From Sphyrna mokarran (taxonomy: Eukaryota), in NCBI GenBank assembly GCA_024679065.1, contig JAGIQG010000014.1, positions 30,690,001 to 30,754,000 on the forward strand: DNA of 64,000 nt, written 5' to 3'. This document shows, piece by piece, positions 1-64,000 of this stretch. The notes under the pieces were generated by a model. The model did no database searches. It had not been told where the DNA came from and saw only the letters and a list, made by a program, of their open reading frames with translations. A program made the position numbers and the translations under genes. The first letter of the stretch is position 1; every line of letters begins with the position of its first letter.

Positions 1-208
1 TGCGTGGATTTTGTCCAGGTGCTTTGGTTTCCTCCGACAGTCCAAAGATGTGTGGGTTAGGTTGTTTGGCCATGCTAAATTGATCCGTGTGTCAGGGGAT
101 TAACAGGATAAGTATATGAGGTTATGGGAATAGATCTTAGGTAGGATTGTGGTTGGTGAAGATTCAATTGATTGAATGGCCTCCTCCTGCATTACAGGGA
201 TTCTATGA
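1..208 (+). mobile_element. HE1-like V-SINE, cut by window edge
   Basis: V-domain core (GGTTTCCTCC..CAGTCCAAAGATGTG..GTTAGG..GGCCATGCTAAATTG) and CR1-type tail GAATGGCCTCCT..GGGATTCTATGA. Confidence 0.85.
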
Positions 209-227
209 TAATTGAACCTCTACCACT

Positions 228-352
228 CTGGCAACATCTGTTAGGAGAGAAAATAGCTGACATTTAGAATCCAAATGCCCTTTGTCAAAGCTTTTTCCAG
301 CATTTTCTCTTTTGGTTTCAGATTCCAGCATTCGCAGTAATTTGTTTTTATC
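228..352. mobile_element. Penelope-like terminal remnant
   Basis: TCTGGCAACATCTG..GAGAGAAA and TTCCAGCATTTTCT..CAGATTCCAGCATTCGCAGT; related piece at 13040-13140. Confidence 0.4.
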
Positions 353-359
353 TCTGCAG

Positions 360-2010
360 CTCTGCCTATTTGCCCTACTCCCTTGTCCGTTGATTCCTTC
401 AGTGTCCAAAAATTTATTGATCTTCATCTTGAATATACAGAACAACTGAGCATTCACAACTTTCTGAGGTAAGAATTTCAAAGATTCACAGTGGTTTGAG
501 TGAATTAATTACTAATCTCACTCCTCATATAATGCTACGACTCCTAGTTCTATACTCCCCAGTCAGGGAAAATTGCCTCTGAACATCTATTCTGTCAAGC
601 CCCTTAAGAATTGTATATGTTTCAATAGTTCACTTTCCCCTTATTTTACACTTTTCTATATTTTGTTCAGTCTCTCATTGGACTACAGTTTTTTCACAAG
701 AATTGAAACTTGGAAACTTCCACGTTAGCTGCTTTAAAGCAAATATATCCTTCCTTCAATAAGAACAAAACTGTACTTAATAAAATCCTATCTATATATC
801 TACAGCAAGATTTCCTTAATCTTACTCTAATCTTGCCCTGCAATAAAAATTAGTGTATTGTTACGACACAGAAGTTGGTCCTTATTTGGGAAGCCATGCC
901 GAATCCCCTGAAGAGGAATATCTTGCATCATAATCTGTTAAGTGTTTGGGAAGGTATGAACTGTTCTTCATTAATGTTTAGAGGTTAATTAACAAAAATA
1001 TCTAACACTTACAATTAACAATTTATTTATTTAACTAACAGGAAAGTTTAAACAAGTAACGTACCGACTAAAAGAAGATTCTACTGGAATGCTGTTCGAA
1101 TAAATACAATGTCTGTTCGTTAACAAAGAATTTAGTCAGTCTTTAAAAAATACACAACCTTTGTGTATTTTTGTGTCTTTGGGAACCTTCTGGAGTTCTT
1201 CTGTTGATTCTGCAGTCTGTAAGCTCTTTCTATTTGGTACCCCTCATTAGATAGATGATGAGTTCTCTTAAGAGGACTCTAGGCTAGAGGCCTAGCTCTC
1301 TAGGCCTAGAGGCTCTCAAAGCCTCTCTAGGCTTTGAGCAATGGCAGTCCTTCAGTTGAACTGCAGGCAGCCAGTTGATCTCCTCTTTATAACTGTGATA
1401 ACCTATCAATTTTCTTATAGCAAGATTGGTCTGATGTTGTCAACAACTACAAATTCAAATTTGATAGGTACCTGACAGCTGAGTGCCTTCTTTAAACAGA
1501 TAGGCTGGATTCAAAATTTAAAAATCTGCAAAGTATTTTACCAAGCCAACTTTGATGCTTGGTCTTTGCTGCAAATATTGCAGTCTGTATGCACCTGCAT
1601 TTTAAACGTCCAAGCGTTGTACATAAAATCAGCTTTCAAAGAGACCTCACTTCACAAACTCAACTTTGCAACAATGTATTTTGCTTTTCTAATTGCCGAC
1701 TGGACCAAAATATTAATTTTCTGTAATTCATGTTCAAGGAGCCCCAAAATCCCTCCAAATCCAAACATTAACTAGTCTCTCAGATTTATTCCGCATTTCA
1801 ATCCTTCCTACTAAAGCTGGCATTTTCACATTTCGCCACATTATACTCAATTTGCCATCTATGGCTCACTTATTTCATCTGTCCATATTTCCTTTTAGAA
1901 ATTTACGCATCTACCTCATAATTACTCCCTGGTTTAGGTTTGTATTATCATCAAGCTTGGGTACTTTACCCTCAGTCCCTTCATCTAATCCATTGAGTTG
2001 GATTGTAAAT
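360..2010 (-). mobile_element. Old CR1 ORF2 3' remnant split by a solo LTR
   Basis: Antisense CR1 RT/C-terminal motifs on both sides of 859-1673 (e.g. CACATTTCGCCACATTATACTCAATTTGCCA, antisense of the WQMxYNVxKCE motif). Confidence 0.55.
859..1673 (-). mobile_element. Solo LTR
   Basis: TGTTAC...GCAACA termini; 6-bp flanks GTGTAT/ATGTAT; minus strand has CCAAT (~1425), TATAAA (~1388), AATAAA (~1024) in LTR order. Confidence 0.6.
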
Positions 2011-2049
2011 TTTTAAGCACTTAGTCACCAAGAATCTTCTCGCTGATCC

Positions 2050-2180
2050 TCAGTTTGGGTTCTATCAAGACCATTCATTACCAGAACTCATTACAGTTTT
2101 GGTCAAACATGGAAAAAATTGCTGAATTCCAGAGGTGAGATAAGACTGACTGTTTTTGACGTCAAGGCAGGATTTGACTG
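2050..2180 (+). mobile_element. CR1-group RT fragment
   Basis: Decayed QFGF..ELITVLVK..W..LNSRGEIRLTVFDVKAGFD. Confidence 0.55.
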
Positions 2181-2189
2181 AAAGAGGAC

Positions 2190-2560
2190 ACAGACAATAA
2201 AGGTTTGGATGACCTCAAGTTTATAGAGTGTAGATTGTGGGAGCCAGCCAGCAACGTTGGAATAATCAAGTGTAACAAAGACATGGACGAGGGCTCCAAC
2301 AGCTGTGCTGAAGATGAACTGTGATGGAGCAGAGCCAAATAATCTATAAGATGGAAAAAGTTTGTCTTAGTGGTGGCCCTGATATGTGTTCAGTCGTTCA
2401 CCTTGAGACCAAATTTAAAACCAATTTTGCCAATAGTCTAGTTCAGCCTCATGCGTGGATAGAAAGATAGCCAAGGAATGGAGTTCATGGCACAGACCAA
2501 AGAAGGCTTTGATCTTCCCCATTTGGGGAAATTTCTGCTTATCCCAGATTAGGCTAGTGC
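2190..2560 (-). mobile_element. L2-like LINE remnant
   Basis: Highly decayed antisense L2-type ORF2 C-terminal sequence. Confidence 0.35.
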
Positions 2561-2569
2561 AATGATTGT

Positions 2570-2880
2570 CATAGAATCTCTACAGTGCAGAAGGAGGCCA
2601 TTCAGTCTATCGGGTCAGCACAATCCCACCCTGACACTATTCCCATAAACCAACATATTTATCCTGTTAATCTTTTGACATTAAATCAATTTAGCATGGC
2701 CATTCAACCTAACCTGCACATCTTTGGACTGTGGGAGGAAACCAGAGCACCCAGAGGAGACTTATGCAATCAAACGGAGAATGTGCAAACTCCTCAGAGA
2801 CATTGGCCTGAGGCCGGAATTGAAGCCGGGTCCTGGCATCGTGAGGTAGCAGTGCTAAGTACTGTGCCACCATGCAGCCC
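2570..2880 (-). mobile_element. HE1-like V-SINE
   Basis: Antisense tRNA-like head, V core and tail. Confidence 0.85.
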
Positions 2881-3011
2881 TTTGTTGGAAACTGTGACCT
2901 CAGTCATCAGATGAGCATGTTGTGCTCTACTGGTGCCCAGTGCATCCATCCCACTGTGATATGCTAGCCTATAATGAGAGGTGCTAATTTCTGTGCTGGT
3001 GCCTGTAACAA

Positions 3012-3157
3012 TGATGTGAAGATGCCAGCATTGGACTAGGATAAACAAAGTAAGAATTCTCACAACAGCAGATTCAAGTCCAACAGGTTTATTTGGTAGC
3101 TAGTGGCTTGTGCTACCAAATAAACCTCTTGAACTTTAACTTGGTGTTGTGAGGTCT
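3012..3157. mobile_element. Penelope-like inverted terminal remnant
   Basis: GATGTGAAGATGCCAGCATTGGACT terminus; imperfect hairpin CAACAGGTTTATTTGGTAGC/GCTACCAAATAAACCTCTTG. Confidence 0.65.
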
Positions 3158-3844
3158 GTAACAAAGCAGACAGTAATGCAGTGCATGCTTATTCACACTC
3201 TTCCTACTGCTCCTCTGGGTTAGGGCAGGGGGTTGGGACGGGATACCCAAGTGACTGATGCTCATCTTGAATTAGCTCCAGGGGTATGAAGTAGATCTTG
3301 AGATTAAAGCTGGAATGATTAGTATGCGGTGCAAGTAGATACTCTAGTAGGTTATATGTGATGAAATTATGTGGAGCTTTTGAGATTGAGAATGGTTTTG
3401 GCTGATTCATGATCAGAAGTAATTAATGTATCTGAAGAAAACTCAGTCAATATGCCACCTGTTTTGCTTCTGGCCATAGCATTGCCCACATCCTTCATGG
3501 GGTCAATGCTAACTTTACTCCCCTTAGGACAGTACTTGACACAGACCTGTTGCTGCCACCTTTTGTGTGCTATATTTTCACGGAAGTGAAAGAATAGTGA
3601 TTACGAATGAACTTATTGATAGATATATTTGACTGTGTGATGTCCCACATTTGAAAACCTGTGAGGTGCGTCTAAACTATGAACGGTATATGTGAAGGAT
3701 GCAATAGTGTAGGCATGTTTGTCAGTATATAATTAGGTGGTAAGTGGTGTGTTGAGATTGTGGTGCAGTTATTTAGAAATATGTTTGCGACGGAGTCTTA
3801 CCTTGACTACTTATAGAATCCCTACAATACAGAAGATAGTCCAG

Positions 3845-5805
3845 AGGAAGATACAGCATAGGAACAGGCCCTTTGGCTCTCCAAGCCTGCACTGACTATG
3901 CTGCTCAATTGAACTAATGCTCACTATACTCAAGAGAGCATATCCCTCTATTCCATTTATTTGTCAATATGCCCCTTAAAAGTCACTACGTATCTGCTTC
4001 CATTAACTCCCCTGGCAGCGAGTTCCAGGCACCCACCCTTTCTGTACTTGCCTCGTATATCTCCTTTAAACTTAGCTTCTCACAGCTTAAACCTATGCCT
4101 CCTAGTAATTGACTCTCCACCCTGAGAAAAAAGCTTCTGATTATTTACTCTATCCATGCCCCATATAATTTTGTAGAATCCTATCAGATTGTCCCTCAAC
4201 CTCCATCATTCCAGTGAGAACAAAGCAACTTTCTCTAACTTCTCCTCATAGGTAATGGCCAGGCCATTATCTTTTCTGTTCTCTCTCCAAAGTCTCCACA
4301 TCTTTCTGGTAGTGTAGCAGCCAGAATTGAACACAATATTCCAAGTGCAGTCTAACTACAGTTCTATAAACCTGCAACGTGACTTGCCAATTTTTAAGCT
4401 CAGTGCCCTGGCTGACGAAGACAAGCATGCCATATGTCTTCTTGAGTACCTTCTCCACTTGCATAGCCACTTTGTGAGTGACTTGTGTACTGTACACCCA
4501 GATCCCTCTGCCTATCAATATTCTTAGAGTTCTGCCCTTTACTGTATATTTGCCAACTGTATTAGAACTTCCAAAATTAATTACCTCACATTTGTCTGCA
4601 TTAAACTCCACCTGCCATTTCTTCATCCAAGTCTCCAACTGACCTATATCCTCTGACGGCCTTTAATGTTGCAGTTGTATAGAACATTGGTTAGACCTCA
4701 TTTGGAATACTGTGTCCAGTTCTGGTCGCCTTACTACTGGAAGGACGTGGAGACTCTGGAGAGAGTGCAGAGGAGGTTTACCAGACTGCTGCCTGGTATG
4801 GAAGGTCTGAGTTACAAGGAGAGGTTAGGCAAATTGGGGCTGTTTTCCTTAGAAAGATGTAGACCTAGAGGAGATCTAATAGAGGTGTACAAGATTTTGA
4901 AGGATATAGATAGAGTAAACAGTGTTAAGCTTTTTCCTAGGTTGGACTCAGATATCACGAGGTGTCACGGGCTTAGGTGAGGGGAGTAAGTTATAATTTG
5001 GATGCTGGAGGGAGTTTTTTCACACAGAGGGTTGTCGGGGTATGGAACGCACTGCCAAGTAAAGTGGTGAAGGCAGGCACTCTGGAGTTATTTAATAGAT
5101 ACTTAGATGGGCACATGAACAGAATGGGAATGGAGGGATATAGAAAACTGATTTAAAATAGGGATCATGAGCCTTGGGAGTTCCCTGGGACGAGTGTAAA
5201 TTGTCAATGATATTGATGTATTTGTTTTATCCTACAGGTACTTCAGTCCATCTTGTTGTCTAACAAGGGGCATACACGTGATGGGTCGTGAGAGGGCTGC
5301 TCTTGGATTTTTCGAGAGTAGCCTAGTGCTTCACGTCGTTAGTGTACGCTTAAACTGGACCAGTTGATGGGCAACATGACAACTCAGTGACTATCACTGT
5401 GCTGTGCAGGTATTTGGATTTGGGCCTGTGTCTGTGGGAGTTTGCACATTCTTCCTGTGCTTGCGTGGGTTTTCTCCGGGTGCTCCGGTTTCCTCCCACA
5501 CCCCAAAGATGTGCTCTTAGGCTGATTGGCATAACAAATTCTCCCTAAATTGTCTTGCAAATTTGGTTCCAATGCATAGATCTATAAACATAGACAGGAA
5601 TCATGGATAGAAGTGGAAACATTGAGGTGGCGGCACAGGCTCGTTGGGCCAAAGGGCCTGTTTCCCATGCTGTTTTATTTTGTTCTTTGTTCTTTGTCCT
5701 TATCTGCAAATCCAGCAATCTTTGTGTCATCCACAAACTTGATAATTAAAACAATTACATTTTCCTCCAAATCATTTATAAAATTACAAATAGCCACTGG
5801 CCCCA
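3845..5805 (-). mobile_element. CR1 3' portion interrupted by the element at 4655-5697
   Basis: ORF 4267-4638(-) WQVEFNADKCEV..HLEYCVQFW; antisense tail at ~3850-3890; RT sequence resumes at 5698. Confidence 0.8.
4655..5697 (+). mobile_element. 5'-truncated CR1 with long chimeric 3' UTR (structured module + V-SINE), copy 1
   Basis: ORF 4666-4980 LYRTLVRPHLEYCVQFWSP; about 540-nt UTR ending GGGCCAAAGGGCCTGTTTCC..(TTCTTTG)n; colinear with 53712-54748. Confidence 0.85.
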
Positions 5806-6078
5806 CAACAACAATCCTCCCCAGGCCTTATATCTCTAATGCCACATATCCATGTACTTACCCTACTAATCACTAAAACGAGGGGACAATTTAGCATGGC
5901 AGATCAGCCAGACCTGCATATCTTTGGATTGTGGCAGGAAGCCAGTGCACCCAGAGGAAACCCACACAGGCATAGGGAGAATTTGCAAACTCCACACACA
6001 AACTCATCCAAGGAATTGAACCCAGATCCCTAGTGCTGTGTGACAGCAGAGCTAACGACTGTGCCATGGTGTTGCCCC
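5806..6078 (-). mobile_element. HE1-like V-SINE
   Basis: Antisense V core and head. Confidence 0.8.
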
Positions 6079-6289
6079 TAAAAATTAACCAACCATCAAA
6101 AAGGCAACTGCGCTTAAATTGGGTACTATTTGATCTGCAATTAAATGCCCAACCATTGAGCTATACCCTCTCCAGGCAAGTCATTACATTTCTTGAGGCA
6201 TGAAAGCCATATCTTGTGCTAGAGAAATCTCCTCTCTCATGTTTTGTAAGTAGCCTTTGTGGCCTCCTGCTGCTCACCTGTCTACCGTC

Positions 6290-6530
6290 TTTGATTTGAC
6301 TTAATTTATTATTGTCACATGCATTAACGTACAGTGAAAAGTATTATTTCTTGTGCGTTATACAGACAAAACATACTGTTCATAGAGAAGAAAACGAGAG
6401 AGTGCAGAAAGTAGTGTTACAGTCATAGTTAGAGTGTAGAGAAAGATCAATTTAATGCAAGGTAAGTCCATTCAGAAGTCTGACAGCAGCAGGGAAGAAG
6501 TTGTTTTTGAGTCATTTGGTATATGACCTA
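6290..6530 (-). mobile_element. Rex1-like LINE 3' end
   Basis: Matches 3' UTR of the Rex1-like copies at 17820, 26140 and 34570. Confidence 0.7.
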
Positions 6531-7227
6531 ACCTCAGGGAACCTGAGTGCTCTCTCCATCCAGGTTCTCAAACATCATGACTTCTCTGTTGGCTTCTTTC
6601 ATGTTGACTTCTCTCCCACTCGGCACACTCTATACGTATAGTGGAAATTAGGAAGTGCAAGTTATATATAAAGTTCAAGGAAATCTGCATCTAATAAGTG
6701 TATGAGTGATAAACCTTTAGAAATTCCAGGATTGCATGCTAAATTCACAATTTCAAACAACCGTTTATTATTGTTTCAATATTCATTTGATGCCTGTTTT
6801 AATCCTTTGGGAAAAATAACCTTTCCATTTCTACAGTGTTGGTAATTTATATGTAATGGACCTGCCTCAGCACTCAGCGTTCCTGTTGCAGTTGATTCAC
6901 TGATGTCAAGTAGAGTGAATGAAAGAATTGAAGTGTCATTAACATGTCAATCAACTGCTCTTTGTGTACAGACACATCACTTCTAGAAAGTATCTCCTCC
7001 TCTTTGGGAGCATCTGAAAGATTTTGGAATGAGCCAGCTTTGGAATTACTCTTTTATTATTGCCTGAACATATGTAAGTGAATTGAAGGTTCCCTTGGAG
7101 TTTGGATTTCAAAGTCTTCGTAATATTTGTGAGAAATGATGTCATGCCCAATAATGAGGTTTGCACTGCAGGCACCATTGTTGTTTCCAGATTTTTTTTT
7201 TCTCTCCTGCAAATTAAAGTAACAGTG

Positions 7228-8151
7228 ATGGCAGTGCAGGTAGTACATTGCACCTCCTGCGGTATGTATGAGGTGAGGGACACCAGTAGTGTTCCTGCTG
7301 ATTATACCTGCAGGAAGTGTGCACATTTGCAGCTCCTTGAGGATCGTGTTAAGGAGCTGGAGCTGGAATTAGAGGAGCTCAGGGTAATTCGAGAGGTTGA
7401 GGAGGATATAGGCAGGAGTAACAAAGAGATTGTAACTCCTATAAGTGATAATTGGGTAACTATTAGGAGGAGGGGTAAGAAGCAATCGGGGAGACAATCC
7501 CCTGGGGCTGTTCCCCTCCAAAACAAATTTTCTGTCTTGGAGGCTACAGTTGAGGAAGAATCAACTGGAGCTGACCAAAGGGAGCAGGTCTCTGGGGGTG
7601 AGACTGCTGAGAATGCTCAGGTGGGTGGGGGGAATAAGAGATTAGGCCTAGTTATAGGAGACTCCATAGTTAGAGGGACAGATAGGAGGGTAAATAGTAA
7701 TAAACAGGACTCAGGGCTGGTGTGTTGCCTCCCAGGGGCTGGGGTCCAGGATGTTGCAGATCGGGTTTTTAGGATTCTTAAGGGTGAGGGGAGTCAGCCC
7801 CAAGTCATTGTTCATGTGGGGACACATGATGTAGGTAGGACAAGGGAAGGGGATATTAAACAGAAATTTATGGAGTTAGGGTGGAAGCTTAGGTCCATAA
7901 CAGGCAGAGTGGTTATCTCTGGACTCTTGCCTGTGCCAAGAGATAGTTTAGAGATGAACAGAGAAAGGGATAGTTTGAACTCATGGCTGCGTGGATGGTG
8001 CAGGAGGGAGGGGTTCAGGTTCCTTAACAATTGGGACTCATTCTGGGATAGGTGGGACCTCTTCAAGAGAGATGGTCTACACCTGAACCAGAGGGGGACT
8101 AATATCTTGGGGGGAAAATTTGCTAAGGCTATGATGGGGGCTTTAAACTGA
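7228..8151 (+). CDS. CR1 ORF1p: CxxC..CxxC zinc finger, leucine zipper, SGNH/GDSL esterase (307 aa)
   Basis: ATG 7228 MAVQVVHCTSC..CRKC, LQLLEDRVKELELELEEL, IGDS, CLPGA, HVGTHD, DGLHLN; open to TGA. Confidence 0.9.
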   Translation: MAVQVVHCTSCGMYEVRDTSSVPADYTCRKCAHLQLLEDRVKELELELEELRVIREVEEDIGRSNKEIVTPISDNWVTIRRRGKKQSGRQSPGAVPLQNKFSVLEATVEEESTGADQREQVSGGETAENAQVGGGNKRLGLVIGDSIVRGTDRRVNSNKQDSGLVCCLPGAGVQDVADRVFRILKGEGSQPQVIVHVGTHDVGRTREGDIKQKFMELGWKLRSITGRVVISGLLPVPRDSLEMNRERDSLNSWLRGWCRREGFRFLNNWDSFWDRWDLFKRDGLHLNQRGTNILGGKFAKAMMGALN

Positions 8152-8251
8152 TTCGGGGGGGGGTGGGATCCTAAGTAGTTGGGGTGCCGAGAGGGATGAG
8201 AGTAAGGGGGTTATAGAGGAGAGTTGTAAAACACAGCGGCGTACGGGTGGG

Positions 8252-9430
8252 GTGGGGCATGGTTTGAGATGCGTATACTTTAATGCAAGGAGTATTCGCA
8301 ATAAGGGGGAGGAACTTGCAGCTTGGACCAGTACCTGGAACTTCGATGTTGTGGCCATTTCAGAGACTTGGGTAGAGCAGGGACAGGAATGGATGTTGCA
8401 GGTTCCGGGGTACAAATGCTTTAGTCGGAGTAGAGAAGGGGGTAGAAGGGGGGGAGGAGTGGCGTTACTGGTCAAAGACTGTATCACGGTGATCGAAAAG
8501 AAGTTTGATGAGGACTTGTCTGTTGAGGTAGTATGGGCTGAGATTAGAAACAGGAGAGGAGAGGTCACCCTGTTGGGAGTCTTTTACAGACCTCCTAATA
8601 GTTCTAGAGAGGTTGAGGAAAGGATTGCGAAGTCAATTCTGATTAGGAGTGAAAGTAGTAGGGTAATTGTGATGGGGGACTTTAACTTTGCTAATATTGA
8701 TTGGAATAGCTATAGCTCTAGCTCGTTAGAGGGGTCAGTTTTCGTACAGAGTGTGCAGGAAGGTTTTTTGACTCAGTATGTAGATAGGCCAACTAGAGGT
8801 GAGGCTACATTGGATTTGGTGCTGGGCAATGAGCCAGACCAGGTGTTAGGCTTGGAAGTTAGTGAACATTTTGGTGATAGTGACCACAATTCGGTTACGT
8901 TCACCTTAGTGATGGATAGGGATAGGCATGAAGCTGGGGGCAGTAGTTATAGCTGGGGGAAGGGTAATTATGAGGCCATCAGGAGAGAATTAGGGTGCAT
9001 AGATTGGACTAGGAAACTACAGGGACTGGGAACATCTGGAATGTGGTGCTTATTCAAGGAGCAGCTGCTGCGAGTCCTTGATAAGTATGTCCCTGTCAGG
9101 CAGGGAGGAAATGGACGAGTAAGAGAGCCTTGGTGTACGAAAAGAGTTGATTTGCTGGTTAAGAAGAAAAAGGAGGCTTATGTCAGGATGAGGCTTGAAG
9201 GCTCAGGTAGTGCAATGGATAGCTATAGATTAGCTAGGAAGGAGGTAAAAAGTGAATTGAGGAGAGCTAAGAGGGGACACGAGAAGATGTTGGCTGATAG
9301 GATTAAGGAGAATCCTAAAGCTTTCTTTCGATATGTTAAGAATAGAAGATTGGTTAGGGCAAGATTAGGGCCAGTCATAGACAGCAGTGGAAGTTGTGCG
9401 TGGAGCCTGAAGAGATTGGTGAGGCACTGA
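8252..9430 (+). CDS. CR1 ORF2p N-part: AP endonuclease and linker (frame open from 8147; frameshift at ~9390)
   Basis: YFNARS, ISETW, YRPP, GDFN, LDLVL, SDH motifs. Confidence 0.88.
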   Translation: MGHGLRCVYFNARSIRNKGEELAAWTSTWNFDVVAISETWVEQGQEWMLQVPGYKCFSRSREGGRRGGGVALLVKDCITVIEKKFDEDLSVEVVWAEIRNRRGEVTLLGVFYRPPNSSREVEERIAKSILIRSESSRVIVMGDFNFANIDWNSYSSSSLEGSVFVQSVQEGFLTQYVDRPTRGEATLDLVLGNEPDQVLGLEVSEHFGDSDHNSVTFTLVMDRDRHEAGGSSYSWGKGNYEAIRRELGCIDWTRKLQGLGTSGMWCLFKEQLLRVLDKYVPVRQGGNGRVREPWCTKRVDLLVKKKKEAYVRMRLEGSGSAMDSYRLARKEVKSELRRAKRGHEKMLADRIKENPKAFFRYVKNRRLVRARLGPVIDSSGSCAWSLKRLVRH

Positions 9431-11031
9431 ATAAATATTTCTCTTCGGTATTCACGCAGAGTGCTGGAAATGTAGCTGTGGAGAGCACTGAGGTACAGGG
9501 TTGCAAATTGGGGAGTATTGTAGTAGATAGGGAGGATGTGTTAGAAATTCTCGAGGGTTTGAAGTTGGATAAGTCCCCTGGGCCGGACGGGATTTACCCT
9601 AGGATTCTCTGGGAGGCAAGAGAGGAGATTGCAGAGCCTCTGGCTCTGATCTTCAGGTCCTCGTTGGTTACGGGTGTGGTTCCGGAGGACTGGAGGATAG
9701 CGAATGTGGTCCCATTGTTTAAGAAGGGGAAGAGAGACCTTCCTGGGAATTATAGGCCAGTGAGTCTTACTTCTGTGGTGGGCAAGGTATTGGAGAGAAT
9801 TATTAGGGATAGGATTTATAGTTATTTAGAGAGAAATGAATTGATTGGGGATAGTCAGCATGGTTTTGTGAAGGGTAGGTCGTGCCTTACTAACCTCATT
9901 GAGTTTTTTGAAAAAGTGACCAAAGAGGTGGATGGGGGTAAGGCGGTTGATGTGGTATATATGGACTTTAGTAAGGCGTTTGATAAGGTGGCCCATGGAA
10001 GACTTCTGCAGAAAATGCAGATGTTTGGGATAGAGGGTGATTTAGCTAATTGGATTAGGAATTGGCTAGCAGATAGAAGACAGAGGGTGGTGGTTGATGG
10101 GAGATATTCATCGTGGAGTTCGGTGACAAGTGGTGTACCTCAGGGGTCTGTTTTGGGGCCCCTGCTGTTTGTAATTTTTATAAATGATCTGGATGAGGGT
10201 ATTGAGGGATGGATCAGTAAATTTGCAGATGATACTAAAGTTGGTGGTGTGGTAGATAGTGAAGAGGGGTGTTTTAGTTTACAGAGTGACTTGGACAAGT
10301 TGCAGAGCTGGGCCGAGAGGTGGCAAATGGAGTTTAATGTGGAAAAGTGTGAGGTAATGCACTTTGGCAGGAACAATAAATGTGTAGAGTATAGGGCTAA
10401 TGGTAGGGCTCTTAATAGTGTTGAGGAACAGAAGGATCTTGGTGTATGTGTCAATAGATCCCTGAAAGTAGGCAGTCAAGTGGATAAATTTGTTAAGAAG
10501 GCATATGGAGTCTTAGCTTTTATTGGTAGGGGGATTGAATTTCGGAGCCGCAACGTCATGTTGCAACTGTACAAAACTCTAGTGCGGCCGCACTTGGAGT
10601 ATTGTGTGCAGTTCTGGTCCCCACATTATAAGAAAGATGTGGAGGCATTGGAGAGGGTACAGAGGAGGTTTACCAGGATGTTGCCTGGTATGGAGGGCAG
10701 GTCCTATGAAGAGAGGTTGAAGGATTTGAGGTTGTTTCCGTTAGAAAGGAGGCGGCTAAGAGGGGATCTTATTGAAGCATATAAGATGATTAGAGGTTTA
10801 GATAGGGTGGACAGTGATAGCCTTTTTCCTAGGATGGAAAAAGCTAGCACGAGGGGACACAGCTTTAAATTAAGGGGTATGAGTTATAGGACGGATATCA
10901 GAGGTAGGTTCTTTACTCAAAGAGTGATTAGGGAGTGGAATGCCCTGCCTGCAGCTGTTGTAGATGCGCCAAGTTTGGTGGCGTTTAAGAGGTTAGTTGA
11001 TAAGTATATGGATGAGAAGGGAATGGTTTAG
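9394..11031 (+). CDS. CR1 ORF2p C-part: reverse transcriptase
   Basis: KSPGPDG, NYRPVSLTS, QHGF, DFSKAFDKV, GVPQGSVLGP, FADD, RPHLEYCVQFWSP; no internal stops. Confidence 0.92.
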   Translation: MCVEPEEIGEALNKYFSSVFTQSAGNVAVESTEVQGCKLGSIVVDREDVLEILEGLKLDKSPGPDGIYPRILWEAREEIAEPLALIFRSSLVTGVVPEDWRIANVVPLFKKGKRDLPGNYRPVSLTSVVGKVLERIIRDRIYSYLERNELIGDSQHGFVKGRSCLTNLIEFFEKVTKEVDGGKAVDVVYMDFSKAFDKVAHGRLLQKMQMFGIEGDLANWIRNWLADRRQRVVVDGRYSSWSSVTSGVPQGSVLGPLLFVIFINDLDEGIEGWISKFADDTKVGGVVDSEEGCFSLQSDLDKLQSWAERWQMEFNVEKCEVMHFGRNNKCVEYRANGRALNSVEEQKDLGVCVNRSLKVGSQVDKFVKKAYGVLAFIGRGIEFRSRNVMLQLYKTLVRPHLEYCVQFWSPHYKKDVEALERVQRRFTRMLPGMEGRSYEERLKDLRLFPLERRRLRGDLIEAYKMIRGLDRVDSDSLFPRMEKASTRGHSFKLRGMSYRTDIRGRFFTQRVIREWNALPAAVVDAPSLVAFKRLVDKYMDEKGMV

Positions 11032-11104
11032 TTAGGAGGGGCATTGCTTTTTATTTTGGTCGGCACAACATCGAAGGCCGAAGGGCCTGTTCTGTGCTAT
11101 ATTG

Positions 11105-11130
11105 TTCTATGTTCTATGTTCTATGTTCTA
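11105..11130 (+). repeat. CR1 tail repeat (TTCTATG)n
   Basis: About 3.5 copies of a 7-bp unit. Confidence 0.9.
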
Positions 11131-11874
11131 TACTTAATAAAAGAGAAAAAAATGCTCCATAACATTTCTGGTGGGAAAAAGTAATGTATGTCCTGATGTT
11201 TGCTTTCCCCAGTCTACCAAGATTACCTTCCAATCAATGTCTACATACAAGGAAACAATTAACTGTTGAATAACATTCTGTTGTCCAATCAGCTTCTATT
11301 TCAAAATATGCTAAGGTTTTAATCTCCCAGAACTTGATTTTGGGCACAGCATATTAAGCCTCTACCCTGTACCACATGGAGAATTATGGCACCATTACTC
11401 CTTCGTTACCAGTATATAGTGCTATTTCATGTGCTTCTTTATCAAGCTATCGATTTGTACCCTTGTTCTGTGATGAGAATAGAGTATAAGTACTTCAGCA
11501 CATTTATCTAGTTGGGTATTGTTTCGAGCACAGTAATGACCAACATGTTCTGCAATTTTTCAAATCTTCACTCTGCCAGTATCTTTTGAACTCTTCATCC
11601 TGAACAATTCAGCTATAGCTTCTTCAAATAGAATAGTGACAACATTTTTGCTGTCACTATTGCTTAAAATGTAATTAATTACAATTTCTATAACAAAACT
11701 GTCAATATTTGTTATAAGAATTTTTTCCACCATTAATTTTGCTACAAATGATATTTTAAAAACTAATTTGAAATTAAAACTATGAACATCAGAAATTAAA
11801 AACAGAATTTGCTGAAATACAAACCAGATAAAGAAAATATTACATATCTTACTTATTTTAGTAGTAGAATTCCA

Positions 11875-12160
11875 TGATATTATTCATGCATAATGCAGAA
11901 GATGGCCATTCAGCCCATCAAGCCTACACTGACAACAATCCCATCCAGGCCCTATCCCTGCTAATTCCCTGACAGTAAGAGGCAATTTATCAATGCCAAT
12001 CAACCTAACCCGCATATCTTCGGAACGTGGGAGCACCTGAAGGAAACCCACGCAGACTTAGGGAGAATGTGTGGACTCTACTCAGTCACCTAAGTTCAGA
12101 ATTGAACCTGAATCCATGACACTATGGGGCAACAGTGCTAACCATTGTGTCACCATCCAT
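11875..12160 (-). mobile_element. HE1-like V-SINE
   Basis: Antisense head, core and tail. Confidence 0.8.
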
Positions 12161-13039
12161 CCAATAGGCTGATACTTGAAGTATGAATTGTTCTTACCAC
12201 TGCACCAAAACATAAGTTTCCTTTTGACGAACCAGTGTCACACATTCCTTATTTGGACATCACAATTGTGTGATGCTACTAGGTGACATTGCAATCAAGC
12301 CTCCCATTTTTGAGCTGCCTGTTATGCACTTGTGTCTGCAATTGCACATTTTTAACTATTTAATACAGTGTCCAAAGCTCTGGCTCTCCAGAGTTTTGAT
12401 AATATTTAAAGACTTCGTCCACCAGCTTGTTTTCTTTTCAGGTAAATTTTAATTTCCATCCTTTTACAGTTTAAAAAAATATAAAATGTTATGCTTCCTG
12501 CTTTTACTCTCCCACCTCCTCTCCAAAATGATTAAACTGATTCCAGTTTGTTCCCAATGGATTCCACATCATCTACACTCAACCTCCTAGTTGCCCTTTC
12601 TAAATTTTTGTTCAGTACATCATACATTTTAAGTTAATTTTAACTTAAATTGCTGTATCATAATAGCAATCCTCTGACTCATGGTATGATTGCCAAGATA
12701 TATCTTTAGACTTCTCGTCCAAAGCAACCATTTATTTCCTCCACCCTCTCTCCTCCCCTCAAAACATTGCTATCTCACCCACATAATTTGATGCCTGTTT
12801 TTATGGCTTTGATTATCTAATTGCCACTGAGTACATATTTGTATTGCTCTTAGTCTGGCCATGCTGCCCACACTGATACTTTGACTTCTTGTTTGTAATT
12901 GAATGTGCTGCTGCTAATCAGGACTCCTCTTGTGAAATGTGAAATACAACAGCTGATCAACTATACTGACTTACAAATTTACTCAAGTAGCATATCACAA
13001 GTTGCTCAGTCTGCTAATATTGAAAGAGACAAACCTAAT

Positions 13040-13140
13040 ATAGAACAAAGTGCTGGAAAAATCTCAGCAGGTCTGGCAGCATCTGTGCAGCGAGCAACTA
13101 GGGTAACATTTTAAGTCCAATATAACTTCCTTCAGAATTC
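13040..13140. mobile_element. Penelope-like terminal remnant
   Basis: TGCTGGAAAAATCTCAGCAGGTCTGGCAGCATCTGTG. Confidence 0.4.
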
Positions 13141-14756
13141 TGGCCTTGTCAGCACAATATTTGTGATACTATTTATGTATTATTCTACAAAATTTGCTTA
13201 AGATATTTTTCTTCCCTTTTCAAAATATCTTCATAGTTATTTACAATTTGAATAGAATCATAGAACGGTTACAACACAGGAGGCCATCAACCCATCAAAC
13301 CTGTACTAGCCCTCTGCAAAGTCAATTTAGCTGGTCTCACTCCCACATTCTTGCTTTGCAGATCTGCAATTTTTTTTCCTTCAAGTGCTTTTCCAGACCT
13401 TTCTGAGCCTGTGAAACATTTGTGTTTTCTATTCTCTCAGCTCAGAACAAAAAAGGTAATGTTTCATACAACTATTTGAATGATTGATTTTTGTTTGAAG
13501 TTTTAAAGATTAGTTTTCTTAATATATTTGCTTTTTTGTCATTTTTAGTTCTATACCATCCTGCATGATAAAGGAGATTGTCAACTTCTATGTGCAAGCA
13601 AGTTATTTAAATGATTTCATTGGTTCGCCTGTTCAGTCGTGTTTTGAGTAATCAGAATAATTCAATCAACTGTGGTTTGGTCTTTTTCCACAGATATGAT
13701 ATTTGAGCCAATCAAGTGCAAATGTGGCATACACATACACATGAAATTGTCAAATGTGGTGTATGTTTCTCATATTATATTTTCATGATATTGTTTCCTG
13801 CAAATAAAGCTAAATATTTTAAAAATTCAGACTTTGTGATGTAATTCCACTGAGGTTTAACTTATTGCAACAATATTGTGAAAAAGGTAAGAGGTAAAAT
13901 AAAGAAAAATGTTAGAAAGAGAAAAGGTCTCAGCTCTGTTGCAGTACAGGAATTAGCTGGCTATCAAGTGAGACTCTATGCAGACAAGTTTGCAAGTGAG
14001 CACAGAACAGCTTTGTGCTGAGTGAAACTGGTGACAGACCTTTGTTTAAGACAATGAACCAAAGACCAAACTGTGTGCATCAGTTGAGATGAAACTCCTC
14101 AATCATTGAAAAAGAGTGAGATATGCTCCTTGTGTTGTAACCTGAGTCCTTTTTTGGACTATTCTGGATCAGGCTACAACCCCAATTATATGTGAAGTTC
14201 ACCCACCCGCGCAACCTTATCAGAGAAAGCCAATTTACTGGCCACTTCCAGGAGCCCCATCCAATTAAAGGCAGCAGGTAGACAGTATGCAGTTGAAAGA
14301 TCAATTTTTATTGACAGCTTTATCAGGAGAATTGGAGTGGGAAGGACAGCTCATTATGGACGCAGTCTCTGAAAAGTTCAACAAAAGACCAAAATAAGAG
14401 TGGCCTCTAGCATCAAGGCCCCAACCGGATGCTAGGGGATGCCTTCCACCAGCCACCAGCCAGGCTTTGACCTCAAAATTCGCTGTCAGGAAGATCCTAG
14501 TGACTCCGCTCGTTTTCACCTAAATGGGTACTTAACTGTCATTAATTGATTATCAGTCACTACTGGATGGGTAGCCAGTTCTGCTACGACCCCTTCCCTA
14601 GCATATTGCTTAGAGGTGAGATTTTGCTAGGTAGAGAAATGAACATGAGATTTTCCAAAATGGGCTGGTAAAATTCTGCCCATAGTCTATGAAGTGATAC
14701 GATATTTCCAAGACTTTATAATGTGCAATATAGAGCCTTGTCTCTCAAGCAACATT

Positions 14757-15362
14757 AAGTGGCACAGTGGCTCAGTGGTAAGCATTGCTGCCTCACAGCA
14801 CCAAGGACCCGGGTTTGATTCTTGCCTTGGGTCACTGTCTGTGTGGGTTTCCTCCAGGTGCTCCAATTTCCTTCTGCAGTCCAAAGATATGTGGGTTAGG
14901 TGAATTGGCCAAGTTAAATTGCCTCTTAGTATCAGGAGAACGAGCTAGGATTAATGCATGGAATTATGAGGCGAGAGCCTAGGTAGGATTGTGATCAGTG
15001 TGGACTCGATCGGTTGAATGACTTCCTTTTGCAGATGGGCGGTATGGTTAGCACTGCTGCTTCATAGCGCCAGGGACCGAGGTTCAATTCCAGCCTTAGG
15101 TCACTGTCTGTATGAAGTTTGCATGTTCTCCCTGTGTCTGCGTGAGTTTCCTCCAGGTGCTCTGGTTTCCACCCACACTCCAAACATATGCACATTAGGT
15201 TGTTTGACTAGGCCAAATTGATTCTTAGTGTCAAGGGGATTAGTAGGGTAAATCTGAGGGGGTTTGGGAATAGGACCTTGGTGGGATTGTGATCAATGCA
15301 GGTCGATGGGCCAAATGGTCTCCTTCTGCACTATAGGGATTCTATGTTTTTTTTTCTATGAT
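14757..15362 (+). mobile_element. Two tandem HE1-like V-SINEs (about 14757-15030 and 15037-15362)
   Basis: Two heads (TGGCTCAGTGGTAAGCA; GGTTCAATTCC B-box), two V cores and tails. Confidence 0.85.
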
Positions 15363-15503
15363 CAAAGCTTGACAGCAATGTATCATAGTCTGCAGGTACT
15401 GTGATATAACTGCTTTTTACACTATGTTTCAGTAAGACAGCTTTTCGCTATTTTTTTCTACTAAAATACCTAGATGACAATTTGTTGCAATTGTGCATTA
15501 TTA

Positions 15504-16670
15504 GGACATAGAACATTACAGCATAATACAGGCCCTTTGGCCCTCAATTGTTCCATTGCTCGGCGCAACAATCTAATGACCTTCTGACCTAAACTATTCC
15601 AATGTTATCCATATGCCTATCCACTGACCATTTAAACGCCCTTAAAGTTGGCGAGTCCACAACTGCTGCAGGCAGGGCATTCCATGCCCTTACTACCCTC
15701 TGAGTAAAGAACCTGCCTATGACATCTGTCCTATAATTACCATCCCTCAATTTAAAGCTACATCCCCTCGTGTTAGCCATCACCATCTGAGGAAGAAGGC
15801 TCTCACTGTCCACCCTATCTAACCCTCTGATCATCTTGTATGCCTCAATTAGGTCACCTCTTAACCTTCTCTCTAACAAAAATAATCTCAAGTCCCTCAG
15901 CTTTTCCTCATAAGACCTCACCGTACCAGGCAACATCTTGATAAACTTCCTCTGCACCCTTTCCAATGCTTCCACATCTTTCTTATAATGCGGCGACCAG
16001 AACTGTACACAATACTCCAAGTGTGGCTGCACCAGAGTTTTGTACAGTTGCAACATGACCTCTTGGCTCCGAATTTCAAACTTTCTACCAGTAAAAGCTA
16101 ACACACCGTATTCCTCCTTAACAACCTTATCAAGCTGGATGCCAACTTTCTGGGATCAATGCACATGTACATCGAGATCTCTCTGCTTGTCGACACTACC
16201 AAGAGTTCTTCCATTAGCCCTACATACTGTACTCCTGTTACTCTTACCAAAGTGAATCACCTCACACTTTTCCGCATTAAACTCCATTTGTCACGTCTCA
16301 ACCCAGCTCTGCAGCTTATCTATGTCACTCTGCAAGCTGTAATATCCATCCTCACTGTTTACAATTCCTCCAACTTTAGTTCATCAGCAGATTTACTAAC
16401 CCATTCTTCTACACCGTCATTTAGGTCATTTATAAAAATGACAAACAGCAGTGGCCCCAAAACAGATCCCTGAGTTACATCACTTGTAACTGAACTCCAG
16501 GTTGAATATTTCCCATCAACCATCACTCTCTGTCTTCTATCAGCTAGCCAATTCCTGATCCAAACTGCCAAATCACCCTCAATCCCATGCATCTGCATTT
16601 TCTGCAGTAGCCTACCACGGAGAATCTTATCAAATGCTTTGCTAAAATCCATACACACCAGGTCAACTGC
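15504..16670 (-). mobile_element. 5'-truncated CR1 related to 7191-11130
   Basis: ORFs 15589-16104(-) and 16359-16805(-) with DFSKAFDK, QGSVLGP, HLEYCVQFWSP; tail at 15504. Confidence 0.9.
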
Positions 16671-17819
16671 ATTGGAATTCCTGGGCATAGTGAGATAATA
16701 CATTATGCCAAGTGATATGAATATGCAATTATGTTTATTTTCAGTTTCTAAATTAAGAAACTGAAATAAAGAGTTAAGATGCCAAGTGTAGCGTACCATC
16801 AGCATCCACTGATCTAGAAGCTTGGTATATTCAACCAGAACATTTTACCCAAAGATGGTAGAATTCACAGTACCAACAAAGTAGTATATGCTTTTTAAAC
16901 ACCAGCAAACAAATTGCACCAGATGTTGACTTACACATTGGTGCAGAGCTTGGAGATGGGATGGGGCATGCCAGAACCTTGCGATCTGGAAGGGAAGGCC
17001 CATTGCTGACCTTAAATCATGCACCATCCCGTCCCCACCCCTGCCCAAGCCACTACTATTAGTTAAGCTGCAAAAGAGGCAGCAGCTCCCAGGAGTCAGA
17101 CTTTCGCCCCCAGGGTCTTTATTCCAGGGAAGAGCCACTGCTGACGTTGACACTGTCTGATTGGCATTGTGTTCAGCAGACCTTCATGATAAGAAGCAGT
17201 TCAGGTTTCTCATTGGTTCTCCAGCTAGTAAGTAATATATACAATGCTTCAGTTGGATTTTGACCACTATCTGAAACTTCAAATGTTCCGAAACAGAAAA
17301 ATACCATTGAAAGGTAGTCATGAAGCTTGTGTGACTGCTAAGCACTCAATAACAGAGAACATCTTTCAGTGTGTTGATGATACACTGTTTGAATTTAAAA
17401 CACTGTTATGAACTGAGATCTGGCATAAATATTTTCCAAGAGTCAGTGTCATCAGCTGCTACTATTAGTATAATATTTCTACAGATAGGTATACTTGCAA
17501 AATACTGTAACCCAGAAAGATACATTTCTTGTGATGCTGTCTATGCTTCTTCATTCTCCCAAAGTGCTTGATGAGATAAAGCTGACATAGATGAGTCAGC
17601 TGTTTCATTTCACAATACAATGAACATATAAGCCTGAATTTTAACCTGCCCCATCCTCACTCCCTCTGGCCTCAGCGAGCTTCAGGTCAGAAGCAGGAAC
17701 ATAAAATTGCATGGACAGGACACTCTGACCCAAATATAATTTCATGGTAAGGTATACAAGGCTTTGGATGGGAAACTTGCCCATACCCTGCTTGTAAGTG
17801 GCCGCTTAAGAATCATTCT

Positions 17820-19140
17820 GAAACACTTGGATAACAAAGACACCTATTTAGCCACTAATTTATTGATTACAGCTCAACCTTCAACACCTTTATTCCTGCA
17901 AAACTCATCTCCAAATGCCTTGACCTAGAGTTCGGCTCCTCCCTCTGTGACTGGATCTAGACTTTCTAAACCATAGACACAATCAGTAAGGTTAAGCAAC
18001 AACATCTCTCCATGATTATCTCAACACCCACGATGCTGTGTCCTCAGCCACTTAGTATCCTACTTGTACATCTATGACTGTATGGCCAAATTTCCTTCCA
18101 ATTCAATTTTCAGGTTTGCTGATGACTCCACTGTAGTGGGTAGGATCTAAAAAATAATGAGACAAAGTACAGGAATGAAGTAGAAAATCTGGTGAACTGA
18201 TGCAATGATAATAATCTCCCTCAATGTCAGCAAAATGAAGGAGGTAGTCTTGACTTCAGGAAAAGAGTATTGGAGGACATGCCCCTGTCTACATCAGTGG
18301 GGATGAAGTGGAAATGGTCAAGAGTTAGGTTTCCTGTCCTGGTCCCCCCATGCTGATGTTATAGTGAAGAAAGCCCAAAATCCGTCTACTTCCTCAGGAG
18401 GCTAAGGAAATTTGGCCTGTCCACTATAACTCTCACCAACTTTTACAGATGCATCATAGAAAACATTCTTCCTAGTTGTATGACAGCTTGGTATGGCTGC
18501 TGCTCTGTCCAAGAAAGGGTCATGAACATCCATCATGCAAACCAGCCTCCCATCCATTGATTCTGTCAACACTTCCTGCTGTCTCAAGAAGCAACAACAT
18601 AATCAAAGATACAACGCACCCCAGACATACTCTCTCCCACGTTCTTCTATCGGGACAAATATAAAGAAGTCTGAGGTCATGTATCACTGACTCATGAACA
18701 ACTTCTTCCTTGCTGTCATCAGATTTTTGATGTAAAGATGCCGGCGTTGGATTCGGGTGGTAAGAACTCAGTAAGAATTTAGCAACACCAATTATTAATC
18801 CAACCGATTTATTTGATAGTAAAAAAGCGAGCTTTCAACACTCCCGTGTCTTCCTCAGGCAAGTGCAGTGTTCTGAACACTGCACTTGCCTGGGGAAGAC
18901 ACGGGAGTGTTGAAAGCTCGCTTTTTTACTATCAAATAAATCGGTTGGATTAATAATTGGTGTTATCAGATTTTTGAACAAACTATCTCATATTAAGTTG
19001 ACCTTACTCTATACCCTAGCAATGAATATAACACAACATTCTGCACCCTTGCTTTTCATTCTCTGAAAGGTATGCATTTGTATGCAAGAAAGAATACTTT
19101 TCACTGCATACTAATACATGTGACTAATCAATCAAATCAT
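17820..19140 (+). mobile_element. Rex1-like LINE, truncated and decayed
   Basis: HLDNKDTY..LLIDYSSTFNT..; FRFADDSTVVG; tail (ATCAA)n; colinear with 26140-27668. Confidence 0.85.
18731..18964. mobile_element. Penelope-like palindromic insertion with minimal hammerhead motif
   Basis: 13-bp TSD ATCAGATTTTTGA (18718-18730, 18965-18977); 90-bp inverted arms; terminus TGTAAAGATGCCGGCGTTGG shared with 3012, 21852, 31198 copies. Confidence 0.8.
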
Positions 19141-19829
19141 TAATTTTTTTGGCCAGTTGGCACCAATTGGATCAAGGAGCCAAATAGAAAAAGTTAACTT
19201 TCTCAATGCTGGACACGAAGATATGAAGGTGTATGTCAGGGCAGGATGTGTCTCAATCTGAAAGCTTCGTCAAATCTGGAGCACCTCCTCTCAGGGAACT
19301 AGGAGCTCCTGACACCTGAAATGTGGTACGATGAGTTAAATTCAGATACAGCACTGCAGTACATTTTCTTGCCACTACAGTGCCATGCCTGACAAGCTGC
19401 AGAGCTTTTGACCAATTTTGACCAACAGCTAAGGCAAGACTTGCACCCAAAGGCAGGATGAAGTCTCAACTTCTGCCAATCAATGGACTATTGAGCATAA
19501 AATGGCAGTGGGCAGTCTGAGTTGATCAAATTGTGTTTCCATTGATTCTCAGGATGGCTGGTACCAAGCACTTATATCCTGAAAATTCAAGCCATTGAAT
19601 AGCACTTATGTGCAGACTTACTTCATGTAAACAATACAACATAAAAGCATTAAGTTACAAAATGAAGAACACATCAGTTTTCTCCATACCCGGGAGTTAT
19701 GTTACTTGTCTTGAACAAAGTGACTTCTAAATCTGCATCAAATATTTCTGATCCTAGTGCAGGTGAAGACCTCATAGTTTCATCTTTATTCCCATGCAAC
19801 GTTTCGCTTTAAAATCCTTTCTTCCTGTC

Positions 19830-21400
19830 TGTGTCTCTAAATTTGTTCTTCCATTTTGTTGTTCACCACTACAATAAACAGGTTAAAGTTTTCTAATTCA
19901 GTGATTGTCAGGTGTTTCTCAATTGTCAAGACAAGTTAATAAATTCCTTATTATTTACAAAATATAAGAAACCAGCAACAAAGTTAGCTTAATGCTACAT
20001 AGTTGTTTCCATTTGATTTGCCTTTTGTACTTCTTTGAGTAGCATTTCTCTTTATCAACTACTTGGTTGTTTTGTTTGAACACCATGGGTTTGTCACAGC
20101 TTTTCAAAGGGAATATGCACTCTGTTCATTCTTGGAGCAGATTTAGATTTTATTTTTCTGGGAGCCTGCCATGTTCTTACTGAATTTGACATTGAAAAAA
20201 TGGAACCTTCATTTTCACTTGTTTCACAATTTCAGCCACATTACTTTTCAATAATCTCAATGGTTCTCAGTATGTTTGAATCATTCAATGCTTTACCTTC
20301 CAATTCCTTGATCTTCAGCATCAAATTTACATTTTTTGATCTTATTTCTGTCTCACTTTTTCAGTCTGCAGCAGAGCTTTGCCTTTGTCCTTCTTTTTGG
20401 TTTTACTGTTAGCCAGGTCATTCTCTGGCAAAGTCTTCACTTGTTTCAGTTGTGTAATCATATTACTTATGGTTCCAATATGCACTCACAGCTTGGAAAG
20501 TTCCTTTTTAATGGAAAGGTTTTTTTTCTTTCAATGCCTTCTCCTTTCCATTCAACTGGTTCTTCAACTCTTTGATTTCTTTCTTGTTTTCTTCAATGCT
20601 GATTTATCTCTGCCAATCAGTTGTTTGATTTGTTCAGAATTACATTAAATGTATTTCACTGGCCTTCGTAATTTTTTAAAGAAATAACTTTGATCTAAAG
20701 GATCTTTGTTTGACATGAATGTTCTTCAAAAGATTTTCCTTTTCTTTGTGAAGCTCATTTGCTTTGCTCTGAGTTTTTTTGTAATTCAACAGTCTCCTTG
20801 GGCTTCTTCTGCTATCTTTTCTTTCTGTTATTCGTGACAGTCTGCATTTATTTATGATGCTGAAGGGTTATGTACTCATTTTGCATTTGATCTTGAGGAG
20901 CAATTAACTGTTCCTTCAATAATTCATTTTCTTATCCATCTCATACCATCTATAACTATGCTTCAGTACATTGCTTTGTTGCTAATGATAGCCCCATTGC
21001 TGCTTTTACTGAAGTAGAATTTAACTTTGTTTTTACTCCTCATGTTCATCAGAGCTACATATTGATATTTTAAAGTCTTTCAGAACAATGACTTCTCTGG
21101 TTACCTTTTCTGCCTGCTATTATGCTTGGTTGTATTACTGGTTGAGTTCTTTGAACTCAGCTCTAATATGAATATTCATATATGAATATGAATTGCTTAA
21201 TTTATTTTATGCAGATTTTGTTTCTTCAGGTAGTTTTCCTTCATTTGCAGCCAGCTGTTTGCTCTACTCTGCCACTTGCTATTGCAATTTAGGTAATGTG
21301 TCAGCAGTTTCAACAACCTCTATTTCAAGACTTTTGGTTGTTTCTCAGTTATTTCTTTTTTCTGCACTAAACTTTTTAGTTCATACACTTCATTACACTG
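19830..21400 (-). pseudogene. Decayed large coiled-coil exon of a UACA/RAI14/ANKRD24-family gene
   Basis: Frameshift-corrected peptides NEGKLPEE, YQYVALDEHEEVKTKLNST, ENELLKEQLIAPQDQMQNEYITLQHH, LLNYKKTQ..LHKE, VHIPFEKL occur in the same order as UACA segments recalled from memory; many stops. Confidence 0.6.
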
Positions 21401-21851
21401 ACATGCTGACATGGTCTACCACCTTTTTGCAGTTGTCTTGTGTATTGTTTCCCTTGGACAGTGCTATTCTGTCTCCTTCACTCTGGGGTCTTCTGTTTCC
21501 CTCACTGGGGTCTTCCGTCACCCTTTCTCTGGAATTTTTTTGTCTCCCTCATTTTGGGGTATTATAGTTTCTATTGGAAGTTTTCCAGACCTTTTAAGGT
21601 TTGCAGTTTCTCCGCAACTTGGAGTTTAAAATATTTATCAAAGGTTTTAATATCTCACTAAATATGGTTGAGAATTCATCTATACCTTGGTTTAGGATTA
21701 CTTCATGCACAAATACACCAAACAATTTTAAAAATGTATTGACTTATTCTATTTTAAAACTTAATTTTTACATACTCCTATAATTCAAAAATTTCCTTTT
21801 CCAAGACTCCCAATCCTGGGTCTAGTTTTGTCCTTGCTTTAACCTAAACTG

Positions 21852-22460
21852 TGATGTAGAGATGCTGGTGTTGGGCCGGGGTGGGCATAGTAAGAAGTCT
21901 CACAAGACCAGGTTAAAGTCCAACAGGTTTATTTGGTTTCACAAACTTTTGGGGTGTTGTTCCTTCATAGGTGAGTGGAGAATTGGGTTCATAAACACAG
22001 CATATATAGCCAGAGACTGAATTGCAAGATAATGGTTGGAATGCAAGTCTTAACAGGTAATCAAATCTTTACAGGTACAGACAATATGAATGGAGAGAGG
22101 GATATCAGAGGTTAAAGAGGTGTGAATTCTCTTAAGCCAAGATAGTTAGTAGGATTTTGCAAGCCCCCAGGCCAACTGGTGGGGTTTACACATAGTGTGA
22201 CATGAACCCAAAATCCTGGTTGAGGCTGTCCTCATGTGTGTAGAACTTAGCTATTAGCTTCTGCTCAGCGATTCTGCATTGTCATGTCTTGAAGGCTGCC
22301 TTGGAGAATGCTTATCTGAAAATTGATAAAGGTGAACATCTCACCAAGGCCATCCCAACAGCCCCATTACTTGCCTTCAAACAACCACGCAACCTCAAAT
22401 AGACATTGTTGGCAGCAAACCACCTAGCTTTCAGGAAAACAGTGACCACGACACCACAGG
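21852..22460. mobile_element. Penelope-like element with inverted junction
   Basis: Minus 22320-22195 encodes GIY-YIG C-terminus (SILQG..IAEQKLIAKFYTHEDSLNQDFGFMSHY); plus 22325-22460 encodes RT-EN linker (EHLTKAIPTAPLLAFKQPRNLK). Confidence 0.8.
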
Positions 22461-22914
22461 GAGATAGGAGTGAAATCCAAGATTGCACCATCTGTCAATA
22501 GTGCCACAAGAAGTTGAATGATCTTGCTTAGATGACTTTATCAGTCAATGCATCTTCAGCCTCTCATTCTGCTCAATGCACCATTTCCCATCAATCACCC
22601 AGTTACCTTCCTGACACTCAGAATATATGTCTAACATCCAGATGCTCCACCTCACCTTCACACACATCCAATGACATCAGCTTAACACTCAGATTTTGCT
22701 GCTTCCATATAACCAAGCTATTCAGCTGTCACAAGCACATGATCAAAAAGAAGCAAAATGGATTGGCGGGGGAACAAGGCTGCTCGCATCTCCTGAACCC
22801 CATGGTTGATCGCATCATGGGACATGCTGTAGCAGAGCAATGAACCTTCAATCATGAGCAACATTGAGAATGATTGAATAGAACAAGAACAAAAAAGCAC
22901 AGGAATGATTGTAT

Positions 22915-22966
22915 AGAACAAGAACAAAAAGAACAAAACAGCACAGGAAACAGGCCCTTCGGCCCA
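22915..22966 (-). mobile_element. Isolated CR1 tail of the (TTCTTTG)n type
   Basis: AGAACAAAAAGAACAAAACAGCACAGGAAACAGGCCCTTCGGCCCA. Confidence 0.7.
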
Positions 22967-23171
22967 TAAAAAACTTATTTTTTATGCCACTTCTCAAATC
23001 TAAGTCCACCCTTATGTTGTTGCATGACACGGTGAACAAGTTGCAGATGGTGTGGTCATGGACCTCCTATCACTCCCTCCCACAACCCAGTTTTCTCCTT
23101 CCTTATTTCAGACACCAAGAACTGCTGACTGCTCAGCCACACAACCCAAGAAAGGGAAAGAAACAGCATCT

Positions 23172-23535
23172 TGGACAACATTGTGGCATAGTGGTTAACA
23201 TTGTTGTCTCACAGAACCAGGGAACTGGGTTTGATTCTGGCCTAGGGTGACTGGTGTTCACATGTTCTCCATGTGTCTGCATTTGTTTCCTCCGGGTGCT
23301 CTGGTTTCCTCCCACAGTCCAAAATATGCAGGTTAAGTGGATTGGTCATCTAAATTGCCCTTAGTATCACAAGTAGGTTAGGTGGATTAGCCTTGGGAAG
23401 TGTGCAGGGTTACGGCAATAAGGCAGGGGGTAGGGTAGGGGGCATGAGTGGGCCTGGGTAAGATGCTCTATAGGAGAGCCAGTGTAGAAGCAATGGACAA
23501 AATGGTCTCCATCTTCACTGTAAGGATTCTATGTG
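23172..23535 (+). mobile_element. HE1-like V-SINE
   Basis: Head, V core, tail. Confidence 0.85.
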
Positions 23536-25494
23536 TTTTATAGTTAATATGATGCCCCTCATCATATAATCTGACATTTGCACCACTAGCATTGGCATTG
23601 CACACATCTAAGAGGCTTGTAGATTGAGATCTGCACACGATCATCAGCAATCGGGTTAGGGGGAAAGACAGGTTTTGTGCCAGCTCACCAGAAGGTAAGA
23701 TACTAGATAAGTTCTGCATAAGGGACTCACACCCACACCGCACCCTCCCCAGCCCCCACCACCCAACCTGGCCCTTTTGAAAATACTTTCTGTGCTATAA
23801 TTGTTATGAGAATCCTTAAATATGGCAAGCATATTTTGAATATTAGACAAACGCCCATCTGTTTTGTTGAGTGAGAAAGTCCTATGGCATTTTGTCCGGA
23901 AAGGATCAATGAGGATACCAACTTATTTCCCTCAAATAGAAACAGATTAACTAGCCATTCATTTGATTTATTGTTTATGAGATCTTGCTTGTACAAATTG
24001 CCTCTTACATTTGTTTCCTTACAATGGTATTTCATTAGGTGTAAAACATTTAGGGACATCCAGATGTGTGATAATGCACTCTATATGTACAAGTTTTTTC
24101 ACCTTGATTTTTCTTGCTTTGCATTTTCGGCTATACCTTTTGACCTTGATTTCCCACTTTTCTTTTCCTTCATACCTTTGTTTTATATTTTTTCCCATTC
24201 ACTACTTTTGCACTCCCCTCCCACTCCCCACCAAAGTCACCAAACCATTACCTCATTTATATTTATGCGATTTTGCAATATACAAAGTAACTGTTAGCTT
24301 AGCCTATTTCATGGTCACTGCTTTTGACATCATTTCTTATATATGAAGGACTTAAAGACATTTCTTTCTTCGCACTTTTGAATTTAATTTCATTTTTTCC
24401 CCTTGTTTCTATTTAATTTTATAAGTATTCTTTTCTATAATGGTTGTATTTGTTTATGTCCAACTCCTTTGCTCATGCTTTTACACACAAGATCAACAAT
24501 CTTTCAGGGTTTCAGGACTATATTAGTAAGTTGCAGATCTTTCCATTGGTATATTTCATGATTAATATTTCAAAAGCTACAGTGCATTAATCAAAGTTAC
24601 AAACCTTTCATGCATTTGTAATTTAATAAGAAATCAAGTTAGTCAATGCTGAAGGAAGGTGTTCTGAAAGGAAAATGTATGTAAATTTTCTATAGCAATA
24701 AAAAAACAACAGAGAACCATTAATCCACAATCACGTGATTGCAGGAGGCATTTAAAAGTTCAGAGAAATAATTTAATGTTTTACCAAATCATGTTTTGCA
24801 AAAATCATGCCTGATAATAATGGGAGGTCCTGACAAGTTTCCACACTTACCTTCTTAATCTTTTTTTAATGGTTAGAAATATAATAATTTTTTGTTTTAT
24901 CATGCTGAGGGTGTTTACTTGTGATTACGAGTAATTGTTTTGCTGTAATTCCTACAGGTCAGGCCAGGGAATGACTTTCAAAAGCATTATACATGGAGAA
25001 TTTTAACTGGTAATGTTGGACAGAGCAAAAGGATGGGTGGGAACAGTAGTGGGTGGTAGCCAAGACAACAATCAATATAAGGTCTAGACTATTTTAACTG
25101 CAATTTAAACAAAATCCTGGCTGATACTCCTGTATTCTACCCTCCACTAAGGGTGCCAGATCTCTGGAATGGTCAGTGTTATGTACGTTGGGCATAGCCC
25201 TTTTAAGGAAATGGGTCATTAGAGCTGAGGTGTGGGTTGAGTTGTTGGGATCCACCCAGAAAGGCAGTCTACATTTGGATTGTGGAGCAAGTAGATGAAA
25301 TTAAGAGTTGTATTCCCTGACACCTGATTGTAGAGTGGTTATTGAGGAGAAGCCTCAGTACAACAGGATTTAACAGCCAGGAATGCACTGGAATCAGTAT
25401 GCATCTCTTGATGGCCAAAGAAAGCATTTGGAAAATTGGAATCTGCCAGCTTCCTTGTTTGACAATATTCATCCTGTGTGATTGTGTCATCACA

Positions 25495-25700
25495 ATCCAT
25501 ACAGTCTAAAGATGTGCGAGTTATGTTGGATGGCCATGCTAAAATTGTCCTTTAGTGTTCTGAGATGTGCAAGTTAGAGAGATTAGTGGCTAAATGTGTA
25601 TGGATATGGGGATAGGACCTGGATGGGATTGTGGTCATGCAGACTCAATGAGCCAAATGGCATCCTTCTGCACTATGGCATTTCTATGATTTCTATGATC
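25495..25700 (+). mobile_element. HE1-like V-SINE 3' half
   Basis: CAGTCTAAAGATGTGCG..GGCCATGCTAAAATTG..(TTCTATGAT)2. Confidence 0.8.
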
Positions 25701-26139
25701 ACGTGCCACCACATCAGGGATGAAGGGAGCAAGGCAAGTGGAAGAAACTCTCTTTGTTAGTTTGGTAGCTGACACTGCTGTTGTGGGACCCATGCCCTTT
25801 GCTTGCATTGTCAATAATCAAACATTCCTTAAAATGGTCTCTGGAGGCTTTTCAAGAAAAGGTCCTTAATTTTTTCTTCACAGAAGGCTTTTGATGAGAT
25901 CTGATGGAGACACAATGCCAGTGTGTTTGCACCCCCAAATTTAGTTGCTGTGTGCACCCAATTTCTTCAATCAAAGGATCACAGAAAATTTATGGCACAA
26001 AAAGAGGTCACTCGACCCATCATGTCTTCACTGGCCGATGAATGAGCAACCTAGCCTCATCTCACTTTTCAACATTTGGCCTGTGACCCTACGGGTTATG
26101 GCATTCAAATACATATCCAGAAAGACATTATATGGCTGT

Positions 26140-27668
26140 TTAGAGTAAGAGGTCTGTGAGAGCATGCCTTCCACCCGAGAAGCCTCAAGGTCGCCATCGC
26201 AGACATTAGAGCAGCTTTCTTGAAAAACAACTGGCCCAGATGAGCTATACGGACAAGCATTCAGATCCTGCATGGACCTGCTGGCAGGAATATTCACAGA
26301 CATCTTTAACCTCTCTTTATACCAATCTGACGTCCCTATCTGTTTCAAGAAGACGACCATCATCCCTGTACCATAGAAAAGCCAGGCAACATGCCTTAAT
26401 GAATTACACCCCGTGCCTCTGACACCCATCATTATAAAGTGCTTTGAAAAGTTAGTCATAGCATGAATCAATTCTGGCCTACCAGAGTATCTGGATCCAC
26501 TATAGTTCACCTATTGCCACAATAAGTCCACAGCAGATGCCATCTCCCTGGCCCTACTCTCAACCCTGGAACACTTGGATAACAAAGACACCTATGTCAC
26601 TTATTCATTGACTATAGTTCAGTCTTCAACACCATTAATCCTACAAAATTCATCTTTAAACTCCATGGCCTGGGGATCGGCTTCTCCCTCTCCAACTGCA
26701 TGCTAAATGTCCTAACTCAGAGATTGCAATTAATAAGGATAGACAAGAACATCTCCTCCATAATCATCCACAATACTGGTGCCCCACAAGGCTGTATCCT
26801 CAGTCCCTTACTACACACCTTTTAAACCTATGACTGTGTAGCCAAATTCCCCCCAGCTCAATTTTCAAGTTTGCTCATGACACCACTGTAGTGGGTCGGA
26901 TCTAAAAAATGACGAGACGGATGTAAAAAAAGGGCATAGAATGCCTGTCTAGATGCGTATCTCTTCTTTAATGTCAACAAAATGAAGGAAATAGTCATCG
27001 CCTTCAGGGAACATAGTGAAGGACATATCCCTGTCTTCTTCAACAGGGATGAAGTGGAAATGGTTGAGAGCTTCAAGCTTGCAGATGTCCAAATCAACAA
27101 CAACCTATCCTGACCCCTCCATGCTGATGCAGTAGTTAAGAAAGCTGACCAACTATCTCCTATGGAAGCTAAGGAACATTAGTATGTCCCACCAACTTTT
27201 ACAGATGCACCATAGAAAGCAGTCTATCTGATTGTATCAAAGCTTGGTGTGGTTCTATGCAAGACCGCAAGAAACTACAAAGGGTCCAGAATGAAGCCCA
27301 ATCCATCATGCAAATCAGCCTCCTATCCATTAACACCATTTACACTTCCTGCTGCCTTAGAAAAGCAGCTAGCATAATCAAGGACCCCATGCACTCAGGA
27401 GCGACTCTCTTCCACCTTCTTCCACTGGGAAAAAGATACAAATGTCTGAGAGCATATACCAACTGACTCAAGGGCAGCTTCTTCCCTGCTGCCTTCAGAT
27501 TTTTGAATCAACCTATCTTATATTAGGTTGTTCTTTCTCAACACCTTAGCTATGACTATAACACTACATTCTGCCCTCTCTCCTTTCGTTTGTCTGCTTT
27601 GTCTGTATAGAACGCAAGAAACAATACTTTTCACTGTATGCTAATACCTGTGATAATAAATCAAATCT
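26140..27668 (+). mobile_element. Rex1-like LINE RT and 3' UTR, decayed
   Basis: [51 protein letters not shown]. Confidence 0.88.
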
Positions 27669-27669
27669 G

Positions 27670-30600
27670 ACACCTTTTAAACAATAAACACTAATCTATC
27701 TCAACTACCCTTTTAGGCAATGAGTTCCAGTCTCCAAAAAGCTTCTGCATAAAAATATTCTTTTTGTTTTCCCTCTAATTTTTCTGCAGTCACTTTAAAT
27801 CTATGCCCTGTAGTCATTGCTAAAATAAATAGACCCTTTCTGTCATTCCTACTCAGGTCCTTCACAATTTTGTACATCTTAATCATATTTCCCTTCAGTC
27901 TCCTCTGCTTCAAGGAGAACAATCCCAGCACACCTAATTTTTCATCATAGCTGCAATTTTCCAGTCCTGGTGAAGTCTTTATAAATCTTCTCTGTATCCT
28001 CGCTATTGCAATTACTCATGTACACTCAGAACTCCTTGAATCTCCCCTTTCAATGTTTTCTACTACTATAACACTGATTTACTTTAAAGTCACCATTTTT
28101 AGTTCATTTTTGTTCAATTAATCTTCAACTTAGCAAAATTGGCCTTACAGCAATTTAAAACTTTATTCCCTCTTTATCTTTGTCTTTTGCCATAATTATT
28201 TGAAAAATAACTGAATTATAATCACTACCACCAAAATTCTCTCCCACTGACACTTCTTTCATCTGCCAGCTTCATTCCCTAGAACTAATTCCAGAATGCA
28301 TCTTAAGAATTCTGTTCCCTCCATTCCTTTCGTGCTAAAATTATTCTAGTTAATACCGGCATAGTTAAAATTCCCTGCTATTACTGCCCTATTGTGTTCA
28401 CACTTCTCAGAGAATTGCCTATATATTTTCTTTTCAGGTGCAAGACTGGGCAGAGAAGTAGCAGATAGACTTCAACCCAGATAAATGTGTAGTGGTACAT
28501 TTTGGCAGGTCAAATGAGATGAAGGAATACACTATTGAGGGTGAGACTCTTAGCAGTGTGGAAGATCAGAAGGATCTTGTGGTCCAGGTTCATAGGACTC
28601 TCAAATCGGCTTTGCAGGTAGAGGATGCAGTTAAGAAGGTGTATGGTGTACTGGCCTTCATCAATCGAGGAATTGAGTTTAGGAGTCAAGAGATAATGCT
28701 GCAGCTGTATAAGACTCTGGTCAGACCACACTTGGAGTACTGTGCTCAGTTCTGATTGCCTCATTACAGAAAGGAAATGGAAGCCTTTGAAAGGGTGCAG
28801 AGGAGATTTACAAGGATGCTACCTGGATTGGGTGGCATGCCTTATGAGGATAGGTTGAGAGAGCTCGGTCTTTTCTCCTTAGAGGGACGTAGGATGAGAG
28901 GGGACCTGATAGAGGTGTACAAGATGATGAAAGGTATCGATCAGAGGCTTTTCCCCAGGGCTGAAATAGCTGCCACAAGAGGACACAGGCTTAAGGTGCT
29001 GGGGAGCAGGTATAGAGCAGATGTCAGGGATAAGTTTTTCACTCAGAGGGTGGTGGGTGAGTGGAATCAGTTGCCATTGGTAGTGATGGAGGCAAATTTG
29101 TTAGGATTTTTTAAAAGACTTCTGGATGATTACATGGAACTTAATAGGATTGAGGGTTATAGGTAAGCCTAGTAGGCAGCGATATGATTGGTACAACTTG
29201 TGGGCCGAAGGGCCTGTTTGTGCTGTAGTTTTTCCATGATTCTATGATTCTAAATGTCTCTCTTGTTAGACTTGATGCATACTGGCCAAAAGATTCTCCT
29301 GAATGCACCTTAAGAATTCTGTTCCCTCCATTCCTTTCATGCTAAAATTATCCTAGTTTATACTGGCATAGTTAAAATTCCCTGCTATTACTGCCCTATT
29401 ATTTTCACACTTCTCAGAGAATTGCTTACATATTTTCTCTTCAGGCTCCTTTTGACTGTTTAGAGGTCTTTTGCATACACTTGTGACAGCCCCTTTTTTG
29501 TTCCTATGTTCAATCCATTCATTGTCAATTGATGATTTTAACATATCATCCCTCCTTACAGCTGTAATTGCTTCTCTAACCAAAATTGCCGCCCCCTCTC
29601 CCTTTTTATCTCTCGCTCTATCTCATCTGGAAACCCTGTAGTCAGGAATTTGAGCTGCCATTCTTGTCCTTTTTTCAGCTATGTTTCTGTAATATCTGTG
29701 ATATGATAATGCCACATTTCTGTCTGTGGCCTTAGCTTGTCTGCTTTATCTGCTATACTCCTTGCATTGAAGTATATACCTTTGAGCACTGTCAAATTCA
29801 CTTTTTTATTTTCTGTCTTTTGTTTCTTCTGTCTTTTAGATTCACTCATTGATTTTCTTTTTGCCTTCAATTACAACTTCTACTTCTGTCCCCCTTAAAT
29901 CTATCCTCAGTTTTCCATTATCCTGCTAAATCTGTTTAAATCCTCCCCAACAACATGTTGGTTCCAGCCGTATTGAGGAGCAAACTGTTCAGCTTGTCTA
30001 CATCATTTCTCCAGCCACATATTCATCATCTCTAACCTCTATTTCAGTTTTCAACAGTGCATGACATTGGTAATAACCCAGAGATTAGTATTAAACTGCA
30101 TTTTAATGTTTTACTTAACTCTGCAAAATCTGCTTCCAGGACCTCATCCTTTTCCTATCAATGTCGTTAGTCCAATGTGAGCAAAGACCTCTGGCTGTTC
30201 ACCCCACCACCTCTCTTCAGAATATCTTTAGCTGCTCTATGATATCCTTGAGTAAGGTCTATGCTTGCAGAAACGCTCCTCTAACTATGGAATCCCCCCA
30301 CCACTGTTCCTCTTGCACTCTTCTCCCTCTTCATCTACACAGCTGAGCCACCCGTAGTATCCCAAACTTGTCCCTTGTTGTACTCTCCTGAAGAATCGTC
30401 CAACATGGAAAATTGAATTGTAACTGAGACAGACTCAGATGATTCCTGCATTACTTACCTGGTCTTCCTAAACTTTCCGGTGGCAACGCATTCACTTCCT
30501 GCCTGCACACTCCTAATCTGCACCGTGACAATCTCTCAAAACATTTATCTATGTAGTCCTTAGTGGCGTGCAAGTGCAACGGTGACTATACCCCTGCTCG

Positions 30601-30720
30601 AGTTCTAAAATCCAGAGCTCAGATTACTGCAGCTGATGACACATGTGATTGTCTAGGCCGTGTGAAGTATCCACATCTTCCCATATGTTAAAGGATGATC
30701 ATTCCATATAGATGAGCTTC
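27670..30720 (-). mobile_element. Old CR1 with ORF1, endonuclease and 3' remnants (RT largely deleted)
   Basis: IYFNARSIADKAD (29679-29870 -), AVIAGNFNY, ORF1 zinc-finger relic near 30600-30710, LGLFSLKQRRL (27713-27931 -). Confidence 0.7.
28439..29252 (+). mobile_element. 5'-truncated CR1 nested in the older CR1
   Basis: ORFs 28492-28755 and 28756-29166; tail GGGCCGAAGGGCCTG..(ATGATTCT)n. Confidence 0.9.
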
Positions 30721-31052
30721 TCTGCTATACATTAAGCCAAGGTTTACCAAATCTTTCCAACCACAAAACCATTTGACCTTCCAAGATACTTACAGAATCC
30801 CAAAGAAACATACTTACTAGATTGAAGAGTTAAATCGTAAAAATGATTATTGTTACACAATGGATACAAGTATACAAAAACAAATGTATAAATTTTTTTT
30901 CCATTTCTTATGTGTTTACATATATTGAACAAATACTTCCAGGTCTTATCTTTTTGTCATTTTTAATGGGATTGATTTAATGGGATTGACGCTGATCCTT
31001 TGTTCACAAATTAATTTAATACTGGAAGTACAGCTGGGGAGTTGGATTCTCA

Positions 31053-31072
31053 ACACACACACACACACACAC
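31053..31072. repeat. (AC)10 microsatellite
   Basis: Read directly. Confidence 0.95.
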
Positions 31073-31197
31073 CTTCAGACACTATGCAGCCTTTGTTTGT
31101 TGATCTTTCTCTTCATAGTTGAATGCATCTGAATTATTCAACATTGTTTCCAACTTGAGAGCATTTAGCTGTTTTGAAGTTGCCTGCACCTTTCTGC

Positions 31198-31353
31198 AGT
31201 AAGAGGTCTGACAACACCAATTTTAAATCAGGCGAAGGCACAAAGGCCTAAAGCTAGCAAGTTTACTATCAAATAAATCGGTTGGATTTAAAATTGGTGT
31301 TGTCAGACGTCTTACTGAGTTTACCCCAGTCCAACGCCGGCATCTCTACATCA
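31198..31353. mobile_element. Penelope-like terminal remnant with partial inverted repeat
   Basis: AGTAAGAGGTCTGACAACACCAATTTTAAATC / GATTTAAAATTGGTGTTGTCAGACGTCTTACT; ends CCAACGCCGGCATCTCTACATCA. Confidence 0.75.
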
Positions 31354-32714
31354 TGGCTTCCTTCAGTCACAGCTGCAGCCACCTTCAAAAGCAGTTAAGT
31401 GCTTTCAGTTCTTCTTTTGTGTAAACTTATGGTTAGGAACAATGGGGAGTATGTGAGACACATTCAATTAGGAAAAGATCAACAAACAAAGCTGACTGAT
31501 GCCTAAAAAACGTAAAGTGTCAATCAAATGTGAGGTAAAAGGAATGGACTGAAATGGAATGGAAACATATGAGTGGTTTCAAAACCTTTGAGCTTTCTAT
31601 GAAGGCTCAAAGATTTGATTAAAAAATGAGGCTATGACCAACTGTGAAAAAGGGACTTCCTCTTTCTAGCAATGAAAACAGTAATCTTTCTGTTATTGGA
31701 GGGGAGAGGTGGCAGTGGGGGATGCTCCTCTGTGATAAAGGGTTAGTGGTGCTCCCCTGAATCAGTGACTGGGATGGGGGAATGCTGGTTCACCATTTCC
31801 ATTGTGTGGGAGAGAAGGGCCTGTCTGTTAGCACAGAGCGCCCCAATCTCTGAACAGCCAACTGATGGAGATGTTTCCCACAATGCACAAATTTGCAACA
31901 ATTAAGTCGGAGAAACCCATCTCACAGCCATTGTTCCGTCAATAGGAAACATTTTGATTTTCTTGCTAGCCTGGGCACTTAGAGCTGATTCAGGAGAATG
32001 GGAGCACAATACCTGAGCTGTCAAAACATCGTATTTATGAAAGCTAGTTTATTGATTCAGAGTTCTTTCTCGTGGGGTGTAGGACTGGTAAAGGAGAGTC
32101 AGTTAATGCAGAAACGTGCTTATAGCAAATTTGAGAGGAATGAGCAAGTCATGAATTGCACAATTAACTCCTTCCTAAAATCCTCACCTGTAAAATGTTG
32201 TTCTGCCCTTCCTCTCTGCCTGAATGATCTGAGTCAGATTAGGAGAGATAACAGTTCTGTTCCTCCTCCACGAGCCTCTTTCAATATTGAGGGAGGTGCA
32301 TAATCCCACCACTCTGTGAAATGCAGTCAGGGTTGTTTTGAAACTCCAAGAATGGCATTGGCTATATGCTATGTGGGTGTGGAAAGAAAAAATAGATTCA
32401 GAAAAATGCACTTTCCAAGGTCTCTGGGGGAAACCCGAAAATATATCAACAAGACCCTTTAACTATGGCTCTTCAATCAAACTTTGAAAGGTACCAACTA
32501 TATGTCTTTTTGGAGAATCTGTCATGTTGATGTGAACCAGACTTCTCACCATGAAAAACCTACCGACTCCTTAACATAAAAAAAACTCCCCTAATGCTAC
32601 ATCACTTCATCAAGCATGACAAAATACTGAACATCAGTTTCTTTGTTCCTATGTAAAACTGCTTGAAAATTATAGAGCACACTCAATTTTCCAAAATATA
32701 TTCCTGTTGAATAT

Positions 32715-32870
32715 AGCTCTAGTGGTGTAGTGGTAACATTTCTATTCTGCGTCAGAAGTTCCGGATTCAAGTCCCATGTCAGGACTTGTTGGCCGCAGCA
32801 AGTGCATTCATGATATGGTTCAACAAACTGATAATCAGCCCAGGAATCCTTCCACCCTTCCCTACCATTG
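32715..32870 (+). mobile_element. Old tRNA-derived SINE head
   Basis: A-box-like TGGTGTAGTGG and B-box-like GATTCAAGTCC. Confidence 0.45.
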
Positions 32871-33849
32871 CCCAAAAAAATAGTTTGTGAAGGTATGCTG
32901 AAGAAAGCTCAAAACCGCCATGACAGAAGTTTAAAATGTCTATTTCTTTGAATCAACAGCTGTGTATAAGCAGCTGCTGTCCCCTGAACTTTTCACAGAG
33001 TAATGTACATACTGTGGCAATATTTTACTAAATTCCGTCTACTTTACTATCATGGATCAATCCACTGTAAAGTCAGTCAGCATTTTAAGTGCTAAATTCA
33101 TCAGGCTATTTAAGGAAGAAAGGAGGGCAAATTCAACTTGTGCTAGTTTCTGCAGCACAAAATAGGTAGTGTGATCTGAATGTGCACCAAGTGAGGGAAA
33201 GGTATTCAAGAAGTTAGTGATGATGGCCTCATTTATTCATGATTGCTTGAGCTACCACTGATAATTGTTCTACTTTTTGGCAGCTCACCAACTGTGGCTG
33301 CTGTGTTATTGAGAGCAATCAGACATCAGTAATGCAATTTAAATCCAGCCTGCACTACTTAAAAGGGAAGTACACTCAGATAACGGTCAACTGAATAAAA
33401 GTTATGTAGGCAAAATACCAGACGTGCTACAGGAAGGGTAACTATTCAGTTTTGCTATTTTGAAGGTACTTTTTCTTGTAGTCATAAAAGAACATTACAA
33501 AGCATTTCAAAATGGCCATCACAGGTAGTGCAGTGACATTAACATTTTCCGTATAGATCATGTTGCACCTTGAGGTGTTTCAACATAATAAAAAGAATAT
33601 TACAAACATTTCAAAATAATCCTTAAGAAAGTGAAATGGTTTTCAAGTTATCTACATCATTCGAGTTGTACTCTGAGATGCTACAATACAATTGTGGTAA
33701 CTTATAATATTTATGACATATATATATTCATTAAGAGTCATACAGGCCAGGAGTTCTATATAGTTTCAGCCTTTTGTTGCACTATGGCACAAAGGCCTCA
33801 GACAGTGACCATTCTGTACTGCACTTCTGCAGCAACTGCCCAAGCTTTA

Positions 33850-34460
33850 GTGCATCCTTCAGCACTTAGTCCTGGACATTGGAATGTGCCAGTCTGCAAC
33901 ACTTCTAACATCCTTTCCTTACTTACTATCTTCAAGACTGAAAAGCTTGATCCTAATTTAAGAGCCATAAATTTCTAGAATCATATTTTGGGTAGTAATC
34001 TTTGATGTGACACCTTGTCAAATGCCTTCCAGAGATCTAAGTACAGCACATCCTTAAAGGTTTGCTTATAACCACATTGCTTGTTACTTTTTCAAAAAAT
34101 TCCAATTAGTCAAACATGATTTCCTTTTCACAAAACAATCCTGAATCTGCCTGATTGTGCTGAGATTTTCTAAGTGCCCCACTGTAATCTCTTTCATAAT
34201 AGATACAATATCCCTAAGACAGATGTTGAGCTAATGGCCAGTTGTATCCAGATTTATATATTCCTCCTTTCTTGAACAGAAGAGCCATGTTGTCTATTTG
34301 TAATTTGATGAGACCTTTCTGGAATCTTATAAAGCCTTTATAATTCATCTCGTTTATGTTTAAAATGTGAGTTTGAGATACACTCTTCTTTCTCTCAAAT
34401 TGAATGAGAAATTCAATAATATTTGGTTCATTGCTACCTAAATGTGCTTTCAGTATAGGA
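33850..34460 (-). mobile_element. Decayed CR1 ORF2 fragments
   Basis: Antisense of LDLWKAFDKVSH (TGTGACACCTTGTCAAATGCCTTCCAGAGATCTAAG). Confidence 0.6.
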
Positions 34461-34569
34461 CCCTGGCTTATTGTACATTCAGGAGTGTAAGGATTACAAA
34501 TAAAGAGTGTAATGGAATATTCTCTACTTGCCTGGATAAGTGCAACTCCAACAACATTCAAGAAGCTTT

Positions 34570-35400
34570 GATTTGATTTTGATTTTGATTTATTATTGTC
34601 ACATGTATTAGCAGTGAAAAGTTGTTTCTTGTGCACTATATAAAGCATATCATACATAGAGAAGGAAAGGAAACAGTGGAGAATATAATGTTACAGTCAT
34701 AGCTAGAATGTGGAGAAAGATCAACTTAGTGCAAGATAGATCCATTTAAAATCTGATAACAGCAGGGAAGAAGCTGTTCTTGAGTCAGTTGGTACATGAT
34801 TTCACACTTTTATATCACTTTCCCAATGGAAGAAGATGGAAGAGATTATGTCCAGGATGCGTGGGGTCCTGATTATGCTGGCTGCTTTTCCGAGGCAGTG
34901 GAAAATATCAACAGTGTCAATGCACGGGAGGCTCATTTGAGAAATGGACTGGGCTTCATTCACGATCCTTTGTAATTTTTTGTACTCTTGGATAAAGCAG
35001 GATTCGTACAAACTGTAACATAACCAGAAAGAATACTTCCAATGCTGTATCTGAAGAAGTTGGTGAGAGTTGTAGCAGACATGCCTAATTTCCTTAGTTC
35101 CTGAGAAAATAGAGGCATTGGTGGGCTTTCTTAACTGTAGTGTCTGTATGGAGGGACTAGGACAAGATGTTGGTGATCCAGACACTTAAAAACTTCAAGT
35201 TCTCAACCACTTCTATTTTGGCTCCATTGATGTTGACAGGGGCGTGGCCTATACTATGCTTCTTGAAGTTGATGTCTTGTTATTGTTTGAGATCCAACCC
35301 ACAATGGTGGTGTCATCAGCAAATTTGAAAATTGAGCTCGAAAGGAATTTGGCCACACAGTCAGAAGTATATAAGAGTCTGAAGACACACTAGTGTTGAG
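34570..35400 (-). mobile_element. Rex1-like LINE 3' part
   Basis: ORF 34802-35185(-) KKLQRIVNEAQSI; (TTTGA)n tail at 34570. Confidence 0.85.
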
Positions 35401-36739
35401 ATGGGATGGCAAACAATGCACGGAGGTCAATAACCATAGAATCCATAGAATTTCTGCAGTGCAGAAGGAGCATATTACCCAGCCCACCTACAGTAGCTGC
35501 CATAGAAACTTTGATCCAGGAGAGTGTTCCCTCACAGTAGCCCTTTGTGATATCCATCTGTGGCTATGCAAGAGGGAGGCCAGCCAGCTCCATCTCACTC
35601 AACTGTCCCTTCTTTTCAAGCCAGAGGCCCTCAGACACTCATAGTGGGGAGGATCAACATGGGTCATGCTTGCAGGTGGCTCCAGAAGTGTCTATCTGAA
35701 CCCAATCCCCTCTTTCCATGACCCCATCAGGTGCATCCCCAGAGTTCGATGAGGAACACCAGCCTCACAGCAAGACACCTAAAATAGGCTGGTCCCCTCC
35801 AGCTCTAAGCCCTCCAGAGTATGCCCGTTGAGGTCATCACTGACAACAGGATGAGGTAGAAAGCAGTTTGTTGAGGAAGCACCTAGACATAGCGGTAGGA
35901 TTAGGAAATCTATGAAATATTAGGAATAAGATAATGGTACAGGTATTAACCACATGCTTATAATGTTCACTAATATAAATACAATATATTTCACATCTAC
36001 TCTATTGTATGCCTCCTTTTTCTCACAATCTGTGCCACTGTCAAACAGATGTGCCACCATAGTCCCTCCCTCCACTTATTGCTGATGTCACTATCATGCA
36101 CCTCTTGACTATGTTGCCTATTTTGAGTGCCCATTTACACTTCATTCCCAATGTCAATGAAGGTTTTCTCGTGGGACAACCTGGTTCACATACTTTGCTG
36201 GGTGTTTCCCGTGGATGAATATTTAATGACTCTGCAGCAGATGATACCATGTAAAAACCTGCCAATGCAGCCAGCAGGAATCCCACCATTTTCACGTTTG
36301 CCAGTTTCATTGCTATTCCTTGCCAGTCAACATTGAAGATGATATGTACTCTCAGCTCATCTGCTTTCAAGAATAATCAAGGCCTAGAAGGAGAAATGTT
36401 GACAGAGATAGAGCAGGTTATGTATCTTGGAACTCCAAGTATTCTCTGCACTGTGGCACAAGGTTGCTTCCCCTTGAGACCAGAACTAGGGGACAAGTGT
36501 AAAAGTAAGGAGTTTCACATTTAATACAGAGATTAAAATATTTCCTTTCTTTTTCAGAAGGCTTTTAGCACTCTGTTCCCTAGAAAGTGGTAGAGGCAGG
36601 GTCATTGAATATTTTTGAGATAGAAATAAATAGATTCCTGGCTTAAATGGGAGTCAAAAATTATTGAGGCCAGGCTGAATGTGGAGCAAAAGGGGCATGA
36701 AAAAGATGGGTGGGGGGAGGGATATGGTGAGGCCATATG

Positions 36740-39215
36740 GATTGAGCTCAGGAATATCAAAGTGGCAGCCACACAGCTACGACTGTACTAAATAATAGAA
36801 GGGTGTTCAAAGAGCAAATATGTAGATAGATTTTTGAATGCAAAAATAATAGGGCAGTAATTGTTGGTGTCTTCAACTATCTGGATATCAATTGGGATGT
36901 GAATAGTGTGAAGGACACAGAGGGTGCAAAACGTTTGGGCTGCATTCAAGATTTTTTCACCACTATGTTACAGGCCCAATGAGAGGACGCAACTCCAGAT
37001 TTAGTCTTGGGGAATTAAGTTGGGCAAATGGATGATGTAGCAGTGGGAGATCATTAATGGAGAGAGTGTCCATAATGTATTTAGGAAAAGGACAAAGATA
37101 GAACAGGAGTAAAAGTTCTGAACTGGGGAGTGGGAATTGGGGATGGGGGATGGGGGGTGGGGGGTGGGAGAGAAATTTTACAAAGCTGAGGGGTGAGCTG
37201 GCAAGTGTTGACTGAATTATTGGAAGGAAAAATGTCAAATCAGTGGGAGGCATTCAAAGGAGAGGTGACAAGGGCACAGTGTAGACATGTTATCACAAAG
37301 AAATCTAGAGCTCATTGGCTATCCAAAATAGAGCAGATTAACCATGATTCTATTAAATGGCAGAGCAGGCCTACTCCTGTGTCTATTTTTTATGGTCTTA
37401 TGATCTCATAAAGAAACTTTATGACAATCACAAAAGACTTATTACTATAGAAACCCTAGAGGAGTATGGAAGGTACAGGTTTGAAGTAAAAATGGAAATT
37501 AAGAAAGCAAAGAGAGGATACAAAAAAAAAGATAAAAATCAAAGAAAATCATAAAATGTTTTACTAATACAGTAGCAGCAAGAGAATAACTCAGGAAAAG
37601 GTAGGGCATATTAGCAACGTACATGGTAATTTGTGGATTGATTCCGAAAATGGAAGCAGGTTTCCCAATGAGTACTTAGTCTCTGTCTTCACTAAGGAGA
37701 GGGATGATTCACATTCTAATTAAAGAAGAAGATATGACCTATTAGATAAAGTAAACATAGTAAGGAGGAAGTAATGGAGGGACTGGCATCCTTGATAAAT
37801 CACCACAGCCAGATGGACCGCATCCCAGATTGTTGAAAGAAGCCAGGGAGGAAATGGTGGATGGTTTGAGAATCATTTTCTAATCGTCAATATATACAGG
37901 TGTGATCCCAGAGGAGCTCTGTGAGTGATATACCGTTACTTAAAAAGATGTGAGGGATTGACCAGAGAACATTAGTCAGTCTGACTTCAGTGATGGGCAA
38001 ATTATTGGAAACAATTCTCAGAGATAGGATAAACTGTTACTGAGAAAGCAATTAATTGATCAGGCATAGTCTGCATTACTTTGTTAAAGGAATTTTGTGT
38101 CTTATTAACTTAATAGAATTTTTTGATAAAGTAACAATGAGGTTTGATGTAGGTATTTTCTACATGGATTCCATAAGGCATTTGACAAAGTCCCACATGG
38201 TAGACTAGTCAGAAAAGTGAGATTTCATGGGATACAGGTGAAGGTGACAGTTTTGGGGAAAAAATGTAATGGCCATTGGATGTTTTTACAAATGGAAAAT
38301 AGTTTCCGGTGGAATTCTACAAGTCTCAGTCTTGGGGTCTTTGCTGCTTGTTGCATATATTAATTATTTAGATTTAAATGTGGGAGGCATAGTTGGGAAA
38401 TCTGCCAAAGAACAAAGATTGGCTGTGTATAAGATAATGAGGAGAATAGTTGAAGACACCAGAAGGATGTCAATGATTTGATTGGGTGGGCAGTGAAATA
38501 CCAAATGGAATGCATCCAGAAATATATGAGGTAATGTATTTGGGAAGGGCAAACAAAGCGAGGGAATACTAAGTCAAGAAGGATATTGAGAAGAGTTGAG
38601 GAAATGAGAGACATTTAAATTCGTGTTCCTTGAGGTGACAGGACAGGTGTACAAGGTAATCAACAATGCAAATAGAGTGCTTTCATTTCTGGGCAGAGTG
38701 TTGAATACAAAAGGAAAGATGTAATGATGGTTAAGCCACAGCAGAGATTTTGTTTGCAGTTCTGATCATCATATTACAAGAAGAACATAATTGCTCTGGA
38801 AAGGGTACACAAGAGGTCGACAAAAATGTTAGGGACTGAAAATTGTAGTTATGAGAATAGGCTAGGATTGTTTTCCTCAGAGAGAGGCAGAGGGTTGACC
38901 TAACTGAAGTTTAAAAAATTCTAAGGGGCCTAGGCAGGATGGACAGGAAAATGTGTTTCCCCTAGCTGAGTAGAAGGATTAGAGGGACATGAGGAAAAAC
39001 ATTTTCATCCAGATGACTGTGGCCATCTGAAATTCATTGTCTGGTGGGTTGAGATTGAAAGGTATCTGGATCGGCAGTGAAGTATTGAATTATGAAAGAT
39101 TGCAGATCTGATGCTAGGATTAAACTGAGTAGTTAGCTTCTTTTTCCTATTTTCTGGCTGATGACACAATGGGCTGAATGGCCTCTTTCTGCACTTTTCT
39201 ATGGTTCTATGTTTC
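36740..39215 (+). mobile_element. Decayed CR1 ORF2 (endonuclease through tail)
   Basis: VIVGVFNY, YMDFHKAFDKVPHGRL, SVLGSLLL, tail TGGGCTGAATGGCCT..TTCTATGGTTCTATG. Confidence 0.8.
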
Positions 39216-39717
39216 CAGCTGATAAGCAAATACTTCCATATTATCTACATTGTTAACAACCTTAAGGATTTTATGTTTCAATTAAATTGCCTCTCATCCT
39301 TCTAAACTCCACAGAATAAAGGCTTATTCTATTCAATCTCTCCATCTGAGATAACCTTTGCATCCCAGGAATGCTCATTACACATCCTCCAGGATATGTT
39401 CTTACTGCGCACAGTATGCAACATGTGGCCTCATCTATGCCCTCTATAAATGTATTAAGACTTCTTTACTCAAATTCCTTTTCTCAGAGTGGTGAAAGCT
39501 ACAAGGAGAAATAAGCTTTAATATTGAGAGTTTTGGTAGAGTAAGTAAAGGGAAACTATTTTCATTTCCTGAAGATCTGATAATAGAGGGCATTGATTAA
39601 AAGGTGATTAACAAAAGAACATTTTAACACAGTGAGTGGTTGATATGGTGGTGGATATGTTAATAGACATCGATTTAACTACAGTCTTCAATAGCGAATT
39701 GGATAAAAACAAACATT

Positions 39718-40070
39718 GAGGCAGCACAGTGGTCAGTGATGCTACCTCACAGCTCTGGGATCTGGTTTGATTCCAGCTTTGATTAACTGTCCGTGTGAAG
39801 TTTACACAGTCTCCCTGTTTTTGTGTGAGTTTCTGGGTACTCCAGTTTCCTCCCATTGTGCAAAGATGTACAGATTAGGTGGATTGACCATACTAAATTA
39901 CCTCTTAATGTTCCAAGATTTGTAGGTTAGATGGATTAGTCATGTGAAATGTGTGGGGTTATGGGCATAGGGCACTGGGAGAAGGCATGGGTAAGATAGT
40001 CAGAGAGTCAGTACAGACTTGATGGGCTGAATGGCCTCTTCTGCATTCTCGGGATCACTGATTCCATAGA
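39718..40070 (+). mobile_element. HE1-like V-SINE
   Basis: Head, core, tail. Confidence 0.8.
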
Positions 40071-41206
40071 CTTAAAGGAGAAAAAATTGCATTCAAACCT
40101 CTGTTCACATTGGTGTGACTGGATGATCTGTCAGTGTGATTAGCTGGAAAATTCTGACCAATGAACAGTTTCTTTCTGCTTTTTGTGCTGTAATGTTTCA
40201 TAACCATTTTTTAGAAAAATCTGGGATGTTCATAGTAGCCTGTATTTGTAAATGATGGATATCTTTTTCTCTGCAATTATTTGTTAAGTAATTCTCCCTT
40301 AGCAAACATTATAGGTCAAATTTTTCTAAAAAGTCATGCCCTCTGAGGGAATCATAGTGAGTGAGACAGAAAATTCAGTGGACCATTTAAAGGTCTGTTG
40401 AGCTTGAGTGGGAATTTCCAGTCTTGCGGTGCAGGCGCTTGGAGAATCCTGCCCTAAATATTATTTTGTCTGAGAAAGCCGGTATGGTTAATGCTGGCAT
40501 GTCCGGTGTGAATCAGCTCGTAATTTTCGCAAATTATTTCTGAGAGAGGCAGGGCCTAAACAAGGTGGCAAGCCAAGCTTCACAGAGATCGGGCATTTTT
40601 GTTAAAAGGTGTCCCGATCTCAAAGTGAATTTAAGATCTCCCTCTGCCCTATCAGGTATTCCCTCCTACATCAAAAGCATGTTTTCCCACCCTTCCTCCC
40701 CAACAAAGATCGCTCTCATCGGGCCCTCACATCATGCCCCCAACTTTCATGCCCCCCCATGTGCCCCACCCCCAAGCCCGACTCCCACTCAAGCCCCACC
40801 CTTTAGCACTGTCCCTGGCATCCTGGCAGTACACATCTGATAGTACCAACCTGACAGTACCAACATGGCAGTGCCAGCATGCCAGTTGGCACTACTGGGT
40901 TGTAACTGCCAGAATGCCAGGTGGGCTCTGCCAGGTTTGCATTGCTGGTTGGGAACTGGCCAACCATGTTCTCGACCACTCAGGGGCTTCAATGACATCT
41001 GAACCCCCCAGTGTGGCCATCACGCTTGGCCTCCTTTCTTGGTGATTCTTGCTGGGTTCCCACTGCACCAGAGGGACAGAGAATCCTGGGAGCACAGAGA
41101 ATCTGACCTCAAGTAACTCATCAGATTTAAATACTTATTTCAATCTGCTAATCTGCTTCCCACCCTTACTGGGTGAGAACCAGATTACATTTGGGTGCAG
41201 TGACTT

Positions 41207-43320
41207 GAACATTAGAACATAGAACATTACAGTGCAGTACAGACCCTTCGGCCCTCGATGTTGCGCCGACCAATGGAACCAATCTTATGACCCTCTAACC
41301 TAAACTATTTCAATGCTATCCATATGCCTATCCACTGACCATTTGAACGTCCTTAAACTTGGCGAATCCACAACTGCTGCAGGCAGGGCATTCCATGCCC
41401 TTCCTACCCTCTGAGTAAAGAACCCACCTCTAACATCCGTCCTATAACTACCACTTCTTAATTTAAAGCTATATCTCCTCCATCCAAGGAAAAAGGCTCT
41501 CACTGTCCACCCTATCTAACCCTCTAATCATCTTATATGCCTCAATTAGGTCATCTCTTAGCCTTCTTCTCTCTAATGAAAATATCCTCAAATCCCTTAA
41601 CCTTTCCTCATAAAGACCTACCCACCATACCAGGCAACACCCTGGTAAACCTCCTCTGCACCCTTTCCAATGCCTCCACATCTTTCTTATAATGTGGCGA
41701 CCAAAACTGTACTCAAAACTCCAAGTGCGGCCGCACCAGAGTTTTGTACAGTTGCAACATGACATCTCAGCTTCGAAATTCAGTCCCTCTACCAATAAAA
41801 GCTAACACACTGTACGCCTTCTTAACAACCTTATCAACTTGAGTACCAACTTTCAGGGATCTATCCACATGTACACCGAGATCTCTCTGCTCATCTACAT
41901 AGTAAGAGTCCTACCATTAGCCCTTTATTCTGTACACATATTACTCTTACCAAAGTGAATCACCTCACACTTTTCCACATTAAACTCCATTTGCCACCTT
42001 TCGGCCCAGCTCTGCAGCTTATCTATGTCCCTCTGCAAACTGTAACATCCATCCTCACTGTCTACAACTTCTCCGACTTTGGTGTCGTCAGCAAATTTAC
42101 TAACCCATCCCTCTACACCCTCATCCAGGTCATTTATAAAAATAACAAACAGCACTGGCCACAAAACAGATCCCTGAGGTACACCACTTGTAACTGAACT
42201 CCAGGTTGAATATATCCCATCAACCACCACCCTCTATCTTCTATCAGCTAGCCAATTGCTAATCCAAATTGCTAAATCACCCTCAGTCTCATGCATCTGC
42301 ATTTTCTGCAGTAGTCTTCCATGGGAACCTTATCAAATGCTTTGCTAAAATCTATATATACACCACATCAACTACCTTACCCTTATCCACCTCTTTGGTC
42401 ACCTTTTCAAAAAACATGATAAGGTTTGTGAGGCATGACCTTCCCTTCACAAAACCATGTTGACTATCCCTAATCAATCCATTTCTCTCTAAATGACTAT
42501 AAACCCTATACCTTATAATTCTTTCCAAAACTTTCCCCACAACAGAAGTAAGGCTCACCGGTCTATAATTCGCAGGATGGTCTCTACTCCCCTTCTTAAA
42601 CAAGGGGACAACATTTGCCATCCTCCAGTCTTCCGGCACTGTACCTGTATCCAACAACGACATGAAGATCAAAGCCAAAGGCCCTGCAATCTCCTCTCTA
42701 GCCTCCCAGAAAACCCTGGGATAAATCCCATCCGGCCCAGGGGACTTAGCTATTTTCATACTCTCAAGAATTGCTGACACCTTCTCCTTATGTACTTCTA
42801 TCCCATCTAGTCTACAACTCCATATCCCAGTATTCTCCTCGACTACATTGACATTTTCCTGCGTGAAGACTGATGAAAAATACTTATTCAGTGACTCTCC
42901 AATCTCTTCAGGCTCCACGCACAACTTCCCACTACTGTCTCTGACTGGCCCTAATCTTGGCCTAACCAATCTTTTATTCTGAACGTATCTATAGAAAGCT
43001 TTAGGGTTCTCCTTGATCCTATCCGCCAAAGTCTTCTCATGTCCTCTTCTAGCTCTTCTTAACTCACTCTTTAGCTCCCTCCTGGCTAATTTATAACTCT
43101 CCTGTGCACTAACCGAGCCTTCATGTCTCATCTTTATATAAGCTTCCTTTTTCCTTCTCACCAGAGAACCAACTTCCTTAATACACCATGGTTCCTTCAT
43201 TCTACCACTTCTTCCCTGCCTGACAGGTACATATTGATCAAGGACTCTCAGTAGCTGTTCCTTGAATAAGTTCCACATTTCAGAAGTTCCCAGCCCCTGC
43301 AGTTTCCTACTCCAACCTAT
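41207..43320 (-). mobile_element. 5'-truncated, fairly young CR1 (RT with frameshifts)
   Basis: ORFs 42352-43278, 41925-42230, 41469-41795, 41300-41503 (-) closely resemble ORF2 of 7191-11130; FADD intact. Confidence 0.92.
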
Positions 43321-45009
43321 GTATCAGATGGACTGCAACAGTGTTTTGCACCAGCACTGAATGCATTAGACCCCTCACTCATGATTCTGTGGACTTGCTC
43401 CACTCCAATATGATCTGTGCCAGATGCGCTGTGGCTGGAAAATTGTGGCTGTATATTTCTCCAACTGAAATAAAACATAAATGGTGCAGGATTATCATTC
43501 ATAAATAGAAACCTCCCAGACCCCAACCCACTCCAAATGCATGATAGTAAAAACTGTTTCTCTAAATGAATTTATTATTTTAGTTACTGAACAATTGATA
43601 GTATAGAATAAATAGATAATAGTGAAATTTTAGTTAACGTATTGTATTGGAGTTGCTGGGAGAGGCAAAATAAAATGCATGATTGACGCGGATAGTTATG
43701 AATGGAACCAGAAACTAGATGATTTAGGAGAAACATTGAAGGAAGATAGCATGCTTAACATATCAGTTCCTGACAGATAAGAACAGCAATTAATAATGTA
43801 CAAGGGTTAGACTCACATTGTCAACTGTTCTTGATACTGGTTTGTGCTGTTTACAAAAAAGTTGGTGCTTCACAGTGAGGTGACTGTGACCAAAAGATAA
43901 ACTCAAGTACCTTAGTGTGGATAGGTAAGTTGAAGGCAGGGCACCAATGAACAAATGTAGATGGGGGTCAAAGATCAGTGTTTTGGCAGAGGTGATGACA
44001 TAGTTTTGAAGGAAGTAGACATTACAAAGACAGGAAAATTTGAAAATATCAGTCAGTGAAGAAGGTATGAAAAGGAAGTTAAATTGGAAAGGAATTGAAG
44101 GAATAATTAATAGTTCTCTGCAAAAAAAGAACTTGGAAAGATGAGTTTAGGTTTTGAGTTGTTAGGAGACATTTGGGTTGGACCATGTGCCTATTATGAT
44201 GAAGGAATGCACCTAGTGAGGGCAACTGCAGTCCTGATCTTGATGATGAGATTGAGATATTGAAAGATTTTTGCAAGATAAGGGTGTCAAGAGTTCTGGA
44301 AGAAAAGCAGAATTGATCTACAGATCAATTACAATCTCCATAGCAGATAGGCTGCCAGGAACACGATTTGCTCATGGTTCAAAGAAGAAATGTAGGAGCT
44401 ACTCAAATTTAGTATTTCAGGTATGGATAGGAAGAGACAGAGAAGAGGGGTTTAAGGAACTGGCTGGCTCCTTGAAAAAGTGAACCTGGGGCTATCCCTG
44501 ACATTGTGACCACGATTACTGACAGCTCTTTGATGCCTCAATAGACTGGCTGTTACAATGTGTACTATGCAGCTTTAAATCTTGGAGGCATTACATTTGA
44601 AATGATGCTGTCTTTATCAAATATCCTCACAAATACACTTCTAAAAAGAAAGGAAGATTCCTCTAATAATTAGAAATCATCCCTCCTGAGCCTGGGGATA
44701 GGAGACAATTGTAGCTTTTTCATTGTCCCCCATACTGACGAACACAGAACAGAACAAGGATTGAATTTTTGACTCTGCTGGCCTGTATTCTAAGTGCCAT
44801 TACCAGAGATAATTGCAGTTTAGTGAAGAGTGCTCACCCTGAGTAGAAATTGACTGATTAATAAGTGTAAAATTATGATAATATTTGACATCTGAGGGTG
44901 ATTTTTATCACTTACCTGCAAATTTACTTCTCATGGGAATGGTTTTACATCAGCATATCTCATTCTGTTTTTTCCATGACATTTCACATTCTTGCTAAAT
45001 CCACAATTA

Positions 45010-45430
45010 TACTACCATAAGGTGCAGGAGGAGGCCACAATTGTGCACTGACCACAAATGGCACTTAGACTCTATCCCCATAACCCCATGTATTTACCCT
45101 AAATAGTCCCCCTGAAATTAAGGGCAGTTTGGCATGCTAATCAACCCGACATGCATGTGTTTAGAGGGTGGGAAGAAATCGGGGCACCTAGAGGTTTAGC
45201 ATTATGCCATATATGACATAGAATGATAGAATCACAGAATCACAACGGAACAGAAGAGGATTTTCAGCCCAAAGCCTGCAGCAACTCTGACAGCATGTCT
45301 TATCCAGGCCCTTTTCCCTGCCCTAATGTCATAACCCCGCACATTTACCATGGCTAATCCATCTAACCTGCTCATCTTTGGAGGAAACACACATCTATGG
45401 GGAAAATGTGCAAACTTCACAAAAACAGTC
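45010..45430 (-). mobile_element. Two partial HE1-like V-SINEs
   Basis: Antisense cores and tails at ~45010-45195 and ~45225-45430. Confidence 0.7.
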
Positions 45431-45585
45431 ATACTTGGTCATGATTATTAAAGTGTTGTGTAAGTTATAAACAATGTTGTTTTCATAGTCACTCCACATA
45501 TCAATTTAATAGAGTTTTCGCAAAAATTATTGGGTCATATTGAAATTATTTTCATAAAAGTATCTCAGGAGATTGTGACACTTGA

Positions 45586-46760
45586 GTCTAGAAATTCATT
45601 AGCTCCCAAAAACTTCATGCTGCTTGCTAATTTAAATGATAGAGGAGTGCTGAAAGCCCATTTGAGCAGCTGCACACCTCAGCAGTAGGTTTAAATTTGT
45701 CCAAAATTATTACCACTTAAAGCTAGCATGCATTAATTAAAACCAATTTACATATCTTAAACAAAAGATGAACTGTGGTTGCAGCAGATACAGGAGATCA
45801 TTGGAGTAGAATGTCTAATCTACAGGATGAATGAATGACACAACATGGCAGAGTGTGGGCTCCCAGATTTTCTGATACAGCACTAATGGTCTTGGTGCAG
45901 CAATTGAACAGGAGCGAAGATGGCCTGTGTACATATACAACCTGAGACAGTAGCAGGCTATCAGCTTGTCCTGGAAAAGATAAGAAAGTGCATCAGTGAG
46001 TATGTTGCAATGTGCTAAGTTGATATAGTATGGTTGTCATTTTTGAACAACTGGCAGTATATGCACACTGTGAGATATAGGTGTTAGGCTTGCAGGAGTG
46101 GTAATTATGAGTAGCTAAGATGAAGCCATGAATGCAAATTATTAGCCATATTTATGAGGATTGATATTGAATAAGTGTTGGGATATGGTGAATTGAACAA
46201 TGTGAGAATCTGCTGGTGCAATTAGTAGGATATGGTATTCAAATATGAGTTCATTGATGCTGATGACATTATGCAAGATCATTAAACCTACTGCTGCTTT
46301 GCATTCAGGGCCTTGGAGTGATATTGTACTGACTCCATTAACTATGTGCTCTCATTCCCTTCTGTTTGCTCTGTGAATAGCTCTTGACAGTTACTAGTAT
46401 AGTAACCATTCACCACATGATGTACAAAGCATGGTTGCACAGCAACTGCACATTGATTGAATGGTAACCTTTATGGTTGAATTTTAGCATTGAGATGTGA
46501 TGCCCACAAAGTTATCCATGTATATACGCACCCTCTGGAAGCCCACTATCCTACCAAAGCTCTGCCTGCTTCTCTCTATTAAAAGAGATTGTTAATACTC
46601 TCACTATATTCAGTGTGGGCTACACTGGAAGTGTTTTTTACACACGGCAGATGCCAATTTGGTACCAAATTAATAATTGCAGTGCTACAATTAGAGATGC
46701 TATAGACCCCAAATTTGATGCCTTTATGCCTTTCCCTGAAATAAATTAATTGCAGGCAAA
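45586..46760. mobile_element. PIF/Harbinger transposon relic (Myb/SANT gene +, DDE transposase -)
   Basis: Plus ~45850 APRFSDTALMVLVQQL; minus 46570-46410 EKQAE..FGRIVGFQRV and FNHKGYHSINVQLLCNH. Confidence 0.65.
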
Positions 46761-46959
46761 GATGCAATGACCTTCTCAACAGTTACCTTCATAAACAGTA
46801 TAGAAATACTCATTGCATCCCAAGGAGAGAAACTTAAAATGATTTCAAAAGGAGTAACAATTTATGCTTTGAACAGAAAGATCATGTCTAGACATTGCAA
46901 CTTTTTTGAATTAAACAAAAGCATAAGGAACATTAATTCTGTGGTGCATGCTCCATTTT

Positions 46960-47115
46960 AATACCTTGATCAATCAGAGACAAGTTGCCATCCAATCAGC
47001 ATCCTTTATTCATGTAGCATTCATTGCTCTCCCTTTTAAATTTAGCATTCTTATGTCTGCCCGATAACTGCAAGATGAAAATCTTTGACAGCATGTCTCA
47101 TCTCTTCAGCAATGC
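46960..47115 (+). mobile_element. Old Penelope-like tail with decayed hammerhead-like motif
   Basis: TGTCTGCCCGATAACTGCAAGATGAAAATCTTTGACA resembles TGTC-CTGATGA..GAAA..TC-GACA. Confidence 0.3.
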
Positions 47116-48576
47116 TGAAATATAATATTTATGCCATGTCTTGTGTGAAAATTCAAAACTATTTCTCATGATGGATTACTTTCAGAGATTAGAGACTGTA
47201 ACTGTATAAGCTTCTTTCTTTATACTGTTATGGAGAATAAAGGCCAGGAAGTCTATTTGCTAATATAAAGCAAGCTTACACCCTTTCATCTATACTAGTG
47301 ACAAGTTGTTAAGGCTAGAAACAAGCAAAAGAAACCATTCAATGAAGAAATCATTTTATTCCACATCTTTATTGTTTGGTACATTTTTATTGTGTTGTTG
47401 AAAGCTGTATCTTCTGATAAATAAGTATGCTGAGAAAGCAATGGTTATTAACGAATTACTATAAAAGCATAACTTAATGACAGAAGTGTCAAAAGTGGCA
47501 CAATGTAAGATAAAGGATTCATTTCAAACATTTCCCAAAAGATACGTGAAGGTACGAAATGATTCAGTAATGCAAGTTTTTTTTATAGACCTGAAATGTC
47601 TGCCTGATAATGTAAATATTTAATTTTAAAAGGATTTCAACTGCATAATAATTTTATAGACATTCAAATATAATGTTTTTTTTGTAATCATAATGAGAAA
47701 AGAAAATTACATTTTCAATATGCTATTTTATTACTATCATTCTTCATACCAATGAAATTAGATTATTTTACAATCCAAATCTATTTTAACCCTATGAACA
47801 CTTCAAAAATTATTCCTACTAGGACAGGAAGGGTTTAACTTAGCCTCAAATTCTCCTCAAAATACTTGTCCATAAACAGAAAGGTATTTTTGATTTTTCC
47901 CTTTAAGAGTTGGTATCTTTCCCAATCCCTCAGTTTTGACCAATTTTTTACTAATTCCAACGGCAAACTTGAAATAGTTTTTCTTTCATTTTACTCAAAA
48001 CATAGGAAAATATCAGAACCTGACCTCCAACCTTTCTTTTGCGTATATACAGAAAAACAGGGATAACGAAAAGGAAGAGGTACTGAGCAAACACCACAGA
48101 CAGAATAAAAACTATTGCTCCGACTGGATCTAGAGTCCAGAATCAAAAATCCAATGGTGTATTCCTTACAGAGTTCAGCAGGTTGAAACTGATGCTGGAC
48201 TTTTCCAGTAGACATGACTCCCAATATGAAAAGGACACATAGAGACAAGTCAGTCTTGTAGGCGCTGGTATAGAAAATCAGAAGTTCCAGCAGAAACAGC
48301 ATTAGTGGAGCCAGGTATTCAAATCTGGGCTGAGCCTCTTTTCTGAGCTACTGCTTGATTGTTGGAAGATGGCAGAATGATCAGTAGTACAGAGAGATGG
48401 TATTGCATGTTCTTCCAATAAGGAGGTTCATGACTCCCATCTGTTCAGTTTCAGCTTGACAAAGAATTTAACTGCCTTTGTCTCGATTTTTGTTTCAACC
48501 ATTGAGAGTTTGAAAGGAAATGTGCATGGTCCTTTGCCCTGGCAGTCTCTATTGTTTAAATCTGGCTTATGAAAAA

Positions 48577-48902
48577 GGCACATGGTGGCACATTGATTAT
48601 CACTGTTGCTTCAGAGTGCCAGGGATCCAGGTTCAATTCCAGCCTCAGGTCACTGTCTGTGTGGAGTTTGCACATTCTCCCTGTACCTGTGTGGACATCC
48701 TTTCAATATTCCAGTTTCCATCCACAGTCCAAAGATGTGTGGGTTAGTTTGATTGTCCATATTAAATAGACTCTATTGTCAGGGGATTAGCAGGGTAAAT
48801 ATGTGTGGTTAACAGAATAGGACCCAGGTGGGATTATGGGAGGTGCAGACTTGATGGGCCAAAAAACCTCCTTCTGTATTGTAGGGATTCTATAATTCTA
48901 TG
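48577..48902 (+). mobile_element. HE1-like V-SINE
   Basis: GGTTCAATTCC B-box, V core, tail. Confidence 0.85.
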
Positions 48903-48987
48903 AAATGTTTAATTTTTAATTCCCTATCAATTTGGTATCTGCAGTCATAGGTGTCATCAGATTCTCTTCAGAGATAATGAGTTGTTT

Positions 48988-49858
48988 GGCCCTATTTTAC
49001 CATTTTGATTCTAAGTGCTGGGTGGACTTGAAACTAAGAGTGTTTCAGATCCGACTTTGTTGTCCCATATGCACTCTGCCTGAAAAAATATCAGCAATTC
49101 CAAATTGTGCTACAGAAACTCTTGGGCAGGGCTTAACATGCCCAAAATTCTGCAGCTCCAATTACACATGCACAGAAAATAAAAATTGTAAAATGTGGCT
49201 AACTGCCGTATCCCTTCTGGGCCAGCTAATGCATCCTCCTGTCTCCCACATACATTACACCACCGCCCACAATGTTACTAACTCCCTTGCCCCTTCACCG
49301 AGACTGATCGCGTGTCTGTCCTCCCTTTCTCCCCAGTGACCTCAGGCAGAGTGGCAGCAGACCCCTCCCTTCCCCCTGATCTCAGGCAAAGTGATCCACC
49401 CTCCCCCTTCCCCACGCTGATTTCAGACAGAGTGACAGCGAACCCCCCTCCCCTCCACTGATTTCAGGCAGAGTGGCTGATCTCCCCTCCCACTCCCGAT
49501 CTCAAACAGAGAGCAGTCAGATGTTTGGCACCTACCTCCTCACTAACTGGAGTGCCTGAATCAGACTTCTATGGAGCATGTCCTGTTTTGCACCAATTCT
49601 GGATGGATGAATGAAGTGGTAAAGAGTGAAGTGCCGGTAGAGTTGGCATGCAAACCATTAAACCAATTTAAATGCATACAAATGCATTTAAATGGCTGTC
49701 TCACTTGTTTTGGGTGCAGTCCCAATCGCAGCCATTATCAGGCCTTGGTAAAGGGGCAAACCGGCATGGAGGTGTTTACAGATTGTGCCACTCACCTCAC
49801 ACCTGACTATCAAATTTTCGCACCCAAAAACAGGCACAACACGATGGTAAAATCAATA
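48988..49858. mobile_element. Non-autonomous TIR element with internal ~40-bp minisatellite
   Basis: ATTTTACCAT / ATGGTAAAAT termini; about 5 units of TGATCTCAGGCAGAGTG..CCCCTCCC at 49330-49520. Confidence 0.55.
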
Positions 49859-50639
49859 TCTTTTCTGATATTGCCAGAAAGTTCACAAGCAAACATAGTT
49901 CAGCATTTTTAAAAACTGTCTAATTTTTAAAATTTTAGGAAGTAGCCATGAAATATGTATAATATATATACACACACACATGTATACATATTTCAAAAAT
50001 ATATAGGGTAAGGGCATTTAATATACTTTTATTTTCTAGCCAGCATCTTTTGTGATAGATTTAGTTTCATACTTTGAATGTCTTATCTATATGAATACTT
50101 CCTCCTGTCTGCCAAAAAACTAATTTATGCTATCAGATCTCTGGTTGATCATTCAAATGTCCATTATTCAGGTGAACAGCAAGACCCAGATTTGTCATTT
50201 TTGTATAATTCTTGTTAGCGGTGTGTTGGGGCAGGACTACTACCTGACCATGTGACTGCACAAATTTTTCAGAGCCATAATGTTTATAATATTCAGAGTG
50301 CCTCCCTGCACCAACAATACAGTCTATTGGGAGCTTGTCTCTGGTGAAAGAGAGAATCTAACAAAATCCAGGAGAGATTATTTAGAGATCAAAACAAGCA
50401 TGTTTCCGTGCCTACATGTTTTCAGACTGTCCCACTTTTAGGGCTTTATTGAGTAATATAACAGTAAGGAAAGAGGTTTACAAAAGGAATGATATAAACA
50501 CAATGTTTGAATGAGATTGCATCAACAATCAAAAGCCTTCAATTGGAGGGTGTGGTTGGGAGCTACATTTTGCAACAGCAAGCCATTTTCTGCTGTATCC
50601 AACCAAACACTGGACAATTAAATAAAGGAAAATCCAATC

Positions 50640-50931
50640 CTGAGCGTTAGCAAGCTGGTCTATTGAAAGAAGTGGGTAGGAGGCAATGCAAATGATCCAG
50701 ATCCTGATCTTATCTGACATATACACACATGCATGTATTATTTGGTAGGACTGTCAGCTAGCTATCAGGAACAGGAAAACTAACCTGGGTATTTACACTC
50801 TTCTTCAGGCAGTAACACAAATATCAATTGTAATGCCCCACCAACGTCATTGAAGAGAGCAGCTAATTTATCTTCTTTCTAATTTGTATTAAAAAGTGAC
50901 ATAATGGGCAATATATTTACAGCTGAGCTAT
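50640..50931 (-). mobile_element. Ancient AmnSINE2-like SINE
   Basis: Minus strand ATAGCTCAG..TTAGCTGCTCTC..GGGGCATTACAATTG..TTCCTGTTCCTGATAGCTA..CAGGATC resembles AmnSINE2 as recalled; weaker relics at ~3210-3300 and ~44680-44810. Confidence 0.4.
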
Positions 50932-51414
50932 TTTGACTTCTAAAAGGTAACTCAATCATATATATAAAAAAGTAAAAAGAACTTTATATGGGGGTCGAAT
51001 TGGGCCAAATGACTTTTTGACATTAGTGACATGTAATTCTTGAAAATGGGTATAAAGTGCACACATTCAAATCCAGAACTGTACCATTCAATGTATTTTA
51101 ATCCCTTCAAGTATTTAATCTTTTTAAAAAAAGACATTCATATTCATAGCCCCACATTAATGACACTTAATTCCTTTATAAACTCTTGGAGCTGTCAGTC
51201 TTTGAATTTCCAGCCCTTGACTGTGATGAAAGATTTTGGAAGTAGTCAACTGATAATTCTGTAACATTAGCTGGTAAGTTTATGCCAACATACATTTATT
51301 GAAACTGAAAACAACATTTTTTTTACAATTTGGAGACAGAAAATGGTATTAAAAGGCAGGGGATTCTACAGACCTTACCTGCCTTTTATGAGCATTCACA
51401 CCTAAACAAGAGCA

Positions 51415-51622
51415 GAGATGTGCAGGTTAGGTAAATTGGCTATGCTAAATTGCCCCTTAGTGTCAAAAGATATGTAGATTGGATGGATTAGCCATGGGAA
51501 ATGTGTGGTGTTATGGAGATAATACAGGGGTGTGAATGGACCTGTATAGAACACTCTTTCAGAAAATCAGCTGCAGACTCAATGGGCTGAATGGCCTCCT
51601 TCTGCATTGTGGATATTATGCA
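51415..51622 (+). mobile_element. HE1-like V-SINE 3' half
   Basis: GATGTGCAGGTTAGG..GCTAAATTGCCCCTTAGTGTC..tail. Confidence 0.8.
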
Positions 51623-52479
51623 GGAAATGGACCTTGTTCCAGTAAAATGGAGTCTGATAGAACTCAGTACTGAGTTCAAATGATCCTATTGGTTTCAGTT
51701 TCCCCTGTACGTAAATCATTATCCCCTCTCCCAATTTCCCCGATAGCATTTGTTATAAGGGTGGGTTTCCAGATATGGGGTTCCAGCATAATTTTGGATC
51801 AAGTGCAGAGACTCCATAACTCTGAAAATCTGGGCCTTTGCTTTGTCCTTCTTCTGTGGCCTGCCCAATCACAATCTCCAGGCTGAACCTTATGCAGTAC
51901 TAAAGTCCACATCGTGCAGGCTAAAATGGTCAGCAGAGAGAGTTTGCCCTCTATCCCAATGACTTAACATTAAAGCATTTCAATACAGGGAGCTTCATTA
52001 ATTGTTATAATTAGACATTCCCATGCCCTTCTGGGAGGAGGTTCTGCCTAAGAAAGCTGCAAGCTACATTGGATTGCAGAAGAATTAGTCTGTGACCCAC
52101 TCACCCTAGCTCCTGCACACTTGTACCTGATGTCTCACTGTGTGCTGATTTCTCTTCTATCATAGCCTCTAAAGCACACACAATCCCAAAGAGTTGGTGG
52201 CTGCAAGTGCAAGAACAAAAATGATAATACCTATTTACCTTAATGATTTTTGTTTTTCTTCTTCCACACACAGATTTTTTTAAATCCTTGGATACTTGAA
52301 ATGAATAAGTGACAAGCATTGACAAGTGTTGGATTGTGGTGAGAGGAGAGTAGGAAATAAAGTGTGTGCGTGCATCATCTGCAACTTGTGTATTAGAAAA
52401 ATCTGTGGGGCAAGGGAGAAATTGAATGTGTGCAGAAAAATTTGGTTGACAGATATTCTCAGGATCCATCCTTCTAATA

Positions 52480-52640
52480 TCATTGGCTGACACTTCAGGC
52501 ATGTACTTTCAACACGAATTCTTCCCAGTGCCTTTAGACAACATGTCTGGATGACATTCTGCCCCCTTCTATCAGTCATCTCTGCTTCTCTCCATGTCAT
52601 CCATCAAGATTTCCATTGTCATTGGCTCTCTCAAATTTTC
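52480..52640 (-). mobile_element. Harbinger Myb/SANT-like gene relic
   Basis: MEILMDDMERSRD..RHVV*RHWEEFVLKVHA. Confidence 0.4.
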
Positions 52641-53711
52641 CTCAATGTAACAAAGCTCAGATTTAATTCTTCAAAAAAAGCTGACACTGCTTCCTGCAAC
52701 CATAAAGCAACTTCTCTTTAAGACATGCAGGCTGCACTTAAAGGTGCTAGCCACTCACAATTAGGCCCTGTTGATGCATACAGCTATTGAACTTCGTGGT
52801 TTGTCCTGCAGTAATCATGTAAAATGTAACCTACTATCTGCAACTAGATGGAGGTTAATCATATATTTTTTCCCCCGTGTCTGTTTTTGAGGAAAATTGT
52901 TTTTAGCCAATTTAAACCCATAAAGTATTCAGCTCATGCACTTAGTGTGCAATAGCTGCAGTGTGGGCTAATGGTTTATAAAATTGGATCTCTAATTATT
53001 GAATTAATTTTGCTGTCAATTAGAATTCTAGGTGATCGTTAGGAAATGCATTGTCAGAACTGAAAGGTTTGTATTTCCCTTAGCAATAGGTGAATAAATT
53101 GTAATTAAAAGCTACTTTCAATTCTACATACACACAAATAATGCATGCAATTCATCAGAGACAGCTCTGTTACAAATCTGAGGCATTCATTTACGAAGTT
53201 GCCACAGATTTCCTCCACATATTATTTTGAAATGTTCTTCTTCTCCCATTTAAGAAGGGAAAATGTTGTAATCTTTGTGTTCCAACATAGTGTGGCACAC
53301 ACAAGAATCAGATATGTCTACAAATGTCTGGGTAGAATTTCAATTCTAACTTTAGTGCCACAGTGTGGTAGAATTTCATATTGATGGTACTGAGTTAAGT
53401 TAGTTAAGTGGAAAGTGAGTTAACTTGGGTTAATCTTTTATTCCTCCAAATGATTGAAGCCAGATCTATTAGGTGAGTAGAATGAATGCATTTTCTTGAC
53501 AAGTTAACATATGATATAATAAATAAAAGAAATATTTTGGTGGTATTGGGGCAGCAGGTAGGCAATAGAGAGAATAACTTTCTCTTATATCCAAGTGGTG
53601 TGGTATTTAGCCACGCAAAATGTAAGTCTCCAGGTTTGAGTATCTAACCTCTGCTAACTTTTGGAGCATAAGACCCTCTGAGGGAACCAAACAAGAAGCA
53701 TTGGAAATAGA

Positions 53712-54748
53712 CTTTATAGGAAGGGGTATAGAGTACAAGAGCTGGCCTTCAATGTTGCAGTTGTATAAAACATTGGTTAGACCTCATTTGGAATCCAGTT
53801 CTGGTCACCTTACTACTGGAAGGACGTGGAGACTCTGGAGAGAGTGCAGAGGAGGTTGCTGCCTGGTATGGAAGGTCTGAATTATGAGGAGAGGTTAGGC
53901 AAATTGGGGCTGTTTTCCTTAGGAAGACATAGAACTGAGAGGAGATCTAATAGAGGTGTACAAGATTATGAGGGGTATAGGTAGAGTAAACAGTGGTAAG
54001 CTTTTTCCTAGATTGGAATCAAATATCACGAGGGGACATGGACTTAGGATGAGGGGGGTAAGGTATAATTTGGATGCTAGAGGGAGTTTTTTCACACAGT
54101 TGTGGGGGTATGGAATGCGCTGCCAAGTAAAGTGGTGGAGAGAGGCGCTCTGGAGTTATTTAAGAGATACTTAGTTGGGCACATTAACAGAATCGGGATG
54201 GAGTGATATAGAAGACTGATTTAAAATAGGGATCATGAGCCTTGGGAGTTCCCTGGGAAGTGTGTAAATTGTGAATGATATTGATGTATTTCTGTTTTAT
54301 TCTACAGGTACTTCGGTCCGCCTTGTTGTCTAACAAGGGGCATACACACGATAGGTCATGAGAGGGCTGCTCTTGGATTTTGAGAGTATCCTAGTGCTTC
54401 ACGCTGTTAGTGTACGCTTGAACTGGACCAGTTGATGGGCAAAATACAACAGCTCAGTGACTATCACTGTGCTGGGCAGATGTATGGATTTGGGCCTGTG
54501 TCTGTGGGAGTTTGTGCATTCTCCCCGTGCTAGTGTGGGTTTTCTCCGGGTGCACCAGTTTCCTCCCACACCCCAAAGATGTGCTCTTAGGCTGATTGGC
54601 ATAACAAATTCTCCATAAATTGTCTCTCAAATTTGATTCCAATGCAGATTTCTATAAACATAGACAAGGATAGAAGTGGGAATATCGAGGTGGCGGTGCA
54701 TGCTCATTGGGCCGAAGAGCCTGTTTCCCATGCTGTTTTGTTCTTTGT
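53712..54748 (+). mobile_element. 5'-truncated CR1 with chimeric 3' UTR, copy 2
   Basis: Colinear with 4655-5697 through RT end, structured module, V core and tail. Confidence 0.85.
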
Positions 54749-55213
54749 AGACAAACTTGGTAATAAACGGAATATGGCAGGAGGGTCAGCACAGGGTTTA
54801 ACAAAATGCCAAGACGATAAACCACCAAAATCAGTCTGATCAAACTAATGGCACATCATTAGTTTGTCAACGGCCATTTGGGATAGTCAATTAATGCTTG
54901 CCTTGCCCTCAATGCTTACATTGTTAATCAACTAAATTAAAAAAACACTCAGGAGTTGACACCTCAGCTAAGTAGGTTAATGAATATGGGGATGTTCAAT
55001 GGTCAGGAGCTAAATTAGAATTGAACAAATGGTAGGCCCACCCCTTTTAATTTGAAAAGGGGTGGGTTGGAGTCACAAATTTAGGAATGATGGGGTAATT
55101 CTCTGATTGGAGATTCACAATGAGGAGTGATGTCTGATTGGGAATTCATTAATACACAATTGCTGATTTTTCCGGGTTGATAACTCTCACCCTGAGCTCC
55201 CTCCAGTTGTGTT

Positions 55214-55295
55214 GGTTGCATAGCTCAATGGATAAGTTATCTGACTCGGGTGTGAGTTGTACTGTAATTGGAAGATTGCTGGTTTGAGCCTATTC
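55214..55295 (+). pseudogene. tRNA-Arg-like relic or SINE head
   Basis: AATGGATAAG..TCTGACTCGG..GAAGATTGCTGGTTTGAGCC with a ~17-nt insert; acceptor stem does not pair. Confidence 0.4.
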
Positions 55296-56904
55296 AAAAA
55301 TAAAACTCCCTGCAGTCATAATTCTCAACTGAAGCACAAGTGCACGAAGAGGGAATTGATCTGATATGTAATTTAAGAATTATTTTAGTTTTGCTAGGTT
55401 AGTATATTTTTACAATTGTATACCAACATTTAGTAGCCAGGGTAAAACATTTCAAAATCTACTCTCATTTGAAAAAATGAACTTGTCTGTTAGCAGTAAA
55501 ATGCTGCACCAGTATATTTTGGTTTGTAAAATAAAATAATGACTGTTTGTTCTCTACAATGTCCTATCTTTTTAAATAAGATTTCTGGATGAGTGAGCTA
55601 GGGCTGTGCTAAAATTCATAGTTATTACACATTTAATCTTATCTGCAGGAATTCCACATCTTGAAAGAAACAATTAAAATGGTTAAAGTACAGCCCTGAG
55701 TGAGACATTTAGCAGATAACATTCATGATGGCTTTATTTCTGTCTCACCATTATTGCCTGTCTTTGGCATTTAACTGGATCTAGATAGGCTGATGAATTC
55801 TGAAGAAAAAAAACTCCAATTATCTAACTTTCCATAATTTATGTCAGAAAATGCACAATTTCTGTCAAGGGGAAAAAAACTTGTGCATCTCTGACTTATT
55901 TCTGTTCAATGCAAAAGCAATTTTAATCTCACAGTAAAGTCATTGTAAAGGGTATTTTGGTATTTATCTAGTTTGATACGTCCAAAGCAGAATTATACAT
56001 TTCACAAATATGAAATGCTACAAAGAACAAATTTCTTGCTTTAAAAGTCATCTGTGTTTTATTTTTATAATTGTATATTTCCCAATTTGTTTCTTAAGGT
56101 CTGATAGATCTCAAGCAGTTTTAAAAGACCAGAAGCACTCTGCCATGTAATACATAATCATCAAGATTTTTGAATGGAAGTAAACCCAACCAGGAGCAGG
56201 GCTGAGAGAGGAAACAACCAGCCAATCTGTAGGATGCTTATCCCTTTTGCATTTCTGGGGCAAAAATCTCTTTATATTAAAATCTATTCAATGCCAAATA
56301 TTTCAGTACAATGAGTGATAGAATAAGCATTGACCGAGTATAATTCTTTGCTAATGATCGTTCATGGCATAAAAACCATCAAAAAAGAAATGGATAAAGA
56401 TAATGGGTCACCTTCTGAAGGAAGAAAGTATTCCTCTCAATATTTTTCAACATGATGCCCCAATCTTCATCTGTAACAATATACACTCAATTGTAATGGT
56501 CACCAGCAATCTCTCTATTGCTGCTAATTTTATCCAGAATTATTGTCATTGGATTGAGCTGCCTTTCTTCCAAGCACAAAAATTACAGGAACACTGATTT
56601 CAAGTCAAATGTGGCACATAGAAATCAGTGATCAACCTAAAGAAGGCACATTTCTGCTTAATTGCCACTTCCTTCAAAATGTTTTACAAATTTTGTGTTA
56701 AATCTATCAAAATTTAATAATCCCAGAATAATGCACATGAATTTTATTCTGAGATGGTTGCTTAAAAGCTCACATTAAGAATTATGTGAGTATAGCATTC
56801 ATTTTAGGAGTGTTATTAACTGTATTTAGCAGTTTCCATTTCATTGGGGCTGTAGAATACGTAAAAAAGATTTTGATTGTATAGCTGTTTAGATTATAAT
56901 TAAC

Positions 56905-57301
56905 TAACTAATGGGTGCCACAGGGATTGGTGCTGGGACCCCAGCTATTCACGATATATATTAATGATTTGGATGAGGGAACATAATGTAACGTCTCAAA
57001 GTTTGCAGATGACATCGTTGGGTGGAAGGGTTAACTGTGATGAGGGTACAGAGATCCTTCAGAATGATCTAGACAGATTGGGTGAGTGGGCAAATCAATG
57101 GCAGATGCAGCATAATTTGGATAAAAGTGAGGTTATTCACTTTGGAAGCAAAAACAAGAAGGCAGATTACTATCTGAATAGCTGTAAATTGGGAGAGGGA
57201 AGTATGCAGTGGGACCTGGGTGTCCTTGTGCACCAGTTGCTGAACATAAGCATTCAGGTGCAGCAGAAAGCAAGGAAGGCAAATGTTATGTTGGCTTTCA
57301 T
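56905..57301 (+). mobile_element. CR1 RT fragment
   Basis: VPQGLVLGPQLF..KFADD..WANQWQMQHN. Confidence 0.85.
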
Positions 57302-57990
57302 TGTGAGAACTAAACTACAGTCCCCAAGACTTTCAGGAAAACCAAGAGCCAAATTTATAAATGGCCACAGAGGTGGGACCAGAGGAGATAGTGCCATAAT
57401 TTCCTGTCATTCTGCTTTAATGGCATGGTCCCTCCTCAGAGTCATTTGCAAAGAGACTAGCTGAGGAGGGGGGATAGATATTGAGGCAATTAAAGGATCT
57501 ATTAAAGCCAATGATCTAAGATTGACTGGATACTTAATCACCAAGATGGCCAAAGTCTGGTCTGTGGATGGAGCAGCAACCTAATGACAGACTGGGGTCA
57601 GCGTAGTTTTAAGCCCCTTCCCCAATAGTCGAGAGACTGAAATATCACTGTAGCTTGGCAGCTTGGCAACTGTGGCCTCTTTTATTCTTCAAGTTTTTAG
57701 GAATCTTCATATTGAGGTACCCTCTCTTCTATCTACAGCAGTGCCTCACCTCCCCCTCCCACCCCCACTTCTGATAGTGGGCTGTCACTATGCCAATGCT
57801 AAACATTGTCTCCAATTGGCCTGTCGGTCTCTGGAACCTGTCCACCACTCTTAATTGGACAGGGCTTCTGGACTCCGCCACTTCATTGGTCACCTCTCCC
57901 AGAATTGCCATCTTGGTCCTGAAGCCAGCATATGTGCATTCCAGGCCCAAACTTCCTCCAAATAGTGGAGGCTGGACCCACTATTGCACA
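57302..57990. mobile_element. Possible solo LTR
   Basis: TGTG..CACA termini, GC-richer block that abruptly ends the CR1 fragment; no clear TSD. Confidence 0.3.
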
Positions 57991-60014
57991 TAGAGATAGG
58001 TTATATAAAAAAAATTGAGATATACCTGTTATACTTAAATTATCTTACACTCAAAATAACAACATAAGTTATAGCTCATTTGTAAAGACCTATGATTTAT
58101 TTGATGGGAAAAGGGGATAGTGTTTTATTGTATCAACTGCTCTAATATTATTGACATTAAAATGCCATGTACTTATCCAGCCCAGAAAAAGGGAGTGAAA
58201 GGTAATCAGAAATTCACTTAATAAATGTATTTACGGAGCAGGAAAGTCTCATGTTCAATCTGATTCATATTGGATTAACAGATTTTCATCGGGACAATGG
58301 TAAGAAATCTACAATTGGTCTTGGCACCGTGGACTAGAGAGTGATAAACGATATGATTCCTATCTTGATTGTCATCCAAAAGCCCCTGCTGCAGATTGCT
58401 CACATAATGCAATGAAGAAAACACGACCATGGATTCAAGATATCCAAAAAAGAATAGAAAAATGACCCTTGAATTCAGTTTCTGAGCATCAGTCAGTGTC
58501 TCCAAGCTAGTGAAGATAGGATTGGGAGCAACTGCAATATCTCTCATGATTAAATAAGCTGTAAGCACACATTGGGAAAGTTGAAGATTCAGTAGGTACT
58601 TGGGTGAGGGCTGTAAGTACACATAAAACCTTCTTCCAATACTGTCTGAAAGGAGAAAGCTGGAGCAATTATTCCGCAGACATTTGTGGTGCTATTGTTA
58701 GACATTAGCTGATAGGTCCAAAAACTGTGACTGTTGTCAATGGGTAAATATGCTTTTGTGAATTTAGACTGGTGGATTTCACCATCTCTGAGTAATTGAA
58801 GACAAAATCACATAGCCCTGTTTTACTTTATATTTAGAGTGTAATTCAATGGTATATATGGCATTAAATATTAGGTCTAGGTTTGGTAGAGGAAAGAAAG
58901 TGCTTTAATCACGCAAGCTAAAAATCAATCTTTGCCCAAGGCAAGTGACTCAAAGTGTTTTGGGTCCAGTAAATCACTAAGTGTGTACACAAGACATTTC
59001 AAGGTTTGTTACCATAAATTCAAACAGAGTGCTACCATTAGAGTTCACTTAATCAAAGGAAAGAAAACCAGTATGTTCTTTTAACCTACTCATGGCAAAT
59101 GTGTAATTCAAAACTGCAGAGCATAAGATATCTCACAGAACTACATGTACAGTGCATGAAATTGTCATGTTAACAACAAACATGCTTGCACATGCAGAGT
59201 GATGTTCCACAATTTGGAGAAGCTGAAAGTATGCAGCTGCTAAAAACTGGCTGGCATCATTGAATTACTTCCTGGAATCCTAGACCCAGGAGGTGTGACT
59301 TTAATTCCAAAGTAAGTCTTACAAAAGCAGGAAGCAAAGCAAAAGTCAGAGACGGAAACAACGCAGACAAAACAGCAGGGATTGAAACTGAGTCAAACAA
59401 TGTAAGTGGGATTAGAAGACAAAGCCAGTATCAAACAAGATAAAGAGGCCAAGGAAAGGCTTGTTCTGAACTGCTGTTATTCCACATTAGTTCTAAATTG
59501 ATATTCTGAAGAACCTTCACGCTGTAGATTTTACACAAGATAAGAAAAATGAAAAGAAATTTGCGATTAAAACATTCAAAAGTGTATTGTTTCAATTTTT
59601 AAAAAAACTATATTGTTTTCATGTCTTTCAGATATCTTGCCTTAACAGCTAAGTAACATTGTAATAATCGGTAACGGTTAGATAGAAGCATAGAAACTAA
59701 GAGGAAGAGTAGGCCATTTGACCCTTTGAATTGTTTTGCCATTCAGTATGATTGTGGCTAATCCTCTATCTCAATACCATACTCCAGCTCTTCCCATACC
59801 CCTTGATGCCTATAAAAAGCTATTCCATTTCCTGGTCTGGATTATGGTTATGATTCTGCTGCTGCACATTGTAAGCTTTACTATTATTTATAATTTCCTC
59901 GATTTAGTCTCAGACTACAATCTTTCTGTAAAATATAGTGCTGACTTTAAAAATGAAAGCATATAAGAAATCAGGAGATAAGAGCTGGTTTATGAATATC
60001 ATTGAACATCAAGT

Positions 60015-60625
60015 TTAGAAACATAGGAGATAGGATCTGGAGGAGGCCATTTGGCTCTTCGCTGCTCCACCATTCATCAAGATCACGGCTGATTATCCAA
60101 CACAATAGCCTAATCCTGTTTTCTCCCAAAAACCTTTGTTCCTATTCACCCCAAGTGGTATATCTAGCTGTTGCTTGAATACATTCAATGTTTTGACATA
60201 ACTACTTCTTGTGGTAATGAATTCCACAAGCTCAGCACTCTTTGGGTGAAGAAATATCTCTTCATCTTCATCTTAAATTATCTACCTCAGATCCTCAGAC
60301 TGTGACCCCTGATTCTAGAGTCCCCCACAATCAAGAACATCTTCCCTGCATCTACCTTGTCTGTTCCTGTTAGAATTTTATATGTCTCTATGTGATTCCC
60401 CCCTCATTTGTCTGAACACTAGTGAAATCAATCCTAACCTAATCAATCTCTCCTCATACATCAGTCCTGCCATCTCCAGAATCAGCCTGAACCTTCGTTG
60501 CACTCCCTCAAGAGCAAGAATATCCTTCCTCAGAAAAGGGGACCAAAACTGCACACAATATTCTCTGTGTGGCCTTACCAAGGCCCTGTATAATTGCAAC
60601 AACACATCACTGCTCCTGAACTCGT
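60015..60625 (-). mobile_element. CR1 3' end
   Basis: ORF 60378-60674(-) LYRALVRPHREYCVQFWSP; antisense tail; a second tail at ~59680-59815. Confidence 0.85.
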
Positions 60626-60771
60626 AATGTAAAGAGGAATTAGCAAACCTGCTCATAGGCTTTCCTGGAACCAAGCTACAGCTTCTTGGGACACTCTTTC
60701 TTTCTTTTCACTCAAAACACCACTATGTTCTCTTTGCTTTCTTGTTAAGAAAAAAGACTTGCTGCAATCCT

Positions 60772-60906
60772 GGCCAGAATTTTCCAATTATTCACACCAA
60801 TGGGATTCTCTGGTCCCGCTGCAGTGAATGAAGATTTGGCTAAGTGCCAAGTTCTCCTTTCTCACTTGCAGTGACAGTGTAGTGTGAACAGCTGGAGAAT
60901 TCCAAC
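60772..60906. mobile_element. Short MITE
   Basis: GGCCAGAATTTTCCA / TGGAGAATTCCAAC imperfect TIRs. Confidence 0.45.
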
Positions 60907-61974
60907 AACTGTCTTTTTTTTAAAACTTCAATTCTACTTTTCCTTAAACACAAAATCATAGCTTTTCTTTCTGAGGGTTATTTTCCCTTCATTTTTTTTC
61001 CCATTTATTTCTAAACTTCTGACTGTATCTGCCAATTCAGGTTTGCTGTGTGTCTGTCCCTCAGATTCTGGCAATATCTCATCATTTCACTGTTCACATG
61101 TCCCTGGGAATGTCCTCGTAATCCATCCCATTCTTCTTGCCTACGTAATGATGCACGCTATGGACTTTGTCAGGATCACAAAAGATGTTTATTAACAAGG
61201 GAAATATATTCGGAGACTGGCTGTCCATCTCCCCCCTGTCCCGCAACCGCTATGTTGACCCCCCCCTCCGCCACCGTCTGCTGTTTTGCCATTAAAGGGA
61301 CACTCACGACAATACGGTTACACAATTGGACTACCAACTTAAATCACTGTTGTTCTCATGACAACAGAACAGCTGCAGCAGTTGCAAGGCTACACCAGGG
61401 ACAAATTCTCATGAAATTAACAATGTGATCTTTGGTGAACTCTCTTCTACCAGCTGCCAGATGGTGCAATCCACAGAGGGCACGGCAACATGAATCTTCC
61501 TCCCAGCACCCACTGTGAGTTAAAATGTTCAATCTGTTACAGAAAACTATGCACTGGTGAAGAATGACTCAGGTTTTAAATATATCGTCGCTAACATATT
61601 ATTAGAAGATACCTGGTTGGCCAAACATTCCTGTGGAGTTAAAATTATGCAGGAAGTGGAATGCTCTCGACAGCAAGCCATAGGACAACACAAAATATAT
61701 CAGATATTGACTAAGCACCAAAAGAAATAGTAAGCCTCAAAATCCCAGCATTGCTAAACTTTTTGAATTTGGGCTGTCTTCAGATGAGTCTGTAAGTATC
61801 ACTCATCATTACAATGCACTGTGCACCTGTTTAAAAAAAAGTTACCAAAAACTACGATGCGTCCCAGAAGGAAATATAGTCCAGACCAGTATTTTTATTT
61901 TCCCATCTTGTTTTTTTTTCCTTTTGGTTTCTAGTCAAGACCTCATAGTACATCCCAAGTGCTTCACCCCAATG

Positions 61975-63560
61975 CTGGTCAAAGATAGAGAGGTGCTTAT
62001 GAAGAACAGAGAGGCATTTAGCATTCACTAGAAGGAGCACTTCAAGGACCTCTTTAAAGAATCTCTGTCTTTAATGTGAGTGTCCTAGACTCCATTCCAC
62101 AGAATGACACCTGTCACCATCTCAGCACAACCCCAACCTGGCATGAGTTAGAAAAATAACAACAGCTAAAGGTCAACATGGTATTAGGAGCAGATGGAAT
62201 CTCTGTGCAGAGCTAAAACATGGCAGAGAAGCACAATTGAAGTGAATACATGACTTAATTTATCTGGAAGGAGGAGAATATGCCGAGAGATCCCTAAAAT
62301 GCCATAAACATGACCATCTTTAGGGAGGGTGACAAATCCGACTGCAGGAACTACAGAGGAATTTCCCAGTTATAGATTACAGGAAAGGTTGTCACAAAAG
62401 ACTTCCATAATCACCTTTTCCCTGTGGCTGAAGAGCTTCCCCCCAATGCAGACACTGCCCAGCAAGGGCAAAACAGACATGATCTTCAATGTATGGCAAC
62501 TACAAGAGAAATGCGGAGAATAGCATCAATCCTTGTACATAGTCTTCTTGATCTCACAAAGACACTGCCAACTGTGGGGGATTATAGTTCATCCTCTTCT
62601 GTCTGAGCTGCCCATGATGACAGTAAACCGTGATCCTGACCAAAGGAACCATCACATTTGGACTGGGGTTAAGTAAGGCTAAGTTGTTGAACAAATGTTC
62701 TTCTTGGTCTTCCTTGCTGCAGTGTTTCATCTCACCAAGCTCTAAGCCATTGTCAATACCTTCACCAAGGTATTTGTAAACATGGGCCTTACACTAAATA
62801 TCTGTAGGACCAAAATCTTCTAATAAACTACCCCCACCACACAACACTATCCTCCACTTATCAAAGTCTGTGTCAAGGTCTTGAACAATGTGGACCACTT
62901 TGTATACCTTGGGAACCTACTGTCAACAAGGGCAGACATAAACGGCGAGTTCAACATTGCCTTCCTTATGACAGCGAAGCTTTCGATTGCCTGAGAAAGA
63001 GAATGTTTGATGACCAGTATCTCAGACACAGCACCAAGCTCATGGTCTACAGAACTGCGCTATCTGTACTCCTATATGGCTCAGAGATGTGAACAATATA
63101 CAGCAGGCACCTCAAAAACCCTGGAGAAGTACCACCAGTGCTGATTCCTGCAAACCACTGGCTCATCAACGTCAGTGTTCTTGCTCAGGCCAACATCCTC
63201 AGCTTTGAAGCATTGACTATCCTTGACCAGCTTCGTTTGATGGGCTACATTGTCTACATGCTCAACACAAGACTCCTGAAATGGTCTACTCAGATCTTCA
63301 AATGGCAGGTGAGCCCCTGGAGAGCAGAAATCCTGAAGGTCTCCTTGAAACAACATCGAAATCTGGAAATCCCTTGCCTAAGATGGTACGAAGTGAAGGA
63401 AAATTATTTGGGAGGAAGCTAAACACCTGAAGTTTCATCGCTGAGTGCAAGCTGAAGTTAAGATGAACAGCAAAAAAAAATGCATGGCAATCCAGGCACC
63501 TCACCCACTTAGTCCTCCAATCATCAGGTGCTATCTGTGACAGAGACTGTAGGTCATGCA
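61975..63560 (+). mobile_element. RTE-clade LINE, decayed RT
   Basis: DKSDCRNYRGIS, DMIFNVWQLQEKC, GLTLNICRTK, VDHFVYLGNLLS, LLYGSE. Confidence 0.8.
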
Positions 63561-63579
63561 AAATAGGAGAGCTGTCCTA

Positions 63580-64000
63580 TAATCATACCTTTCAGCAATA
63601 TTGCAGAAATCTCCATCACCATACCTGTTTAAGACCTGTCTCACTGGCTCATTAGATCTAACAGAGGTGGTGGCACAATGATATACATGCAAGAGAGCTC
63701 AACCCTGGGAGTCCTCAAAATTAACTCAGGATCTCTCAAAGTCTCATGGCATCAGGTCAAACATGAACAAGGAAACCTCCTGTTGATTGATGCCTCAGCT
63801 GATGAGTCAGTACCTCTCCATGTTGAACTGCACTTGGAAGAGGCACTAAGGGTAGGAAATGGACTTGATGATCTCCGGCTGAAGATTTCAGTGTCCATCA
63901 CCAAGAATGGTTCAGTAGCATTACAGCTGACTGAGCCAGCTGACCTTGAATGATATATCTGCAAGACTGTGTGAAGGAATGAAGGCAACCAAAGAGTATC
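63580..64000 (+). mobile_element. CR1-group endonuclease fragment
   Basis: RSNRGGGTMIY..SWHQVKHEQGNLLLI..SADESV. Confidence 0.65.

Follow-up and report, generated by a model that had tools for sequence, protein, structure and literature searches.

The window analyzed here is a 64,000-nucleotide (nt) stretch of the Sphyrna mokarran genome that contains, at positions 7192 to 11131 of its plus strand, a young copy of a CR1 LINE with a truncated 5′-untranslated region (UTR). By blastn, this copy is 98.9% identical over 3941 columns to the intact copy L303. On the same strand, ORF1 (7228 to 8151) encodes a 307-residue protein of the SGNH/GDSL esterase type (PF13472) that ends in ...GALN before a TGA stop codon, and ORF2 (8264 to 11031) encodes an AP endonuclease (APE) and a reverse transcriptase (RT) (PF03372, PF14529, and PF00078). 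Between them lies an ATG-less linker (8152 to 8263) that forms the start of ORF2 and whose −1 frame is open in copies with a run of 10 G residues (G10), and the 3′ tail consists of four 7-nt tandem repeats (11104 to 11131) without poly(A). The ORF1 profile found its best PDB match in the ORF1 esterase 4c1b (E value of 1.8e-40), and the closest named proteins come from sharks and rays. With its APE and RT ORF2, SGNH esterase ORF1, and tandem-repeat tail, the element falls into the CR1 group, a placement supported by ORF1 matches that are nearer to CR1-type proteins of turtles and birds than to proteins of the L2 type. The same architecture of two ORFs, an SGNH ORF1, an ORF2 with APE and RT, and a tandem-repeat tail is described for esterase-type vertebrate CR1 LINEs in passages of PMC13343379 and PMC3905857.

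The first-pass annotation of this DNA had proposed that the ORF1/ORF2 junction carries a −1 ribosomal frameshift signal, and the letters that it reported were found in place. ORF1 ends in GCT TTA AAC TGA (8140 to 8151), with the heptamer U_UUA_AAC (8142 to 8148) in the X_XXY_YYZ register of ORF1 and the stop codon TGA (8149 to 8151; TAG or TAA in other lineages) directly 3′ of it. TGATTC (8149 to 8154) is followed by the G-tract (8155 to 8167), which consists of nine G residues (G9; 8155 to 8163), a T, and GGG (8165 to 8167) and has a family mode of 10 nt. As claimed, the −1 frame of the window copy meets a stop at 8172, and ORF2 lacks an early start codon, the first in-frame ATG (8393) being preceded by endonuclease motifs I (from 8264) and II. 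The suggestion that one more G would repair the junction was also borne out, in that copies with an additional G (e.g., L024 to L030) read FKL... and are open into the endonuclease. As assembled, ORF2 of the window copy stands in the +1 frame relative to ORF1 and is open from 8147 to 9430; the copy is a broken example of the signal, one G short of the −1 layout. Furthermore, it carries a private 1-nt deletion near 9389, the missing base being present in 52 of 55 covering copies, and because of this second private frameshift the copy is dead whatever the length of its G run. It should be noted that a 10-mer such as TTTAAACTRR is expected by chance at a mean of 1.14 per window and was observed once; since chance alone provides about one, it is the position and conservation of the site, and not its rarity, that carry the argument.

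We therefore turned from the single copy to its relatives. A pattern allowing tracts of 5 to 15 nt matched 1702 copies of the window copy's family, and among the first 100 by position the tract measured 10 nt in 48 and 9 nt in 26, while ORF2 stood in −1 in 53, in +1 in 33, and in 0 phase in 14. The 10-nt tract, which sets the −1 phase, was also modal genome-wide (782 copies versus 394 with 9 nt, counted with whole-genome patterns slightly shorter than those of the 1702-copy search). The modal copy of the family, G10 with ORF2 in −1, has the phase that the first-pass annotation expected of a consensus. Copy L303 has both ORFs intact and is open for 963 codons; overall, an intact ORF2 was present in 6 of 40 full-length copies, 2 of them in −1 and 4 in +1. 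Illumina reads from a second sample labelled as the same species, mapped onto the G9 window copy, contained one additional G in 248 reads at a depth of 882, two in 85, three in 25, four in 18, and one fewer in 25, in a read table that does not give the share of G9 itself. Since the spread in G-run length is seen in reads of another sample, it is not merely an assembly artifact. Family B (610 copies) has a mode of 8 nt and the +1 phase (49 versus 32 in −1 among the first 100); on a 9-nt copy of this family, 70 reads were one base shorter at a depth of 221 to 246, with reference bias and with many reads clipped at the run. Three contig sets from other organisms contained no sequence across this junction.

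Sorting into subfamilies covered 220 position-ordered loci, which gave 184 distinct junctions (11 loci unparsed, the remainder duplicates). Ordered by divergence, the share of copies in −1 was 19/25 (1.2%), 31/46 (1.5%), 8/24 (2.8%), and 18/61 (2.9%) in the subfamilies with pure G runs, and it was 14/18 (4.7%) and 7/10 (13.5%) in older relatives whose tracts are interrupted by A. Phase by subfamily age indicates that the ancestral spacing is −1 and that pure G runs drift with age, mostly to shorter lengths. In subfamily A2 the ancestral spacing was retained in only 2 of 24 copies, and the −1 layout is absent from most copies of both A2 and B. Simple decay from the younger families would leave more in-phase copies than A2 and B contain, and the source elements of these two subfamilies may have been out of phase, having moved in trans or relied on a different mode of expression. 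Old decayed families showed no clear phase (−1 in 10 of 22 and, in a separate count, in 9 of 19 well-anchored cases), and a tree of family A, in which 39 of 57 sequences were retained, was poorly resolved, with the 9-nt copies scattered. As a separate observation, the young copies carry many small indels (1.6 to 1.9 per kb, including the G-tract and the window copy's own deletion; L290 to L309, L031 to L060, and L210 to L239), caused by either error-prone copying or assembly error, and ORF2 was broken in 34 of the 40 full-length copies.

The heptamer itself was followed across a much wider range of elements. The search for ORF1 homologues returned 134 proteins, of which 115 have a DGLH-like motif and 105 end 22 to 36 residues after it; 96 of these 105 have a C-terminal Leu-Asn (LN), and their hosts include sharks, rays, an eel, frogs, turtles, squamates, and birds. 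At the DNA level, the only anchors of the comparison were the upstream motif and a stop codon 26 codons downstream of it; of the 90 distinct junctions obtained, 75 carry TTTAAAC and 6 carry GTTAAAC. They formed 15 clusters, or 14 after removal of one bacterial nonhomologue, with a median identity of 52% in codons 1 to 23; 13 of the 14 have members from searches without the heptamer in the query, as assigned by hand. T occupied the wobble position ahead of the Leu codon in 14 of 14 clusters, across different amino acids, the terminal Leu codon was TTA in 13 of 13, and the Asn codon was AAC in 13 of 14. At equally conserved Leu and Gly positions further upstream, 2 to 5 different codons occur in the same clusters. 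From codon usage, the heptamer combination is expected at 0.008 to 0.02 per lineage, a value to be read with the clusters related by descent and not as 14 independent trials. Residues unable to end in T occupy position −3 in 1 of 29 clusters, versus 12 at −4 and 10 at −5, a contrast of little weight because −6, −7, and −9 are equally low. The stop codon after the heptamer varies (TAG in 7 clusters, TAA in 4, and TGA in 3). The only expanded heptamer variant seen, G_UUA_AAC, marks a young subfamily of 210 copies (among them L210 to L239), in which the tract measures 10 nt in 79 of the first 100 copies by hand count.

Seven of 35 metagenome loci span both the junction and the endonuclease, most others ending before ORF2, and in 6 of these 7 the FKL stretch is open in −1. 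Among the ORF2 proteins matched, only two naturally fused records and P0038 extend through FKL, and none of 25 further matches does. No ORF1 relatives were found in viral contigs, and the only matches in prokaryote genomes were four weak ones to bacterial esterases. Two ORF1 homologues labelled as SGNH hydrolases of Pseudomonas aeruginosa and Klebsiella pneumoniae (P0010 and P0120) are of the vertebrate CR1 type and are probably contaminants. On these sequence comparisons, we conclude that the CR1 ORF1/ORF2 junction carries a real, deeply conserved signal of the recoding type.

An old, decayed CR1 copy on the minus strand of the window, cited by the first-pass annotation as a second case of the same register, is of more limited help. 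Translation set the register at 29934 to 29940 and placed the heptamer in that of ORF1, at a C terminus reading ...VGEDLN. However, no stop follows the heptamer and the ORF2 motif lies in 0 phase, so that this copy supports the heptamer and not the phase.

The best explanation, to which we assign a probability of roughly 70%, is that programmed −1 ribosomal frameshifting yields the ATG-less ORF2 of CR1 as part of an ORF1-ORF2 fusion. It is favored because the modal copy has G10 and the −1 phase and because the heptamer is kept at synonymous sites across distant CR1 lineages. Such a fusion would not be specific to sharks, given the heptamer's conservation across these lineages. In the window copy's family, the X_XXY_YYZ heptamer is in register and synonymously conserved, and no usable AUG precedes the catalytic domain; the modal copy and the older families with interrupted tracts, unlike the window copy, have the downstream ORF in −1 and open through the heptamer. 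According to this explanation, most ribosomes would stop at the end of ORF1 and release the esterase-type ORF1 protein, while a minority would slip by one base through tandem slippage on U_UUA_AAC and continue through the short linker into the endonuclease and RT, giving a fusion product of about 1270 residues. The pause would probably be due to the stop codon next to the heptamer and to the conserved G-tract (+11 to +19), and not to a stem or pseudoknot. In the young families the tract has become a pure and unstable G run, and many genomic copies, the window copy among them, show the resulting variation in length and presumably lost their phase by G-run slippage during or after insertion.

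The alternative of termination-reinitiation at the ORF1 stop must be weighed with care, since a UAAUG overlap also predicts the −1 phase; phase alone cannot separate the two, while synonymous-site constraint on a canonical heptamer can. Reinitiation would use AUG where one overlaps the stop and a non-AUG codon elsewhere, with the heptamer and G-tract serving as a reinitiation signal, and no fusion would be formed. One family of the genome (20 of 100 rows, counted by hand) and L088 do have a UAAUG stop-start, and ATG stands one codon later in metagenome loci L062, L066, and L071. The same pentamer is used by SART1, a non-LTR element whose ORF2 lies in −1 phase at the ORF1 stop; passages of PMC3708506 that describe it report no conserved slippery heptamer, and an AUG overlapping the stop in this manner is absent from the window copy's family. 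Across lineages, only 1 of 14 clusters has ATG as the overlap codon; others have GGT, GAT, AAT, AGG, or GTT, and near-cognate ATT or GTG occupies the position in several. The first Met of ORF2 is residue 84 in L303 and 176 in L270, with the endonuclease motif at 41 and 40, respectively; some other lineages have an AUG before the catalytic domain (L062 and L068). Reinitiation would let the +1-phase copies with intact ORF2 (L270, L300, and L307) act in cis, but it does not require TTA over other Leu codons, and the near-invariant heptamer fits the X_XXY_YYZ pattern in register, as only 24 of 16384 heptamers do. We consider reinitiation unlikely. An overlapping UAAUG makes it conceivable in some families, and the two routes could coexist in different CR1 families. 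In the families of L329, L331, L336, L339, and L088, an overlapping UAAUG stop-start comes after the heptamer, so that a single junction encodes both routes. As a general explanation, initiation at a CUG that overlaps TGA was discarded, TGA being present in just 3 of 14 clusters.

A second alternative, which we regard as improbable, is that the heptamer is a by-product of an ORF1 protein that needs a Leu-Asn end, ORF2 being reached by splicing, internal initiation, readthrough, or polymerase slippage. The distance from DGLH to the stop is indeed constant, at 26 residues in most homologues, but the codon choice is fixed beyond residue identity, and the solved zebrafish L2 esterase (4c1b) folds without LN; the L2-type esterases among the matches likewise have C termini that lack it. 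AG or GT dinucleotides lie near the stop in some lineages, but neither occurs at one place common to all. Readthrough needs the 0 phase, which is a minority state (14 of 100), and the stop codon varies. Polymerase slippage in the G run would take place downstream of the ORF1 stop and therefore cannot join the ORFs. Frameshifting on the heptamer is thus preferred over both alternatives.

Counted from the end of the heptamer, G is conserved at +11 to +15 (11 to 13 of 14 clusters) and at +18 to +19 (12 to 13 of 14). The 6-nt spacer and long G run that had been proposed as parts of the signal proved to be derived in young families and not general, the conserved tract beginning at +11. No shared downstream stem was found by pseudoknot-free folding of 75 nt from +6 in 21 representatives (z scores of −1.6 to +1.2). 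A two-tier quadruplex was part of the predicted minimum for 9 of the 21, so that a G-quadruplex is predicted in some lineages only; a G4Hunter-type score over +4 to +28 was 1.0 to 1.8 in 21 of 21, against an element median of 0.48. Judged by its conserved position, the tract may stimulate slippage.

Similar signals are known from other systems. Passages of PMC3835772 give UUUAAAC as the ORF1a/1b heptamer of coronaviruses and most arteriviruses and GUUAAAC as that of equine arteritis virus, the two heptamers found here; a pseudoknot lies 3 to 7 nt downstream of the nidovirus sites, whereas in CR1 no conserved stem is predicted and an immediate stop is followed by the G-tract. In G-quadruplex reporters described in part of PMC3919603, UUUAAAC with a G-rich element worked best at a spacer of 6 to 8 nt and reached up to about 7% frameshifting. 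Those quadruplexes were engineered with three tiers, whereas the CR1 tract (G5, 1 to 2 nt, G2 to 4) allows at most two and starts at +11. Among LINEs, the Dictyostelium elements TRE5-A and TRE3-A are APE-type and are stated in a passage of PMC5911963 to need a −1 frameshift for ORF2, but they belong to another clade and another host and have an unrelated ORF1. For Paramecium LINEs, a +1 shift, reinitiation, or readthrough is suggested in a section of PMC5405496, and the production of ORF2 from bicistronic LINE RNA is called unclear in a passage of PMC3708506. The term "frameshift" was not found for the junction in the available portions of PMC13343379, PMC2734521, PMC3905857, PMC4120745, PMC3708506, and PMC4176376, those of PMC13343379 and PMC3905857 do not address the mode of ORF2 translation, and "CR1" is not mentioned in those of the frameshifting review PMC5009743; the corresponding portions of PMC7175516 and PMC5006619 added nothing on the junction. 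A full-text literature search found no description of a frameshift signal in CR1; Kajikawa 1997, Wicker 2005, and Haas 1997 were outside its scope, and they or Repbase notes may already propose one.

CR1 is named the dominant retrotransposon group in most vertebrates in part of PMC13343379. A conserved frameshift, if true, would fix the ratio of ORF1 to ORF2, would make the active CR1 enzyme a fusion, would explain intact CR1 elements that are annotated as frameshifted or ATG-less, and would constitute a natural frameshift signal without a pseudoknot. Going further, we tentatively suggest, at somewhat less than even odds, that vertebrate CR1 from sharks to birds has kept a gag-pol-like fusion RT for >400 million years. 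Its −1 frameshift would depend on the stop and a position-fixed G-tract, acting as a two-tier quadruplex or protein-binding site, with no pseudoknot; through the fusion, the enzyme would stay attached to the esterase ORF1 particle, and instability of the G run would silence copies soon after insertion. The Sphyrna mokarran genome supplies natural variants, with two heptamers, several tract lengths, and UAAUG families.

Two minor observations concern other parts of these elements. The end of the 5′ UTR just upstream of the ORF1 ATG resembles a 3′ splice site, with a branch-point-like motif, a long pyrimidine tract, and AG, both in the window (7192 to 7230) and in L291, L293, L296, L301, L303, L304, and L307, and the window copy starts at the pyrimidine tract; judging from these motifs, the 5′ UTR may contain an intron. 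In the old CR1 copy, an internal stretch (28540 to 29240, minus-strand view) resembles the 3′ part of another LINE in reversed orientation.
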